A stretch of 64,000 nucleotides of DNA from Candidatus Omnitrophota bacterium (lineage in GTDB: Bacteria; Omnitrophota; Gorgyraeia; Zapsychrales; Fredricksoniimonadaceae): contig JADFXX010000004.1 of NCBI GenBank assembly GCA_015233335.1, forward strand, positions 15,237-79,236, read 5' to 3'. This document shows, piece by piece, positions 1 to 64,000 of the stretch. Within the stretch, counting starts at the first letter, position 1, and the number at the start of each line of letters is the position of its first letter. The position numbers were made by a program, and so were the translations under genes. The notes beneath the pieces are model-generated. The model saw only the letters and a list, made by a program, of their open reading frames with translations, was not told the DNA's origin and made no database searches.

Positions 1-204
1 ATGCTTGTCATCATAGCTAAAAATAAAAAACATCCCTGTATCTTTCTTTAACCCCTCCCGATACATCAAACCGCGCTGCATATCCTCATCCTTAGAGACC
101 ACTTCAACCGACACGCAGTTGTCAAGATGACAGACTTGAGGGACCTTTGAAGCCGCATGACAAAGAGAGAAAGTAAAAAATATAGAGTAAAAGTAAAGGC
201 ACAT
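1..204 (-). CDS. DUF192 (COG1430)-like secreted protein, N-terminal part; gene runs off the left edge
   Basis: Not in the ORF track because no stop lies in the window. Manual translation from ATG at 204: MCLYFYSIFFTFSLCHAASKVPQVCHLDNCVSVEVVSKDEDMQRGLMYREGLKKDTGMFFIFSYDDKH. It has a signal-peptide-like start and the GLM-x-R ... GM-x-F pattern typical of DUF192. Confidence 0.55.
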   Translation of the reverse strand, partial: MCLYFYSIFFTFSLCHAASKVPQVCHLDNCVSVEVVSKDEDMQRGLMYREGLKKDTGMFFIFSYDDKH

Positions 205-212
205 GATGGAAG

Positions 213-341
213 CTGAAAATATGCTTTTTCTAAGGCCAGCTACCCCGCAGGCCTGCAGGGGCTGCTTATAACTATAGCCCCGAAAAGCCGCGATTGCGTG
301 GATGGGGGGCATACGCCGGCCGTGAAAAAACATATTTTCAG
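213..341. repeat. Inverted-repeat-bounded GC-rich intergenic element (element F)
   Basis: ctgaaaatatgcttttt (213-229) pairs with aaaaacatattttcag (326-341): 16 bp plus one bulged c224. The interior holds two GC-rich hairpins (ccccgcagg/cctgcagggg and tatagcccc/ggggggcata). Confidence 0.6.
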
Positions 342-347
342 ATTCCT

Positions 348-929
348 TCATAGCACACACACTCCAAACTTCTTTAGCATTGACACCAACTTAGCCAAAG
401 GCAAACCCACGACATTAAAATAACAACCCTCGATGCGGGGAATAAAAAGAGCCCCACGCCCCTCAATATCAAACCCGCCCGCTTTATCCAGAGGAGATAC
501 AAGTTTATGGTAACGGTCGATTTCACGATCGCTCAATCCGGTCATAAAAACCTTGGTTTTTTCCCAACCAACCTCACTGCGGCCGTCACCGGCATCAACA
601 ACGGCCACCCCTGAATAGACCCAATGCGGTTTTTCCATTAATTCTTTAAGGTTTTGCCGGGCTTCTCGCATATTCCGGGGTTTAAGAATAAGCCGGCCTC
701 GGGATGAATAAACCACCGTGTCTGATCCTATCACAATCCCCTCAGACATACGCAAGGCTACATCACGGGCTTTACTCAGGGCATTTGTTTGTACTAAATG
801 CTCACAATCTTTGGTTATGCGTGTAATTTCTTTGACCCGGCCCGGTGCCCGGACGATAAAAGGCAGCCCCAGTATTTTCATAAGCTTGCGCCGCTGGGGA
901 CTGCTCGAAGCTAAGATAAGTTTTTTCAT
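348..929 (-). CDS. maf: Maf-like nucleoside triphosphate pyrophosphatase (septum formation protein Maf family)
   Basis: 193 aa. N-terminus MKKLILASSSPQRRKLMKILGLPF is the classic Maf signature. 4-nt overlap with pyrE. Confidence 0.9.
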   Translation of the reverse strand: MKKLILASSSPQRRKLMKILGLPFIVRAPGRVKEITRITKDCEHLVQTNALSKARDVALRMSEGIVIGSDTVVYSSRGRLILKPRNMREARQNLKELMEKPHWVYSGVAVVDAGDGRSEVGWEKTKVFMTGLSDREIDRYHKLVSPLDKAGGFDIEGRGALFIPRIEGCYFNVVGLPLAKLVSMLKKFGVCVL

Positions 930-1480
930 TGAAGAAATTCAGTGATGGAAAAAATAGATTCTAAAGGGACCTTGTATTGGGCCAATGCCTCACGAGCGCC
1001 TTCTTGTCGATCAATAACACAAATCGCCTTGACGATCCTGATGTTCATCTTTTGCAGGACTTCGATCGATTCCACAAAAGCTTTACCGGTCGTAGCCACA
1101 TCGTCAATGATCACCACACGGCTATTTTCTTTAAGCAATGGACCTTCCACCTGCTGCTGTTTGCCATGCGCCTTGGGTTGTTTGCGGATGATAAACGTGT
1201 CCCTCGGGCGATTGGCCTGATAACTCAGGGAGGCGATGGCCCCTACCATTGGATCGGCACCCAAAGTAGGACCGCCGATGGCATCGATTTCATCTTGAGC
1301 GATCATATCCAGCATGATACTCGCCGTTAAATAGGCACCTGCGGCGCTTAAAGTGACCAAACGTGCATCCAGGTAATAATCACTGATCTTTCCCGACGAT
1401 AAGACAAACCTACCCCTCGAAAAAGCCTGCGCTTTAAGGATATTAAATAGTTCGCTTTTGTTCCGGTCGATTGAGTTCAT
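926..1480 (-). CDS. pyrE: Orotate phosphoribosyltransferase
   Basis: 184 aa. PRPP-binding loop VVIIDDVATTGKAF and the SGKISDYYLDARL motif. Confidence 0.9.
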   Translation of the reverse strand: MNSIDRNKSELFNILKAQAFSRGRFVLSSGKISDYYLDARLVTLSAAGAYLTASIMLDMIAQDEIDAIGGPTLGADPMVGAIASLSYQANRPRDTFIIRKQPKAHGKQQQVEGPLLKENSRVVIIDDVATTGKAFVESIEVLQKMNIRIVKAICVIDRQEGAREALAQYKVPLESIFSITEFLQ

Positions 1481-1484
1481 TGAT

Positions 1485-1781
1485 TTAAAATTGCGGAAGC
1501 TCCAAATTACGGCTGCGAATTTCCACCAATAACATAAGACGGTATTTCAACAAATCTTTATAATTCTTAAATTCTTTGGCACTAAAACCGGAGGTTGCGT
1601 GAAAAGATTTATTCGCATCGATCTCGACAACCGTGTTCATATAAACATCGATGAGCTGGTCGTCCGTGAACCTGGAAATATCTTTCTTTTCCAAAATAGT
1701 AACGTCTGAGGCAAATTCAGCCATGGAAAGAGGTGTTAAAAATAATACCATTATCATCGCTAAAGCAATTTTTCTAAACAT
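1485..1781 (-). CDS. Small hypothetical secreted protein
   Basis: 98 aa with a signal-peptide-like N-terminus (MFRKIALAMIMVLFLTPLSMAEF). 4 nt upstream of pyrE on the same strand. No family recognised. Confidence 0.5.
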   Translation of the reverse strand: MFRKIALAMIMVLFLTPLSMAEFASDVTILEKKDISRFTDDQLIDVYMNTVVEIDANKSFHATSGFSAKEFKNYKDLLKYRLMLLVEIRSRNLELPQF

Positions 1782-1858
1782 AATGCCCTTTCCTTTGCAG
1801 TATTACGATTGCCCCAAATAGTCCCCCAAAGCCAACTAATTATATGGTAATATAGGAC

Positions 1859-2584
1859 ATGCTTCAAGCCTTTTTACAGGGCGCTCTCGAGCTGATATTC
1901 CCTGATAATTGCCTGCTGTGCCGCCAATTCCTCAATAGCCGCCATCAACGCCAATTGTGCTCTCCATGCACAGGACTGTTGGAGCTTAACCCGCCCCCGT
2001 TTTGCCGGCAATGCCCGAGAGGCGTTTCTTTTCAAAACGGCCAGGAGATCTGTCCTTCCTGCATAAAAAAACCTCATGCTTTTGATCATGCCTGGGCCGC
2101 CTGTCCCTATAATGAAACAGCTCAAAAGCTGCTGCATTCCTTCAAATACGGATCAAAAACATCTTTGCATAAAACATTTGTACCGCTCATGATCGATTTT
2201 GTCGAACGCAATCAAATTCCGGTACGGCAATTTAATATGATCTCCCCTATTGCTCTGCATCCTGCCAGACTGCGGGAAAGAGGGTATAATCAATCCTGCT
2301 TGCTTTCTTTACCTCTAAGCCGCCGCTGGGGACTTCATCACGAAGAAGGCCTCTTAATACGACGAAAAAACACTCCGACCCAGACGGAATTAGGAGCAAA
2401 ACAACGCTGGACAAACTTGGAAGGCGCTTTTACAATAAAAAATTGTGCAAATATTGCGGGCAAAAGTGTGCTTTTGATTGATGATCTCTATACTACAGGC
2501 GCTACTGTCGATGCCGCGGCGGAAACTTTAAAAATGGCAGGGGCCGCAGAGATCGGTGTATTGACTTTCAGTTTAACGGTTTAA
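1859..2584 (+). CDS. comF: ComF family phosphoribosyltransferase-domain protein
   Basis: 241 aa. N-terminal Cys-rich zinc-finger region (CLLC...CSPC...CRQC...CPSC) and C-terminal PRTase motif LLIDDLYTTGAT. Confidence 0.8.
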   Translation: MLQAFLQGALELIFPDNCLLCRQFLNSRHQRQLCSPCTGLLELNPPPFCRQCPRGVSFQNGQEICPSCIKKPHAFDHAWAACPYNETAQKLLHSFKYGSKTSLHKTFVPLMIDFVERNQIPVRQFNMISPIALHPARLRERGYNQSCLLSLPLSRRWGLHHEEGLLIRRKNTPTQTELGAKQRWTNLEGAFTIKNCANIAGKSVLLIDDLYTTGATVDAAAETLKMAGAAEIGVLTFSLTV

Positions 2585-2597
2585 CTCAGGTTCCATA

Positions 2598-3686
2598 ATG
2601 CATATTTTAAGAAACTATATTTTGAAAGAATGCCTTGTACCCTTTGTACTGTCTATCAGCGTCTTGACGAGTGTCTTTCTTCTGGGATACTTGCCGCAAT
2701 TGGCCAATAAGGTCATCAACGACGGGATATCACTGACAGCCATGAGCCATATTTTTCTTTATTATATTCCTATCCTAATGGGTTATACCCTGCCGATCGC
2801 ATGCCTTATCACGGTCATCCTGGCCTTTGGGCATATGTCCTCAGAAAATGAAATTCTGGCCATGCGCGCCTCCGGTATTCACCTGCGTCGGTTATTAGTA
2901 CCCTTGTTCATCGTAGGAGTTGCCTTAAGCCTGCTGGTCTACATTCTCAACGACCGTATCATCCCTGCCGCTTATGATGCCCAAACGCGCATTTTACAAG
3001 AAACCGGCAGCCAAAACCCAGCTGCAATGCTTGAACCCGGCAGCTTCATCAATGCCTTTGATAAATATATTGTTTTCATTTACCGTATGGAAAATGACAA
3101 GCTCTACGGGGTCAGGATTTACCAGCCCCAACCTAACAAACCGACCCGCACCACCATTGCCCAGGAAGGTGAATTTGTCCATGTCCCGGGGCGTGACCAG
3201 CTCATGCTCAAACTCATCAACGGCACAACTGATGAGCCTGATCTTAAGAACCCTAATAATTTTTATAAACTTAATTTCCAACAGTCTTTCATGTACATGG
3301 ACCTTACCAAAAAAAGTGTACGGGGTGAAAAAAAATCCAAGGCCATGACCCTACGGGAATTGTCCCATAAGATCGAAGAGATCCGCAGCCTTTTTATCAA
3401 CCCGGCGCCGCTTTTAGCCGAATATCATCGGCGTCTAGCGTGGTCGCTCTCACCCTTGCTATTCATCCTTCTGGGATTTCCTTTTGCCGCCATTACCCAT
3501 CGCAGAGCCAAATCGGCTAATCTTTTATATGCTTTATTATTCGCTGCCCCCTATTACATTTTATCCCTGGCGTGCCAGGGGATAGCTTCACAAAATGTGT
3601 TTAACCCTGCCCTTCTCATGTGGACGCCGGATGCCGTGGCTGCGGCTGTTGCCATTATTTTCAACTGGAAATTATGTACCCGATAG
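2598..3686 (+). CDS. lptF: LPS export ABC permease, LptF/LptG (YjgP/YjgQ) family
   Basis: 362 aa multi-pass membrane protein. Start MHILRNYILKECLVPF and the ENEILAMRASGI motif are typical of YjgP/YjgQ permeases. Paired with a second paralog downstream. Confidence 0.75.
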   Translation: MHILRNYILKECLVPFVLSISVLTSVFLLGYLPQLANKVINDGISLTAMSHIFLYYIPILMGYTLPIACLITVILAFGHMSSENEILAMRASGIHLRRLLVPLFIVGVALSLLVYILNDRIIPAAYDAQTRILQETGSQNPAAMLEPGSFINAFDKYIVFIYRMENDKLYGVRIYQPQPNKPTRTTIAQEGEFVHVPGRDQLMLKLINGTTDEPDLKNPNNFYKLNFQQSFMYMDLTKKSVRGEKKSKAMTLRELSHKIEEIRSLFINPAPLLAEYHRRLAWSLSPLLFILLGFPFAAITHRRAKSANLLYALLFAAPYYILSLACQGIASQNVFNPALLMWTPDAVAAAVAIIFNWKLCTR

Positions 3687-3699
3687 GTGGCCTGACCTT

Positions 3700-4809
3700 A
3701 TGCGTATCATAGATCGATATATTCTAAAATCTATCCTGACCATTTTTGCGGGAACTGTCTTTACCTTTGCATTTTTATTTATCCTTATTGATATGTTCGG
3801 CAACCTCCAGGACTTCATTGCAAAAAACGTAAGCTTAGGCGTCATCGTTCAGTATTATGTTTCCTTCTTACCGACCATTACTGTCCAGACCTCCACCATG
3901 GCCTGCTTGATCGCTGTCCTTTTTACCTACAGTAATCTGAATGCCCACAATGAGATCATTGCCATACGCGCCTCGGGCATGAATTTCTGGCAGATCACCC
4001 GCCCTGCGCTGGTGTTTGCCATTTTTGTCTGTGCACTGGTATTTTTGGTGAATGAAAAATTTGTGCCGCAATCCTCGATGATGAATCAGGAGATCCGGGA
4101 CACTCAAATCAAGGTTGTCCCATCACAAAAAGGCCGCGGTAAGCCCATTATCCATAATCTCACTTTTTACGGCCTCAAGAACCGTTTGTTTTTTATAGAC
4201 CTCTTCGACCCCAACACTAATGAACTAACCGGTGTCACTATCATCGGCCACGATCATCAGCAAAACCTAGTTGAAAAAATCACGGCCCTTAAAGGTAAGT
4301 GGACGGGGATCGCCTGGAAATTCTTCAACTGTCAGATTACATCCTATAAACCGTTATTACCTAATATTTCCGGAGATATGAAAATATCATCGGAAAAACT
4401 GATGGATATCAGAGAAACCCCCCAGGATTTTCTCAAACAAAGGATGGATGTGTCCTCTATGAACCTGCGGGCGCTCCACGATTATATCAAACGCTTTTCA
4501 GGCAGTGGCGCAATCAAAACGATCAACAATCTGAGGGTCAATCTCCATCAGAAAATCACCCTGCCTTTGCGTAATTTCGTTATTATTTTGATCGGTCTGC
4601 CCTTAGTGCTCATGTCGGTGGGAAAACGCCGGGCCATGACATTTACCTCTATTGCCATTGCCCTGGTCATCGGATTTCTCTATTATGTTGCGGATGCAGT
4701 AGGTTTGGCCTTAGCTAAGGGCGGCGCTTTATTGCCTTGGGAAGGCGCATGGATCACTCCCATCTTATTTACCCTCATGGCCCTCTTCATTATTCTCAGG
4801 AGTTTTTAG
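3700..4809 (+). CDS. lptG: LPS export ABC permease, LptF/LptG family (second subunit)
   Basis: The track ORF 3595..4809 overlaps lptF. The start is trimmed to ATG 3700 (MRIIDRYILKSILTIF...), the canonical family N-terminus. Contains the NEIIAIRASGM motif. Confidence 0.75.
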   Translation: MRIIDRYILKSILTIFAGTVFTFAFLFILIDMFGNLQDFIAKNVSLGVIVQYYVSFLPTITVQTSTMACLIAVLFTYSNLNAHNEIIAIRASGMNFWQITRPALVFAIFVCALVFLVNEKFVPQSSMMNQEIRDTQIKVVPSQKGRGKPIIHNLTFYGLKNRLFFIDLFDPNTNELTGVTIIGHDHQQNLVEKITALKGKWTGIAWKFFNCQITSYKPLLPNISGDMKISSEKLMDIRETPQDFLKQRMDVSSMNLRALHDYIKRFSGSGAIKTINNLRVNLHQKITLPLRNFVIILIGLPLVLMSVGKRRAMTFTSIAIALVIGFLYYVADAVGLALAKGGALLPWEGAWITPILFTLMALFIILRSF

Positions 4810-4830
4810 ATCGAATGCGGGTCTAAGAAA

Positions 4831-6003
4831 TCAGGCATGATACACACGCGGCAGGCGATTGCCTAGCGAACAGAGCATTTCGTAGCTTATGGTGCCTCCC
4901 CATGCGGCCAGCTCGTCAGCCGTAACAGAAGATCCTTTTTGAGTACCCATGATTACGGCTTCATCACCCACTTGGGGAATATGGCCTGACAAAGTTACGG
5001 CTGTTACATCTACGATAATCTGATCCATCGTCACACGCCCCACAACCGGACAACGCACTCCTGCGACTAAAACAAAAGCCTTATTAGATAGTGAACGCAA
5101 ATACCCGTTGCTATAGCCGATAGGCAATACCGCAACCGTTATATCTTCTTTGGCCTTAAACGTATGCCCATAGCTGATACCCCGTCCCTTAGCAATAGTC
5201 TGCACAAAAATAATACGGGCCTTGACCGACATCACGGGTTTTAAATGAACCTTCTCCTTCAAGTCTTCCTGAGGATAGACCCCATAAAGCATAATGCCCG
5301 GGCGGGCTAAATTAAAAAGCTCGGACTTATAATCTCCCAGCCCCATGCTGTTACCCGCATGTACAAATGTAAAAGTAATAAACTGGTTTTCCAGTGAAAA
5401 AACGATATCACGAAAATGGCGCATCTGGGTCAGAGTAAATTCCCGGTCTGTGTCGGCCAATGGAAAATGCGTGTAGATTCCTTCTAAGATCAAATCAGGG
5501 CACTCCTCCCTCAGCTTTTCAGCAAAACCCAGTGCCTGATCTTCATTGACACCCAGACGCCCCATCCCCGTGTCTATTTTAATATGTACGGGAATCTGAA
5601 AGCCGGCTTCATGCGCACAGTGATTCAGCGCCTGGGCCATTTCAATCGAATAGACCGACGGCGTCAGCTTATATTTGATAATATCTTGGGCCTCTGCCGT
5701 AAAATTTGATTCGATCAACAAAATCTTCTGTTTAAACTCTGCAGTACGTAAAGCCATCCCTTCCGTGACGTTTGAGACTCCCAAATATCTGCATCCACAT
5801 TTACTCAAACGATCTGCGACCGGCAGCATGCCATGGCCATAGGCATCGGCTTTGATGATAGGCATAATGGCCGAAGAATGGGACATGTTTTTGATGGCCA
5901 GCTTCTGCAGTTGTTCAAAATTATACGCCAGGGCTGAAAGTTCTACATCGACCCATGTCAAAGGGTGAAGGGGTGTCTCAAAATTTAACATTTTATCATC
6001 CAT
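4831..6003 (-). CDS. alr: Alanine racemase
   Basis: The track ORF extends to 6180 but overlaps tsaB. The likely start is ATG 6003 (or 5991): MDDKMLNFETPLHPLTWVDVELSAL. Contains the PLP-Lys region AIMPIIKADAYGHG. Confidence 0.85.
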   Translation of the reverse strand: MDDKMLNFETPLHPLTWVDVELSALAYNFEQLQKLAIKNMSHSSAIMPIIKADAYGHGMLPVADRLSKCGCRYLGVSNVTEGMALRTAEFKQKILLIESNFTAEAQDIIKYKLTPSVYSIEMAQALNHCAHEAGFQIPVHIKIDTGMGRLGVNEDQALGFAEKLREECPDLILEGIYTHFPLADTDREFTLTQMRHFRDIVFSLENQFITFTFVHAGNSMGLGDYKSELFNLARPGIMLYGVYPQEDLKEKVHLKPVMSVKARIIFVQTIAKGRGISYGHTFKAKEDITVAVLPIGYSNGYLRSLSNKAFVLVAGVRCPVVGRVTMDQIIVDVTAVTLSGHIPQVGDEAVIMGTQKGSSVTADELAAWGGTISYEMLCSLGNRLPRVYHA

Positions 6004-6697
6004 TTTTTTTGTCCTTTGAAACTTGGCAATCCTGTGGATATAAATACAGGGGCAAAAGTGTTGCGGCATCATCATATTGTTTCTTTGAAAACCGCTTAAA
6101 GGCCAAAGCCGCCATGATCCTGCTTTGAGGATACCACCATTTTTCATCCGCGAAAAGACATTTGCATTGCTGAGAGACATATTTCAGGTAAGCCTTTTCA
6201 ATGTCTGTACGATAAATCCCCAGCGCATCACCGACAAATAATGTCTTGCCATGTGCTTTTTTTAATACATCATCCAGCGAGGTTAATAAATAATCGCTTT
6301 TTCTGCCCTGCAAAGCGTATAAAGCTGCATATACCTTGCCGCGGCGGGCATCGTTTAACACGCAGATTTCATCGCAATCGCCTAAACTCACACCTTGCGC
6401 AATGATGTCCAAAGAAGGGATGCCGACAACGGGCCTGCCCGTGGCCATGACAAAGGCCTTGACGGTCGCAAGCCCCACCCTTAAGCTCGTAAAAGAACCG
6501 GGGCCCAGAGCAATAGCAAAACCATCAAGGTCTTTGAATTTTACCCCGGCCGAATTGAGGATCCGGTCCACTGCTGGCAAAATAGCATCTTCCAGGACTA
6601 AAGCTGATTTTATATTCCGGAAGCGTAAAACCTTCTCATCACGATTAAGGGCTAATGAGAAGATTTTTGTTGATGTTTCAAACGATAAGAAATACAT
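5996..6697 (-). CDS. tsaB: tRNA threonylcarbamoyladenosine (t6A) biosynthesis protein TsaB
   Basis: 233 aa. MYFLSFETSTKIFSLAL ... GPGSFTSLRVG is typical of TsaB/YeaZ. Adjacent to tsaE. Confidence 0.85.
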   Translation of the reverse strand: MYFLSFETSTKIFSLALNRDEKVLRFRNIKSALVLEDAILPAVDRILNSAGVKFKDLDGFAIALGPGSFTSLRVGLATVKAFVMATGRPVVGIPSLDIIAQGVSLGDCDEICVLNDARRGKVYAALYALQGRKSDYLLTSLDDVLKKAHGKTLFVGDALGIYRTDIEKAYLKYVSQQCKCLFADEKWWYPQSRIMAALAFKRFSKKQYDDAATLLPLYLYPQDCQVSKDKKNG

Positions 6698-7140
6698 ATA
6701 TGCCGCTGACGATCTCCCTTATGCTGCAATTTTACTAAATAGTATTGTTCCGGCTTGTACGTCCCTAAGCGCTCGGACCATTCGATCACGGAAACACCTT
6801 CTCCATAAAAATATTCATCAAAATTAAGCGTTTCGGTTTCCTTTGGGTTTCCCAGACGATAAAGGTCAAAATGATAAATCGGCAGTTTGCCTTTATAATA
6901 ATTCATGAGAACAAAGGTCGGGCTATTCACCTTTTTCGGATTGACCTTCAAAGCTTGGGCCAAACCTTTGACAAAGGTGGTCTTTCCTGCGCCCAACTGG
7001 CCTTGCAATAAAATAATGTCACCGTGTTTTAGCTGCTTTGCTAAACGGGCCGCGCAGAGCTTTGTTTCGCCTTCAGAATTAGAAATGAGTGAAAGCTTTG
7101 ACATTAATTTTTTCCCGATGATTCGCCGTAATGGTGCCAA
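6652..7140 (-). CDS. tsaE: t6A biosynthesis ATPase TsaE
   Basis: P-loop GQLGAGKTTFVKG and HFDLYRL motifs of YjeE/TsaE. The start may be the internal Met at 7104. Overlaps thiL and tsaB. Confidence 0.85.
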   Translation of the reverse strand: MAPLRRIIGKKLMSKLSLISNSEGETKLCAARLAKQLKHGDIILLQGQLGAGKTTFVKGLAQALKVNPKKVNSPTFVLMNYYKGKLPIYHFDLYRLGNPKETETLNFDEYFYGEGVSVIEWSERLGTYKPEQYYLVKLQHKGDRQRHICISYRLKHQQKSSH

Positions 7141-7954
7141 CCGGATAGAAATAAAAAGCCTTTTGGCTGGCCTGCCAATCCATCAGTTTACGTGCTTTCT
7201 TTTGTGATGCCGTAAACAACAGCTCGAAATCTTCCCCGTCGCTTAAAACCTGGGCTGTACTCATTCCCTTGTGCCTTGGGATGGACTCATAATCCAGGCG
7301 CGCTCCTACCCGGCTCTCTTCTATTATATGATTCAGGTCCCCGGCCAATCCGTCAGATATGTCCATCATAGCGCTGGGCTTGAAATTCTTAACTAAAAAC
7401 CGCGCTTGGGAGACGCGCGGTGTAAAATTCAAATGGTGTCCGCTTTCCAAAGACCCTCCCAAAGGACCGGTCACAAAAATCCAGTCGCCAGGCCTTGCGC
7501 CATCACGGGTCACCAAATATTTTTTCTCAACCTCTCCTTGCAGGGCAACGTTTATGATGATCTTATCGGTTTTAATGGTATCCCCGCCGACAATACTCAC
7601 GCCAAAATCCCGTGCTGTTTTCTGTATGCCTTTATACACATCCTGAATAAAATACACGGACAAGTTTTTCGGAATACCGATAGAGACCACCGCAAAGGTG
7701 GGCCAACCGCCCATGGCCGCGATATCGCTGATACTACAGGCTAAAGCCTTATGTCCGATCGAGCGAGGCGGCATGCAACAGGTGAAATGCACGTTCTGGG
7801 CCAACATGTCGGTCGTCAAAAGCAAATATTTATCTTTGGTGTAGGGCAAAACAGCTGCGTCATCACCTATGCCCTTGATCACTGCTTTTGAGACGGGTGT
7901 CAGCTTCTTAAGAGTATCGATCAAACCAAATTCACCTAATTGTGATATTTTCAT
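7079..7954 (-). CDS. thiL: Thiamine-monophosphate kinase
   Basis: 291 aa. GEFGLIDTLKKL ... GIGDDAAVL N-terminus and AIR-synthase-like fold motifs. Confidence 0.85.
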   Translation of the reverse strand: MKISQLGEFGLIDTLKKLTPVSKAVIKGIGDDAAVLPYTKDKYLLLTTDMLAQNVHFTCCMPPRSIGHKALACSISDIAAMGGWPTFAVVSIGIPKNLSVYFIQDVYKGIQKTARDFGVSIVGGDTIKTDKIIINVALQGEVEKKYLVTRDGARPGDWIFVTGPLGGSLESGHHLNFTPRVSQARFLVKNFKPSAMMDISDGLAGDLNHIIEESRVGARLDYESIPRHKGMSTAQVLSDGEDFELLFTASQKKARKLMDWQASQKAFYFYPVGTITANHREKINVKAFTHF

Positions 7955-7979
7955 ATGGTAAGAACCCAGAACAGCAGAC

Positions 7980-9017
7980 CTATCCTATTATTGCTTTAAT
8001 ATTATTTACATACGGCGGTCGAATAATGCCGTATTCTGTCACAATCCCTGAAATAAGTTTCGCCGGTGTCACGTCAAATGCGGGGTTGTAGACCTTAATC
8101 CCACGAGGGGCAGTCGGCACTCCTGCAAAATGTGTAACTTCCTTGCTATTGCGTTCTTCTATAGGGATTTGCTTACCGGATTTGATCTGAAGATCAAATG
8201 TCGAACGCGGGGCTACGATGTAAAATGGGACACCGTGATGTTTGGCTAACACCGCTAACATATAGGTGCCAATCTTATTTGCGGTGTCGCCGTTAGAAGC
8301 AATGCGGTCGGCGCCGGCAAAAATAATATCGATCTTCCCCTTGCCCATTAATGAAGCTGCCATATTGTCACAGATCAAAGTCGTATCGATTTTCTCACGC
8401 AGTAATTCCCAGCAGGTCAGCCTTGCCCCTTGCAATAACGGACGCGTCTCACAGGAATATACGCTAAATTTCTTTCCCATTCTCTTCGCGCTATAAAATA
8501 CCCCTAAGGCTGTGCCATAATCCACGGTCGCCAGCGCTCCGGCATTGCATACCGTCAAGCAATGCATGCCGTTTTTGATCAGCTTGGCCCCATGATCTCC
8601 TATGCGGCGGCAAGTGTCCTGGTCTCCTTTAAAAATAGCCATGGCGCGCTGATGGAGCATTTTTCTTAAACGCGCAACATCAGCATCGGGATGGGCCTCT
8701 AGAACTGCGCGCATTTCTCTAAGCATATTAAATAGATTGACCGCCGTCGGACGGGATACTGCCAAATAATCACAGGTCTTATGAAAATGCTTTAAAAATT
8801 TAGACCTGTCCTGTCCTTTAAATTCCTGAATTCCCAAAAGCACTCCAAAAGCTGCGGCCACACCGATCGCCGGTGCCCCACGCACGGACAGACGCTTGAT
8901 CGCCTGCCACATCGTTTCGACATCACGGCAATAGATATACTCGAATTTATTAGGAAGCTTGGTTTGGTCAATGATGCGTGCAGAACCGTTGACCCATTTG
9001 ATGGTTTCAATAGCCAT
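7980..9017 (-). CDS. mtnA: S-methyl-5-thioribose-1-phosphate isomerase (eIF-2B alpha/beta/delta family)
   Basis: 345 aa. ...IIDQTKLP...VRGAPAIGVAAAFG... is typical of MtnA. Confidence 0.8.
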   Translation of the reverse strand: MAIETIKWVNGSARIIDQTKLPNKFEYIYCRDVETMWQAIKRLSVRGAPAIGVAAAFGVLLGIQEFKGQDRSKFLKHFHKTCDYLAVSRPTAVNLFNMLREMRAVLEAHPDADVARLRKMLHQRAMAIFKGDQDTCRRIGDHGAKLIKNGMHCLTVCNAGALATVDYGTALGVFYSAKRMGKKFSVYSCETRPLLQGARLTCWELLREKIDTTLICDNMAASLMGKGKIDIIFAGADRIASNGDTANKIGTYMLAVLAKHHGVPFYIVAPRSTFDLQIKSGKQIPIEERNSKEVTHFAGVPTAPRGIKVYNPAFDVTPAKLISGIVTEYGIIRPPYVNNIKAIIG

Positions 9018-10520
9018 TTAGTTTTTCTCCACTTCTATCCGAGGAAACAGCGGAGGGTGAGCCTTTAAAGGAGTGCCCGGTTTTAATTCTCCCCATACAG
9101 GCTTGGTTTGCCCTGCCCCCAAAATATCAAGAACAGCCGCCGTCTTCTGGGGCATAACAGGTGCCAGCATGATCGTGGCGATACGTAAGCCTTCGGCCGC
9201 AGCATATAATACGCGATTAGCCCCCGACATGTCTGTCTTGGCTAATTTCCAAGGGGCTTGAGCCTCCATGTATTTATTAAGCAGGCGCACATAGTCGAGC
9301 GCTGCACTCACAGCTTCCTGCACTTTGTATTGATTGACCAACTCTGCAATTGTGCCCGGCAAAGCACTGCCATGCGCTTTTATGTCTTCTTCGGCCGCGG
9401 TGAGAACACCGGGTTGAGGTATTTGCCCACCGTGATTCTTTTGGATCAAGCCGCTCACACGATTAAGCAGATTGCCAAAATCGTTAGCCAGATCGCTATT
9501 GAAGCATTTGATAAATGAGTCTGGCGTAAAATTGGCGTCCAATCCTAACACCATCTCGCGCATCAAATAAAAACGAACAGCATCCACCCCGTAAGTCTCG
9601 ATCAAATCCAGGGGGTTGACTACATTTCCCAATGACTTGCTCATCTTGGTGGAGCCAATCAGCCACCAGCCGTGGGCAAAAATGGTTTTGGGCAAATCTA
9701 CTCCCAAAGAAAAAAGCATGGTGGTCCAGTAAATGCAATGGGTCGTTAAAATGTCCTTCCCGATCAAATGCACATCTGCCGGCCACCATTTCCTAAACTT
9801 TTCATCGTCGCTGCCATAACCGGGGGCCGAAATATAATTGACCAGCGCATCGAACCACACATAGGTCACATAATCACTGTCAAAAGGAATTTCGATCCCC
9901 CAGTCCATGCGCGATTTTGGGCGGGAAATACACAAGTCCCCCAAGGGCTGACGGAGAAAGCCTAGCATTTCATTTTTGCGGTGCTCGGGCCGGATAAAAT
10001 CCGGATTTGACTGGATATGATCGATGAGCCTCTGCTGGTATTTGCCCATTCTAAAGAAATAGTTCTTTTCCTTGAGCCTTTTGACATCACGAAACTGACC
10101 CGAAGCATACTCATCCTCGGATATAAATCGCTCCTCGGCCACTGAATACCAGCCTTCGTATTCATCCGTATAAATATCCCCATTGTCGTGGACCTTTTGT
10201 AACACTAACTGGACAATTTTCTTATGGCGCTCTTGGGTGGTGCGGATAAAATCGTCAAACCGGATATCGAGCGTTTTCCAAAGGTTCAGAAATCTTGGGG
10301 CCAAATCATCGCAGTGAGCCTGAGGCAAAAGCCCCCGTTTTTGGGCTGCTTGCATGACTTTTTGACCGTGTTCATCCAAACCCGTCAAAAAAAAGACTTC
10401 CTCTCCGTTGCTGCGGTGATACCGGCTTAAAACATCAGCCAATATGGTGGTATACGCATGCCCAATATGCGGGGCGTCATTGACATAATATATTGGAGTA
10501 GTAACAAAAAATTTATTCAT
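9018..10520 (-). CDS. metG: Methionine--tRNA ligase
   Basis: 500 aa. Class I signatures PHIGHAYTT and KMSKSLGN. Confidence 0.95.
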   Translation of the reverse strand: MNKFFVTTPIYYVNDAPHIGHAYTTILADVLSRYHRSNGEEVFFLTGLDEHGQKVMQAAQKRGLLPQAHCDDLAPRFLNLWKTLDIRFDDFIRTTQERHKKIVQLVLQKVHDNGDIYTDEYEGWYSVAEERFISEDEYASGQFRDVKRLKEKNYFFRMGKYQQRLIDHIQSNPDFIRPEHRKNEMLGFLRQPLGDLCISRPKSRMDWGIEIPFDSDYVTYVWFDALVNYISAPGYGSDDEKFRKWWPADVHLIGKDILTTHCIYWTTMLFSLGVDLPKTIFAHGWWLIGSTKMSKSLGNVVNPLDLIETYGVDAVRFYLMREMVLGLDANFTPDSFIKCFNSDLANDFGNLLNRVSGLIQKNHGGQIPQPGVLTAAEEDIKAHGSALPGTIAELVNQYKVQEAVSAALDYVRLLNKYMEAQAPWKLAKTDMSGANRVLYAAAEGLRIATIMLAPVMPQKTAAVLDILGAGQTKPVWGELKPGTPLKAHPPLFPRIEVEKN

Positions 10521-10664
10521 AGACCACTCAATATCCCCTTGCTATAAATCGATTTATGATAGAGGTGTCCCCATCTCATACGGGGGACGATTCTACTAGT
10601 AAGGGGGACACTTCTGCCAAAACCTATTGCAATCATTAGATTTACCTAGAAACGGTCTAGTACT
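10521..10664 (-). promoter_or_regulatory. Structured metG 5' leader / ricT 3' region with mutually exclusive hairpins
   Basis: On the minus-strand RNA, GGGGACAC (10572-10565) can pair with either GUCCCC (10588-10583) or GUGUCCCC (10611-10604). There is also a 14-nt perfect palindrome ataaatcgatttat (10545-10558). Confidence 0.3.
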
Positions 10665-11462
10665 TTAAACACTGCTAATCGGATAGGCGACCTTGGTCAT
10701 TTTTCCTTCACCTAAATCAATAGTCACATAATGCTTGAGAATATCAATAGCCACGACCCTGCCCTTTTCCCCCTGAGCAGTACTGACCTTGGCCCCCATT
10801 TTGGGCAAACTCTTGGAAAATTCACGGTAAACTTGATACTCATAAGCCATACAACACTTCACCCTTCCGCAAACTCCTGAAATTTTCTGGGGATTGAGCG
10901 GCAAACCCTGGTCTTTGGCCATTTTGATCGATAGCGGATGAAAATCTTTCATATATGACGAACAACACAAGTCCCTCCCGCAGACCCCATGACCGCCGAC
11001 CATCTTGGCCTTGTCGCGCACGCCGATCTGTTTGAGTTCAATGCGCACACGCAGCATTTTGGCCAAATCCTTGACTAAATTACGAAAATCTACCCGGCCT
11101 TCTGCCGTAAAGAATATGAGTATTTTAGTGGCATCGAAAGAGTACTCCGCCTGAACTAACTGCATATCCATTTTACTATCGATGATTTGACGCTTGCAGG
11201 CGTTGAGTGAATCGATGGATTTAATTTCGTTATTGACCACTTGACGTAAATCGCCGTCTGTCGCCAAACGTATAATTTTCCCCACCACCGCTTCAGGCTT
11301 GACGGTAATGGGTTTGCCGGGATCAGAAATCACACGCGCGAACTCTAAATTTCTTTCCACTTCCAATATCACTACATCATGACGGCGTATGGCTACGTCA
11401 TTACCATCCGTCCAAATAACAGGACGATATTCTCCCAGTTTGACCTGCACTAATTGGCCCAT
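10665..11462 (-). CDS. ricT: PSP1 domain protein (RicT/YaaT family)
   Basis: 265 aa. Cys-rich PSP1 C-terminal domain (GHGVCGRDLCCSSY...GVCGRVKCCMAYE). Lies downstream of holB as in Bacillus. Confidence 0.8.
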   Translation of the reverse strand: MGQLVQVKLGEYRPVIWTDGNDVAIRRHDVVILEVERNLEFARVISDPGKPITVKPEAVVGKIIRLATDGDLRQVVNNEIKSIDSLNACKRQIIDSKMDMQLVQAEYSFDATKILIFFTAEGRVDFRNLVKDLAKMLRVRIELKQIGVRDKAKMVGGHGVCGRDLCCSSYMKDFHPLSIKMAKDQGLPLNPQKISGVCGRVKCCMAYEYQVYREFSKSLPKMGAKVSTAQGEKGRVVAIDILKHYVTIDLGEGKMTKVAYPISSV

Positions 11463-12406
11463 AAATATTCCCTCAAAAGAAAGAACGACATTCTGGCGTT
11501 CAGATGCTCGTCCAGTAACTTTTTCGTTTGTACAATTTGCCGTATGATCAATGATAAATCAGCCATCTCCCTGAGGGCAAATGTCTTTTGCTCTTTCAAA
11601 CAGCCCTGATGAACGAGTGCGCTGGACGGCGCCCCGCTCTTTAAAAGAAGCACGTCCCTGAAAAAACTTAATAAAAGCCCCAAAACAACAGCTGCCTGCA
11701 AAGGGTCTCCGGAAAGTTCCTTAAGAAAATCGTCTTGACGGCGGTTAAAAAGCATGTCATCTAAAATCCTGTTTCTCTTTAAAATAATGTCCTGCTTAGC
11801 TAACTGACAGGCCCTCCCCAAACAGCCCTCACTATAAACGGCCAAGAAATGAGCGTCTTGTTCTGCGATCCCCCCTTCCTTCAAAAATTGGATGATACGG
11901 TTGACCGCCGAGGGAAGAAATTTGACGATATGACAACGCGATTGAATAGTGTCTAAAACAGCCTCCGGCACGCTCGTCGTTAAAATGATCAAGGTGTTGG
12001 TCGTTGGCTCCTCCAGAGTCTTTAAGAGAGTATTGGCAACCTGAGAAATCATTTGCTCAATATTACGGATGATGAAAACTTTTGTCTTGGCCTCATAGGC
12101 CCTTAACTGTGTCCGTCCTAACAAATAACGTATATTTTCGATCTTAACACTTTCCGGATCGTCGCTGTCTATCACATAAACATCCGGATGATTCCCCGAT
12201 GCTATTTTTAAACAGACCGCACATTGCCCGCAAGGTTGAGCCTTAGGGCATTCACAATTAACTAATTGAGCCAGGCTTAAAGCCGTTTGCGTTTTGCCTG
12301 AATCCCGCGGACCTACCAGCATATAGGCATGGGCCAGACGATGATTGGCCGCAAGACGACTAAAACGTTCCATAACCGTTGTGTTGATCTCTGCTGCATT
12401 CATCAT
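11450..12406 (-). CDS. holB: DNA polymerase III subunit delta prime
   Basis: 318 aa. AYMLVGPRDSGKT P-loop-like motif and a zinc module (CECPKAQPCGQCAVC). tmk-holB synteny. Confidence 0.8.
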   Translation of the reverse strand: MMNAAEINTTVMERFSRLAANHRLAHAYMLVGPRDSGKTQTALSLAQLVNCECPKAQPCGQCAVCLKIASGNHPDVYVIDSDDPESVKIENIRYLLGRTQLRAYEAKTKVFIIRNIEQMISQVANTLLKTLEEPTTNTLIILTTSVPEAVLDTIQSRCHIVKFLPSAVNRIIQFLKEGGIAEQDAHFLAVYSEGCLGRACQLAKQDIILKRNRILDDMLFNRRQDDFLKELSGDPLQAAVVLGLLLSFFRDVLLLKSGAPSSALVHQGCLKEQKTFALREMADLSLIIRQIVQTKKLLDEHLNARMSFFLLREYLWAN

Positions 12407-13020
12407 AGGCCCAGTAAAGCATCAAGATAGATTTTGACCCGTTTAAAGATTTCTTCCTTGGGGGCATCCACTGAAATGACTTTGATGCGCTGTGGATTCT
12501 TTTTGCTTAACGCTAAATACCCCGCACGCACACGCTGGTGATACTCCAGAGGCCGCGATTCAATACGATCTTTTTTAACACCGGTGCGGGAGAGCCCCTT
12601 TTGGGGATCAATATCAAATAAAATCGTCAAATCAGGGGTCCATTGCCCGGCGGCAAACTGTCCTAATCGTTCAATAATCCTGACATCGACCCCATTCCCA
12701 TATCCCTGATAGGCAATCGTTGAATCCAAAAAACGGTCACATAAAACAATTTTCCCCGATTTGAGCATCGGACCCAGGACTTCCTTGACCATTTGGGCCC
12801 GGGCCGCCATATAAAGCAGGGTTTCACATTCATCCCCCATCCCTGTATTCCCCAGATCAAGCAGAAGCTTCCGGATGGCTTCTGAAATCTTAACTCCGCC
12901 CGGTTCGCGTAAAAGCACAGCGGGCATTTTCTTTGATTCCAGATACTCTAAGATGAGGGCCGCCTGCGTACTTTTGCCTGATCCTTCCGAACCTTCAAAT
13001 GTGATAAATTTACCGTCCAT
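12403..13020 (-). CDS. tmk: dTMP (thymidylate) kinase
   Basis: 205 aa. FITFEGSEGSGKSTQ P-loop. Confidence 0.9.
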   Translation of the reverse strand: MDGKFITFEGSEGSGKSTQAALILEYLESKKMPAVLLREPGGVKISEAIRKLLLDLGNTGMGDECETLLYMAARAQMVKEVLGPMLKSGKIVLCDRFLDSTIAYQGYGNGVDVRIIERLGQFAAGQWTPDLTILFDIDPQKGLSRTGVKKDRIESRPLEYHQRVRAGYLALSKKNPQRIKVISVDAPKEEIFKRVKIYLDALLGL

Positions 13021-13023
13021 CGT

Positions 13024-14466
13024 CTAAATCCATCTCCACGTCTGACCGCCCTTGCCGTCTTCAACAGTGATGCCTTTTCCTTTTAACACATTACGCAGTT
13101 CGTCGGAACGCTTAAAATTCTTGACCTCCCGGGCCCGGGCACGCTCCTCAAGAAGGATTTTAAGTTCTGGTGTTAATTCCTTTTCTTTCTCCTGTAAAAA
13201 CAAGCCGAATATATTGCGGGCCAGGCTCTCTAAAATATCGACAGCATGATAAACAACTCCTAAATAATTGGGGTCATCGTTGTTTTGCTCTATATAAATA
13301 TTGGTGTCATTGATCAGATTGAACAAAGCCGCCAATGCGCGAGGAGTATTAAAATCGTCATCCATAGCTTCAATGAATTCATGCTTATATTTGCTGATAA
13401 AACCTGCCTGAACGGGCTCAACATTCTTGTCCTTCAGGATCCCTGCAGCCTTGTAAAAAAGCACATCAAACTTATTTAAAGCTTTGCGGGCTTCGAGGAT
13501 TTTTTCTTCGGAAAAATCAATATTACTGACGTAGTGTGAAAACAAAAAGAACATTTTAATTTCGTCGGCACGGTATTGTTTAAGCGCCTGGCCAATGGTG
13601 ACAAAATTTCCCAAAGACTTGGACATCTTTTGGCCGTTAATGGTCAACAGCCCGTGATGGATCCAATATTTTGCAAAAGGCACCTGCGTTAACGCCTCGG
13701 ATTGAGCCAGCTCATTTTCATGATGGGGGAATACCAAATCCCTTCCTCCGGCATGAATGTCAAGGGTGTGCGTATCAAGATGTTTCATGCTCATGCAGGA
13801 GCACTCAATATGCCATCCCGGACGCCCCGGCCCCCAGGGACTTTCCCAAACAGGCTCACCGGGCTTGGAAGCTTTCCATAACACAAAATCAAGAGGGTCT
13901 TTTTTCTTGGAATCCTTCTCGATACGAACGGCCTCATGCATTTTATCGATACTCTGACCTGAAAGCTTCCCGTAATCTTTGAAAGCACGCACATCAAAAT
14001 AAACATCACCGTCCGTGACCGCATAGGCATGGCCGCGGTCAATAAGCCCCTGGATGTGCCTGATCATATCCGCGATATTATCGGTGGCTTTCGGCTCCAC
14101 GTCACCGGGAGCAATCCCTAATGCTTTAAGATCTTCATAGTAGAACCGGATCTGCTCTTCGCTGACTTGATGGGCCGTACGTTTCTGCTCGATGGCCTTA
14201 TCAATGATCTTATCATCGATATCGGTGATATTGCGGACAAAAAGGACATTAAACCCGCGGAATTTAAGATAACGGCGGATGACATCAAATACATACAAAC
14301 TGCGTGCATGCCCGATATGCGAACGGTCATACACCGTGACCCCGCAAGTGTACATTTTGACATCATGACCCGATACAGGAACAAAATCTTCCTTTTGACC
14401 GGTCAAAGAATTGTAAATCCGTAAGACCCCCTGATCCTTGCTTTGCATAGATTCCTTGAGTTTCAA
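13024..14466 (-). CDS. cysS: Cysteine--tRNA ligase
   Basis: 480 aa. HIGHARS and KMSKSLGN class I motifs. Confidence 0.95.
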   Translation of the reverse strand: MKLKESMQSKDQGVLRIYNSLTGQKEDFVPVSGHDVKMYTCGVTVYDRSHIGHARSLYVFDVIRRYLKFRGFNVLFVRNITDIDDKIIDKAIEQKRTAHQVSEEQIRFYYEDLKALGIAPGDVEPKATDNIADMIRHIQGLIDRGHAYAVTDGDVYFDVRAFKDYGKLSGQSIDKMHEAVRIEKDSKKKDPLDFVLWKASKPGEPVWESPWGPGRPGWHIECSCMSMKHLDTHTLDIHAGGRDLVFPHHENELAQSEALTQVPFAKYWIHHGLLTINGQKMSKSLGNFVTIGQALKQYRADEIKMFFLFSHYVSNIDFSEEKILEARKALNKFDVLFYKAAGILKDKNVEPVQAGFISKYKHEFIEAMDDDFNTPRALAALFNLINDTNIYIEQNNDDPNYLGVVYHAVDILESLARNIFGLFLQEKEKELTPELKILLEERARAREVKNFKRSDELRNVLKGKGITVEDGKGGQTWRWI

Positions 14467-14472
14467 GTAAGA

Positions 14473-15177
14473 TTAAATGGTGTAATCGAGATCGTCTTCA
14501 TTCTTGGGAGCTGCACATCCGGTTTTATGCTCGAGGGTCTTGATACGCCGCAGCAGACTTGAGATATTCTCCATAACAGGGTCGCTGACATGCCTGTGAT
14601 CTAACTCCATATCGATCTTGCGGCCTTCCTGCTTGGTGATCCGGCCCGGAATACCGACCACTGTCGAATTCGACGGCACGTCTTTGATCACGACCGCATT
14701 GGCCCCGATATAAGAATTGTCCCCGATCATGATATTGCCTAATATTTTAGCACCAGTCCCGATGACAACATTATTGCCTACCGTCGGATGACGCTTTCCT
14801 GTTTCTTTTCCGGTGCCCCCTAAGGTGACACCCTGATATAAAAGCACATTATCGCCGATGACCGCGGTCTCACCGACAACGACACCCATGCCGTGATCAA
14901 TAAAGAAATCCTTACCGATCTCGGCACCCGGATGGATCTCAATGCCGGTCAAAAAACGCGCGCTTTGCGAAAGCCAGCGGGGGATCAAAGGAATTCTCCA
15001 TTGCCAAAGTTTGTGGCTAATGCGATAAATCATCAAAGCATGAAGCCCGGGATAAAGCAAAAACACCTCTAGGGCATTCTTTGCGGCCGGGTCACGTTCA
15101 CGTACAGCCTTGATCTCATGATAAAAAAGAACATAGATCAATATAAAAATAATAAAAACAATCATTAAAACTAACAT
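14473..15177 (-). CDS. cysE: Serine O-acetyltransferase
   Basis: 234 aa. Left-handed beta-helix hexapeptide repeats (IHPGAEIG...[19 protein letters not shown]...). Next to cysS. Confidence 0.85.
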
Positions 15178-15190
15178 ATGTTTCCCTCTA

Positions 15191-15670
15191 TTATTTTGTC
15201 TTCAAAAGCACAACGGCATACGCGGCCATACCCTCTTGGGCGCCTATAAAACCCATTCCTTCATTGGTCCCGGCTTTAATGTTGACCTGGGAGGCCTCCA
15301 GTGCCAGCATACCCGCGATATTGTCCCTCATTTTTGATTTGTACGCCTGTAATTTCGGTTCTTGGGCCAAAATCATCACGTCGATATTTTCCACAACCCG
15401 ACCTGTATCTTGCACCATTTTGTATGTCTGCTTTAAAAAAACCGAACTGGACAGCCCCTTATATTTTAGATCGGTATTAGGAAAATGTTCCCCGATATCA
15501 CCTAAACCCGCAGCCCCTAAAAGGGCATCGCAAAGGGCATGCAAGACCACGTCCGCATCCGAATGTCCGTCAAGACCATGGGTGTGCGCCACTTCGATGC
15601 CGCCTAACATCAACTTGCGGCCGAATAGAAACCGGTGCACATCATGACCAAAACCTACCCTGAAGCTCAT
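15191..15670 (-). CDS. ispF: 2-C-methyl-D-erythritol 2,4-cyclodiphosphate synthase
   Basis: The track ORF is trimmed to ATG 15670 ([14 protein letters not shown]...), the canonical IspF start. ATGA overlap with the ispD stop. Confidence 0.9.
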
Positions 15671-16362
15671 AACGACCTCAATAACAATTGCCGCGCTAAC
15701 GTAATATCTTCCGGCGTTGTGACCTTGATATTGCGATAACTGCCCATGACCATCTGAACGCACACCCCCATACGTTCGACTAGAATCGCATCATCGGTAG
15801 CTTCTTCTTTATGTTTTCGAGCATGGGCCTTAACTAAAACATCCTTATGAAACCCCTGAGGTGTCTGCGCCTCCCACAATAAATCCCTCGGAGGAGTTTC
15901 TTTAATATCTAAAGTTTGACGATCGACCTTTTTAACAGTGAACTTGACCGGCACACCCGCTATGGCCGCTTTATTTTTTTTCAATGAAAAGAGTAAACGG
16001 TTGATCATGGCACGGTCAACAAAAGGCCTTGCCGCATCATGCACCAGAACTATACCGGTATCAGACGAAATTACCTTTAAACCGCACTTAACTGAATCCG
16101 CACGCAACTTGCCGCCAGCTACGACCAGACGTACTTTTTTAAATGCACCGGCCATACGGACAAATTGTGCCAAATGTCCCGCCGGTGCGACAATCACTAT
16201 GCTATCGATCAGGGCATGTGCCTCAAAAACCTTCAAACTATACGCTAATAAAGGCTTGCCTTTGAGCAAAACCAACGCTTTAGGAACATCCGCCTTCAAA
16301 CGCCGCCCCAAACCGGCAGCTACTACAATAACTTCGGTTTTCATTTTTAAGATAGTTGCCAA
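15667..16362 (-). CDS. ispD: 2-C-methyl-D-erythritol 4-phosphate cytidylyltransferase
   Basis: 231 aa. VIVVAAGLGRRLKADVPKALV N-terminal motif. Confidence 0.9.
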   Translation of the reverse strand: MATILKMKTEVIVVAAGLGRRLKADVPKALVLLKGKPLLAYSLKVFEAHALIDSIVIVAPAGHLAQFVRMAGAFKKVRLVVAGGKLRADSVKCGLKVISSDTGIVLVHDAARPFVDRAMINRLLFSLKKNKAAIAGVPVKFTVKKVDRQTLDIKETPPRDLLWEAQTPQGFHKDVLVKAHARKHKEEATDDAILVERMGVCVQMVMGSYRNIKVTTPEDITLARQLLLRSL

Positions 16363-16390
16363 ATTATGTCGTTTGTGCGGGGCCTGTCTC

Positions 16391-16502
16391 GGAGTTGATG
16401 TTAAGGTGCTCCTGATTCACCTTCGTTTACAGAAGCCCTATAAAAAGGGTTTCCCTTATTCGCCCCAAAATCAGTCACCGTCCGCCCCTTAACATCAACT
16501 CC
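16391..16502. repeat. 112-nt element bounded by a perfect 16-bp inverted repeat (element E)
   Basis: ggagttgatgttaagg (16391-16406) is the exact reverse complement of ccttaacatcaactcc (16487-16502). Inner pairings are ctgatt/aatcag and a ccct-ataaaa-aggg hairpin. Confidence 0.6.
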
Positions 16503-16560
16503 AAGCCACCCGCTAATCGTATTACGATCTTAACTACATTTCTATAATACTCAAAGAAGG

Positions 16561-16768
16561 GATAAAGTTGTTATTTTCAACTCACTGTCATTTTTAGTTA
16601 AAAATTGACTGTTTTTTAGGGAATCCCGAACCGTAGGGTGAGGGATGGCTGAACTTGTTTGAGCCTGAAGCTTCCAGAGAAGCTGAAGGCGAGTTGTTCA
16701 GCCACCTAAAAAATAGGCAATTTTTAACGTTAAGAAAATGACCGTGAGTTGAAAATAACAACTTTATC
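16561..16768. repeat. 208-nt multi-stem palindromic element, family 1 copy 1 (element A)
   Basis: 34-position outer stem (16561-16594/16735-16768, 1 mismatch), 23-position second stem, 25-nt one-sided bulge, 9-bp stem, and an apical 12-position stem with a tandem G.A and a caga loop (16675-16678). Paralog at 26546-26774. Confidence 0.7.
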
Positions 16769-16800
16769 TCCTCTTGCACGCTATCAAAATACAAGGCAGG

Positions 16801-17784
16801 TTACTGCCTTTCCATTTTAGCGAAAATCATCCGGCCGGCCTGGGTTTGCAGAGCTGAGGTCACAAAGACCTTGACCGTCTGCCCCAGAGCCCTGCGTCCG
16901 TCGCTCACCACCACCATGGTCCCGTCTTCCAAATAACCGATGGCCTGACTGGCCTCCTTGCCTTCCTTCAAAAGCCGGATCTCTAATTCTTCACCGGTAA
17001 AAACAACAGGCTTGACCGCGTTGACCAGATCATTGACATTGAGCATTTCAACACCCTGGATCGCGGCAATGCGGCTCAAATTAAAATCTGTCGTGCAGAT
17101 ACGGGCATCCATCAGTTTGGAAAGTTTGACGAGCTTTAAGTCCACCGCTTCAGAACCGCCAAAATCATCTTCATGAATACGCACATCCGCTGAGGAGTCT
17201 TTCTGCATATTTTTTAGAATTTCCATCCCCCGACGGCCGCGCTGGCGCTTGGTCTCATCCTCGGAATCAGCCAGCCTTTGCAATTCATGCAAAACAAAAC
17301 GGGGGACCACCAATCGTCCTCCCAAAAACCCTGTCTTAAAAATATCACTCACCCGCCCATCAATAATGGCACTGGTATCCAAAAGCACGACCCCGTCTTT
17401 TAATTCCTGGCGCTTAAAGCGCACGTAAGGAATGATGAGGTTAAATTCATCCTTGCCCCGAAGCGCCATCACCGCGCCCAAATAGGAAAAAGAAAGCGTC
17501 AGAATCACCCGCAGGATGGGTTTGAGCACATCCCCCAACGGCAGGAGAAAAAGGATGTCCGCCACTAAATTGGCCATAAAAATTCCAAGCAGCAGACCAA
17601 AAACCATGCTGGAAAGTCCGCGCACAGATACCTGCTTTAAAGTCGCCTCAACGGTAATCAGCAGTAACCCGCCTAAAACTCCCATCAAAACACCTGCCAG
17701 AGGGTGCTGATCAATACTCCCTACCTGATAACCGATAATGCCGCTGAGAATAGTAAAAAAAATGCGAATAAATAATAATGTCAT
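16801..17784 (-). CDS. yacL: Membrane-anchored PIN and TRAM domain protein (YacL family)
   Basis: 327 aa. N-terminal TM helices, a PIN-like core (VLLDTSAIIDGR), and a C-terminal TRAM-like beta domain. Follows radA as in Bacillus. Confidence 0.8.
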   Translation of the reverse strand: MTLLFIRIFFTILSGIIGYQVGSIDQHPLAGVLMGVLGGLLLITVEATLKQVSVRGLSSMVFGLLLGIFMANLVADILFLLPLGDVLKPILRVILTLSFSYLGAVMALRGKDEFNLIIPYVRFKRQELKDGVVLLDTSAIIDGRVSDIFKTGFLGGRLVVPRFVLHELQRLADSEDETKRQRGRRGMEILKNMQKDSSADVRIHEDDFGGSEAVDLKLVKLSKLMDARICTTDFNLSRIAAIQGVEMLNVNDLVNAVKPVVFTGEELEIRLLKEGKEASQAIGYLEDGTMVVVSDGRRALGQTVKVFVTSALQTQAGRMIFAKMERQ

Positions 17785-17801
17785 GAGAACTCCTTATAGT
17801 G

Positions 17802-19175
17802 TTATAACTTATCTAACGCTTCCCGCAGCCCCGCCACCGGGATCAAATGAATATGAGACGGCTTAAAATCATTCTTTCCTTTAAAATTATTTTTCGGAAC
17901 AATACACCGGGTAAATCCGAGTTTCTGGGCTTCATTGACCCGTGCTGCCAATTGCGATACGCTCCTGACCTCAGCGGAAAGGCCGACCTCTCCTAAAATG
18001 GCCGTGTCATGAGGCACCACCTTATCTAATAAAGCAGATGCGACGCTCACACTAACGCCCAAATCAGCGGCGGGATCTATCACCTTAACCCCGCCCACGA
18101 CGTTCAAAAAAATGTCCTTATCCCCCAAATTAAGCCCCAGCCGCTTCTCCAATACCGCGACAAGCAGGCTCAAACGGTTAGGGTCAAAACCCTGGGCTTT
18201 CTGCCGCACCATACCAAAAGCGCTGCGCGCAACCAGCCCCTGGATTTCAACCAAAAAAGGCCGGGTGCCCTCTAAAATAGGCACGACCACTGAACCCGAA
18301 GAATCTGTGGGCCTCTCACAAAGAAAAATCTCAGAAGGGTTTAAAACTTCCTGCAACCCCCACGCCGTCATCTCGAAAACACCGATCTCATTGGTGGAAC
18401 CAAAACGGTTCTTATTGGCCCGCAGCACACGGTAAGACGAATATCGTTCCCCCTCAAAATAAAGCACCGTGTCAACCATATGCTCCAGCACCCGCGGGCC
18501 TGCGAGCATCCCCTCCTTGGTGACATGGCCGATAAGAAAAAGCGAAAAACCTCTGGATTTAGCCAGCTGGGTCAGGACCGCGGCACTTTCCCTGACCTGG
18601 GCGACTGAACCCGGAGACGAGGAAAATTCAGCCAAGTGCACCACCTGAATGGAATCAATGATCACCACTTGGGGCTTAAGTTCATGAATATACCCGCTAA
18701 TCGTCTCAACATCGATTTCATTGACAATGAAAAGATGCTCGTTGGCCGCCTGTGCCACACGGTCGGCCCTCATCTTGGCCTGTTTGACAGATTCTTCCCC
18801 GCTGACATACAAAACTTTTAAACCTGCCTGGGCTAAAGCACAGCCGGCCTGCAAAACAATGGTCGATTTGCCGATCCCCGGATCCCCGCCGATCAAGGTC
18901 ACCGAGCCTGCAACTATGCCTCCGCCCATGACCCTGTCAAATTCCCCGATCTGTGTTAAATGACGTTTTTCAAGGGCCAGGTCAACTTCTTTTAAAAGAA
19001 CAGGTAATACGGCCGCTTGCGCTGCGATCTGGTCGCGCATTTTTCCGGACCCTTCCCGCAGGGTCGATGTCTCTTCAACATAGGAATTCCATTCCTCGCA
19101 ATTGGGGCATTTCCCCACCCAGCGCGCGGATTGAGAACCACAACTCTGACAAACAAACAATGTCTTGGTCTTCAT
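17802..19175 (-). CDS. radA: DNA repair protein RadA/Sms
   Basis: 457 aa. N-terminal zinc finger CQSCGSQSARWVGKCPNC, Walker A GDPGIGKST, and a Lon-like C-terminal domain. Confidence 0.95.
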   Translation of the reverse strand: MKTKTLFVCQSCGSQSARWVGKCPNCEEWNSYVEETSTLREGSGKMRDQIAAQAAVLPVLLKEVDLALEKRHLTQIGEFDRVMGGGIVAGSVTLIGGDPGIGKSTIVLQAGCALAQAGLKVLYVSGEESVKQAKMRADRVAQAANEHLFIVNEIDVETISGYIHELKPQVVIIDSIQVVHLAEFSSSPGSVAQVRESAAVLTQLAKSRGFSLFLIGHVTKEGMLAGPRVLEHMVDTVLYFEGERYSSYRVLRANKNRFGSTNEIGVFEMTAWGLQEVLNPSEIFLCERPTDSSGSVVVPILEGTRPFLVEIQGLVARSAFGMVRQKAQGFDPNRLSLLVAVLEKRLGLNLGDKDIFLNVVGGVKVIDPAADLGVSVSVASALLDKVVPHDTAILGEVGLSAEVRSVSQLAARVNEAQKLGFTRCIVPKNNFKGKNDFKPSHIHLIPVAGLREALDKL

Positions 19176-19864
19176 TACTTAGACTTTGGCCGGTACAATA
19201 GTTTCCAAGGGTTGGCTTTCAGGTCAGCCGTGAGTTCTTCAAGATTCCGATAGATAGACTCATCGGTAAGCAGCCGGCCAACTGTCCCATGTCCTTCCTT
19301 TAAATCCATACCCAAAGCGGCGAAACCAGACAAAGCTTCATGAAGGAATTTTTTATTTGCGTCGGTTAAAATATCGCTGTTCACATGATCCACGGTCGAC
19401 TCAAGTTTTGCCGTCAAAGAACTGACTTTTTCAGTGATCTTTTCGATCGGCACGGGATCGTGGCCGATCAACACACAGCCGTCTTTGACAAATTGCGTCG
19501 ATACGCCCGGAATAATTTCTAGATACTTTTCACCAAGCAACCCCAACTGGTTAATCGTTATATTGGAATCCTCAGGGATCCCAACATCCGCCTTGGTCCA
19601 GATATTCACATTGACCTTGGTTTTCCCTCCGTCACTCTCATCTACAAAAACTTTTATTTTTTTGACCAAACCGACTTCCACACCGGCTAGACGGACAGGG
19701 GCGGCTTCCCGCAACCCGCTGGCAAACCCGAAAATGACCCGAATATGACGGCCTTTTTCAAAGAATGAAAGATCGCTGATTGAAATAATAAAAAAACTCA
19801 AAGCGACAAACGCCATCAGCACAAATGCCCCGACCTTCAATTCCAAACCGTTTTCGCGAGACAT
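19175..19864 (-). CDS. mlaD: MCE-domain protein MlaD (phospholipid transport substrate-binding subunit)
   Basis: 229 aa. N-terminal TM helix and MCE domain. Downstream of mlaE-mlaF. TAATG overlap with radA. Confidence 0.75.
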   Translation of the reverse strand: MSRENGLELKVGAFVLMAFVALSFFIISISDLSFFEKGRHIRVIFGFASGLREAAPVRLAGVEVGLVKKIKVFVDESDGGKTKVNVNIWTKADVGIPEDSNITINQLGLLGEKYLEIIPGVSTQFVKDGCVLIGHDPVPIEKITEKVSSLTAKLESTVDHVNSDILTDANKKFLHEALSGFAALGMDLKEGHGTVGRLLTDESIYRNLEELTADLKANPWKLLYRPKSK

Positions 19865-19886
19865 AATCAGTTCTCCCTAGTTGGAA

Positions 19887-20660
19887 TCACTTAACATGCC
19901 CAAAAATCAGGCTCTCGTCCTCGGTGATGGGCCCTTGCACTTCACCGTGTATGAATTGCTGGATGACCGGATGTTTGGAATTCTTAATTTCCTCCGGTCG
20001 TCCGTCGGCTATGATCTGCCCCTTATAAAACATCGCAATCGAATCCGCCACCTGATAGGCGGAATTCATATCGTGCGTTACGACAATCGAGGTCACTTTA
20101 AGCTTGTTGCGCATTTCAACGATCAGATTGTTGATCGCAGACGCAGTGATCGGGTCAACACCGGTCGTCGGCTCATCGTACAATATAATGTGGGGCTCCA
20201 TGCACAGCACGCGGGCTAAACTCACGCGCTTTCTCATCCCGCCGGAAAGCTGAGAAGGCATCATATGTTCTACGTCTTTAAGCCCCACTAGCCCCAGGGA
20301 ATCACGCACACGGTCATTGACCGTTTTTCGATCCAGATTCATAAATTCATTGAGCACAAAACCGACATTGTCCCCGACATTCATGGAATCAAACAACGCC
20401 CCGCCTTGAAAAACCATGCCGATCTCCATACGCAGACGGTTGTAATCTTTTTCATTCAGATCCGTCACTTCAACACCATTGATCTTGATCGAACCGCTGT
20501 CCGGACGAACAAGTCCCACAATGTTCCTTAAAAGAACAGTTTTTCCGACACCTGAACGGCCGATCACGACCTTAGTCTCCCCGCGCTTTACAGTCAGGCT
20601 CAAATTATTGAGCACCATTTTTGGGCCTAAAACTTTATATAAATTACGGATCTCGATCAC
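19887..20660 (-). CDS. mlaF: ABC transporter ATP-binding protein MlaF
   Basis: 257 aa. Walker A GRSGVGKT, signature LSGGMRKR, Walker B ILYDEPT. GTG start. Confidence 0.8.
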   Translation of the reverse strand: MIEIRNLYKVLGPKMVLNNLSLTVKRGETKVVIGRSGVGKTVLLRNIVGLVRPDSGSIKINGVEVTDLNEKDYNRLRMEIGMVFQGGALFDSMNVGDNVGFVLNEFMNLDRKTVNDRVRDSLGLVGLKDVEHMMPSQLSGGMRKRVSLARVLCMEPHIILYDEPTTGVDPITASAINNLIVEMRNKLKVTSIVVTHDMNSAYQVADSIAMFYKGQIIADGRPEEIKNSKHPVIQQFIHGEVQGPITEDESLIFGHVK

Positions 20661-20673
20661 TTGTCCATCTCTC

Positions 20674-20790
20674 TAAAGACATTGGGATAATTTATGGAGC
20701 TAAAATGCGTGCTTTTGCCGCCCGACTTATCCAGGAATCAAACTAAGGCAATTAGCATTTTGGCGGAATAAATTCATCCCAATGTCTTTA
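20674..20790. repeat. 117-nt palindromic element, family 2 copy 1 (element D1), between mlaE and mlaF
   Basis: 15-bp perfect outer inverted repeat (20674-20688/20776-20790), then 7-bp, a 6x6 loop, and 7-bp. The 60-nt core 20702-20761 is 54/60 identical to 27529-27588. Confidence 0.7.
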
Positions 20791-20796
20791 AGCACA

Positions 20797-21582
20797 TTAG
20801 ATATTCAATAAAAAATAAAAAATAAACGTGATAAAACAGTCCGTCATAACAATCAAAATAAACGAACGCACCACAGCCGTTGTCGTTGCCTTACCCACCC
20901 CGTCAGCGCCACCTTTAACGTTAAGGCCCTGATGGCATCCGACGATCGCAATGATCATGCCAAAAACAAACGTCTTGACCAAACCCGTAATAATGTCTTT
21001 CATCGCAAGCGCGTGAAAGGTCATTTTCCAGAACATCTCGTGGCTGATATGCAACTTAAACACACAGATCACATAGCCGCCCCAAATACCGATCAAGTCT
21101 GAAAGCATGGTCAATACCGGCAGCATGATGATAAGTCCCATAAAACGTGGAACGACCAAATATTTGACCGGATTAACAGCAAAAGCCTTAAGCGCGTCCA
21201 CCTGTTCGGTGACGGCCATAGACCCTATTTCTGCGGCAATCCCAGCGCCAATGCGGCCGGCCACGATCAAGGCTGTCAGTACAGGGGTCAGTTCGCGCGT
21301 CAGCGAAACCGCGATCACGTTAGGAATATAGAGCTCCGCGGAAAGCTGCACCATCTGGTAGGCCATCTGAAGCGCTATAATCATGCCGACGAAGAAACCC
21401 ACCAGCGCTGAGATCACAAAGGTCCCCGGCCCAATGCGTTGAGCCTGTATCAAAGAACGGTCCCACTTAAAAGGCGGTGTAACCGCCGCTGCCATCGTCT
21501 GTGCCCACAAAATCGTCAACTGACCCAGATAACGGATCCATTGATTAATCAAGTCCCCGGTTCTTATGCTCCAGGCGGTCAT
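20797..21582 (-). CDS. mlaE: ABC transporter permease MlaE
   Basis: 261 aa multi-pass permease. MlaE/YrbE family sequence (…RELTPVLTALIVAGRIGAGIAAEIGSM…). Confidence 0.8.
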   Translation of the reverse strand: MTAWSIRTGDLINQWIRYLGQLTILWAQTMAAAVTPPFKWDRSLIQAQRIGPGTFVISALVGFFVGMIIALQMAYQMVQLSAELYIPNVIAVSLTRELTPVLTALIVAGRIGAGIAAEIGSMAVTEQVDALKAFAVNPVKYLVVPRFMGLIIMLPVLTMLSDLIGIWGGYVICVFKLHISHEMFWKMTFHALAMKDIITGLVKTFVFGMIIAIVGCHQGLNVKGGADGVGKATTTAVVRSFILIVMTDCFITFIFYFLLNI

Positions 21583-21585
21583 AGT

Positions 21586-23998
<2,413 letters not shown>

Positions 23999-24006
<8 letters not shown>

Positions 24007-25057
24007 CTTTCCCCCCTAACTTCTGGCGGATAACAGCCGCCCGTTTGGTATCGCGTTCGAATGCGTTTAATTTTTTAGCTTCTATTTTTTGTAAATGTGC
24101 CGGCTGGATCATAATAAATAATTCATTGAGCGCCTTATGGTCAACATGTTTGAGAATGCCCATATCAAGCCCCAAACGCACCATTGAAAAAAGCTCAATG
24201 GCCTCCTGGCTTGAAATGATGCGGGCGGTCTTAAGCAGCCCCCAAGACCGGCAAACTTTGTCTTCGAGCATCGGCTTGTTCTGCAAGAGCAGTGCCTGAC
24301 GGGCCTGCTCTTCCTGCTCAATGACCTGACGGATCAAACCGTTAATGTTTTGAATGATATCCGTCTCACTGTGCCCCAAGGACACCTGATTGGAAATCTG
24401 ATAGAAATTGCCCGACGCCTGTGTGCCTTCCCCATAAAAACCCCGGCTGGCAAAACTTAATTTGGAAATGGCTGCAAGCACCTTATTGATCTGCTTGGTC
24501 ATAACCAGCGCCGGCAGGTGCATCATGACACTGCCCCGCATGGCCGTACCGGTGTTCGTCGGACAAGCTGTCAAGAATCCCCAGCTGGGTAAAAAGGCAA
24601 AAGAAAGTTCGCGGGCCAAGGCGTCATCAATGGCATTGATAATATCCCAGGCTTCGCTTAAATTGAGACCCGAACGCATCACCTGAATACGCAAATGGTC
24701 TTCTTCATTGATCATGACCGATACCACCTCTTCAGCTGTCACCAAAAGGCCCTTGCCTTCAGGGTTGGAGGCATGCTCATGGCTCATCAAGTGACGCTCC
24801 ACCAGCATCTGACGGTCAACCTGATCAAGCTCAGTCATCCCAAATAATGTCGATCCTTTGAGAGCTTCGATACGGCCCACCGCCTCTGAAAAAACCTTTA
24901 ATACCGCTTCCAGGTCTTTTTTGACAGATTTGCCGGGAAAAGTCCAGTCTGCCAGATTACGCGCCAGACGCACGCGCGAACTCATGACGATATGGGCAGA
25001 TGGACCAGTGCCGCGTAACCACTCTCCGGTATGATTTAATAACTCTTCAATGCGCAT
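23999..25057 (-). CDS. mcsB: Protein-arginine kinase McsB
   Basis: 352 aa. Phosphagen-kinase-like core (…SSRVRLARNL…NEEDHLRIQ…CPTNTGTAMR…). Lies between mcsA and clpC. Confidence 0.9.
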
Positions 25058-25067
25058 AAGGGTTTGA

Positions 25068-25613
25068 TTAATCTTTCTGTTCTAAATTCCTGATTTTATC
25101 CCGGATCTCGGCTGCCCGCTCGAAATCTTCGGCCGCAATAGCCGACTGCAGCTGCTCTTTTAACCCCTCCAAGGTCTCGGTTACAACTAAAAGAGGGCGC
25201 TCTTCTTTCGACGAAGCCGCTAAATTCTCTTTTTGAAATGAAGACGGTGTTTTCCCTAAATATTTATTCGAACCGTGGATCTTGCGCAACAGCCCGCTTA
25301 AATGCTCCTTAAAAGAGGTGTAGCATTCACTGCAGCCTAACCGACCAAACTTACGGAAATCCTCATAAGGCAATGCACAACGGGAGCATTGCAAGGGATT
25401 TTTCTCGTTCTCTTTCGAAGAAGCAGGCTTGACGGTATCTGATAATCCTGCTAATAAATCTGCCAGACCGAATTGCTGCTCCATCTGAGCACTTTTTTGA
25501 CGGGCGCATTCTTCGCACAAATGCATCTCCGACATCTGCTCATCGACAATTTCAGTCAAATGCACAGTTGCTTTTTTCTTACCGCAAATATCACAGGTCA
25601 TATTTGACGCCAT
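25068..25613 (-). CDS. mcsA: McsA (zinc-finger plus UVR-motif activator of McsB)
   Basis: 181 aa. CDICGKK...CEEC and CSRC...CSEC zinc motifs. C-terminal UVR motif EDFERAAEIRDKIRNLE. Confidence 0.8.
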   Translation of the reverse strand: MASNMTCDICGKKKATVHLTEIVDEQMSEMHLCEECARQKSAQMEQQFGLADLLAGLSDTVKPASSKENEKNPLQCSRCALPYEDFRKFGRLGCSECYTSFKEHLSGLLRKIHGSNKYLGKTPSSFQKENLAASSKEERPLLVVTETLEGLKEQLQSAIAAEDFERAAEIRDKIRNLEQKD

Positions 25614-26460
25614 CTTTTTTAGTCAGCTGATGGAAGTTATCTAACAATTTACGTGTTACGGCCCCCGGACGGCCGTCCCCGATCAAACGTCCGTCAACCT
25701 TAACCACAGGGATTAATTCCGCCGCAGTCCCGGTCAGGAAACATTCCTTAGCATTATACAATTCATGCCGGGTCATATAACCTTCCGACACCTTGATCTT
25801 CATCTTTCGGGCTAATTCCAGGATCGCCTCACAGGTAATACCTTTTAAACGGCCCAAATGTGGGGTCGAAAGCACCCCGTTTTTATAGATGAACACATTG
25901 TCCCCCGTGCATTCGGCGATATATCCGTTTTCCTCCAACATGATCGCCTCGTTATAACCGCAATGAGAAGCCTCCATCTTAGCCAGAATGTTATTGAGAT
26001 AATTCAGCGACTTAAGCTGAGGATTTAAGGCATTCGGATGGTTCTTGACCGTCGGCACAGTGATGATCTCCATTCCCTTCTGATAAAGTTGGACCGGATA
26101 TAAAACGATCTTGTCGGCAATGATGATCACATTGGGCTTTCCGAAGCATTTACGCGGATCAAGACCCAGATCCCCATCGCCGCGGCTGACGACCAGACGG
26201 ATGTAGCCGTCTTTGATCTTATTGGCCTTCAACGTAGCCACGACCGCATCGATCATTTCCTTCTTGGTCATACGAGGGTCGATCATGAGCGTGTGCAGTG
26301 TTTCAAATAAACGGTCGATATGTTCTTTGAGGCGAAATACCCGCGAATCATACGAACGGATCCCCTCAAAACCGCCGTCCCCATAAAGAAACCCATGGTC
26401 AAACACCGACACCTTGGCGTTTTCCTTGTCCACCAGTTTTCCATTAAGGTAAATCTTCAT
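25591..26460 (-). CDS. ilvE: Branched-chain-amino-acid aminotransferase (class IV aminotransferase)
   Basis: 289 aa. ...VSVFDHGFLYGDGGFEGIR... is typical of fold-type IV IlvE. 23-nt overlap with mcsA. Confidence 0.85.
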   Translation of the reverse strand: MKIYLNGKLVDKENAKVSVFDHGFLYGDGGFEGIRSYDSRVFRLKEHIDRLFETLHTLMIDPRMTKKEMIDAVVATLKANKIKDGYIRLVVSRGDGDLGLDPRKCFGKPNVIIIADKIVLYPVQLYQKGMEIITVPTVKNHPNALNPQLKSLNYLNNILAKMEASHCGYNEAIMLEENGYIAECTGDNVFIYKNGVLSTPHLGRLKGITCEAILELARKMKIKVSEGYMTRHELYNAKECFLTGTAAELIPVVKVDGRLIGDGRPGAVTRKLLDNFHQLTKKDGVKYDL

Positions 26461-26545
26461 AATCTCCCTTTCGCTCTTACTCCGTGAAGGATGAATAGCT
26501 GTTCACCCACGCAAATCTACTTAGCACCTCTATTTTCATTATATA

Positions 26546-26774
26546 AGACCGTAGGACTAAATTTGTTATTTTTGATCCTGTGTCGTTTTTAGCCAAGAAA
26601 TTTATGATAACGAGGTCCTTTTAGGGCTTCAGCCTTAAAATGGTCAAACTTGTTTGAGCTCGAAGCTTCCAGAGAAGCTGAGAGCGAGTTGTTTGACCAC
26701 CTCGTCAGCACAGGTTTTTTGGCGTTAAGAAAACGACCTCAGGATCAAAAATAACAAATTTAGCCCTAAGGTCT
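26546..26774. repeat. 229-nt multi-stem palindromic element, family 1 copy 2 (element B)
   Basis: About 44-nt arms (26546-26589/26730-26774; 2 mismatches, one 1x2 loop). It has the same internal-loop residues (tag / cgttaag), the same 9-bp stem and the same apical module as element A. Apical loop 26670-26673. Confidence 0.7.
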
Positions 26775-26798
26775 CACGCCATATCAATGAGCAAATAC

Positions 26799-27479
26799 TT
26801 ATTTCGAAAGCACCGGAGTCTCCAGCAAGCCGTCTTTCATGGCGATCACCCGCTGGGTGCGGCTGGCTATTTTTTCATCGTGCGTCACGATGACGACCGT
26901 CACCCTGTGACTGTGATTAAGCCCTAAAAGCGTGTCCATGACCGCATGACCGCTCACCGAATCCAGATTGCCGGTCGGCTCATCGCAAAAAACGACCTTA
27001 GGCCCGTTCATCAAAGCACGCGCGATTGCCACCCTCTGCTGCTCGCCGCCGGAAAGCTGATTGGGCCTATGTAAAGCACGCGGTCCCAAGCCTAACTGAT
27101 CTAATAATTTTAACCCCGCAAATTCAATTGTGCTTGTTTTTCTTGAATTTTCTTTGATCATGGCCGGCAGGACCACATTTTCCAGCGCCGTTAATTCCGG
27201 CAACAAATGATACGATTGAAATACAAAACCCATTTCAGTATTGCGGGCCTGGGCACGCTTAACATCCGTCAGACCATATAAATTCTGGCCCCTAAAGATT
27301 ACCTGTCCTTCATTAGGCAGATCCAAACCGCCTAAAATATGAAGTAAAGTGGATTTTCCCGCACCCGAAGGTCCTGATATAGCTACGACCTCTCCTGCAT
27401 CAATGCTCAGGTCCACACCTTTAAGTACATGCAAAGGACCGGGGTATGCTTTGTGAATATTGATAGCTTCAATTAACAT
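26799..27479 (-). CDS. lolD: Lipoprotein-releasing system ATP-binding protein LolD
   Basis: 226 aa. Walker [10 protein letters not shown], signature LSGGEQQR, Walker B VFCDEPT. Downstream of an FtsX/LolCE-type permease. Confidence 0.8.
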
Positions 27480-27506
27480 TATGAAATCCCCTATGCGTCA
27501 AATAGG

Positions 27507-27610
27507 CATTGAGATAATTTTTTTAGACAAAATGCGTGCTTTTGCCGCCCAACTTATCCAAGAATAAAACTAAGGTATTTAGTATTTTAGCTGAAAAAAT
27601 TATCCCAACG
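27507..27610. repeat. 104-nt palindromic element, family 2 copy 2 (element D2), between lolC/E and lolD
   Basis: Outer inverted repeat cattgagataattttt / aaaaattatcccaacg (2 mismatches). The core 27529-27588 is 90 percent identical to D1. Confidence 0.7.
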
Positions 27611-27626
27611 ACTGTTTAATCCCATC

Positions 27627-28826
27627 CTATTCGTACCTCAATGCTTCAACCGGCTCGAGGTTTGCCGCCTTAAGCGCCGGATAAACGGTTGCCGCGTATG
27701 TGATCAGCATGGCCGCACCAACGATCAAACCTACATCGGAGGCCTGAATGACAACCGGCAAATGGTCGATATAATAAATATCCTGCGGCAGTTTAATAAA
27801 CTGATATTTTTTAAGTAAAAGGGTGATCCCCACTCCGCCGATAAATCCCCAGAATGTCCCCATAGCCCCTATGGCCAATCCCTGCCAGGTGAAAATACGA
27901 TGGATACTCGCCCGGGAGGCACCGATCGATTTAAGAATTCCGATATCTTTGACCTTACTGGTCACTGTCACGATCAGGGTGCTGATGATATTAAACGAAG
28001 CAACCAACACGATCAAAGTCAGGATAATAAACATAGCAAATTTTTCTAAAGCCAGTGCTGCAAAGAAATTCGCATTGGTTTCCATCCAGGTGCGTACCAA
28101 AAAACTAAAACCTATCAGATCATAAACTTCTTTCTTGACCTGTGGTGCTGTATCCGGATTTTTTAACTTAAGCCCGATTCCGGTAACGGCCCCGGGACCT
28201 ATATGAAAAATTTCCTGGGCCCGGTGCAAATCGACTAATATCAAATTCATATCATAATCATACATGCCGGAGGTGAAAATACCTGCCACCTTAAACTGAT
28301 AACGCCAGCCTTCTCCGGCAACACCGGAGGCCGGAGCTATGATCGTTACCGTGTCTCCCGGTTTATACCCGTAAAATGCAGCCATCTGGCTGCCGATAAT
28401 GACCCCATTGTCTTTTAAGTCTGCGACCTTGCCATGAGCCAAATAACTGTTGATGCGTGTCACGGCCCCTTCGGTTGAAGGCTCGACCCCGCGCAAGATC
28501 AAACTCGCGGCCCTGGAGCCGGCCTCAAGAAAAACATTGCCATGAATATAAGGGGTCGTGGCCAGAATCCCCGGTAAATTTTTCAAACGTTGGTCTAGCT
28601 GCTGATAATTTTTTAGACCGCTTTCCTTCTCGACAAAAATATGCGCGTTGGCCCCTACGATCTTTTCCCGCAGGTCGTGGTCAAATCCGGTCATGACGCC
28701 AATGACAATGATCAGGGCTAAAACACCAATAGCGATGCCGGCAATTGCTACAAAGTTGATAATTGAAAGGAACTTGTCTTTTTTAGCGCATAAATACCGG
28801 ATTGTCAGCCACCATTCAAAATTCAT
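27627..28826 (-). CDS. Lipoprotein-releasing system permease, LolC/LolE (FtsX) family
   Basis: 399 aa. N-terminus MNFEWWLTIRYL...KDKFLSIINFVAIAGIAIGV, a large periplasmic loop, and a C-terminal FtsX domain. Confidence 0.75.
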   Translation of the reverse strand: MNFEWWLTIRYLCAKKDKFLSIINFVAIAGIAIGVLALIIVIGVMTGFDHDLREKIVGANAHIFVEKESGLKNYQQLDQRLKNLPGILATTPYIHGNVFLEAGSRAASLILRGVEPSTEGAVTRINSYLAHGKVADLKDNGVIIGSQMAAFYGYKPGDTVTIIAPASGVAGEGWRYQFKVAGIFTSGMYDYDMNLILVDLHRAQEIFHIGPGAVTGIGLKLKNPDTAPQVKKEVYDLIGFSFLVRTWMETNANFFAALALEKFAMFIILTLIVLVASFNIISTLIVTVTSKVKDIGILKSIGASRASIHRIFTWQGLAIGAMGTFWGFIGGVGITLLLKKYQFIKLPQDIYYIDHLPVVIQASDVGLIVGAAMLITYAATVYPALKAANLEPVEALRYE

Positions 28827-28830
28827 AAGA

Positions 28831-30279
28831 TCATTGCTCCGGTTTAAGCAGGGGGAATAGGATCACATCTCTGATCGATGCTGAATCGGTCAGGAGCATC
28901 ACCAAGCGGTCAATACCGATTCCAAGACCACCCGCCGGCGGCATTCCGTACTCCAAGGCCCTCACAAAATCCTCATCGATGGTGCGGTTGCCGGTCTCCG
29001 TATCATCATCCAAATCTGCCACTAAACGCTGATACTGCTCTTGAGGATCATTAAGCTCAGAATAAGCATTGCCCACCTCCATCCCCGCGATAAAGAATTC
29101 GAACCGCTGGGCCACTGCAGGATTGTCAGGCTTGGCCTTAGCCAAGGGAGAGAGGAACGTGAAATAATCCAGCATAAACACCGGATTAGCCGTTGCTTTT
29201 TCGTCCAGAACTTCCTCGACAATCTTCATGATCGCGGAACGCGTCAGACGCTCAATGTTAATATGCCCGTGCCTCCTGCGCTTGACTTTCTCAAGCATCT
29301 GCTCTGCAGAGTCCTGGGGGTCAATATCAAAATTCTCTTTGACCACTTTTGCAAAAGAACGGCGCTCCCAAGGTGTCGTAAAATCAATGTCCCGGCCCTG
29401 ATAATTAATTTTATAGGTGCCGTACATTTTAAATACCAAAGAGCTGATCAGCTCCTCGGTTAACTGCATCATGTCCTCAAAATTGCCGTACGACTGATAA
29501 ACCTCAAGCATGGTAAATTCCGGGTTGTGGCGCGTTGAGATCCCTTCATTACGAAAATTACGATTGATCTCATAGACACGCTCAAGGCCTCCGACCAGCA
29601 GACGTTTCAAATAAAGCTCAGGGGCAATGCGCAAAAACACATCCATATCCAAGGCATTGTGTCTGGACTTAAACGGCTTACCGCGCGCCCCGCCCGCCAT
29701 GGGCTGTAACATGGGAGTTTCCACTTCCAGGAACCCTTTTTTGTCGAGGAATGAACGCACGTAAGATATCATGTGGCTGCGCTTGATAAATACTTCCCGG
29801 ACCTCGGGGTTTGCGATCAAATCCACATAACGCTGGCGGTAACGGATATCCACATCTTTTAGGCCGTGCCATTTTTCCGGCATGGTCTGTAAAGACTTAG
29901 AAAGCACGTGATATTTGGCGACCCGGATACTATTCTGCCCGGTTTTAGTCGTAAATGTTTCCCCTTCAACTCCGATAATATCCCCTAAATCCAAGCACTT
30001 GAGCGTCTCGTAAGCATCTTGCCCGATATTATCTGCTTTAATAAAAAGCTGCATACGCCCAGTCTGGTCCATCAGATCCATAAAATGCACCTTGCCCTGG
30101 TCCCGGTTGGCCATGATGCGGCCGGCTGTCACCACAGAAAGCCCCTCTTTAAAATCTTTCAAGATTTCAGCAATCGAATGGGAACGTATAAAACGCTGGG
30201 CATACGCATCAATCCCTTTGGCCTTTAGCGCATCTAACTTCTTTATCCTAACACTTTTATTTTCATCAACTTCCATCAT
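28831..30279 (-). CDS. lysS: Lysine--tRNA ligase (class II)
   Basis: 482 aa. OB-fold N-domain and class II motifs (…FRNEGISTRHNPEFTMLE… and …GLGIGIDRLVMLL…). Confidence 0.95.
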   Translation of the reverse strand: MMEVDENKSVRIKKLDALKAKGIDAYAQRFIRSHSIAEILKDFKEGLSVVTAGRIMANRDQGKVHFMDLMDQTGRMQLFIKADNIGQDAYETLKCLDLGDIIGVEGETFTTKTGQNSIRVAKYHVLSKSLQTMPEKWHGLKDVDIRYRQRYVDLIANPEVREVFIKRSHMISYVRSFLDKKGFLEVETPMLQPMAGGARGKPFKSRHNALDMDVFLRIAPELYLKRLLVGGLERVYEINRNFRNEGISTRHNPEFTMLEVYQSYGNFEDMMQLTEELISSLVFKMYGTYKINYQGRDIDFTTPWERRSFAKVVKENFDIDPQDSAEQMLEKVKRRRHGHINIERLTRSAIMKIVEEVLDEKATANPVFMLDYFTFLSPLAKAKPDNPAVAQRFEFFIAGMEVGNAYSELNDPQEQYQRLVADLDDDTETGNRTIDEDFVRALEYGMPPAGGLGIGIDRLVMLLTDSASIRDVILFPLLKPEQ

Positions 30280-30336
30280 TTACCGCCTTTTTTTAATTCT
30301 TTAAAATATATAAAAAAGATATTAGTTAGAAAAGTT

Positions 30337-30365
30337 ATTATATAGAAATACGACAAGGAAGTCAA
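30337..30365 (-). promoter_or_regulatory. Sigma70-type promoter for lysS-lolCE-lolD
   Basis: Minus strand reads TTGACT (30365-30360), a 17-nt spacer, then TATAAT (30342-30337). It sits in an AT-rich spacer about 58 nt upstream of the lysS ATG. Confidence 0.55.
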
Positions 30366-30452
30366 CCTACAACCCTTTCGCCCATGAGCCTCTTTTTTAC
30401 AAAGCCAAGAACAGGGAATTCTGAAATCGAGGGCTTGGAGGTGCTAGTGTAG

Positions 30453-30621
30453 GGATGAACAGCTATTATGTATGCGGCACATTAAGGAATTTTTCGCCAA
30501 AAGTCTTCTTAATTTTACTGCAAGAATGTTCCAAATAAAGAGAATCTTTAGAGCATTGTTGCCGTAAATTTAAGAAGACGGCGAAAATATTCCGTGCCGC
30601 ATACATAATAGCTGTTCATCC
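30453..30621. repeat. 169-nt near-perfect hairpin element (element C) immediately 3' of recQ
   Basis: 28-bp perfect terminal stem (30453-30480/30594-30621). Then a 13-bp and a 14-position stem separated by attaa and aaaa bulges. The roughly 49-nt centre is itself partly self-complementary. Confidence 0.75.
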
Positions 30622-30642
30622 ATCGCTAGTTTCGCAAGGGCG

Positions 30643-32490
30643 CTATAAACTATGCGTACGGCAATACTCTGTGATTTCTTTTATGAATAGGGGGCCAAAT
30701 TGTTCTAGTTTTTTATGCCCTACACCGGTGATATTCAAAAAACTTGCCCTATCCCTTGGATAATCATGTGCCATTTGGCGAAGGGCCGTGTCTGCGAAAA
30801 TTACAAAGGGCGGCACACCGCGTGAGATTGCCAGTTGTTTGCGCAGCTGCCTTAAATCCTCAAAAAGACCCTCATCATAATTCTCCTCAATATCTCTTGA
30901 GACGGATTTTTTTGCCGATTTATCTTTACTTAAGGCCTCCTTTCCTGAAGGCCTCAGTTGCGGCAGCATCAGGCGATTGTGAGCATTTAAAGATACAATG
31001 CCCGTCGGTGTTAATTCAATCACCGGATACTCCCCGGATGTTCTTATCAATAAATTCTTTTCGATCAGAAGCCCTATAATCTCTTTTAACTGGACCGCGC
31101 TATATGATTGTCCCCGACCATAAACAGGCAGGCTGTCATGTTTAAATCCGAGGATCCTGGCATTGCGTGAGGCGCGTAAAAGGTCAATAACATATTGTGT
31201 GCCAAACCGCCCCCCCAGCGCAGAAACGCATTCCAAAATTAGCCGTCCAATATCAGTCGCATCAAATTCATCTTTGCAACGAATACAACGGTCGCAATGC
31301 CCGCAATTTTCTTGTGCATACTGCTCCCCAAAGTATTCAAGCAAGAATTTCCTGCGGCATTTAAAACCTTCACAAAAATCAACCATCAGCTTTAACTTGT
31401 CTTTTGCACGCTGACGCTCGAAGAGATCTACGATCTGATCGATAAAATAGTCCTGCTTAAACTTGTCCCCATACGAATAAAATAAAACACAATCTGCCGC
31501 AAGGCCGTCACGGCCGGCCCTGCCGGTTTCCTGATAATATCCTTCAATCGACCGCGGCAGGCAAAAATGCACGACTAAACGGATATCCGGTTTATCAATG
31601 CCCATGCCAAAGGCGATCGTCGCGGTGATAATCGGGGTTTCATCTTTGATAAAACGGTCCTGGACATCATGCCTCTGTTTGGCTTCAAGGCCGGCATGAT
31701 AGGCCTCTGCCTTAAAGCCCCTGGCACACAATTTTGCGGACAAATCCTCTGTGTCTTTACGTGAATAACAATAAATAATGGACGAGCGGCCTTTGTGTTG
31801 AGAGGATTCCAATAAAACTAAAAGTTCACCAAAAGCATTGTCTTTGGGCCTTATATCGTAATGAAGGTTAGGACGGTTGAAACTGGAAAGAAACGTGCGA
31901 TGAGCTTTTAAACCTAGATATTGGATGATGTCTCGACGGACTTTAGGAGTGGCGGTAGCCGTAAGTGCCACTACACCGATGCTGGGAAAATCTTCCCGCA
32001 AGTCATTGAGATTTAGATACTCGGGGCGAAAATCATGCCCCCATTGAGATATGCAATGGGCCTCATCAACCGCAATCAAACTGACCTGAAGGCCCCTTAA
32101 GAATTCCCGAAATCCTTCGACGGCCAATCGCTCAGGGGCAACATAAAGGATCTTGATCTCTTTGCACCTCAAACGGGCCTCAATGGCCCCTATCTCTACC
32201 GCCGTGAGACTGCTGTTTAAAAGCTCTGCGGCAACACCATTGGCCTTAAGCCCGTCCACCTGGTCCTTCATAAGCGCTATCAGAGGAGAAATAACGAGCG
32301 TGATCCCCTCCAATACCAACGCCGGCAGCTGATAGCAAAGAGACTTTCCGCCTCCGGTCGGCATCAGGACCAAAGCATCTTGACCCGAAAGGACATGTCG
32401 GATAATTCCTTCCTGAAAGGGCAAAAAACACTCAAAGCCGAAATAATCTTTCAGCAGTTTGGACAGGGACTTGTCAGTTTCCTGAATAAT
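30643..32490 (-). CDS. recQ: ATP-dependent DNA helicase RecQ
   Basis: The track ORF (TTG at 32424) starts inside helicase motif 0. The frame stays open to 32505 and encodes ...KLLKDYFGFECFLPFQEGII. Has DEAH (VDEAH), RQC zinc cluster and HRDC regions. The start at AUU 32490 is proposed, see findings. Confidence 0.85.
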   Translation of the reverse strand: MIQETDKSLSKLLKDYFGFECFLPFQEGIIRHVLSGQDALVLMPTGGGKSLCYQLPALVLEGITLVISPLIALMKDQVDGLKANGVAAELLNSSLTAVEIGAIEARLRCKEIKILYVAPERLAVEGFREFLRGLQVSLIAVDEAHCISQWGHDFRPEYLNLNDLREDFPSIGVVALTATATPKVRRDIIQYLGLKAHRTFLSSFNRPNLHYDIRPKDNAFGELLVLLESSQHKGRSSIIYCYSRKDTEDLSAKLCARGFKAEAYHAGLEAKQRHDVQDRFIKDETPIITATIAFGMGIDKPDIRLVVHFCLPRSIEGYYQETGRAGRDGLAADCVLFYSYGDKFKQDYFIDQIVDLFERQRAKDKLKLMVDFCEGFKCRRKFLLEYFGEQYAQENCGHCDRCIRCKDEFDATDIGRLILECVSALGGRFGTQYVIDLLRASRNARILGFKHDSLPVYGRGQSYSAVQLKEIIGLLIEKNLLIRTSGEYPVIELTPTGIVSLNAHNRLMLPQLRPSGKEALSKDKSAKKSVSRDIEENYDEGLFEDLRQLRKQLAISRGVPPFVIFADTALRQMAHDYPRDRASFLNITGVGHKKLEQFGPLFIKEITEYCRTHSL

Positions 32491-32491
32491 C

Positions 32492-32920
32492 TTATTCCTC
32501 CCAGGCTATGTCTTCGCCGGGTGCAGCCGCGGCTGTTCGAGTTTCTGGCGATTGGTCGCCAGCAGATACTGACGGATCAGGCTCTGGGGAATTATTCTGC
32601 CTTTTGGGCATAAAATGAACGGCATTCGCAGAGATCCTTACACGGCTCTGGGTTTTACCGTCCTTTTCCCACCGGTCCTGCCGAAGACGCCCTTCCACAA
32701 TGATACCGCTGCCCTTAGTCAGATATTTGGCACAATTTTCCGCAGCAGCCCCCCAAACCTCAACATCAAAATAGGAAACTTCCGTTACTTTTTCGCTGTT
32801 TTTGGTGTAGACGCGATTGTTGGCAATTGAGATACTGCACACGGCTTTACCGGAAGGAGTATATTTCATTTCCGGATCCCGCGTCAAATTGCCCATAATG
32901 TTGACACTGTTTAAACTCAT
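32492..32920 (-). CDS. ssb: Single-stranded DNA-binding protein
   Basis: 142 aa. OB fold (MSLNSVNIMGNLTRDPEMKYTPSG...) and an acidic C-terminal tip DIAWEE. Confidence 0.95.
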   Translation of the reverse strand: MSLNSVNIMGNLTRDPEMKYTPSGKAVCSISIANNRVYTKNSEKVTEVSYFDVEVWGAAAENCAKYLTKGSGIIVEGRLRQDRWEKDGKTQSRVRISANAVHFMPKRQNNSPEPDPSVSAGDQSPETRTAAAAPGEDIAWEE

Positions 32921-33023
32921 AAATAGTCCTTTCGTTGAATAAAACTGAGTTATGAAACCTTAGACCCTCTGGAGGATTAGATTAATTGAAAAATATTTCA
33001 TCGGTGGGGAACCAATTTGCTTG

Positions 33024-33051
33024 ATTATAACACTGTTTAACTTACAGGCAA
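33024..33051 (-). promoter_or_regulatory. Sigma70-type extended -10 promoter for ssb-recQ
   Basis: Minus strand reads TTGCCT (33051-33046), a 16-nt spacer ending in TGT, then TATAAT (33029-33024), giving a TGnTATAAT motif. Confidence 0.5.
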
Positions 33052-33063
33052 GATTTATCTAGG

Positions 33064-34416
33064 TCACTGAACAATCTCAATGTCCCTACGCATAAATGTA
33101 ACTTGTTTTCTGTCTTCAAGAATATGGCCTGTTTTGGGCCCCGCCACATAGTATAGGTAAAAATGATCTGCTAACAGGACGGGAGATGAAGATTTCTCAT
33201 CAGCGACGAGTGCGGGATAGTTCAGGAATCCACCGGCATTTTCGGCGATTCGGATGCGGTTAGACCAATGTATTAAATCATCTGAAAGTCGTAAATAAAC
33301 CGTGTCCTGATTAACCATATAACTTAACATGAACAGCTTTATGTGGCTGTTATAAACTAAACGCGGATGCGCGAAATATCCCCCTCCGGATATTTTATTA
33401 AACAAAAGGGTGGATCGGCCACCGATTGCCGGCTCTGTGAAATAGTTTCCTTTAGAAGAATCAGCCCCATCGGGCAGGTAATATTTTTTAAATACCGGGA
33501 CCTTCTGGGCCGCTATCGCCGCATAAACATCCTTTTTGAGGGCCCTTGCAAGGCCAAAACCGTAGTCTTCCTCATTCCAGGAATTGCGCTCGCCAAACAT
33601 CACATACAAATAGGGCTCCTGCTTGCCCTCCTCATTGATGTGATGACCTCCCCTATCCGCCTCAATCCATGAAATAGTTCCGCTATCCAGAACCCCTTCG
33701 TTATTTTTCGCAAAATAATCTTCTCTGCCCATATGCGCAGATAAAATTTCCCCCAACTTCATCATGTGATTCCCAATTTGGCTGCCAAAAGATTGAGGAT
33801 CAATCGCTATACCAGCGCTGGCATAGGACGAGAATTTTTTATGATGGACTTTGCCGTCATCAAATAGATCCTGATGATACTCGCCGTGGTAAAGATGAAC
33901 CAAAACAGGCTTCCCGTTAATATCAATAATATAGGTCGACCCCCCTCCGGCATAGTCGCGGTCAAAATTTCTCCCATCTGGCGATGGTTGTAATCGACCG
34001 GGCTTTAAGGATGGGAATATCTTGCCTTCGAAATCGACCACCGGAGAGATCTTATCCAGGGTGCCTTCGAATTTATAGGTTCCCTGATGCCTTGTCTTGT
34101 AAAGCTTGCTTGGACCTCTTTTTTCGACACTCTCCGTAATATCCACAACATTAGATGGGCCAAAAAAGAAATACTTGCTTTCACCCACCCTTACAACCCC
34201 CACAGGTTCGTCAGGGAAGTTCATCATATGAAAATTCTCCCTGTCTGCAGGAGTGAAAACAGCTATAGGATTGGAACTTTTAAATTTCCAAACAACTCCC
34301 GCGGCATGATCCTCAAAGACGCTTTGATCGCCACTGGATTGGGCAAAAACAGAAGGAACGTTGATGAAAACAAAGAAAATGATAAAAAGTACGGTTTTGT
34401 GTTTTGGTTTTAACAT
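33064..34416 (-). CDS. Hypothetical secreted protein (450 aa), family not recognised
   Basis: Long ORF with a clear signal peptide (MLKPKHKTVLFIIFFVFINVPSVFAQS). Composition is richer in AT than the flanking core genes. No motif I can name. Confidence 0.6.
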   Translation of the reverse strand: MLKPKHKTVLFIIFFVFINVPSVFAQSSGDQSVFEDHAAGVVWKFKSSNPIAVFTPADRENFHMMNFPDEPVGVVRVGESKYFFFGPSNVVDITESVEKRGPSKLYKTRHQGTYKFEGTLDKISPVVDFEGKIFPSLKPGRLQPSPDGRNFDRDYAGGGSTYIIDINGKPVLVHLYHGEYHQDLFDDGKVHHKKFSSYASAGIAIDPQSFGSQIGNHMMKLGEILSAHMGREDYFAKNNEGVLDSGTISWIEADRGGHHINEEGKQEPYLYVMFGERNSWNEEDYGFGLARALKKDVYAAIAAQKVPVFKKYYLPDGADSSKGNYFTEPAIGGRSTLLFNKISGGGYFAHPRLVYNSHIKLFMLSYMVNQDTVYLRLSDDLIHWSNRIRIAENAGGFLNYPALVADEKSSSPVLLADHFYLYYVAGPKTGHILEDRKQVTFMRRDIEIVQ

Positions 34417-34425
34417 AATCTTCCT

Positions 34426-34845
34426 TTAGGCATTGAGCCGGTACCAATATTTCAGCTTTTTCTTCTTTATTTTAATTTGTTTATTCTTATAGTTGTTTAA
34501 CTGGCCAATGAAATCCCAGAATTCTCTTTCAGAGAGGTCTGATTTCATTTCATTGAACAATGCGCTTGTCAGTACGATTTTGTTGGGGTTATTGGGTATC
34601 CAGTGGTCAAATACACAGAACCATGGGCTTTTTCGATCTCCCATTTCAAGAGGCATTTGAGTGTAATAACACACATAGCCGTTCTTGCGCACATACGTCC
34701 AAATATCGCTGCGGATCTGGGGTGATAATCTTTCGTCTGACATCCGGGCGCTAAAATGAGAACATGTCCTGCAATATATTTATTTAATTGAAAAACCCGG
34801 CTTCCCGCAAATACAACATTTCTTGATCTGATTTCGTTGCATCAT
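34426..34845 (-). pseudogene. HNH-like zinc-ribbon protein interrupted by an in-frame TAA (34780-34782); the downstream part is track ORF 34426..34743
   Basis: ATG 34845 is preceded by AAGGAG. In-frame reading gives MMQRNQIKKCCICGKPGFSIK*IYCRTCSHFSARMSDERL... The downstream part carries an HNH-like FDHWIP...N...NEMK motif. No SD precedes ATG 34743. Confidence 0.45.
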
Positions 34846-34870
34846 GACTCCTTTTTAGAAAGGTAAATAA

Positions 34871-34901
34871 AAAAGCCTTCCATGCTCTGGAAGGCTTTTT
34901 T
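34871..34901 (-). terminator. Rho-independent terminator closing the ribosomal-protein/rpoA/rplQ cluster
   Basis: Minus strand reads AAAAAAGCCUUCCAGAGCAUGGAAGGCUUUUU. It has a GC-rich 8-9 bp stem, a short loop and a U-tract, with A/T runs on both sides so it may be bidirectional. Confidence 0.8.
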
Positions 34902-34906
34902 AAAAT

Positions 34907-34932
34907 TGCTTCGCTTCGCTCGCAAGGACACG
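34907..34932 (-). repeat. Short G.A-hairpin motif, copy H1 (3' of rplQ)
   Basis: Minus strand reads CGUGUCCUUGCGAGCGAAGCGAAGCAA. Related to 46401-46429 and to the AUCCUGAG...CGAAGGAU hairpins. Confidence 0.5.
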
Positions 34933-34941
34933 AGCATTAAA

Positions 34942-35520
34942 CTACTCCCCGCCGGTTTTGCGTTGAAACAACTTTCTGACTCCGGTTGGTTTTGCCGCCG
35001 CTTTTGGCGTCGTTTTCACATCGGCCTTGGAATGCGCTGTTGTTTCTGCCGCGCCTGCTGTGGGGGCCACTGGCTTGGTTTCTGCCTCTGACACTTTGGA
35101 GGTATCCCCTGCCTCCTTGGCCGCCTTAACACGCTTTTGACCTGAAATAATCGTCCGGCTCTTCTCGGTCAATTCCAGAAAAACTAAAGCGGCGTTGTCC
35201 CCTAAACGCTTAGCATACGGAATAATGCGCGTATAGCCCCCGGTGCGGGATTTAAAACGAGGCGCTGTTTGTGAAAAAAGCCGGGAAACAATATGATGAT
35301 CGCACAGGATCGCGAATGCACGACGACGCGCGGCCAGTGTATCTGTTTTTCCCAAGGTGATCAATTTTTCGATTAGCTTCCTGGCCTCTTTCGCTTTAGC
35401 GACGGTTGTGCAAATACGCTCTTGCAAAAATACCGATCTGGCCATATCACGTAAAGTCGCTTTTCTTAAACTTTGATTACGGCTTAAACGATTGCCGGCC
35501 TTCGCGTGTCTCATGGTCAA
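34942..35520 (-). CDS. rplQ: 50S ribosomal protein L17 (with long C-terminal extension)
   Basis: MTMRHAKAGNRLSRNQSLRKATLRDMA... The last roughly 65 aa are an Ala/Lys/Thr-rich tail. Confidence 0.95.
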   Translation of the reverse strand: MTMRHAKAGNRLSRNQSLRKATLRDMARSVFLQERICTTVAKAKEARKLIEKLITLGKTDTLAARRRAFAILCDHHIVSRLFSQTAPRFKSRTGGYTRIIPYAKRLGDNAALVFLELTEKSRTIISGQKRVKAAKEAGDTSKVSEAETKPVAPTAGAAETTAHSKADVKTTPKAAAKPTGVRKLFQRKTGGE

Positions 35521-35533
35521 TTGCTCCTATATT

Positions 35534-35562
35534 AGATCCTTCGGCTGTGGCCTCAGGATGCC
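35534..35562 (-). repeat. Short G.A-hairpin motif, copy H2 (rpoA-rplQ junction)
   Basis: Minus strand reads GGCAUCCUGAGGCCACAGCCGAAGGAUCU. The stem AUCC/GGAU, a UGA/GAA internal step and GG/CC form the hairpin. Confidence 0.55.
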
Positions 35563-35580
35563 GCTGACATTACGCCAGGG

Positions 35581-36570
35581 TCACTTTGTCCTTAATTTCT
35601 TGGTATCGACTTTCATACCCAAATTTAAGCCCATGGCTTTAAGGATATCCTGAATTTCTGTTAAAGATTTTTTGCCGAAATTACGGAACTCCAGCAGTTC
35701 GGGCTCCTGACGGCGTACCAGATCGCCAATGGTTTTGATATTGGCATCTTTAAGGCAATTGGAAGAACGTACGGATAATTCCAGCTCTGAAATCGGCAGG
35801 CGTAACTTGGTATACAAAGCCTCTTCCTCGGCAGAAACCTCTTCTTCCTGTTCTTCTTCCTCGGGTAATTGGCCGTAGGCTACAAATACATCCAGATGCC
35901 TTTGTAAAATATTGGCCCCGTATAATAATGCTTCTTTGGGGTTGACCGCTCCATTAGTAAAAATTTCAACAAGCAGCCGGTCATAATCCGTGCGTTGGCC
36001 GACACGGGTGTTTTCAACGGTAAAATTAACTTTGATGATCGGAGTAAAAATAGAATCTACAACGATCGTCCCGACCGCAGACCCTTCTTTCTTGTTCTGC
36101 TCGGCCGGCACATAACCGCGGCCGCGGGAAATCTCCAGTTCCATATTAAAGGGAATATCCTGGGTCAGTGTCAATAAATGATGGTCCGGATTTAAAATCT
36201 CCACGATCTCATCAGAAATAATGTCACGGGCCTTGATCTCGCCCTTACTGTTAGCCTTGATATACACCGTCTTGGGGGTCTTGGAATGAGAACGGACGAC
36301 CAACCCTTTGATATTAAGGATAATTTCTGTCACTGACTCTAAAACACCGGAGAGTGTGGAAAATTCATGCGACACGCCTTCAATACGAATGGAAGATACT
36401 GCACTGCCTTCGATGGACGAGAGAAGAATCCTGCGTAAAGAATTGCCTAAAGTTACGCCATATCCGCGCTCAAAAGGCTCAGCTACGAATTTACCATAGG
36501 TGTTGGTATAACTGGTTTCTTCGCAGTCTAAACGTTTCGGCATTTGAAAATCGCGCCATTTGACACCCAT
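35581..36570 (-). CDS. rpoA: DNA-directed RNA polymerase subunit alpha
   Basis: 329 aa. ...YGKFVAEPFERGYGVTLGNSLRRILLSSI... Confidence 0.95.
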   Translation of the reverse strand: MGVKWRDFQMPKRLDCEETSYTNTYGKFVAEPFERGYGVTLGNSLRRILLSSIEGSAVSSIRIEGVSHEFSTLSGVLESVTEIILNIKGLVVRSHSKTPKTVYIKANSKGEIKARDIISDEIVEILNPDHHLLTLTQDIPFNMELEISRGRGYVPAEQNKKEGSAVGTIVVDSIFTPIIKVNFTVENTRVGQRTDYDRLLVEIFTNGAVNPKEALLYGANILQRHLDVFVAYGQLPEEEEQEEEVSAEEEALYTKLRLPISELELSVRSSNCLKDANIKTIGDLVRRQEPELLEFRNFGKKSLTEIQDILKAMGLNLGMKVDTKKLRTK

Positions 36571-36638
36571 AAGACTCTCCTTGCTGTTTTATGTCCCCAC
36601 CCGGCGGTCAAACCGGGGGTCATACGAGTTAATAAGAA

Positions 36639-37265
36639 TTATCTGGAATAAAGCTCGACAACGAGCTGTTCGTTGACCGTAAATGTCACATCTTCACGCG
36701 TTGGCATTCGCACAACTTTGAGAGTTAAATTCGCGGCATCCACTTCTAACCAGCCCGGAATTTTACGTTCTTTCGCTATTTCCGCATTCGCCTTGACACT
36801 GGCCTTGGCCTTATCATCTGTTTTGATTTCAACGATATCATTGGGTTTAACCAAAAAAGATGCAATGTTGACCCTACGGCCATTGACCGACACATGATTG
36901 TGAGAAACAATCTGGCGGCCATCGGTACGGGATTTTGCAAAACCACAGTTAAAAAGAACACTGTCCAAACGACGTTCCAAAAGTTGTAAAAGAATATGGC
37001 CGGTCACACCTTTGGTCGCAGTTGCTTTCAAGAAATAATTACGGAACTGCGTTTCCAAAATACCGTATATGCGCTTGATCTTTTGTTTTTCACGTAATTG
37101 AACACCGAAGTTGGAAAGCTTGCCCTTTTTTAAACCATGCTGGCCCGGAGCGTATTCACGACGGGACACCGCGCATCTGTGCGTATAACAACGTGCGCCT
37201 TTCAAAAAGAGTTTCTCACCTTCACGACGGCAAAGACGACAATCTGGCCCTAAATCACGCCCCAT
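36639..37265 (-). CDS. rpsD: 30S ribosomal protein S4
   Basis: The track ORF is trimmed to ATG 37265 (MGRDLGPDCRLCRREGEKLFLKGARC...) to remove the overlap with rpsK. Confidence 0.95.
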   Translation of the reverse strand: MGRDLGPDCRLCRREGEKLFLKGARCYTHRCAVSRREYAPGQHGLKKGKLSNFGVQLREKQKIKRIYGILETQFRNYFLKATATKGVTGHILLQLLERRLDSVLFNCGFAKSRTDGRQIVSHNHVSVNGRRVNIASFLVKPNDIVEIKTDDKAKASVKANAEIAKERKIPGWLEVDAANLTLKVVRMPTREDVTFTVNEQLVVELYSR

Positions 37266-37297
37266 ATTATTTAATATCCTTTCACTAAAATACTGTC

Positions 37298-37729
37298 TTA
37301 TACTCTGCGTTTCTTGCGTGAACGGCAACCATTATGCGGGATTGGCGTCACGTCTTTGATCGAAGTCACATGAAGACCCGCTGCCACCAGAGCACGGATA
37401 GCCGACTCACGGCCTGAGCCCGGCCCCTTGACTAGAACATCAACGCTCATTAAACCCAATTCCTTGGCGCGTCTGGCCGCGTCAGTCGCTGCTATCTGGG
37501 CGGCAAAAGGCGTTGATTTCTTGGAACCATGAAATCCCACCAGGCCCGGAGAACCCCAACTGATGGTATTTCCCTGTTTATCGGCGATCGTCACAATCGT
37601 GTTATTAAAAGACGCTTGGATCGTAGCTATCCCGGATGTGACCCCTTTAAGAGATTTCTTTTTTGTTTTGACGGTCTTTTTCGCGGCTTGCGATTGCGGA
37701 TCTTGCTTTTGTTCTTGTTTATTAGCCAT
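37298..37729 (-). CDS. rpsK: 30S ribosomal protein S11
   Basis: 143 aa. ...[22 protein letters not shown]... C-terminal [20 protein letters not shown]. Confidence 0.95.
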
Positions 37730-37753
37730 AAATTTTATCCCGATTTCCTTAGA

Positions 37754-38149
37754 TTATGCTTTTTTAGCTGGCGCTGCTTCCTTTTTGATGATATGTCCGA
37801 CGACGGGCTTTTTACCTTTGCGGGTACGCGCATTGGTCTTGGTCCTCTGCCCCCTGACCGGCAACCCCTTGCGATGACGGATACCGCGGTAAGTCCCGAT
37901 TTCCATATGACGACGCACATTCTCATTGATCTCTCGGCGCAGGTCACCTTCAGTGACGTAATTTTTTTGAACCAAACTGGTAATGCGGGAAATTTCTTCT
38001 TCCGTTAAATCTTTGGCGCGCTTGTCCCCGCTGATTTGCGCCTGCAACAAGATTTGGCGAGTTCGAGTCGGGCCGATGCCGTAAATATAAGGAAGTGCGG
38101 CCTCAATTCTTTTCTCTTTGGGAAGATCAATACCTAAAATTCTTGGCAT
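37754..38149 (-). CDS. rpsM: 30S ribosomal protein S13
   Basis: 131 aa. [26 protein letters not shown]... Confidence 0.95.
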
Positions 38150-38154
38150 CTGAC

Positions 38155-38268
38155 TTATCCTTGTCTTTGTTTGTGCTTAGGATTAGTGCATATGACCCGC
38201 ACAACCCTATTGCGACGGACGATTTTACAATTACCGCAGATTCTTTTAACTGATGATTTTACCTTCAT
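38155..38268 (-). CDS. rpmJ: 50S ribosomal protein L36
   Basis: Below the ORF-track size cutoff. Manual translation gives [37 protein letters not shown] with a TAA stop at 38155-38157. Confidence 0.9.
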
Positions 38269-38299
38269 AGTCCAACCTCTGCTCCCTTAGAATAGCGGC

Positions 38300-38518
38300 C
38301 TATTTTAACCTAAATGTAATCCGGCCACGGCTTAAATCGTAAGGCGATAATTCAAGCTTTACTTTATCACCCGGCAAAATCCGGATGAAATTCATCCTGA
38401 TCTTTCCGGACACATGCGCCAATACCTTATGATTATTTTCCAGCATTACCCGAAACATCGCATTCGGCAATGCTTCGACAATGGTCCCTTCAACTTCAAT
38501 CAGGTCTTCTTTGGCCAT
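38300..38518 (-). CDS. infA: Translation initiation factor IF-1
   Basis: 72 aa. [24 protein letters not shown]... Confidence 0.95.
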
Positions 38519-38525
38519 AAGTTTT

Positions 38526-39284
38526 CTATTGCGTCAATATTTCAGGACCTTTGGATGTAATGGCTATCGTATGTTCAAAATGCGCCGAAGGCTTTCCGTC
38601 TTCAGTCACTACAGTCCAACCATCCGCAAGCGTCCTGGTGCGATGGGTTCCCATATTAACCATCGGTTCAATGGCAAACACCATGCCTTCTGCAAGTACA
38701 GGTCCTTCTGAAGGACGGCCGTAATTGGGGATCTCCGGATCTTCGTGCAATGCCCTGCCTATCCCATGTCCGACAAAATCCCTCACGACGGAAAAACCAT
38801 GCATCTCTACAAAATTCTGCACCGCGAATGAAATATCAGAGAGCCGGCGACCTTCCCTGGCTTGGTCTATGCCGCGATATAAGGACTCCCGGGTCACATC
38901 TAAAAGGCGCCTGATCTCAACCGAAGGCGTCCCTATGGGAACGGTGACCGCCATGTCGGAGTAGTAGCCTTCGTAAATGATCCCGATGTCTATGCTGACG
39001 ATGTCCCCGTTACAAATGACCCGCTTGCCTGGTATACCATGGACAACCCCTTCATTGACCGAAACGCACGCTGCACCGGGGAAACCATGATAACCTTTAA
39101 AGGCTGCAACCACATTATTCTTTTGAATAAGCTCCTGGGCCTTTAAATCAATGTCCTTCGTCGTCATCCCGCTTGTTAAAGAGCTTTGCAACTGTCCTAC
39201 AATCGAGCTAAGAATCTTACCAGCTTTTCTTAAAATGTCAACTTCAATAGGGCTCTTGATCCGGATGCCTTGACTCGACTTCAT
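38526..39284 (-). CDS. map: Type I methionine aminopeptidase
   Basis: 252 aa. Metal-ligand regions (…DIVSIDIG…, …FVGHGIG…, …AIEPM…, …EHT…). Confidence 0.9.
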
Positions 39285-39925
39285 TTAAGTACGGCGGCCA
39301 CAGCCAGACGAACTTCAGCCGCTTCCACATTAGCATTTAGCTTTTTTAATTTATTCTGTTGAGCGTAATAATCAATAATGGGCGCGGTGGACTTGTTATA
39401 AACTTCCATGCGCGCTTTAATGGTTTTTTCATTGTCATCCGCACGCTGATATATTTCACCGCCGCACACATCACAAATGCCCTCACGGGCCGTAGGTTTA
39501 TAGGTCACATGATATAAGGCCCCGCATTTGCGGCACACCCGACGGCCAGTCATGCGATCCAAAAGAACATTGAAATCGGCTTCCAACGTCAGGACACAAT
39601 CCAGCGGCGCATGCACACGTTCCAATGCCGCATCCAGATCTTGGGCCTGCTTAACCGTGCGCGGAAAACCATCAAACATAAAACCACGCTTCAAATCCAA
39701 ACCATGCTCGATTTTTTGTACGACTAATCGAGTGACCAGCTCATCCGAGACCAAGGCCCCTTTTTCCATCAAACCTTTGATCTCTCGACCTAGGGGAGAA
39801 TCCTTTTTGGTCTCTTCACGCAACATGTCTCCGGTAGAAATATGGGCCAAATGATATTTCTCTTTTAAATGATCCGCTAACGTCCCTTTACCTACACCCG
39901 GAGGTCCTAACAAAACTATTCTCAT
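39281..39925 (-). CDS. adk: Adenylate kinase
   Basis: 214 aa. MRIVLLGPPGVGKGT P-loop and a zinc lid CRKCG...CDVCG. Confidence 0.95.
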   Translation of the reverse strand: MRIVLLGPPGVGKGTLADHLKEKYHLAHISTGDMLREETKKDSPLGREIKGLMEKGALVSDELVTRLVVQKIEHGLDLKRGFMFDGFPRTVKQAQDLDAALERVHAPLDCVLTLEADFNVLLDRMTGRRVCRKCGALYHVTYKPTAREGICDVCGGEIYQRADDNEKTIKARMEVYNKSTAPIIDYYAQQNKLKKLNANVEAAEVRLAVAAVLK

Positions 39926-41280
39926 CGTCTTCCCCTCAAATGTCCTGTTTTCATAAAACCTTCATAATGATGCATCTGCAAATGCGACTCCACCTGCTTC
40001 ATCGTATCAAGCATGACACCAACAGTGATCAAAACGCCCGTACCCCCAAAAAAGGAAGCCACCAGATAAGGCACTTTAAAAGACGCCATAATGGAGTCCG
40101 GCATGACGGCAATAACGCAGATAAACAAAGAACCGACCAAGGTTATTCGGGTCAACACATAATCCAAATAATCTGCGGTTTCTTTGCCCGGCCGTATGCC
40201 CGGGACGAATCCACCGTGCTTTTTTAAATTCTCCGCCACATCCCCGGGATTGAAAACAATGGCCGTATAAAAATAACAGAAGAATACGATCAAACCCGCG
40301 TAAATCACGTAATACCACAAATGCCCGCGCTGGATCCAGGAAGCAAATTGCTGTAATCCGCTATGCGGCAGGAAGGATGAAATTGTCGCCGGAAATAAAA
40401 TAATGGATTGCGCAAAAATGATAGCAATAATGCCGGCGGTATCCACCTTCAAGGGGATAAAAGTTCCTTGCCCCACGGCTGTCGATGTTGTGCCGGCCCG
40501 GCGGGCGTATTGTACCGGAATGCGGCGCTGTCCCTGAGAAATTAAAGTCACTCCGATGATAACCACAATTAGAAAAAATACCATCGAGACAACGGCAATC
40601 GGCTGGAGTTGACCTGCTCCGCTTTTAGGATCCAATAAAAGTGTCAGATAATGATAGGCCGTCGGTGCCCTGGATAAGATACCGGCCGTGATAATCAGAG
40701 AGGTCCCGTTGCCGACACCGCGTTCCTGGATGCGCTCTCCCAGCCACATCAGAAAAACAGTGCCCGCGGTTAAGGTCACCATCGTCGTAAAACGAAAACC
40801 CCAGCCGGGGTTACTGACGATCTCAAGACCGCCGAACGTGGAGGGACTTTCAAGCCAAAGAGCAATAAAAAAAGACTGTATCATCGCAAGCAGTACAGTC
40901 CCGTAGCGGGTGTATTGATTGATCTTCTTATAACCCGCCTGACCTTCCTTGGATATTTTCTCCAACGAAGGAATGACCGCTGTCAAAAGCTGCATGATAA
41001 TGGAGCTGGAAATGTAGGGCATAACCCCCAGTGAAAGCACCGTCATTTTCCCAAGCGCCCCACCGGAGAACATATCCATGATGCCAACCACATTGCCGCC
41101 GCCGTTGGCAGAGCTCATTTTTTGAAAGAACTCATTTAATGCTACCCCGTTAATACCAGGGGTCGGGATAAAACATCCCAAACGATAAACTGCGATGATG
41201 CCTATTGTAAAAAGAATTTTTTGACGTAATTCAGGGACCTTAAAACAGTTCGAAAATCCTTTTAGAAATTGAGAAACCAT
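39922..41280 (-). CDS. secY: Preprotein translocase subunit SecY
   Basis: 452 aa, 10-TM pattern, in the canonical position between rplO and adk. Confidence 0.95.
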   Translation of the reverse strand: MVSQFLKGFSNCFKVPELRQKILFTIGIIAVYRLGCFIPTPGINGVALNEFFQKMSSANGGGNVVGIMDMFSGGALGKMTVLSLGVMPYISSSIIMQLLTAVIPSLEKISKEGQAGYKKINQYTRYGTVLLAMIQSFFIALWLESPSTFGGLEIVSNPGWGFRFTTMVTLTAGTVFLMWLGERIQERGVGNGTSLIITAGILSRAPTAYHYLTLLLDPKSGAGQLQPIAVVSMVFFLIVVIIGVTLISQGQRRIPVQYARRAGTTSTAVGQGTFIPLKVDTAGIIAIIFAQSIILFPATISSFLPHSGLQQFASWIQRGHLWYYVIYAGLIVFFCYFYTAIVFNPGDVAENLKKHGGFVPGIRPGKETADYLDYVLTRITLVGSLFICVIAVMPDSIMASFKVPYLVASFFGGTGVLITVGVMLDTMKQVESHLQMHHYEGFMKTGHLRGRR

Positions 41281-41320
41281 AATGTATTAAAACAATCTTT
41301 CGGCGCTTGGTAGCACATTT

Positions 41321-41764
41321 CTATTCAAGCACAACGGCGTTCCCGCCGGCTTTGGTAATCTTTTCCAGAGCGAGCTTGGAAAAACGATGTGCCTGTACCG
41401 TCAATTTCTTGGATACTTCTCCTACACTCAAAATTTTGATCGGACGCAACAGGGATCTTATTAAATTCTTGGTTTTCAAAAGTTCAGGAGTGATGACCGC
41501 GCCTTCATCGAAAATGTTAAGGTTTTCGCAATTCACCACCTGGTAGCGCTGAGGCCATTTGCTGTTAAAACCGACCTTGGGTAATCGGCGCAGTAATGGC
41601 ATCTGGCCGCCTTCATAAGCCAACAGAACACCGCGGCCCGATCGACAATTTTGACCGGTTTGCCCGCGTCCAGAACGCTTCCCGTGACCGGTACCGCGTC
41701 CGCGTCCGACAATTTTCTTACGTTTTCGGCTGCCTTCAGGCCTTCTCAATTGGTGAACTTGCAT
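41321..41764 (-). CDS. rplO: 50S ribosomal protein L15
   Basis: 147 aa. [34 protein letters not shown]... Confidence 0.95.
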
Positions 41765-42476
41765 GGGAAATCTTCTCTGTTTCTTGGTTTCCAGTTGGAA
41801 GTGGTGAGGCCGTCCGTAATGCCTTTAGACGGGAAAGACCGTCAAAAGTTGCCTTGACCACATTGATAGGATTATTGGAACGGTGACATTTGGTTAAAAT
41901 ATTAGAAATTCCAGCACCATCACAAACCGCGCGTACAGCACCTGAGGCAATGACCCCGGTTCCTTCTGAGGCGGGTTTAAGCAACACGATGGCCGAACCG
42001 CATTGACCTATGATTTCATGAGTGATCGTGGTCCCGCGACGGGCAATAACAATCATTTGCTTTTTGGCAGCGGCTAGACCCTTTTTGATTGCGGTCGCAA
42101 CTTCCCCTGCTTTCCCTAAACCATATCCTGCCTTGCCTTTGCCGTCACCCACAACCACCAGCGCCGAAAATGCAAGCCTCGTCCCCCCCTTGGTCGTTTT
42201 GGACACCCGGTTGATGGAAACCACCTTTTCGATCAAACCGCTATCCGTCAAGGACGATGGTTTTTTAGCGAACGGTTTGCGCTCACCGCCGCGCTTGCGG
42301 CCACCACGGCCTTGGGCTGGGGCTCCGGGTCCGGCTGCGGGTTGACTGGCTGCTGTCGCCTCTACAGCTTCTTCGGGCAACACTGCGCTTTCAGCCTCTT
42401 GAGCTAAAATCTGCTCAGCTTGGGCCGGGGTTTTCACTGCTAATTCTTTTTCATCAATTTTTTTAATGTCTTTCAT
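41736..42476 (-). CDS. rpsE: 30S ribosomal protein S5 (with an N-terminal extension of about 75 aa)
   Basis: The track ORF is trimmed to ATG 42476 ([12 protein letters not shown]...). The conserved core starts at [18 protein letters not shown]. The 3' end overlaps rplO by 29 nt, so there is no room for rpmD. Confidence 0.9.
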
Positions 42477-42492
42477 ACTCTCCTTGATATGA

Positions 42493-42855
42493 TTAAAACT
42501 CCAAACCACCGCGCCGTGCGGCTTCGGCAAATGCCTTAACACGCCCGTGATACAAATACCCACCGCGGTCAAAAGCCACCTTCTTAATCCCCTTTTTGAC
42601 AGCCTCAGCCGCTAAAACTTCTCCTAAAATACTTGCGGCGCTGACATTCCCGCCGGATTTTATTTTTGTTTTGACTTCTTTGGCGAGAGTTGATTTTCCC
42701 ACCAGTATTTTACCCGCTGCATCATCGATGATTTGCGCCTGCAGATTATTCAAAGACCTATGCAAGCACAGACGAGGGCGCTCTTGTGTGCCGCTTAAAT
42801 TATCACGGATACGTTGGTGTCGATAAATCCTTTGTTGTTCCTTATCGTTTAGCAT
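42493..42855 (-). CDS. rplR: 50S ribosomal protein L18
   Basis: 120 aa. ...[20 protein letters not shown]... C-terminal [17 protein letters not shown]. Confidence 0.95.
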
Positions 42856-42901
42856 ATATCCCTATTCTTTATACGACCCTTTTTGAAAAAAACAATCGGA
42901 G

Positions 42902-43441
42902 TTATTTTGTGACTTGTTTCCCTTGCTTGCGTCTGACAACTTCTCCCGAATAACGAATGCCCTTGCCTTTATACGGTTCCGGGGGTTTAAATCCGCGGAT
43001 TTTAGCGGCGACTAACCCGACCAACGATTTGTCAACCCCTTCGACAGAAATCTCTGTCGGCTTGGCCGAAGTCACCTTTACATCTTTGGGGAATTCATAT
43101 TCGACGGGATGAGAAAATCCTATGTTCAATACAAGCTTGGTGCCCTGCACAGCGGCCCTAAATCCCACCCCCTGGATTTCCAGATCTCTTTTATGACCCA
43201 GACTCACACCGGCGCACATGTTCTCGATCAATCGTTTGGTGGTGCCGTGATTCGAACGGGCCTGTTTGCTATCAGCTATTCGGTTGACAAACAACTTATT
43301 GTCCTTTTGCTCTAAAACTACATCTGAAGGAATCGCCATGGACAATTTGCCCTTGGGCCCTTCAACGTTAACTTTGATCTTATCAAAAGAAATTTTAACG
43401 TTTTTGGGTAAATCCACTGGTGTTTTTGCAAGTCTTGACAT
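42902..43441 (-). CDS. rplF: 50S ribosomal protein L6
   Basis: Start trimmed to ATG 43441 (MSRLAKTPVDLPKNVKISF...). Confidence 0.95.
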   Translation of the reverse strand: MSRLAKTPVDLPKNVKISFDKIKVNVEGPKGKLSMAIPSDVVLEQKDNKLFVNRIADSKQARSNHGTTKRLIENMCAGVSLGHKRDLEIQGVGFRAAVQGTKLVLNIGFSHPVEYEFPKDVKVTSAKPTEISVEGVDKSLVGLVAAKIRGFKPPEPYKGKGIRYSGEVVRRKQGKQVTK

Positions 43442-43505
43442 ATCATTCCCTCTAAACAAAGCTAACAGGTCCCGCCGACTAGTCGCCCAACGCGACTTGG
43501 CAGGA

Positions 43506-43901
43506 TTACCAAATATAGCAGAGCACTTCCCCGCCGATTTTTAATTTACGTGCTTCCCGGTCTGAAATCAATCCTTTGGAGCTTGAAATCACCGCCGTCC
43601 CAAGGCCGTTTAGAACTCTGGGAATACGATCATTTTGCGTGTAGACGCGCAAACCCGGACGTGAGATGCGTTTAATCCCTAATATCAACGGTTTATTGTT
43701 TTCGTATTTTAAATAAACTTTGAGGATTCCCTGCTTATTGTCTTTCAATAAACGAAAATCCTCGACATAACCGTCATTCTTGAAAATAGCCATCATGCGC
43801 TCTAGCAGTTTGGAGGCCGGGAATTCAACGGTCTCTTTGCGGGCACCTATGGCGTTACGTAAAATGGTTAATGTGTCAGCGATCGGATCAGAAACAGACA
43901 T
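43506..43901 (-). CDS. rpsH: 30S ribosomal protein S8
   Basis: 131 aa. MSVSDPIADTLTILRNA... Confidence 0.95.
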   Translation of the reverse strand: MSVSDPIADTLTILRNAIGARKETVEFPASKLLERMMAIFKNDGYVEDFRLLKDNKQGILKVYLKYENNKPLILGIKRISRPGLRVYTQNDRIPRVLNGLGTAVISSSKGLISDREARKLKIGGEVLCYIW

Positions 43902-43942
43902 TTTATTTTTCCCTTACTTTTGTTGATTTCGGATTCTTGGCC

Positions 43943-44128
43943 CTACCAGCTGGCTTTTTTGATCCCGGGGATTTCCCCCTTCCATGAAAGCTCCCTAAAA
44001 CAAATACGGCATATACCGAAACGACGCAGATAACCGCGTGGACGGCCGCATAAACCGCAACGGTTATGCTGACGTACTGGGAATTTAGAAACTTCCAAGG
44101 ATTTGTTTATCAATGCTTTTCTGGCCAT
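43943..44128 (-). CDS. rpsN: 30S ribosomal protein S14, zinc-binding type Z
   Basis: 61 aa with [20 protein letters not shown]. Confidence 0.95.
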
Positions 44129-44145
44129 AATTTCCTTAATTTCTT

Positions 44146-44694
44146 TTATTGTTTGCTAAACGGCATCCCTAATAGACGCAGCACTTCAAAATTTTGTTCT
44201 TTATTGCCCCCTTCAAAAACAAAAGAAATATCCATCCCCTGGATACGATGATCACGAACGCCTGCATCGATTTCAGGAAAAATACCCTGATCGGAGATGC
44301 CCAGCGTATAATTGCCGCCACGGTCAAATGCTTTGCGGGATGTCCCGTTAAAGTCGCGAATACGCGGCAGGGACACATTGACCAAGCGGTCTAAAAATTC
44401 ATACATCCGCGCACGGCGCAATGTCACTTTGCAGCCGATCGGCAGGTTTTCCCTTAACTTAAAATTCGAAATAGCCTTCTTGGAGCGGCGAATGGTCGGT
44501 TTTTGTCCCGTGATCGTCGCTAAATTCTCAGCGGCACGGTCTAGGAGCTTGACATCCCCGATCGCCTCCCCCACACCCATGTTGATCACAATTTTAGACA
44601 AATGCGGAACAGCCATGGGATTCTTGATGCCGAATTTCTCCTGCATTTGGGGAATTACTTCTTTACGATATTTTTCTAATAAACGGGCACTCAC
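44146..44694 (-). CDS. rplE: 50S ribosomal protein L5
   Basis: 182 aa. [22 protein letters not shown]... Confidence 0.95.
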
Positions 44695-44742
44695 TTTGAC
44701 TTTCCCCCTATTGCTTCATTAGGCGCCAACATGCGCTTGTAG

Positions 44743-45054
44743 TTATATTGTTTCTTGACTGGCGAGAGCTATGCGCTCTTTAGAGCCATCTTTTAAAACC
44801 TTGACGGAAAAACGGGTCGGCTTGCTGGACTTTTTGTCGACCAGCATCAAATTTGCCAACGCTACCGGTTTTTCTAACTCGATATACCCGCCCTGCGGAT
44901 ACGTATCGGATTTTTTAACGGATTTCTTGACCACATTGATATTAGCGATAACCGCTTTACTTTCTTTAGGCAAAACCCGCACAACTTTGCCGGTCTTGCC
45001 CTTATCCTTGCCGGCCATGACCATCACGGTGTCATCTCGACGGATACGCAACAT
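44743..45054 (-). CDS. rplX: 50S ribosomal protein L24
   Basis: 103 aa. MLRIRRDDTVMVMAGKDKGKTGKV (KOW motif). Confidence 0.95.
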   Translation of the reverse strand: MLRIRRDDTVMVMAGKDKGKTGKVVRVLPKESKAVIANINVVKKSVKKSDTYPQGGYIELEKPVALANLMLVDKKSSKPTRFSVKVLKDGSKERIALASQETI

Positions 45055-45055
45055 A

Positions 45056-45424
45056 TTAAACCACCTCTGGGGCTAAAGAAATTATTTTCATATATTCCAT
45101 ATTTCGCAACTCGCGGGCCACAGGCCCAAAAACACGCGTGCCTCTGGGGTTGCCTGCGTCATCAATAATGACTACGGCATTTGTGTCAAAACGCACATAA
45201 GTGCCGTCTGTACGGCGAATGGACTTCTTAGTGCGTACAATGATCCCCTTGGCCATACTGCCTTTTTTAACGACCGCATCCGGCGTACTTTCTTTGACAT
45301 TGACACGAACAATGTCACCGACCTTCGCCCACGCCTTGCCCTTGGCTTTTAAAACACCAATGAGAGAAGCTTTACGGGCACCGGTATTATCTGCTACATC
45401 CAAAATTGTCTTTAATTGAATCAT
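45056..45424 (-). CDS. rplN: 50S ribosomal protein L14
   Basis: Start trimmed to ATG 45424 (MIQLKTILDVADNTGA...). Confidence 0.95.
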   Translation of the reverse strand: MIQLKTILDVADNTGARKASLIGVLKAKGKAWAKVGDIVRVNVKESTPDAVVKKGSMAKGIIVRTKKSIRRTDGTYVRFDTNAVVIIDDAGNPRGTRVFGPVARELRNMEYMKIISLAPEVV

Positions 45425-45434
45425 AGGAGTTCCT

Positions 45435-45701
45435 CTACAAGGTCTTCGATCCGACAATCTCGCTGATAATCCAGCGCTTATCTTTTGACAAAGGCCGTGT
45501 TTCCATTATAAGCACGACATCGCCGACTTTAGCGGCATTCTTCTCATCATGCGCTTTGTATTTCACTAGATTGCGTACTTGCTTTTCATACTTAGAATGC
45601 TTGTGGACTTTACCGACCTGAACCACACGGGTCTTGTCCATTTTATCGCTGACGACCACAGCCGTTAAAAATCTGCGGCGGTTAACTCTTGTTTTGTCCA
45701 T
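45435..45701 (-). CDS. rpsQ: 30S ribosomal protein S17
   Basis: 88 aa. ...[18 protein letters not shown]... Confidence 0.95.
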
Positions 45702-45713
45702 GAATTTTCTTCC

Positions 45714-45914
45714 TTATTTTTTATCAGAAATCCGGCGTTCGTTTAAAACTGTTAAAATACGGGCAATATCCCTTCTTAAATTACGGAAACTTGCCGGCTT
45801 CTCTACCCGTCCCATCTGACGGTGCGATTCCATTTCAAAAAGGTCTTTTTTTAACTGTTTTTCTTTGGCCGATAATTCGTCCGGCCCTAAATTTTCCAAA
45901 TCTTTCATTTTCAT
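45714..45914 (-). CDS. rpmC: 50S ribosomal protein L29
   Basis: The track ORF reaches 45929. The likely start is MKMKDLENLGPDELSAKEKQLKKDLFEM. Confidence 0.9.
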   Translation of the reverse strand: MKMKDLENLGPDELSAKEKQLKKDLFEMESHRQMGRVEKPASFRNLRRDIARILTVLNERRISDKK

Positions 45915-45958
45915 AAAATCCCCGATCACTTAGCCGACACTCGATCGGCCCTTACACA

Positions 45959-46378
45959 CTAATGACTGCCTGAACGAATGATGAACTTGGTCCTTACCGA
46001 CAACTTGAACGCGACTAAACGTAATACCTGCTTGGCAAAATCTTGGGGGACACCGCCTAATTCAAAAATAATTTTACCGCGTTTGACCACAGCGACCCAA
46101 TGATCCAAATCCCCCTTGCCTTTTCCCATACGCGTTTCAGCCGGTTTTTTGGTAATCGATTTATGCGGGAAGGCATTAATCCACAATTTGCCGGTACCAC
46201 GTAACTTGCGCGCCACCACCACTCTGGAAGCCTCCAGCTGCCGGGCGGGTATAAACCCGTTTTCAATGGCTTTGAGGCCGTACTCACCAAAATGCATCTG
46301 GGCTCCGGTGGTTGCAACTCCACGGGATTTACCCTTTTGGGTTTTGCGGTATTTGACTCTTTTAGGCATCAATAGCAT
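45959..46378 (-). CDS. rplP: 50S ribosomal protein L16
   Basis: 139 aa. MLLMPKRVKYRKTQKGKSRG... Confidence 0.95.
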   Translation of the reverse strand: MLLMPKRVKYRKTQKGKSRGVATTGAQMHFGEYGLKAIENGFIPARQLEASRVVVARKLRGTGKLWINAFPHKSITKKPAETRMGKGKGDLDHWVAVVKRGKIIFELGGVPQDFAKQVLRLVAFKLSVRTKFIIRSGSH

Positions 46379-46400
46379 ATATCAACCTTTTCTATCCTTA

Positions 46401-46429
46401 AGATTCTTCGCTTCGCTTTGAATGACACG
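46401..46429 (-). repeat. Short G.A-hairpin motif, copy H3 (rpsC-rplP junction)
   Basis: Minus strand reads CGUGUCAUUCAAAGCGAAGCGAAGAAUCU, closely matching H1 at 34907-34932. Confidence 0.5.
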
Positions 46430-46430
46430 T

Positions 46431-47174
46431 TTATGCAACCGATGCTTCTGGCGGCGTTGGCTGCATAACAGCTGCAGGCGCTGTCGCTGTCGCTGCCGCT
46501 GCAGCGGCCACTGCATTAGCTTCAATTTCTTCCTGATCTTTGATCACATCCCCTTTATAAATCCAGACCTTTACACCCAGCAATCCGTAGGTCGTCAACG
46601 CTTCGGCAAAACCATAATCAATGTCCGCACGAAAAGTGTGTAAAGGGACCTTACCCTCATGATATTTCTCGGTACGGGCCATTTCAGCACCGCCTAAGCG
46701 GCCGGCACAACGGATCTTAATGCCCTTGGCTCCGGCGGCACGGGACTGTTCGATGGCGCGTTTCATGGCGCGGCGAAAAGCGACCCGCTTCTGTAATTGA
46801 AAAGCAACCCCCTGAGCTACCAGCTGAGCATCCACATTAGGATTCTTAATTTCCTGAATATCGATGACTATCTTGTCCATGTCTTTATGCGTAATATCTT
46901 TTAGCTCTGCACGCAAACGGTCGATGTCCGCACCGCGACGGCCGATGATAACGCCCGGTCGTGCCGTATGAATGCGTACTTTGATCTGCTCAGCTAAACG
47001 CTCGATTACGATCATGGAAACCGCAGCCTGCTCAAATTTTTCACGAATATATTTACGGATCCTGAAGTCCTGCTTGATATTGTTGGAATAATCACGGCGT
47101 TCTGCAAACCAAAGGCTGCGCCAATTTTTGGTATATCCAAGTCTTAACGCTAAGGGATGAACTTTTTGACCCAC
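46431..47174 (-). CDS. rpsC: 30S ribosomal protein S3 (Ala-rich C-terminal tail)
   Basis: 247 aa. MGQKVHPLALRLGYTKNWRS... Tail sequence is ANAVAAAAAATATAPAAVMQPTPPEASVA. Confidence 0.95.
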   Translation of the reverse strand: MGQKVHPLALRLGYTKNWRSLWFAERRDYSNNIKQDFRIRKYIREKFEQAAVSMIVIERLAEQIKVRIHTARPGVIIGRRGADIDRLRAELKDITHKDMDKIVIDIQEIKNPNVDAQLVAQGVAFQLQKRVAFRRAMKRAIEQSRAAGAKGIKIRCAGRLGGAEMARTEKYHEGKVPLHTFRADIDYGFAEALTTYGLLGVKVWIYKGDVIKDQEEIEANAVAAAAAATATAPAAVMQPTPPEASVA

Positions 47175-47190
47175 AGTGGCATTTCTCCTT

Positions 47191-47529
47191 TTAAGATTTC
47201 GTTTTAATGTCTAAACCTACGGTTAAATGTGTTGTCCGACGTAGAATCGGAGTTGCCCGCCCAAACGATGCCGCCCTAAAACGCTTCCATGCACCGCCAT
47301 GATTGGCGGTGATCGTCTTAATGAATAATTGCTCTTCGCTTAAACCTTTTTGCTTGGCATTGCTCACCGCGGAATCCAATACCTTTTTAACCGCAGCGCT
47401 TGACCCTTTATTAATTTGAGCCAATAAAGCAAAAGAGGTCATCACATCCTTGCCACGAATAGCATCGATCACCTGACGCATTTTCATCGATGAAACTCTT
47501 AAATATTTGGCACGAGCTATTGCTATCAT
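47191..47529 (-). CDS. rplV: 50S ribosomal protein L22
   Basis: 112 aa. MIAIARAKYLRVSSMKMRQVIDAIRG... Confidence 0.95.
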   Translation of the reverse strand: MIAIARAKYLRVSSMKMRQVIDAIRGKDVMTSFALLAQINKGSSAAVKKVLDSAVSNAKQKGLSEEQLFIKTITANHGGAWKRFRAASFGRATPILRRTTHLTVGLDIKTKS

Positions 47530-47578
47530 ATATTTTTCCTGTCCTTTTGAGCGCCTCGAAGAATCTTAATAAACCTAA

Positions 47579-47608
47579 AGATCCTTCGCCAGTCGGCTCA
47601 GGATGACG
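47579..47608 (-). repeat. Short G.A-hairpin motif, copy H4 (rpsS-rplV junction)
   Basis: Minus strand reads CGUCAUCCUGAGCCGACUGGCGAAGGAUCU. Confidence 0.55.
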
Positions 47609-47626
47609 TTCAACATTTGTTGGACG

Positions 47627-47914
47627 TCATTTTTTCTGCATCGCTTTCTTAGCCTTAACACCGCCATGTGCTTTAAATGTACGGGTGGCGACAAAATCCC
47701 CTAATTTCATACCGACCATGTTCTCCGTTACAAATACCGGTATATGCTTACGCCCGTCATGCACGGCAAACGTATAGCCGACGAAATTAGGAATAATCGT
47801 GGAACGGCGCGACCAGGTTTTAATCGGCTGGCGCTGCCCGCTGGCAACGACCCGGTCAAACCTGCGCGTCAATGATTCTTCAACATATGCCCCTTTTTTA
47901 ACAGAACGACCCAT
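47627..47914 (-). CDS. rpsS: 30S ribosomal protein S19
   Basis: Start trimmed to ATG 47914 ([13 protein letters not shown]...), 1 nt after the rplB stop. Confidence 0.95.
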
Positions 47915-47915
47915 T

Positions 47916-48755
47916 TTACTTTGTCCTTCTTCTGACAATCATATGGTTGGAATATTTTCGGCGACTGCGCGTCTTGTAGCCCTTAGTCGGCTTACCCCAT
48001 GGTGTCACCGGATGAGGATTTCCTTGAGGAGCTTTCCCTTCACCGCCACCGTGCGGGTGATCAACTGGATTCATGACGACCCCGCGCGACTGCGGACGGC
48101 GCCCCAGCCAGCGGCTGCGACCGGCTTTACCAATCGAAACAGTCTCATTTTCCACATTGCTTAACTGCCCAATCGTGGCTCGGCAATCGATCGATACCTT
48201 GCGGACCTCGCTCGAAGGCAGACGCAAATGTGCGACTTTACCTTCTTTTGCGATCAATTGCGCCGATGTCCCGGCACTTCTGGCTAATTGACCGCCTAAA
48301 CCCGGCTTTAACTCAACATTATGGATTCCCGTACCAAGCGGAATCTTGCTTAACGGCAGACAATTGCCTGCCAACATATCTACATCAGCACTATTAGTGC
48401 TGATAATCACATGGCCAACCCTCAAATCAACAGGTGCTAAAATATAAGATTTACTCTTATCGCTCTTGTACTGGATGAGCGCTATACGACATGTGCGGTT
48501 AGGATCATATTCAATGCCCAAAACTTCGGCTGGATCATCTATACGGGTGCGCTTGAAATCAATAACACGGTACATGCGCTTGTGCCCCGCGCCCCGATGA
48601 CGCGAAGTGATCCGCCCATAAGAATTGCGGCCACCAGAACTTTTTAAAGGCAAAAGAAGGGATTTTTCAGGCTTGCCCTTTGTAAGCTCACTAAAATCCG
48701 GCAGAGCCGCATGACGAACACCGTTGGTAAATGGTTTAAAGCGTTTGATTCCCAT
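47916..48755 (-). CDS. rplB: 50S ribosomal protein L2
   Basis: 279 aa. [16 protein letters not shown]... and ...[14 protein letters not shown]... Confidence 0.95.
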
Positions 48756-49033
48756 TATGCACCCTCTATTTTTTGTCCCTCTTTGAGAGAAACAATAGCT
48801 TTTTTCCAGCCCGTCGTATAACCGGCTCGGGCACGCACGCGCTTGAGTTTGCCGGGAACTTGGACAGTGTTGACAGCCTCAACCTTGACCTTGTAAATTT
48901 CTTCGACCGCGCGTTTAACGTCGACTTTTGTGGCCACCTGAGCCACACGAAAGAGGTATTTACGTTCTTTTTCCAAGGCGGTCCCTTTTTCGGTCCGCAC
49001 CAATGCTTTGACAATATCGTAACAAGTAATCAT
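48755..49033 (-). CDS. rplW: 50S ribosomal protein L23
   Basis: 92 aa, in the canonical position between rplD and rplB. Contains ...[19 protein letters not shown]... Confidence 0.9.
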
Positions 49034-49656
49034 TATTGGATTCTCTTTAATAAAGTTTTTAACGCTTCTTTAGTCACCAGCACATTTTTATTATTCATCA
49101 CATCCGAGGCATTGACGTCCACGGCTCGGACCAAGGTCAACCGTGCGATATTGCGGGAAGCTAATAAGGTCTTTTCATTAGTCCCATCGAGAACAGCCAA
49201 AATACGACCCTCAACTTTTAAATTCTTCAGAATGGCCGTAAATTCTTTGGTCTTCCCTGAGAGAACTTCCAATTGATCCACACATACCAGGCTGTTCCCT
49301 AAGAATTTAGCGTTAAGACTCTCACGTAAGGCCGCTACCCGCACTTTCTTGGGAACACTATATCCGAAATCTCGCGGATGAGGGCCAAAGACAATGCCGC
49401 CCTTCTTCCACAACGGAGAACGAGATGAACCTTGACGGGCACGCCCTGTACCTTTTTGGGCCCATGGCTTTTTACCACCCCCGGAAACATCCGAACGGGT
49501 CTTAGTCGATACCGTTCCCTGACGATTGTTGGCATTGTACATGACCAAGGCCTGATGAATCACCGCTTCGTGGACATGCACGCCGAATTGCTCCTTGGGA
49601 AGCTCGACACTCGCCGCTTTTTGTCCTTTAATATCTACCACGTTTAATTCTGGCAT
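49033..49656 (-). CDS. rplD: 50S ribosomal protein L4
   Basis: 207 aa. ...SGGGKKPWAQKGTGRARQGSSRSPLWKKGG... Confidence 0.95.
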   Translation of the reverse strand: MPELNVVDIKGQKAASVELPKEQFGVHVHEAVIHQALVMYNANNRQGTVSTKTRSDVSGGGKKPWAQKGTGRARQGSSRSPLWKKGGIVFGPHPRDFGYSVPKKVRVAALRESLNAKFLGNSLVCVDQLEVLSGKTKEFTAILKNLKVEGRILAVLDGTNEKTLLASRNIARLTLVRAVDVNASDVMNNKNVLVTKEALKTLLKRIQ

Positions 49657-49662
49657 ATCTAA

Positions 49663-49692
49663 TCCTTGATTAAGATCCTTCGGCTAATACCT
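49663..49692 (-). repeat. Short G.A-hairpin motif, copy H5 (rplC-rplD junction)
   Basis: Minus strand reads GGUCAUCCUGAGGUAUUAGCCGAAGGAUCU. Confidence 0.55.
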
Positions 49693-49708
49693 CAGGATGA
49701 CCTTAACG

Positions 49709-50425
49709 TCATTTTTTAGCCGTCTTGCCGGCTGTTGCCTTGCTTTGTTTCATTGGATTTTTCTTCACTGATGTTGATACTTCTTTCTTTTCTTCCAATG
49801 AACGGAAGGCTTTTTTCTTAGATCTATTAATAACCACCACACCATTCTTATGTCCCGGAACGGCGCCCTTAACAAGAATTAAATTCTGATCAGCATCAAC
49901 CCTCATAACACGCAGGCTCTGCACGGTCACGGTCTCCATCCCCATGTGGCCCGGCATATGCTGTCCCTTGTAAACACGGGATGGGTCAGAACTTGAACCG
50001 ATGGAACCTACACGACGATGATGCATGGACCCGTGAGCTGCAGGACCGCCATTCCAATTCCAGCGGACCATGCCGCCTTGAAATCCTTTACCAATGGATG
50101 TTCCTGTCACATCCACGAAATCGCCTGCCTTAAAAAGGTCGACTTTAAGCTGGTCACCGATTTTATAGTCTTTATTGTCCGCAGACTCAAATTCCTTAAT
50201 ATGCTTCAAAGCCGTCTGTCCTATCTTTTTGAAAAATCCCAAAACGGGCTTCTGCAACCGGGTTTCCTTGACAGGCTCATATCCTAAAACGACCTTCAGT
50301 GGCTTCTCTTTTAATCCCAAAACCGTACATGGACCCGCTTCGACAACTGTCACCGGCGTAATATTGCCTTCGTTATCGAAAATCTGGGTCATACCGATTT
50401 TTTTACCCATAATGCCGCGAATCAT
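49709..50425 (-). CDS. rplC: 50S ribosomal protein L3 (Lys-rich C-terminal tail)
   Basis: 238 aa. MIRGIMGKKIGMTQIFDNEGN... Confidence 0.95.
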   Translation of the reverse strand: MIRGIMGKKIGMTQIFDNEGNITPVTVVEAGPCTVLGLKEKPLKVVLGYEPVKETRLQKPVLGFFKKIGQTALKHIKEFESADNKDYKIGDQLKVDLFKAGDFVDVTGTSIGKGFQGGMVRWNWNGGPAAHGSMHHRRVGSIGSSSDPSRVYKGQHMPGHMGMETVTVQSLRVMRVDADQNLILVKGAVPGHKNGVVVINRSKKKAFRSLEEKKEVSTSVKKNPMKQSKATAGKTAKK

Positions 50426-50495
50426 CTATGTACTCCTTATCTGCTCTAAGAGCCTGATTCCCTAACATCCATCAGGGGCTCTATAGTACAAATTC

Positions 50496-50798
50496 TTACT
50501 GTTTAATCTCGACGTCAACCCCAGCCGGCAAATTTAATTTGCGCAGGGCTTCCACGGTTTTGGATGTGGGGTTAACCAAATCAATCAGCCGCTTATGCGT
50601 CGCTAATTGAAACTGTTCACGGGATTTTTTATCGATGACCGGTGAACGTAGCACCGTATAAAGCTCTTTCTTGGTCGGCAAGGGCACAGGGCCTAACACT
50701 TGGGCCCCGGTACGAATGGCCGTATCCACGATTTCCTGGGTGCTTTGATCAATCAAACGGTGATCGAATGCTTTTAGTTTTATCCGTATTTTTTGCAT
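50496..50798 (-). CDS. rpsJ: 30S ribosomal protein S10
   Basis: 100 aa. [20 protein letters not shown]... Its start shares 1 nt with the tuf stop (TAATG). Confidence 0.95.
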
Positions 50799-51994
50799 TA
50801 CTGAATAATCTCCGAAATAACACCGGCGCCGACGGTACGTCCGCCTTCGCGGATCGCGAAGCGCAGTTCCTTCTCCATGGCGACCGGAGTAATGAGCTCG
50901 ACTTCAAGGGTCACGTTGTCCCCGGGCATACACATCTCTACACCCTCAGGCAACTGGGCGGTCCCAGTCACGTCCGTGGTACGGAAATAAAACTGCGGAC
51001 GGTATCCCTTGAAAAACGGCGTGTGACGGCCGCCTTCTTCCTTGGTTAAAATATAAACTGAGGCCTTAAATTTGGTGTGCGGCTTAATGGAGCCCGGAAG
51101 CGCCAAAACCATGCCGCGTTCCATATTGTCCTTGTCCGCCCCACGCAAAAGCAAGCCGACATTATCACCTGCTTGGCCCTCATCCAATTCCTTGCGGAAC
51201 ATCTCGACTCCTGTCACAACTGTCTTGGCAACAGCCGGACGCAAACCGACAACCTCCACCTCTTCGCCGACATGAACACGACCGCGTTCGATACGACCGG
51301 TCGCGACTGTCCCGCGGCCTGAGATGGAGAAAACGTCTTCCACGGCCATTGAGAAAGGCTTGTCCAATTCACGCACAGGGGCGGGAATATAATCATCGAC
51401 AGCTTTCATGAGCTCAATGATCGGTTTGGCTTTACCTTCAAAATCTTTAGGATTGTTCAAAGCATCCAAGGCGCTTCCCTTGATAATCGGGGTCTTATCT
51501 CCGTCGAATTTATATTTGGTCAAAAGATCACGGACTTCAAGCTCGACTAATTCCAGCAATTCCTTGTCCTGGACCTGATCGCATTTGTTCATGAAAACCA
51601 CAATACGCGGAACGTTGACCTGGCGGGCTAAAAGGATGTGCTCACGGGTCTGCGGCATAGGACCATCGGTTGCGGAAACAACCAGTATAGCTCCGTCCAT
51701 CTGGGCAGCGCCTGTGATCATGTTTTTGATATAATCCGCGTGGCCCGGGCAGTCAATATGGGCATAATGGCGGTTTTCCGTTTCGTATTCAAGATGCGAA
51801 ATATTAATGGTGACACCGCGCTCTTTTTCCTCAGGAGCGTTATCGATAGAATCATAGGCACGGGCCTGTGCTAGACCTTTATTACTTAAGACGGTGGTAA
51901 TGGCCGCCGATAAGGTGGTCTTACCATGATCGACGTGACCGATGGTCCCGATATTCAGATGCGGTTTATTACGCACGAATTTTTCTTTTGCCAT
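50798..51994 (-). CDS. tuf: Elongation factor Tu
   Basis: 398 aa. [28 protein letters not shown]... Confidence 0.98.
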
Positions 51995-52067
51995 AGTTCT
52001 ATCCTCCGTTTAATGATGTTCAATATATGATCTTACAAATGTTTTCAGTTATCAGTTTTTCTGTTTA

Positions 52068-54173
52068 TCAGCTGACTTTAGCAACGAAATCCTGACGGGA
52101 GCCGATTATTTTCTCGGCAATGCTGTTTGGAACCTGCGCGTAAAACGAAGGTTCCATAGAGAATGATGCGCGTCCCTGCGTGAGGGACCGCAGCGCATTC
52201 GCGTAGCCAAACATTTCAGCCAAGGGAACGTCAACCAAAGCTGTCTTTAGCTTGCCCCGGTTACCGGTTTCCTTGATTTGCGCCCGACGTTTCATTAAAT
52301 CACCGGTTACATTTCCCCAATGATCATCAGAAACTTCTACCTCTAACTTCATGATCGGTTCCATGAACACGGAACCAGCCTTCCGGAAAGCTTCCTTTAT
52401 AGCATACTTTGCCGCTAATTGGAAGGAAATTTCATCAGAGTCTACATCATGATAAGAACCGTCCACTAATGTGGCAATGAAATCTGTCACTGGATACCCG
52501 GCCAAGATGCCGTTTTGTGCTCCCGTCTCAATGCCTTCTTTACAGGGCTTGATGAATTCACGAGGGATAGCCCCCCCTTTAATCTTATCTACGAACACAT
52601 AACCCGTGCCCGGCTCGCCCGGCTCTACGTCAATAACAACGTGTCCGTATTTACCGCGGCCACCGCTTTGCTGGACATATTTACCGACAATACCAGTGAC
52701 TTTTTTTGTGATCGCTTCTTTATACGCTACTTCCGGACGGCCGACATTGGCCTCCAGATTGTTCTCCCGCTTCATGCGATCAACGATAATTTCCAAATGC
52801 AACTCTCCCATCCCCGAGATGATCGTCTGGGATGTTTCATGGTCGAACTTAACTCGCAGGGAAGGATCTTCATCCAAAAACTTGCGCAAGACCATGCCCA
52901 TTTTATCCTGGTCCGCTTTTGTCTTGGGCTCGATGGCCAGTGAAACAACAGCTTCGGGCGGCTTTAAACCTTCGAGGACCATCGGATTTTCTTCTGAGCA
53001 AAGCGTGTCTCCGGACTTGCTTTCTTTTAAACCTACAAAAGCTACGATTTCACCGGTCGACGCAGAAGAAATAATTTCCTGCTTATTGGAATGCATGACA
53101 ACCATCTTGGCAACTTTTTCTTTTTTGCCGTTGGATGAATTTAAATAATTTTGGCCCGGTATAAACCTGCCGCAGTATATGCGCGTAAAGAAAATTTTCC
53201 CAACATAAGGATCAGAAGCAATCTTAAAAACCAACCCCACCGGCGGCTCATTATCATCGGCCTTACGGATGATGACTTCATCTCTGTTATCGGGATTAAA
53301 ACCTTTTTTGGGAGGGATATCTAAAGGAGAAGGCAGAAAATCAACGATCGCGTCCAAAAGCATCTGCACGCCTCTGTTTCTCTTGGAAGCACCGGTTAAG
53401 ACCGGAACAAATTTACAGGCAATGACCGAACGACGAATAGCCTTCATCAGCTGCTCTTTGCTGGGATCTTTCCCGTTTAAATAAAGGTCAGCAATTTCGT
53501 CATCCACCTCTGCCAGACGTTCCACTAAAATATGGCGGTACTGGGCTGTTTTTTCTTTGAATTCTTCCGGTAAAGGCAGACGGTCATATTCCATACCATC
53601 CGCATCCTTGTACTGGATATATTGTCCATTGATGACATCGACCAAACCTTTGAAATTATCTTCTGCCCCATCATTGTAAACAATGCCTGCTGCGTTCGCG
53701 CCGAAACGGTCACGCATCTCACCGATCACGCGGTCAAAATCAGCACCCATGCGGTCAATCTTATTGATAAAGGCGATGCGCGGGACATTATACCTGTCCG
53801 CCTGACGATAAACTGTCTCGGTTTGCGGCTGAACGCCTGAACAAGCACATAATACGATCACAGCACCGTCTAACACTTTTAAAGAACGCTCAACTTCAAT
53901 GGTGAAATCCACGTGACCCGGAGTGTCGATGATATTGATACGGTGTTGGCGCCAAAAAGAGGTGATCGCCGCGGAGGTGATGGTGATCCCTCGCTCCTGC
54001 TCTTGAGGCATCCAATCCATGGTGGTATTTCCGTCATCGATATCGCCCATTTTATGAATTTCGCCCGTGTAGTATAAAATACGCTCGGTCGTCGTGGTTT
54101 TACCCGCGTCGATATGCGCAATGATACCGATATTGCGAAACATATTTAAAGGAACTTCATTAGATGTTGCCAT
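52068..54173 (-). CDS. fusA: Elongation factor G
   Basis: 701 aa. ...[25 protein letters not shown]... Confidence 0.98.
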
Positions 54174-54201
54174 AAACTCTCATGACCCTTATCAATGGGG
54201 G

Positions 54202-54672
54202 TTACCATCTTAAATGGCTGAAGGCGCGGTTGGCCTCGGCCATTTTATGCGTTTCATCACGTTTTTTTATTGCAGGACCTTCAGACTTATAGGCTGCGAC
54301 TAATTCTTCGGCTAATTTAATTTCCATGGGCTTGCCCTTTTTATTGCGGGCATAATCCCTGATCCAGCGCATCGCTAAAGACATGCCGCGCGCCGGTATG
54401 ACATCGGTCGGGACCTGATAAGTCGCCCCACCCACACGCCGGCTTTTGACTTCCAGACGCGGACGTACATTATCAACTGCTTTATTTAAGGCCTTGACTG
54501 AACTTTCTTCCTGGGTCTTTTCCTTTAAAATATCTAAAGCATTATAAATAATATTTTCAGCGATGGTCTTTTTTCCGTCTACCATCAGAATCGAAATAAA
54601 ACGCGAAACTAAATCACTATTGTATTTAGGATCACCCACTACTTTTCTTTTCTCTGCTCTACGCCGTCTCAT
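54202..54672 (-). CDS. rpsG: 30S ribosomal protein S7
   Basis: 156 aa. MRRRRAEKRKVVGDPKYNSDLVSRFI... Confidence 0.95.
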   Translation of the reverse strand: MRRRRAEKRKVVGDPKYNSDLVSRFISILMVDGKKTIAENIIYNALDILKEKTQEESSVKALNKAVDNVRPRLEVKSRRVGGATYQVPTDVIPARGMSLAMRWIRDYARNKKGKPMEIKLAEELVAAYKSEGPAIKKRDETHKMAEANRAFSHLRW

Positions 54673-54770
54673 ATTTTCCTATTCTGTTATTGCCATCTTC
54701 CCTGATGCTGGCTTCACATCTCGGAAAGCCTGATAAACGATTCGACTTATTCATCGAACCATCAGTCTCA

Positions 54771-55145
54771 TTATTTCTTACCTCTTTTAGCTCCGTATTT
54801 TGAACGCGATTTCTTGCGGTCGGCAACACCGGATGTATCTAACGTGCCGCGGACGATATGATAGCGCACCCCCGGCAAATCTTTAACACGACCGCCGCGG
54901 ACCAGTACGATCGAGTGTTCCTGCAAATTATGGCCTTCCCCCGGTATATAGGAAGTAACCTCAACCTTGTTGGAAAGACGCACACGTGCGATCTTGCGCA
55001 AGGCTGAATTAGGTTTCTTAGGCGTCATGGTCTTAACTTGCAAGCACACGCCGCGCCTTTGCGGACAGGATGTCAAGGCAGGCGATTTACTGCGCTTGAT
55101 TTTAAGCCGTCTGCGGTGTCTGATCAACTGTGATATCGTTGGCAT
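54771..55145 (-). CDS. rpsL: 30S ribosomal protein S12
   Basis: 124 aa. [12 protein letters not shown]...[15 protein letters not shown]...[11 protein letters not shown]. Confidence 0.95.
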
Positions 55146-58100
55146 ATTTTACCATTTCTACTTGATTGTATTCTTTCATGCCCGTGCCCGCCGGGATCAA
55201 ATGCCCGACAATAACGTTTTCCTTGAGCCCGCGCAAGAGGTCAACTTTACCAGACGCCGAGGCTTCTGTCAAGACTCTTGTTGTTTCTTGGAAGCTCGCG
55301 GCGGATATAAAGCTTTCCGTCGTCAATGATACTTTTGTGATCCCCAATAATAAAGGAGTGGCCTGGGCCGGTTTCCCTTTTTTCTTAAGAACAGCTTCAT
55401 TGGCTTTTTTAAAGGTCATCCGGTCGACTTGGTCGCCTACTAAAAATTCAGTGTCACCGGCATCATCAATGCGTACTTTTTTAAGCATCTGCGCAATGAT
55501 GATCTCAATGTGCTTGTCATTAATACGTACACCTTGCAGACGGTAAACTTCCTGAACCTCATTGAGAAGATATTCCTGCAGAGCCTTGTCCCCGCAAACA
55601 CGTAAAATGTCCTGAGGGACAACCGGTCCGTCAGTCAACTGCTGACCGGCAAACACGTGGTCGCCCTTATAAACATTGGGATGTTTGCCGTGAGGAATCG
55701 GGTATTCCTTGGCGGTACCCGTCGCACTCTTGACAACGATGGTGCGTAATCCTTTCTTGTCTTCGCCGAATTCGCACATACCGTCGATCTCAGCAATAAC
55801 TGCCGGATCTTTTGGACGACGCGCTTCAAAAAGTTCGGCAACACGGGGCAAACCGCCGGTAATATCGCGGGTCTTAGAAGCGCCGCGCGGAATTTTAGCG
55901 ATCAATGCACCTGCTGCTATCGTATCCTTATCGTTGACTAGGATATGGGCACCCGTCGGGATTGAGTAAATACCAACCACCTCACCCTTTTCATCGCTGA
56001 TGATGATCTGCGGATGAAATTCCTGCTTGTGCTCAACGACAACACGCTCAACAACACCAGTCACAGGATTTTCTTCGCGCTGATAGGTGGTGCCTTCGAT
56101 CAAATCTTCGAATGAAACACGACCACGGGCCTCTGTAATGATGGGGATGGTATAAGGATCCCAGGTGGCAACAACCGCGCCCTTAGGCACTGATTCACCG
56201 TCAGCAAATACTAATGCCGTCCCTTGAGGCAAGAGATGCCGCTCAAACTCACGGCCGTACTCGTTATTAATACTGACCGAACCATTGCGGTTGAGAACAA
56301 TGTATTCTTTGCCGCGGGCAACTACGCGCAGGGTGTGATATTTAAGCACGCCCTCTTGCTTAGACTTAATAAATGATTGCTCGATCGTTCGGGACGCAGT
56401 ACCACCGATGTGGAACGTCCGCATGGTCAATTGAGTACCAGGCTCACCGATACTCTGGGCCGCAATGGTGCCGACGGCTTCCCCGATCTCGACAATACGA
56501 TGAGTCCCCAGATTGCGGCCATAACATTTAACGCAAACACCGATACCGGCCTCGCAGGTCAGCACCGAACGGATACGCACTTTCTCGACACCTAATTGCT
56601 CTATCAAATCAGCTTTCTCTTCAGTAATTTCATCACCGGCTGCAACGACCTGCTGATCGGTGACTACGTCTAATATGTTATCCAGTGCCACACGACCGAC
56701 GATGCGCTCTTTAAGAGTAACCACCATCTCGTCACCCTCGGTAATCGCCGCGACCGTAATCCCATTGACCGTGCCGCAGTCTAAAGCATTAACAACCATC
56801 TCTTGGGCTACGTCGACCAAACGACGGGTTAAATAACCGGCATCGGCAGTCTTCAAAGCCGTATCTGCCAACCCTTTACGGGCACCATGAGTCGAGATAA
56901 AATATTCCAAAACCGTTAAACCTTCACGGAATGAAGCTGTGATAGGGTTCTCAATGATCTCGCCCGATGGTTTGGCCATAAGACCGCGCATACCCGAAAG
57001 CTGGCGTATCTGAAGTTTGGACCCTCGAGCACCTGAATCCGCCATGATGAACACCGGATTAAACTGGTCCATCTTCTTAAACACCAGGTCTGATAAAGTC
57101 TCTGTCGTATGGGTCCAGATGTCGATCACCTTATTGTAACGTTCACGTCCGGTAATAATACCCTTACGGTACTGATCATCTACTTTAAAAACTTCCTGCT
57201 TGGCATTGGCGATAATTTTGGGCTTCTCTTCCGGAATGGTCAAATCCGACATGCTGATGGAAATCCCGGCTTCCGTCGCTTTAATGAAACCTAAAGTCTT
57301 CACATCATCCAGTAGTTTTACTGTTCTGTGGTGCCCAAAACGTTTATAACAGTCGGCAATAACAGAGCCAACGCGTTTCTTGTCCAGCAATTCGTTAACA
57401 AAACCGTAATCCAGGGGCAAAACCTCATTGAAGAATACGCGACCTACAGTGGTTTCAATAATTTTGGAAGTCGTCCCCGACGGTACATGCTCTGTTTTGA
57501 CTTTTTCTTTCGTCAAAGGCCCAATGACCATGGAAGGATTCTCCTGCCCCCAAACACTGGTCAATAAACGCAATTTGATGCGGGCATGTAAATCCACATA
57601 ACCGTCCGCATAAGCCACCTTCACCTCATCAATGGACCCGAATAAATGATTTTCTCCTCGAGCCGCCGGACGCTCCTTGGTCAAATAATAAAGACCTAAA
57701 ACAATGTCCTGTGTCGGTGACACTATCGGACGCCCGTCCGCCGGAGAAAACAAATTGTTAACGGAAAGCAATTGCAGGCGGCATTCAATCTGGGCTTCCA
57801 GCGAAAGAGGCACGTGCACTGCCATTTGATCCCCGTCAAAATCCGCGTTAAAGGCCGTACACACGAGCGGATGTAGTTTAATTGCCTTGCCCTCAATCAG
57901 GACCGGCTGAAAAGCTTGGATGGATAAACGGTGCAACGTAGGAGCACGGTTGAGCATCACCGGATGATCCTGTATCACCTCGTCTAAAATGTCCCACACC
58001 TCGATCTTGGCACGCTCTACCATGCGCTTAGCACCCTTGATCGTATGCACAAAACCTTTCTCACGCAATTTGCGGATGATAAAAGGTTCAAACAGTTCCA

Positions 58101-59199
58101 ACGCCATCTTCTTCGGCAAACCACACTGATGAAGACTTAAATCCGGGCCGACAACAATAACTGAACGGCCGGAATAATCCACACGCTTACCCAAAAGGTT
58201 CATGCGGAAACGCCCCTGCTTTCCCTTTAGCATATCCGATAAGGATTTCAAAGGCCGGTTGCCTGATCCTAAAACCGGACGGCCATGACGGCCGTTATCC
58301 AAGAGCGCATCCACCGCTTCCTGCAGCATACGTTTTTCGTTACGGATGATAATTTCCGGAGCGTTAAGATCGATCAATTTCTTTAAACGATTGTTGCGGT
58401 TTATAACCCTGCGGTATAAATCATTAAGATCGGAGGTGGCGAAACGCCCGCCTTCCAGAGGAACCAAGGGACGCAGATCCGGAGGTATTACCGGTAAAAC
58501 ATCCAAAACCATCCATGCCGGGTCATTGCCTGAAGCCCGGAAATCTTCAACGATCTTTAAGGTCTTGGCTAATTTCTTAAAATTGGTCCCGTTAGGATTG
58601 GCTTCGGAAAGATCTTTGCGCAGTTTTTTACACAGAACTGCCATATCCAGCTCTTTGAGAAGTTCCCTTACAGCTTCTGCACCGATCTTTGCTTTAAAAG
58701 CGCCTCCGTATTTAACGACGGCCTCCTGGTATTCATCCTCTGAGAAAAATTGTTTTTTCTTTAAGGGTGTCGTCCCCGGATCAATGACAACGTATTCTTC
58801 ATAATAAATAAGCTTCTCTAAATCGCGCAGACCTACCTGCATCAGGGCGGCCAAACGGGAAGGTACAGCTTTATAAAACCAAATATGCGTGACAGGACAC
58901 GCCAGATCAATATGCCCCATACGCTCACGTCGCACAGATGAACGCGTCACCAATACCCCGCAACGGTCGCAAGTGATCCCTTTGAATTTAATCCCTTTAT
59001 ACTTCCCGCAATTACATTCCCAGTCGCGCATGGGCCCAAAAATCTTCTCGCAGAAAAGTCCGTCCTTTTCCGGTTTGAGGGTGCGATAGTTCAAAGTCTC
59101 CGCTTTCTTGACGGGGCCTTTGGACCACGACATTATAACTTCTGGGGACGCAATGCGAATCGTAATATGATCTTGTTTGGTAATATCGATTTTGCTCAT
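55102..59199 (-). CDS. rpoC: DNA-directed RNA polymerase subunit beta prime
   Basis: 1365 aa. Zinc motif [20 protein letters not shown] and catalytic NADFDGDQM. The 3' end overlaps rpsL by 44 nt. Confidence 0.98.
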
Positions 59200-59279
59200 T
59201 TAGTCTCCATGAACTTGATTGTTAACAGCCTCATTCAAATGTCTTAAGGCTGATATCGATGTCAGCCGTCTACGTGTTT

Positions 59280-62200
59280 TTACGCTGCAGCAGCCTCTTC
59301 TTTTGGCTCCCCTTCAACGATAGCTTTCTCCATGCGTATATCCAGACAAAGCCCTTGTAACTCTTTAACCAAAACGTTGAAAGATTCAGGAATCCCTGGA
59401 CTTAAAGCTTGTTCTCCCTTAACGATCGCTTCATAGATACGGCTTCGTCCAGTGACATCATCAGATTTAACAGTGAGCATTTCCTGCAAAGTATAAGCTG
59501 CCCCATAAGCCTCCAGGGCCCAAACTTCCATTTCTCCGAAACGCTGGCCGCCAAAATGGGCTTTACCTCCTAATGGCTGCTGTGTCACCAGAGAATAGGG
59601 GCCAATCGATCTGGCATGGATCTTTTCATCCACTAAGTGGTTGAGCTTCAACATGTAAATATAACCAACTGTGACCTTCTGCTCAAGAGGTAAGCCGGTA
59701 TAACCATCACAAACAACCGTTTTACCGTCCTCAGGCAGTCCGGCTTCTTTAAGCAGATCGCGAATTTCCTGTTCAGTGGCACCGTTAAAAACCGGCGTTT
59801 CACAATGAAACCCGAGTACTTTTGCGGCCCAGCCTAAATGAGTCTCCAAAAGCTGCCCTACATTCATACGAGAAGGCACCCCTAACGGATTTAGAACCAC
59901 GTCGACCGAACGGCCATCTTCTAAAAACGGCATGTCCTCTTCCGGCATGATACGCGACACTATGCCCTTATTTCCATGACGGCCCGCCATTTTATCACCG
60001 ACTTGTAATTTACGCTTGGTGGCTACGTAAACAACCACGCGTTTAAGAACCCCGGCAGGGAGTTCGTCGCCTCGACGAATACGATCCGTTTCCTGAGCTT
60101 CCTCTTCGGTCAGTTCCGCGATTTTGTCTAAATAAAAAGACATGATCTCACGGCCTTCCGAACCTTCTTCTATATCATCTAACGTTAATTTGCCAACCCG
60201 TTTTCGATCGATCCCAAGCGATTTAGACAGCTTCTCATCTTTTTCATGAATTATAAGATCGATTTCCTGTTTATAGTATTCTTTGATCTTGTTGATGGCC
60301 GTGGCTTCTTTAGCCTTGTCCTGTTTGGACTTGCGACCCCGCTCATTGCGCTGAAAAACTTCCACATTAACCACAAAACCTTCAATACCCGGAGACAATG
60401 TCAAAGATGTATCTCTTACATCCGCGGCTTTTTCACCGAATATGGCCCTCAAAAGCCTCTCTTCGGGCGAAAGTTCTTTTTCACTCTTGGGAGTAACCTT
60501 ACCAACAAGAATGTCCGTGGCTTTAACCTCAGCCCCGACGCGTACGATGCCCTCTTCCGTCAAATCCTTGAGAGCTTCTTCGGCGACATTGGGGATGTCC
60601 CGGGTAATCTCTTCGTTCCCCAATCGGGTCTCGCGGCATTCACATTCAAAACGTTCGACATGGATAGACGTAAAAACGTCTTCCCGCACAATACGTTCAT
60701 TGATCAAGATAGCGTCTTCGAAGTTATACCCGCGCCATGGCATGAACGCAACCAATACATTGCGCCCCAGAGCCAGACGGCCCTGCTGTGTACCAATGCC
60801 GTCAGCAATAGTCTGGCCAGCATCTACTTTCTGACCGAGTTTGACCAGCGGACGCTGATGAACACAGGTATTGGCATTAGAACGTTGGAAATTCTTTAAA
60901 GGATAAACTGACTTGCCAATCACGATTTCACGGCCGTCCACCTTGGTGACCGTACCAGCTTCACGGCTCAAAACAACGACACCAGAATCACGGGCCACTT
61001 TCTCTTCCATCCCGGTGCCGACTAAAGCTACTTCCGGCACCATCAAAGGCACGGATTGACGCTGCATGTTTGAACCCATCAGGGCTCTGTTCGCGTCATC
61101 ATGCTCCAAAAATGGAATCAAAGCTGCAGCGACGGATACCAATTGCTTAGGCGAAACATCCATGTACTCGATCTTGCCCGGCGGTACTCGGGGGAAATCT
61201 CCCTTATAACGGCAGGACACCAGACTTTCCGTGAACTTGCCTTCATGATCCACCGGCGAATTGGCCTGGGCAATATATTTATTCTGGTCCACATCCGCCG
61301 TCAGAAATTCAAACTTACGGGACACTTTCCCATCAGCCACTCGACGGTAAGGCGTTTCAATAAATCCTAATTCGTTAACACGAGCACAGGTGGTCAAAGA
61401 TGCGATCAAACCAATGTTCGGCCCTTCCGGTGTCTCAATAGGACAGACACGGCCATAATGGGTCGGATGAACGTCGCGCACCTCAAACCCGGCCCGCTCG
61501 CGGCTTAAACCACCGGGGCCTAAGGCGGACATACGACGCTTGTGGGTCATTTCGGAAAGCGGATTGACTTGATCCATAAACTGTGAGAGTTGACTGCGGG
61601 CAAAGAAATCCTGAATCTGATTGGAAAATAGACGTGAGTTGATCAAGTGATGAACCGTCAAATTTTCAAAAGAACTCATGACGACCAAACGCTCTTTAAT
61701 AGAGCGCTCGAGACGTGCGAGACCAATACGCACTTGATTCTGCACCAGCTCACCAACGGACTTGATGCGGCGGTTGCCCAAATGATCAATATCATCACAT
61801 TCCCCGCTGCCTTCACGCAGGGCAACCAAATATTTAATGACAGCGACCACGGTATCGATGTCCAGCACCCGATTATCCATGGCAACGCTCGTATTCAACT
61901 TGCGGTTGATTATATGACGGCCGACCTTGGAGAGATCATAACGTTTGGGATCAAAAAAGAGACGAAAAAATAAAGTTTCAGCTACCTCTACTGTCGCAGG
62001 TTCAGTCGGACGCATCTTACGATAAAAATCAAGCAGCGCCTCTTCTTTCGTCGTGGTGTGGTCCTTTTCAAGGGTGTTTTTCAATTTATCAAAACGGTCC
62101 CCCAACATCTTCTGCATATCTTCCAAAGATGACAAGCCCATGATGCGCAATATCTGAGAAGCCGGAAAATTACGGCGGCGATCCACGTATGCGATCAAAA

Positions 62201-62735
62201 CATCATTAAGGTCATATTTAATTTCGAACCAGGCCCCGCGGGAGGGAATCACACGGCCGTAATATATGCTTTTGCCTGTTGGGTGGGTTTCCTCTTCAAA
62301 AGAAACTCCCGGCGGTCGCTGGATCTGCGAAACTACGACACGCTCATCCCCATTAATAATAAAAGTACCGGTGTCCGTCATTAACGGAAAATCACCGAAA
62401 TAGACCTCCTGCTCCTTGATATCGACCGGCGTAATCAGCCGTAACTTGACTTTCAAGGGAGCGGCATAGGTCATGCCCCGGCGTTGACATTCATAACGGG
62501 AATATTTTTCTTTACCGATATTATAACCAATGTATTCAAGACGGATCTGGGCATCATAGCTTTCCAGCGGAAAAACCTCGCGGAAAACCTCCTCTAACCC
62601 CTGATCCTTCCGCTTATCCGAAGAAATATTCCTTTGCAGGAACTCTTCATAAGAAAGAGTTTGAATATCTAGAAGCTTGGGTAACTCAAAATTATCCTGA
62701 AACTTACTAAAATCTTTGACTTTTAGCTTTTCCAT
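59280..62735 (-). CDS. rpoB: DNA-directed RNA polymerase subunit beta
   Basis: 1151 aa. Conserved regions including ...GRHGNKGIVSRI... and ...GGQRFGEMEVWALEAYGAAYTLQE... Confidence 0.98.
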   Translation of the reverse strand: MEKLKVKDFSKFQDNFELPKLLDIQTLSYEEFLQRNISSDKRKDQGLEEVFREVFPLESYDAQIRLEYIGYNIGKEKYSRYECQRRGMTYAAPLKVKLRLITPVDIKEQEVYFGDFPLMTDTGTFIINGDERVVVSQIQRPPGVSFEEETHPTGKSIYYGRVIPSRGAWFEIKYDLNDVLIAYVDRRRNFPASQILRIMGLSSLEDMQKMLGDRFDKLKNTLEKDHTTTKEEALLDFYRKMRPTEPATVEVAETLFFRLFFDPKRYDLSKVGRHIINRKLNTSVAMDNRVLDIDTVVAVIKYLVALREGSGECDDIDHLGNRRIKSVGELVQNQVRIGLARLERSIKERLVVMSSFENLTVHHLINSRLFSNQIQDFFARSQLSQFMDQVNPLSEMTHKRRMSALGPGGLSRERAGFEVRDVHPTHYGRVCPIETPEGPNIGLIASLTTCARVNELGFIETPYRRVADGKVSRKFEFLTADVDQNKYIAQANSPVDHEGKFTESLVSCRYKGDFPRVPPGKIEYMDVSPKQLVSVAAALIPFLEHDDANRALMGSNMQRQSVPLMVPEVALVGTGMEEKVARDSGVVVLSREAGTVTKVDGREIVIGKSVYPLKNFQRSNANTCVHQRPLVKLGQKVDAGQTIADGIGTQQGRLALGRNVLVAFMPWRGYNFEDAILINERIVREDVFTSIHVERFECECRETRLGNEEITRDIPNVAEEALKDLTEEGIVRVGAEVKATDILVGKVTPKSEKELSPEERLLRAIFGEKAADVRDTSLTLSPGIEGFVVNVEVFQRNERGRKSKQDKAKEATAINKIKEYYKQEIDLIIHEKDEKLSKSLGIDRKRVGKLTLDDIEEGSEGREIMSFYLDKIAELTEEEAQETDRIRRGDELPAGVLKRVVVYVATKRKLQVGDKMAGRHGNKGIVSRIMPEEDMPFLEDGRSVDVVLNPLGVPSRMNVGQLLETHLGWAAKVLGFHCETPVFNGATEQEIRDLLKEAGLPEDGKTVVCDGYTGLPLEQKVTVGYIYMLKLNHLVDEKIHARSIGPYSLVTQQPLGGKAHFGGQRFGEMEVWALEAYGAAYTLQEMLTVKSDDVTGRSRIYEAIVKGEQALSPGIPESFNVLVKELQGLCLDIRMEKAIVEGEPKEEAAAA

Positions 62736-62750
62736 ATGGTCCCGTCAATG

Positions 62751-62789
62751 CCCCTATACTTTGATTTGCCGAAGGCAAATTCATAGGGG
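62751..62789 (-). promoter_or_regulatory. Nested hairpin in the rplL-rpoB spacer (possible attenuator or processing site)
   Basis: cccctat (62751-62757) pairs with atagggg (62783-62789), enclosing a 7-bp stem atttgcc/ggcaaat (62764-62780). No U-tract follows. Confidence 0.3.
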
Positions 62790-62856
62790 GAAGGTTAATG
62801 ATGGTCTAAAAGACGTGTGTCAGAAGCAGAGACCTTTAATAGATATGTTCTCAAAA

Positions 62857-63264
62857 TTACTTGAGCTCAACTTTAGCGCCAGCAGCTTCAAGTTTTTTCT
62901 TGAGTTCTTCAGCTTCGGCTTTGGGAACAGATTCCTTAACGGTCTTAGGGGCTGACTCAACCAATGTTTTGGCTTCAGCCAGACCTAAGTTGGTTACTGC
63001 ACGCACTTCTTTAATAACGCCAATCTTTTTAGCAGGATCAACTTCTTTCAAAATAACATCAAAGGATGTTTTTTCCTCAACTGGTGCGGCAGCTGCTGCA
63101 GCTCCACCACCCGCAGCAACGGCCACAGGAGCCGCGGCTGAAATACCAAGTCTGTCTTCCATCGCCTTGACCAACTCGGCTAATTCTAGGACGGTCAGAC
63201 CGGTAACTTCCTTGTAAATCCCCTCTAATTTAGGGGCTAATTCTTTAACGGCTGTGTCAGACAT
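62857..63264 (-). CDS. rplL: 50S ribosomal protein L7/L12
   Basis: Start trimmed to ATG 63264 ([20 protein letters not shown]...), preceded by GGGAGGG. Has an Ala-rich hinge and the C-terminal sequence [19 protein letters not shown]. Confidence 0.95.
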
Positions 63265-63268
63265 CTTA

Positions 63269-63790
63269 CTACCCTCCCTTTTCACTTTTCTGTTTTAAAA
63301 TTGACATAAAATCACGTGTTTTAGCATTCAAGCCCGAAGCAAAACGGGTCATCGGAGCTACCATTGTACCTAAAAGTTTTGCCAAAAGCACTTCACGCGA
63401 CGGTAGATCAGACAAAGTCTTTATTTGCTCTTCACTTAAAACAGCTCCATCAAGCAAGCCGCCACGGACTACAAAACCCTCAAAATCTTTCGCGAATTTA
63501 ACAAGTACTTTAGAAACTTCAGACGCGTCCGCATCGCTTAAAACCAAAGCCATTTGTCCCTCAATACGCCCAGCCAAATCTTCATATTGAGCCTCTTTAA
63601 ATGCAATGCGCGCTACTGATGTCTTAGACACTAGAACTTCAGCTTTTTTACGTCTCAAATCCTTGCGCAATATATTCATTTGAGCGGAAGAAATACCGCG
63701 ATAAGAAACCACAAAGGCGCTGGATTTCTGAGAAATACCTTCCTTAACAGAAGCAGCCATCTTTTTTCTATAAAGCGTTCCAACTTTCAT
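63269..63790 (-). CDS. rplJ: 50S ribosomal protein L10
   Basis: 173 aa, in the canonical position upstream of rplL. Contains ...[20 protein letters not shown]... Confidence 0.9.
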
Positions 63791-64000
63791 AGAGCCACCT
63801 TTACGCCTGGTCCCATTGTTGTTGCCAAGGCCAGACTTTTAATTAAATTACCTTTGACCGCCGCAGGTTTAGCATGATTGACAGCTTCAATGACATGCTG
63901 GGCATTTTCTACTAGCTTGTTCTCCTCAAAGGAACGTTTTCCAATACCTAAATGTATACCTCCCTGCTTGTCGGATTTAAACTCAACCCGGCCGGCTTTA
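63787..64000 (-). CDS. rplA: 50S ribosomal protein L1, C-terminal part (gene runs off the right edge)
   Basis: Manual translation gives ...[70 protein letters not shown]. The stop overlaps the rplJ start (ATGA). Confidence 0.85.
   Translation of the reverse strand, partial: KAGRVEFKSDKQGGIHLGIGKRSFEENKLVENAQHVIEAVNHAKPAAVKGNLIKSLALATTMGPGVKVAL

Follow-up and report, generated by a model that had tools for sequence, protein, structure and literature searches.

A covarying, strand-specific hairpin repeat family dispersed among housekeeping genes of Omnitrophota

Introduction

REPINs, which are mobilised by RAYTs, are long hairpins of approximately 70-110 nt in which two conserved terminal REP 16-mers flank a variable central spacer; compensatory changes across the hairpin are common, and a single-stranded DNA intermediate has been proposed (Bertels & Rainey 2011, PMC3116915). 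The bcr1, ERIC, and Correia repeats are transcribed hairpin repeats, and bcr1 (approximately 155 bp, Bacillus cereus group) shows compensatory changes that keep a multi-helix fold, which has been read at the RNA level (PMC3184786). The copies of bcr1 are flanked by 5-bp direct repeats. ERIC, Correia (NEMIS), and RUP elements are imperfect palindromes over their whole length (100-230 bp) that lie in intergenic DNA in both orientations. Their sites are polymorphic for insertion, and effects on mRNA processing and operon structure are possible; these elements have conserved terminal inverted repeats (TIRs) and TA or short target duplications, and Correia and RUP have plausible IS partners. The ends of IS200/IS605 elements and their PATE derivatives are imperfect DNA hairpins that are recognised on one specific strand, and they have neither TIRs nor target-site duplications. 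The IS200/IS605 hairpins are subterminal and approximately 20-30 nt long, and insertion occurs beside a fixed tetra- or pentanucleotide with lagging-strand-template orientation.

Omnitrophota are uncultured, widespread, and often ultra-small bacteria. To our knowledge, neither their repeat content nor their non-coding RNAs have been described, and a literature search on both subjects found nothing. Here, we describe family 1, a repeat unit of approximately 215-230 nt found in Omnitrophota metagenome-assembled genomes (MAGs) and in peat and freshwater metagenomes, whose nearest counterparts, by analogy, would be REPINs, IS200/IS605 ends, bcr1, and ERIC.

Like REPINs, family 1 is non-coding, multicopy, and intergenic, makes one long hairpin as single-stranded DNA or RNA, shows compensatory changes across that hairpin, and lacks a classical target-site duplication. 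Both leave singlets or fragments as decay remnants, cluster with other repeats, and apparently persist within bacterial lineages and not in phages or plasmids. Family 1 is longer than a REPIN and has a conserved apex with variable termini, whereas REPINs have conserved termini and a variable centre; furthermore, no REP-like self-palindrome was seen in either arm, a GTAG/CGTC tag does not occur as a rule (consensus GTAAG), and no RAYT gene was found in the 344 kb checked. With bcr1, family 1 shares an interspersed, intergenic distribution that is not conserved between relatives and a multi-helix fold kept by compensatory changes; it belongs to another phylum, has another sequence, is known from sequence alone, and showed no flanking direct repeats. 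It resembles ERIC, Correia, and RUP in all of the general properties given above, whereas the conserved TIRs, the target duplications, and the IS partners were not found for family 1, and we know of no described counterpart among these elements of its three-way junction with repeated tandem G.A steps. With IS200/IS605 ends, family 1 would share the strand-specific recognition of an imperfect hairpin, and it resembles them in that neither target-site duplications nor classical TIRs were seen. Unlike their short hairpins, family 1 is a single hairpin of approximately 220 nt that spans the whole unit, with no fixed flanking motif seen and no orientation bias.

With no duplication and no conserved TIR seen, family 1 appears distinct from classical MITEs, and conservation that seems centred on the apex and not on the ends sets it apart from REPINs. 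We place it no more narrowly than among bacterial intergenic hairpin repeats, where it is a new and previously uncatalogued family within the known class of small intergenic mobile repeats. Its insertion polymorphism, fragments, internal deletions, and clustering with other repeats constitute mobile-repeat behaviour, and family 1 is probably an interspersed repeat, non-autonomous and of the ERIC/bcr1/REPIN/MITE type, that is propagated or retained only through a strand-specific single-stranded hairpin.

Results and Discussion

Genomic context and structure

The window is the whole 64,000-nt stretch of DNA that was analysed, a housekeeping region with rpoBC, ribosomal protein genes, clpC/mcsAB, and mla and lol genes, and no mobile-element gene was found in these 64 kb. 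GC skew on the plus strand ranged from -0.10 to -0.16 throughout positions 1-64000, and nearly all genes lie on the minus strand; given the uniformly negative skew, the minus strand is taken as the leading strand. For 64 kb of one replichore, this strand bias is unusually strong and uniform.

The original prediction placed a multi-stem palindrome at 16561-16768, between yacL (16801-17784; PIN/TRAM, PF27675) and ispD (15667-16362). These flanking genes were correctly named and, like radA (17802-19175), lie on the minus strand. The full inverted repeat extends beyond the predicted limits, and its arms (16554-16594/16735-16775) are 93% complementary. No coding sequence accounts for the stretch, as had been claimed: the only ORF there (66 aa, 16594-16794, minus strand) is an artefact of the palindrome and not a small gene, and no conserved small ORF was found in the family-1 copies. 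The proposed relative at 26546-26774, here copy 2, is real, with the same architecture on the same strand and with stem differences from copy 1 that are compensated. It is located between lolD (26799-27479, minus strand) and an aminotransferase class IV gene (25591-26460, minus strand). These are the only two family-1 copies in the window; their mean column identity was 80% when the pair was aligned with short flanks, and 63% when the element columns of the family alignment were compared.

Every predicted stem of copy 1 (outer, second, 9-bp, and apical) was recovered at its predicted position in the sequence and by RNAfold on both strands, including the 34 positions of the outer stem with a single mismatch, the 23 positions of the second stem, and the 12 positions of the apical stem with a GA/GA step and a 4-nt CAGA loop; the asymmetric internal loop was also as described (Table 1). 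The 25 nt at 16621-16645 had been called a bulge, which proved wrong, since they form a conserved side hairpin and are not unstructured. Because of this hairpin, copy 1 is predicted to be a three-way junction and no simple rod; a different side hairpin is present at the same position in copy 2 and in one subfamily. Within the core, the 9-bp stem is TGGCTGAAC/GTTCAGCCA (16646-16654/16696-16704), the internal loop is TTGTTTGA/GAGTT, and the apical stem is GCCT-GA-AGCTTC CAGA GAAGCT-GA-AGGC (16663-16674/16679-16690).

RNAfold gave copy 1 a folding energy of -109.3 kcal/mol (z -16.6) on the plus strand and -95.2 kcal/mol (z -15.3) on the minus strand, none of 200 shuffles folded as well, and the z-scores of the two window copies ranged from -14 to -17. 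With DNA parameters, the corresponding energies of copy 1 were -71.4 (plus) and -66.8 (minus), with a z-score of -18.6. The element far exceeds a terminator, as the original prediction held: an intrinsic terminator (a short GC-rich hairpin with a U tract) was ruled out, and the scan placed a separate terminator-like hairpin outside the element.

Table 1. Features of the yacL-ispD spacer and of the two family-1 copies (positions in the window)
Feature	Position	Strand	Remarks
Whole yacL-ispD spacer, 438 nt	16363..16800		absent from 5/7 relatives
Family-1 copy 1, whole inverted repeat	16554..16775	+ (structured strand)	nhmmer 186 bits, E 5e-56
Copy-1 outer stem, left arm	16561..16594	+	pairs with 16735-16768, one T.C mismatch
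Copy-1 asymmetric internal loop, left side TAG	16595..16597	+	TTTAG invariant in 20 aligned copies
Copy-1 second stem, left arm	16598..16620	+	pairs with 16705-16727; subfamily-specific sequence, covarying
Copy-1 side hairpin AUCCC-GA-ACC-GUAG-GGU-GA-GGGAU	16621..16645	+	own tandem G.A step
Copy-1 conserved core	16646..16704	+	most conserved block of the family
Copy-1 second stem, right arm	16705..16727	+	partner of 16598-16620
Copy-1 asymmetric internal loop, right side CGTTAAG	16728..16734	+	CGTT invariant, AAR nearly so, in 20 copies
Copy-1 outer stem, right arm	16735..16768	+	partner of 16561-16594
Bidirectional terminator-like hairpin AAGGCAG-GTTA-CTGCCTT	16793..16810		18 nt downstream of copy 1
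Family-1 copy 2, other subfamily (alternative side hairpin)	26546..26774	+	nhmmer 179 bits

Distribution of the family

The proposed family membership was borne out by pattern scans and nhmmer, which yielded 22 distinct full-length copies, plus fragments, from Omnitrophota MAGs and from peat and freshwater metagenomes. A pattern derived from the apex matched five places in GTDB species genomes (four Omnitrophota MAGs and one MAG labelled Planctomycetales), and a looser pattern gave 18 true matches in metagenome contigs, most of which came from peat and freshwater, with the Ga0182027 series of peat samples contributing most copies; one further locus of that scan, L009, was discarded as a chance match in GC-rich coding DNA. 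An HMM built from 20 copies added the pattern-independent copies L004 4341-4557, L023 898-1117, and L025 14447-14669, as well as fragments. Pattern and sequence searches of viral contigs, phages, and plasmids gave no family-1 match. The copy in the MAG labelled Planctomycetales (L001 6671-6940) is the only one outside Omnitrophota and carries an expansion of approximately 60 nt in the side-hairpin region; it may reflect horizontal transfer or mis-binning.

Pairwise identity among the copies ranged from 57 to 96% (57-76% between the window copies and the rest), and pairing was nearly full in each. The termini follow a loose consensus, (G)CATTGTAAGGGATAAATTTGTTCTTT and its complement. Most copies have the outer-stem segment CUUU-GAA-GC-GA-CUG / CAG-GA-GC-GA-AAAG, with two GA/GA steps, whereas both window copies have plain pairs and copy 1 is fully Watson-Crick there. 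The loop UUUAG / CGUUAAR is invariant, the middle stem is subfamily-specific, and the side hairpin is one of two types. The core reads GGCUGAAC-UUGUUUGA-GCCU-GA-AGCUUC-CAGA-GAAGCU-GA-AGGC-GAGUU-GUUCAGCC.

Housekeeping genes unrelated to one another flank the copies at the different loci, among them pheST, mnmG, ribF, cysS, uvrA, addAB, and dnaK, and copies occur in both orientations. Orientation was approximately 11 antisense to 6 sense relative to neighbouring genes and 14:9 relative to the sign of GC skew, neither split being significant. Up to three copies occurred on one 30-kb contig, and three contigs (L010, L011, and L022) ended inside the element, as is expected of a multicopy repeat. 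At the 3' end of ribF, a site occupied by family 1 in two different genomes, the last part of the reading frame is shared with terminal family-1 sequence (CTGTAAGGGGTAAATTT; L006 ~4371-4385 and L024 ~607-625); ribF appears to run into the repeat, with a TAA of the repeat as its stop codon.

Constraint on fold and strand

RNAalifold analysis of the 20-copy alignment gave 58 pairs, 32 of which showed compensatory double changes, with covarying pairs in the core at alignment columns 111-119/161-169 and 128-139/144-155. Standard pairs filled 96.9% of cells versus 86.5% in shuffles, double-change pairs numbered 32 versus 15.2 +/- 2.2, and the covariation score was 0.337 versus 0.139. None of 500 shuffles reached any of these three values, a count that is not a probability because the copies share ancestry. 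When the pairing partner was slid by 1-3 columns, in controls that retain the relatedness of the copies, pairing fell to 40-53% and double-change pairs to 5-14. The fold of family 1 is under constraint. The original prediction had allowed that an element with no transcript or protein binding and no conservation outside this genome would lack a functional role; conservation in other Omnitrophota genomes is strong and, with the covariation, argues against that view.

That the element folds on either strand, as originally described, is true, yet this is incomplete, since one strand is consistently favoured. All 22 copies folded better on the model strand (mean -106.0 versus -91.4 kcal/mol), which accommodates 52 G-U pairs versus 14 on the complement and carries all of the tandem G.A steps, up to five; part of this asymmetry is inherited and not independent among copies. 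Along the element, the apex is most conserved and the termini are most variable. The search patterns were themselves anchored in the apex, which makes part of this apparent conservation an ascertainment bias. Two pattern-independent copies showed compensated variation in the apex too; Watson-Crick pairs take the place of the GA/GA step and its neighbouring pairs in L004b.

In the orthologous pair L002/L014, the element was 96.5% identical, whereas the flanks averaged approximately 89% (79-97% per 100-nt window), and eight of the nine differences fell in columns unpaired in the consensus structure. From this single pair, purifying selection on individual copies or gene conversion between them seems likelier than neutral decay.

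Several of these features also speak for a structured RNA selected by the host, with mobility only its means of spread. Such an RNA could be a multicopy small RNA gene transcribed from the plus strand with a protein-binding apex, or a cis-acting mRNA module (RNase III target, 3'-end stabiliser, or operon insulator). The covariation is of RNA type, with conserved loops and variable stems; the strand-specific fold with its G-U pairs and tandem sheared G.A steps fits an RNA; and the L002/L014 element has changed more slowly than the flanking coding DNA. A precedent is given by bcr1 and ERIC, whose action is at the RNA level (PMC3184786). We nevertheless regard this explanation as rather unlikely. 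The orientation of copies relative to genes shows no consistent sense or antisense relation, and no Rfam family matches at any threshold: the covariance-model check that had been proposed found none of 4227 families at the gathering threshold anywhere in the window, and the permissive E-value mode, applied to the copy-1 locus and eight other loci, returned only generic miRNA-hairpin noise. A 6S-like RNA and known ribozymes were ruled out on sequence and Rfam grounds. An RNA role selected by the host and mobility are not mutually exclusive.

Insertion polymorphism and decay

Relatives were collected via YacL homologues and their contigs, and seven were sampled; an exact look-up found the YacL of the window not on record. 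Five of the seven have no spacer, the stop codon of yacL overlapping the start of ispD (CAGTAATGAAG or CAGTGAAG). Empty junctions were found at YacL identities of 90% (L025), 88% (L026-L028), 91% (L031), and 89% (L032/L033). At the same junction, L029 (YacL 85%) carries three internally deleted or degenerate mini-copies and L030 an unrelated insert; the junction appears to have been hit repeatedly. At the copy-2 site, relatives have a 60-nt spacer (L029), a family-2 element (L026), or an extra ORF (L025/L032). Judged from these junctions, both window copies are best read as lineage-specific insertions missing from close relatives.

The inserted spacer of the window is composite and contains the terminator-like hairpin, the family-1 copy, a family-4 palindrome, and a promoter-like ispD site. 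The left half of the terminator-like hairpin is the 3' end of yacL, made up of its last codons (AAGGCAGTAA), and the right half, CTGCCTT with a T tract, is absent in relatives, so the inserted DNA would have built the hairpin from the target flank. The insertion plausibly split a translationally coupled yacL-ispD pair into two units, separated by this hairpin and the promoter-like site.

Decay products comprised solo arms (L008, L012, and L024) and the clean internal deletion in L029. Among the filled and empty pairs seen, none was a clean single insertion, and movement of the unit itself is proposed from the polymorphism.

These observations bear on the choice between explanations. Because both window copies are absent in close relatives, neither can be essential, which counts against a host-selected RNA, as does the abundance of truncated and deleted copies. 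Presence/absence polymorphism at orthologous sites and deletion derivatives agree with a classical MITE, that is, double-stranded cut-and-paste by a DDE transposase recognising TIRs, with the hairpin as a by-product of the palindrome. The small size (<~500 bp), the non-coding, multicopy, and intergenic character, and the terminal inverted repeats with their loose consensus point the same way. An ordinary MITE had been put forward in the original prediction as the outcome that would deprive the element of a special role; insertion polymorphism, fragments, and internal deletions were found, whereas target-site duplications and ends matching those of a transposase-bearing IS were not.

Ends and candidate partners

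At approximately 20 copy boundaries, each taken as the point where pairing ends, no target-site duplication and no fixed terminal nucleotide or sequence were found, and pairing ended at varying points. A purine-pyrimidine alternating stretch (ACGCATGC-like) often lies just beyond the ends. In the 344 kb of loci examined, no IS or transposase shared the family-1 ends. A protein-bound TIR would be expected to be conserved in sequence, whereas the family-1 termini vary more than any other part, by compensated changes; moreover, the conserved asymmetric loops, side hairpin, and G.A steps on one strand are unexplained by a double-stranded mechanism. We regard a classical MITE as very unlikely.

Three sets of genes beside family-1 copies were considered as partners and rejected. 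The IS1182/IS5-like DDE transposase by the L011 copy is bounded by ends of its own (CAGACTG...) and interrupts a family-2 element. The T5orf172/MUG113 (GIY-YIG-like) gene by the L005/L025 copy does not recur at other loci, and the genes by the L004 and L021 copies encode unrelated proteins with only a short upstream hairpin repeat in common. A tblastn search of the 344 kb with an approximate IS200 TnpA query gave no Y1 transposase match, and the 64-kb window contained no RAYT (Y1 HUH) gene.

In integron attC sites, structure is conserved, sequence is variable, and extrahelical bases are conserved. The same combination in family 1, and the very stable hairpin obtained with DNA parameters too, would suit a DNA-level structural site kept by the host, such as a cruciform or hairpin for recombination, replication priming, or protein binding (attC-like or sso-like). 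However, an attC site was rejected, as the ends lack the R''/R' cores (RYYYAAC...GTTRRRY), GTTAAG is internal and unpaired, and the neighbours are housekeeping genes with neither an integrase nor a cassette array. Orientation is not tied to GC skew and the sites are dispensable in relatives, and we judge a host-maintained DNA site to be extremely improbable.

Transcription signals gave a mixed picture for the host-selected RNA. On the favourable side, 18 of the 22 copies, among them copy 1 with TATAAT at 16543-16548 (8 nt before it), have -10-like hexamers upstream of the structured strand, compared with 10 of 22 on the opposite side; several of these hexamers are part of a neighbouring family-2 element. 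A terminator-like hairpin also follows copy 1. Against it, no promoter is conserved in position at the flanks of the 22 copies, and a downstream terminator-like hairpin with a T tract occurs in only one of 22, where it is the separate site at 16793-16810.

Returning to the non-autonomous mobile repeat, the reading that we prefer, its course would be as follows. Copies would be gained or lost in intergenic DNA, often at gene junctions, in either orientation and among housekeeping genes, and some would later decay by truncation or internal deletion. The unit preserved would be a single-stranded fold on one strand and not a terminal sequence, with a long covarying stem, an asymmetric loop (UAG / CGUUAAR), a side hairpin, and an apical domain with tandem sheared G.A steps and a CAGA loop. 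The folded strand, as single-stranded DNA or RNA, would be the form recognised by a trans-acting protein that copies or retains the element, and only lineages keeping the hairpin would leave descendants. We infer both that the element moves through a single-stranded hairpin and that a trans-acting partner exists. Counting against a mobile repeat are the absence of duplications, of a fixed terminal sequence, and of a transposase with matching ends in the material examined, a conservation gradient reversed relative to classical MITEs and REPINs, and the slow change of the L002/L014 element; the 14:9 split on GC skew makes a strict IS608-like mechanism a poor fit.

A bolder variant would make family 1 a functional strand-specific RNA of approximately 220 nt (with a three-way junction, a near-invariant apex, and as many as five tandem G.A steps) that acts as a self-spreading "RNA gene", its apex being bound by a dedicated Omnitrophota protein or the RNA serving as its own mobility intermediate (SINE-like/retro-mobile). 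We rate this as distinctly unlikely; if true, it would add a new class of large non-coding RNA, one confined to an uncultured phylum.

Implications and neighbouring repeats

Together with three other palindromic families, family 1 portrays compact, housekeeping-dense Omnitrophota chromosomes as actively remodelled by hairpin repeats, of which the putative splitting of the yacL-ispD pair in this window would be an example. Owing to its strong covariation, defined active strand, and unusually conserved apex, family 1 is a good handle for finding the presumed trans-acting enzyme, and it could test selection as single-stranded DNA versus RNA, a question shared with REPINs and ERIC. On the practical side, such repeats break metagenome assemblies and are possible lineage markers.

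The three other palindromic repeat families cluster with family 1 in the same window. Family 2 (approximately 170 nt, GGATGAACAGCTATTATGTATGCGGCAC...GTGCCGCATACATAATAGCTGTTCATCC) is present at 30453-30621, with a remnant at ~26480-26510, and also at L003, L008, L011, L012, L017, L024, and L026. A full family-1 copy lies 10-15 nt downstream of it in at least four unrelated loci, and a solo family-1 arm is often found on the far side of the family-2 element; this arrangement suggests mutual target preference or a composite moving as a unit. Family 3 occurs at 20674-20790 (between mla genes) and 27500-27617 (between lolD and lolC/E), and these copies are 84% identical. The family-4 palindrome (TGTCTCGGAGTTGATGTTAAGG...CCTTAACATCAACTCC) lies at 16385-16508, beside copy 1 in the inserted spacer, and is a dispersed repeat also found at L026 19529-19664, L027 10534-10669, L017 ~4591-4628, and L021 1909-2043.

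An insertion of approximately 1.1 kb after cysS (L025 14400-15470 and L005 2323-3400), absent in L026, contains a 28-nt REP-like hairpin (GTCATTGCGAGCGCAGCGAAGCAATCTC), a family-1 copy, a CCCCTCTTT...AAAGAGGGG hairpin, and the T5orf172/MUG113 gene mentioned above. Both of its short hairpins recur beside other family-1 copies (L004, L010, L016, and L021). At L011 190-1850, the IS1182/IS5-like DDE element, with ends CAGACTGTGCC.../...CCCAGTCTG, lies inside the right arm of the family-2 element, and the repeats thus act as landing sites for larger IS elements.

Follow-up and report, generated by a model that had tools for sequence, protein, structure and literature searches.

The 229-base lolD–ilvE hairpin belongs to a folded intergenic repeat family in some Candidatus Omnitrophota genomes

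Between lolD and ilvE lies a 229-base hairpin that belongs to an undescribed family of folded intergenic repeats of approximately 235 bases. The family is dispersed in some genomes of Candidatus Omnitrophota, a phylum of uncultured, ultra-small bacteria. Within the 64-kb stretch of DNA analysed here (the window), this hairpin is designated copy 2, and a further full copy, copy 1, lies between ispD and a YCF81_N-like gene (Table 1). The paired base changes that distinguish the two copies are real, but they are a property of a mobile repeat and not of a regulatory RNA of the lolD–ilvE operon. The element is probably a non-autonomous, mobile, long-hairpin intergenic repeat with a MITE/REPIN-like lifestyle, specific to a Candidatus Omnitrophota clade.

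Direct reading of positions 16647-16707 of copy 1 against 26642-26702 of copy 2 gives a gapless alignment with 51 identities in 61 positions. As the initial annotation had reported, all ten differences resolve into five swaps, in each of which a Watson-Crick pair is kept; the chance that ten random substitutions would all give pair-keeping swaps is about 5e-10. Three of the swaps lie, as had been proposed, in the 9-bp stem (26641-26649/26691-26699), where ctg in copy 1 is replaced by tca in copy 2 together with cag by tga. The remaining two (ct to tc, with ag to ga) had been assigned to the apical stem, but are located in the 4-bp stem (26658-26661/26682-26685) below the tandem G.A step, and no apical swap between the two copies falls in the terminal 6-bp stem. 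The unpaired positions, namely ttgtttga, gagtt, both ga steps and the caga loop, are identical in copies 1 and 2.

The 63-nt modules of both copies adopt on folding the same shape as had been drawn in the initial annotation, with z of about -5 to -6. From base to tip, the apical module comprises the 9-bp stem, an asymmetric loop (ttgtttga/gagtt) and the 4-bp gctc/gagc stem, above which the tandem G.A step, a 6-bp stem (agcttc/gaagct) and the caga loop are stacked in turn. The paired outer-stem differences claimed between the copies are likewise present in both sequences, and the arms are 94% complementary in copy 2 (26546-26580/26740-26774) and 93% complementary in copy 1 (16554-16594/16735-16775). 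The whole 229 nt of copy 2 (26546-26774) folds into a single rod with a side hairpin at -114 kcal/mol (z = -13.8), and the complement strand, at -109 kcal/mol, is nearly as stable. The folding strand of copy 2 is the + strand of the window. The neighbouring genes are all on the - strand, so that each copy runs antisense to its operon, copy 2 to lolD and ilvE. The gene order around copy 2, with lolD on one side and ilvE-mcsA-mcsB-clpC on the other, agrees with the earlier description.

Table 1. Positions of the two repeat copies, the structural parts of copy 2 and the flanking genes in the window
Feature	Coordinates	Strand	Basis or remark
Copy 2, complete hairpin repeat	26546..26774	+	194 bits, nhmmer against the family profile
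P1 terminal stem, 5' arm with the 'zipped' segment gatcctg	26546..26580	+	arm complementarity
P1 terminal stem, 3' arm including caggatc (homologous to family CAGGAGC)	26740..26774	+	
P2 (gtcgtttt) and P3 (gccaag), 5' strands, with the conserved t-a-g step between them	26582..26597	+	
P3 (tttggc) and P2 (aaaacgac), 3' strands, with the conserved 5-nt bulge gttaa between them	26718..26737	+	
P4 variable middle stem, 5' strand	26598..26618	+	folding
P4 variable middle stem, 3' strand	26700..26717	+	folding
Type B side hairpin ttttagggc-ttca-gccttaaaa, at the three-way junction	26619..26640	+	folding, family alignment
Apical module	26641..26699	+	folding; all five double swaps inside
Copy 1, type A side hairpin	16554..16775	+	204 bits against the family profile
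lolD-like gene	26799-27479	-	flanks copy 2
ilvE	25591-26460	-	other flank of copy 2; followed by mcsA, mcsB, clpC
YCF81_N-like gene	16801-17784	-	flanks copy 1
ispD	15667-16362	-	other flank of copy 1

In the DNA examined, from Candidatus Omnitrophota MAGs and from metagenome contigs, the family has about 40 copies. The degenerate pattern used for the copy search was built on the apical module, and copies were thus ascertained through that module. A scan with this pattern identified four copies in two Candidatus Omnitrophota MAGs and matched 36 metagenome contigs, representing 30 true copies and six chance matches. A profile of full-length copies gave 39 strong matches in 296 kb, including two head-to-head pairs and three copies missed by the pattern, the apical modules of which are clearly more divergent. 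The end of a contig falls inside a copy in nine of the 36 contigs, the usual sign of an assembly-breaking repeat, and viral contigs contained no match to the family. No ORF is conserved across copies. The copies are always intergenic, none being spanned by an ORF, and many of them lie within 0-35 nt of the stop codon of a neighbouring gene. Two small ORFs near or in the element (63 aa in L023 and 84 aa in L017) were rejected as unrelated to each other, and apparent protein conservation beside copies was also rejected, since its source was another hairpin repeat (family X) next to the element. The spacers are shared with at least four hairpin-repeat families besides the present one. Searches of the window against Rfam 15 at gathering thresholds returned no match; at E up to 10, the element itself gave a single chance match of 13.7 bits, and nothing was found on the family copies of seven further loci. 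The literature searched, including the 2023 phylum survey, describes no dispersed repeats in Candidatus Omnitrophota.

The anatomy of the family and its pairing statistics are based on alignment A3, which contains 29 distinct full copies. The base of each copy is formed by a terminal stem of about 25 bp, the outermost 8-12 bp of which vary by subfamily (for example, TAAGGGATAAATTT versus TTTGGATTCAATTT) while being paired within each copy. In most copies, an internal loop follows the terminal stem and has G(A/G)AGCGA in each of its two strands. Next come an 8-bp stem, a GUUAA bulge faced by a conserved A, and a 7-bp stem. The bulge, gttaa in copy 2, is contained in the segment that the initial annotation had given as cgttaag. 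The 7-bp stem is surmounted by a hypervariable middle stem and a three-way junction with a side hairpin, and the apical module is at the tip. The side hairpin is either of type A, ATCCC-GA-stem-GA-GGGAT, as in copy 1, or of type B, a plain 9-bp hairpin, as in copy 2. Linkage is strict between type B and the GGTCAAAC/GTTTGACC form of the 9-bp stem, which eight of the 29 copies carry. The three 9-bp-stem swaps are always co-inherited as one haplotype and therefore represent one subfamily split, not three independent tests.

The unpaired residues are less constrained in the family than the two window copies had indicated. Elsewhere in the family, ttgtttga is replaced by tgttcga or tgtccga, the caga loop has at least six variants, and the tandem G.A is converted to Watson-Crick tg/ca (T-A and G-C pairs) in two copies, L003b and L037a, suggesting that the tandem G.A acts as part of a continuous helix. 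The invariance proposed for the loops and tandem G.A thus holds between copies 1 and 2, but not across the wider family. Mean pairwise identity is lowest in the termini (51%) and highest in the apical module (88%). This is the opposite of what classical MITEs show and would suit a functional RNA core, which counts against a mobile repeat; the contrast is, however, inflated by the ascertainment of copies via the apical-module pattern. The side hairpin of one copy (L029) carries a C(UUCG)G loop, and some of the other side hairpins are capped by C-GNA-G triloops, a form of marked stability in DNA. Two known motifs were considered and rejected: the A/GUUAA bulge is not a K-turn on inspection, its 1b/1n position being A.A and not G.A, and the UUGUUUGA/GAGUU loop is without the AGUA/GAA signature of a sarcin-ricin or loop E motif.

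The fold is strongly conserved across the family. In an RNAalifold consensus of 61 pairs over the 29 copies, 96% of pair cells are paired, and changes on both sides are found in 39 of the 61 pairs (178 cells). None of 500 column shuffles reached any of five pairing measures, and the paired cells fell to 41-54% in a control in which the 3' partners were slid by 1-3 columns. P2 and P3 (helices 3 and 4) are paired in 98-99% of cells across the family alignment. The alignment did not capture the hypervariable middle stem, which was assessed by comparing own with swapped partners: its mean energy is -12.7 kcal/mol with its own partner versus -5.2 kcal/mol with the partners of other subtypes. These data uphold the earlier conclusion that the pattern is not the product of random decay.

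Folding is also strand-specific. In every one of the 29 copies, the + strand of the element has a more stable fold than the complement; the difference averages -14.7 kcal/mol when RNA parameters are used and -4.9 kcal/mol for DNA parameters. A transition in a duplex leads to G.T or A.C with equal probability. Variant pair states that are private to one copy include nine G.U and ten A.C, whereas those shared by at least two copies include nine G.U and one A.C (Fisher p = 0.044, from small counts and related copies), and G.T states at two pairs are carried by nine and ten copies, respectively. Given the equal odds of G.T and A.C per transition, the private changes look like neutral decay after insertion, while the skew of the shared states towards G.U indicates that what gets copied was filtered for + strand pairing. 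This comparison suggests, in a supportive and not conclusive manner, that the fold is needed for propagation of the element and not for function at each locus.

Part of the complementarity nevertheless appears to have been copied from one arm to the other, and copying sets a limit on how the compensatory changes can be read. Between the terminal stem and the stem above it, the main family has an unpaired loop, with GAAGCGAC on the 5' side opposite CAGGAGCGA on the 3' side, whereas copies 1 and 2 both have a perfect helix here; the segment matching gatcctg of copy 2 is the unpaired AGCGAC loop of most family members. In copy 2, the 3' caggatc is still recognisable as CAGGAGC, and the 5' gatcctg is its exact complement, unlike GAAGCGAC. 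On the 3' side of copy 1, gtgagtt is similar to GTGGAGC in copies of the L001 type; its complement, aactcac, forms the 5' side. Seven to eight one-sided changes to exact complementarity, made twice, independently and in two subfamilies, are best explained by arm-from-arm copying, and these zipped helices would thus derive from templated copying and not from stepwise compensatory mutation. Part of the apparent compensation in the family is probably templated.

Quasi-palindrome template switching and hairpin-templated repair are established mutational mechanisms, either of which could have produced the zipped helices. Since the five apical swaps fall in two blocks of adjacent bases, they could represent two block events plus two copying events, not ten selected point mutations. 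Copying does not remove the inference of constraint: had it acted alone, the asymmetric loops and the G.T states would be expected to disappear, yet both persist. Hairpin-templated homogenisation of the two arms, which the initial annotation had opposed to selection on a folded molecule, is thus realised in part, as the AGCGAC/GGAGCGA loop has become a perfect helix in both window copies.

The IlvE of the window is 100% identical to a 'Candidatus Omnitrophica' protein from NCBI, which places the window in an Omnitrophota MAG. Syntenic regions of six relatives (L041-L047; 20-kb loci with IlvE 84-89% identical) reveal filled and empty sites. In the window, 338 nt separate lolD from ilvE; in the relatives, the distance is -4, 21, 23, 24 or 60 nt, or the spacer is occupied by one additional small gene, and the site is without a repeat copy in all six. 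The YCF81_N-like/ispD gap is 438 nt in the window, versus overlapping or abutting genes in four relatives; this site is without a copy in five of the six. In the sixth, L042 (GCA_015233675.1), the junction contains three mini-copies of 57-93 nt, which belong to three different subfamilies and retain only the terminal stem and the AGCGA loops. The profile search detected no full copy in the 20-kb loci of the six relatives. Independent insertions at one spacer, empty sites and deletion derivatives together constitute mobile-DNA behaviour, and copy 2 at lolD–ilvE is a lineage-specific insertion. The family also displays other features of MITEs, being about 235 nt long, non-coding and multi-copy, with terminal inverted repeats in 29 of 29 full copies. 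In the closest relative, L041, the empty lolD–ilvE spacer contains GACCTTAGG, which matches the outer stem of copy 2 and, judged from this match, could be a remnant or a target. A derivation of the outer stems from the target was rejected, as the L041 match did not extend to copy 1.

The copies show no overall preference for orientation relative to the flanking genes (18 opposite, 15 same; p = 0.73), and a possible weak bias is seen for the 17 copies between co-directional genes (13 to 4; p = 0.049). In the copies with correctly set boundaries, which may still be a few bases off, a search at all boundary offsets gave no consistent flush direct repeat exceeding 2-4 nt. Ends of the IS66 type (GTAA...) were rejected, since the 8-bp duplication that goes with them was not found. 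Among the 48 window ORFs scanned, the 25 most frequent families listed contain no transposase, the genes being housekeeping genes. No autonomous element with the same ends is present in the window, and the loci show solo arms, with no pair flanking an ORF. The terminal arms alone fold no better than shuffles (z = 0.18, 0.00, -0.07 and -0.48).

Searches for signals of transcription of the element were negative. No promoter-like site was found on the folding (+) strand at either window copy, using a sigma-70 consensus that may not fit Omnitrophota, and no conserved motif lies upstream of the copies across the family. The sequences TATAAT, 6 nt before copy 1, and TTATAT, before copy 2, were considered as parts of an own promoter and rejected, the scan being negative; other copies have no promoter-like motif at a fixed distance. 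No T-rich tail follows the hairpin at copies 1 and 2. The initial annotation had proposed selection on a folded nucleic acid, either a structured RNA or a protein-bound hairpin site. A folded single strand has indeed been kept, but a structured RNA or protein site tied to lolD or ilvE-clpC is not supported, because the element is a dispersed repeat of mixed orientation that is absent in relatives and has no promoter-like site and no Rfam match.

Copies are thus gained and lost in the spacers of housekeeping operons, in either orientation. In the mechanism that we favour, they would propagate via a folded single-stranded intermediate recognised by a putative mobilising enzyme, with occasional arm-to-arm copying maintaining or extending the palindrome. 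The intermediate is somewhat more likely to be single-stranded DNA than RNA; G.T/G.U tolerance and tandem G.A occur in both, and the present data do not separate them. The folding strand in the window is both the leading-strand template and the transcribed template strand. Its position as leading-strand template counts against an IS200/IS605-type (IS608-type) single-stranded DNA mechanism, for which this is not the strand expected to be exposed. Locally, a lolCD-ilvE-mcsAB-clpC transcript would carry the complement hairpin (predicted at -109 kcal/mol), which could be a site for RNA processing or for a double-strand-specific RNase, or a barrier between lolCD and ilvE-mcsAB-clpC.

The evidence for mobility has to be weighed against other explanations of the paired changes. 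Part of the evidence could be accounted for by a DNA-level palindrome without any selection on the fold, in which the ends co-vary via a shared transposase and the interior is kept palindromic by template switching or cruciform repair. The perfect helix that one-sided conversion has made of the AGCGA loop in copies 1 and 2, the clustering of swaps in adjacent blocks, which fits a few multi-base events, and the subfamily-specific termini (TAAGGGATAAATTT versus TTTGGATTCAATTT) all point this way. Homogenisation, however, should erase the A/GUUAA and UUGUUUGA/GAGUU asymmetries and the tandem G.A, all of which persist across genomes. Furthermore, G.T states persist and spread while A.C states do not, which a duplex-level mechanism does not predict, the + strand is the more stable in every full copy, and pairing extends over the full 235 nt, far past any plausible transposase-binding end; we therefore regard this explanation as unlikely. 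The same strand-specific fold, its strong covariation and its tolerance of G.U would also be expected of host-functional structured RNAs, either multi-copy sRNAs with promoters or cis elements of mRNAs, whose core binds a protein or ligand and whose mobility is incidental. Consistent with such a role, conservation is highest in the asymmetric loops and the apical module, in contrast to the variable closing stems. In two copies, Watson-Crick pairs take the place of the tandem G.A, as would a motif that continues the helix, and the side hairpin of L029 carries the C(UUCG)G loop. The high conservation of the core is, however, partly an artefact of how the copies were ascertained, and no Rfam match emerges even at E up to 10. 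At the two window copies, the folding strand has no sigma-70-like promoter and no T-rich tail, no upstream motif is shared across copies, and a uniform cis role in host mRNAs is ruled out by the mixed orientation. In addition, the private changes are without strand bias, so that single loci look unconstrained, the same sites are without the element in close relatives, and derivatives reduced to the terminal stem exist. An RNA with a host function is accordingly improbable in our assessment.

A more ambitious version of the mobile-repeat explanation treats the conserved core (the three-way junction, the A/GUUAA bulge, the UUGUUUGA/GAGUU loop and the apical hairpin) as an active single-stranded module and not as cargo, and the present family, together with the others that make up at least five hairpin families, as one phylum-specific hairpin mobility system. 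The RNA or single-stranded DNA would then recruit or guide the mobilisation enzyme, comparable to the bridge RNAs of IS110 or the end hairpins of IS200/605, or would process itself. We consider this version rather improbable and put it forward as speculation. Finally, an integron attC-like site, or another site-specific recombination site that marks gene cassettes and acts as a folded single-stranded DNA substrate, would share the conservation of structure over sequence, the strand-specific fold and the conserved extrahelical bases. Such a site is highly implausible here, since the copies lie inside core housekeeping operons (lol, mla, clpC and isp) in both orientations without cassette arrays, are about twice the size of the largest attC sites, have no integrase nearby and contain no RYYYAAC/GTTRRRY pair at the stem base.

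A mobile hairpin repeat of this kind has several implications. Some Omnitrophota lineages carry several very stable hairpin-repeat families in housekeeping operons (lol, mla, clpC and isp) and near ribosomal protein genes. Such repeats break metagenome assemblies and are usable as strain-level markers, and a covariation screen can misread them as structured regulatory RNAs. Comparing shared with private variants offers a simple test of a fold kept for propagation versus a fold kept for the host. If a mobilising enzyme is found, the family may become a model for hairpin-dependent transposition outside Proteobacteria.

Comparison with known systems places the family closest to other small folded repeats, none of which it fully resembles. 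In REPIN hairpins, compensatory changes are common, and the fold is thought to act as single-stranded DNA or mRNA (PMC3116915). The present family and REPINs are both extragenic, multi-copy and non-coding, form long hairpins with compensatory changes, occur in clusters and as decayed remnants, and show no obvious target-site duplication. By comparison, a REPIN measures approximately 70-110 nt and consists of two inverted REPs, each a small palindrome, associated with RAYT (TnpA-REP) tyrosine transposases, whereas the present unit is about 235 nt long and shows no folding of the isolated arms (z about 0), distinguishing it from a REP doublet. The three-way junction and the conserved apical module are features of the present family. 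No gene for a RAYT (Y1 HUH transposase) occurs among the 25 most frequent families listed for the 48 ORFs scanned in the 64-kb window.

Folding MITEs, such as Correia/NEMIS of Neisseria, RUP and BOX of Streptococcus and Nezha of cyanobacteria, are small, non-coding, multi-copy elements with inverted termini. They show intergenic insertion polymorphism, occur in both orientations and can form long RNA hairpins, as does the present family. Classical MITEs, however, share their conserved terminal inverted repeats with a parent IS and carry a target-site duplication, whereas the outermost stem is the most variable part of the present family and no duplication was found. The ERIC (IRU) sequences of enterobacteria are imperfect intergenic palindromes that occur in operons in either orientation, with longer and shorter variants produced by internal indels. 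The present family likewise consists of intergenic imperfect palindromes within operons, in either orientation, and with longer and shorter variants that arise by internal indels. By comparison, ERIC is 127 bp long, belongs to another phylum and has no sequence relation to the present family, whose fold is far more elaborate and whose spacers also house at least four further hairpin-repeat families. With attC sites, the family has in common a strand-specific folded single strand in which the structure and a few unpaired bases are conserved and not the sequence, but the context, orientation, size and missing core sites do not match. The family is thus best classed as a non-autonomous palindromic intergenic repeat that is distinct from attC and from every Rfam family.

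Four further structured repeats occur alongside family 1, the ~235-nt mobile, folded intergenic repeat of Omnitrophota studied here. The two window members of the second family are 84% identical over 98 nt; the predicted fold of the mlaF/mlaE member has an energy of -47 kcal/mol (z = -6.1), and that of the lolD/lolC member -29 kcal/mol (z = -3.8). Because their ends (AGACATTGGGATAATTT) resemble those of family 1 (GCATTGTAAGGGATAAATTT), the termini hint that a common mobilisation machinery may serve both families.

Members of the remaining families are found near family-1 copies. Family X, whose 28-nt ends are perfectly complementary (GGATGAACAGCTATTATGTATGCGGCAC / GTGCCGCATACATAATAGCTGTTCATCC), lies directly 5' of the family-1 copies at loci L007/L023, L008, L022 and L036. 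The family Z repeat has a predicted folding energy between -50 and -57 kcal/mol (z between -6 and -7) and directly adjoins copy 1 of family 1 (YCF81_N-like/ispD spacer), sharing its spacer; related sequence precedes the family-1 copy of locus L032 on the 5' side. Family Y, together with solo arms of family 1, is located upstream of full family-1 copies at L017, L005 and L011, which suggests that the insertions at these three loci are nested or clustered. Three other family-1 copies (L003, L004 and L029) have just upstream of them a short hairpin that is conserved and rich in G+C (CCCCTCTTTAT..AAAGAGGGG, after TTCAACTCCCCTAACC); it may represent a terminator or a further small repeat.

Sequences matching parts of family 1 are present at the syntenic loci of two relatives. 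In L042 (GCA_015233675.1), the spacer equivalent to that of copy 1 is occupied by three mini-copies of 57-93 nt. They belong to three subfamilies, and in each of them the element is reduced to its terminal stem plus the AGCGA loops, the unpaired segment above that stem. In L041, the closest relative, the spacer corresponding to that of copy 2 is empty except for a sequence identical to part of the copy 2 outer stem, which may be what is left of an earlier copy, or else the site originally targeted. Many genes of the L041 contig (lolC, lolD, mcsB, clpC, mlaF and ispD) are called in two or three pieces, suggesting assembly frameshift errors rather than pseudogenes.

Coordinates of repeats, derivatives and other hairpins
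Feature	Location	Context or sequence
Second hairpin-repeat family, ~117 nt	window 20674-20790	between mlaF and mlaE
Second hairpin-repeat family, ~117 nt	window 27500-27617	between lolD and lolC
Family X (third hairpin repeat), 169 nt	window 30453-30621	
Family X, collapsed version	window 26489-26507	GGATGAATAGCTGTTCACC; adjoins copy 2 of family 1
Family Z (fourth hairpin repeat)	window 16385-16508	GGAGTTGATGTTAAGG ... CCTTAACATCAACTCC
Family Y (fifth structured repeat) / solo family-1 arms	L017 4664-4909; L005 4608-4876 (- strand); L011 100-357	family Y: CCATTGTATTTCCTTCTCAGGCACGCTCGCC ... TTCGAAGAAAACACAATG
Family-1 mini-copies (n=3)	L042 20043-20135, 20157-20213, 20249-20314	
Match to copy 2 outer stem	L041 9962-9990	GACCTTAGG, preceded by AAATTTATC; lolD-ilvE spacer
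Short G+C-rich hairpin	L003 3790-3830; L004 3070-3100; L029 1222-1260	
Terminator-like hairpin	window 16793-16810	AAGGCAGTAACCTGCCTT, then T-rich tail
Long inverted repeat	window 203-351	

Two other features were observed in the window. The YCF81_N-like gene has a terminator-like hairpin overlapping its stop codon, with copy 1 ending 18 nt away. The arms of the long inverted repeat, 28 nt each and 93 nt apart, are 89% complementary; this repeat overlaps the end of a Maf-like gene. The - strand carries 65 of the 69 ORFs in window 1-64000, including rpoB/rpoC, ribosomal protein genes and secY, and McsA/McsB/ClpC coexist in this genome with diderm envelope systems (LolCDE, MlaEF and LptFG).
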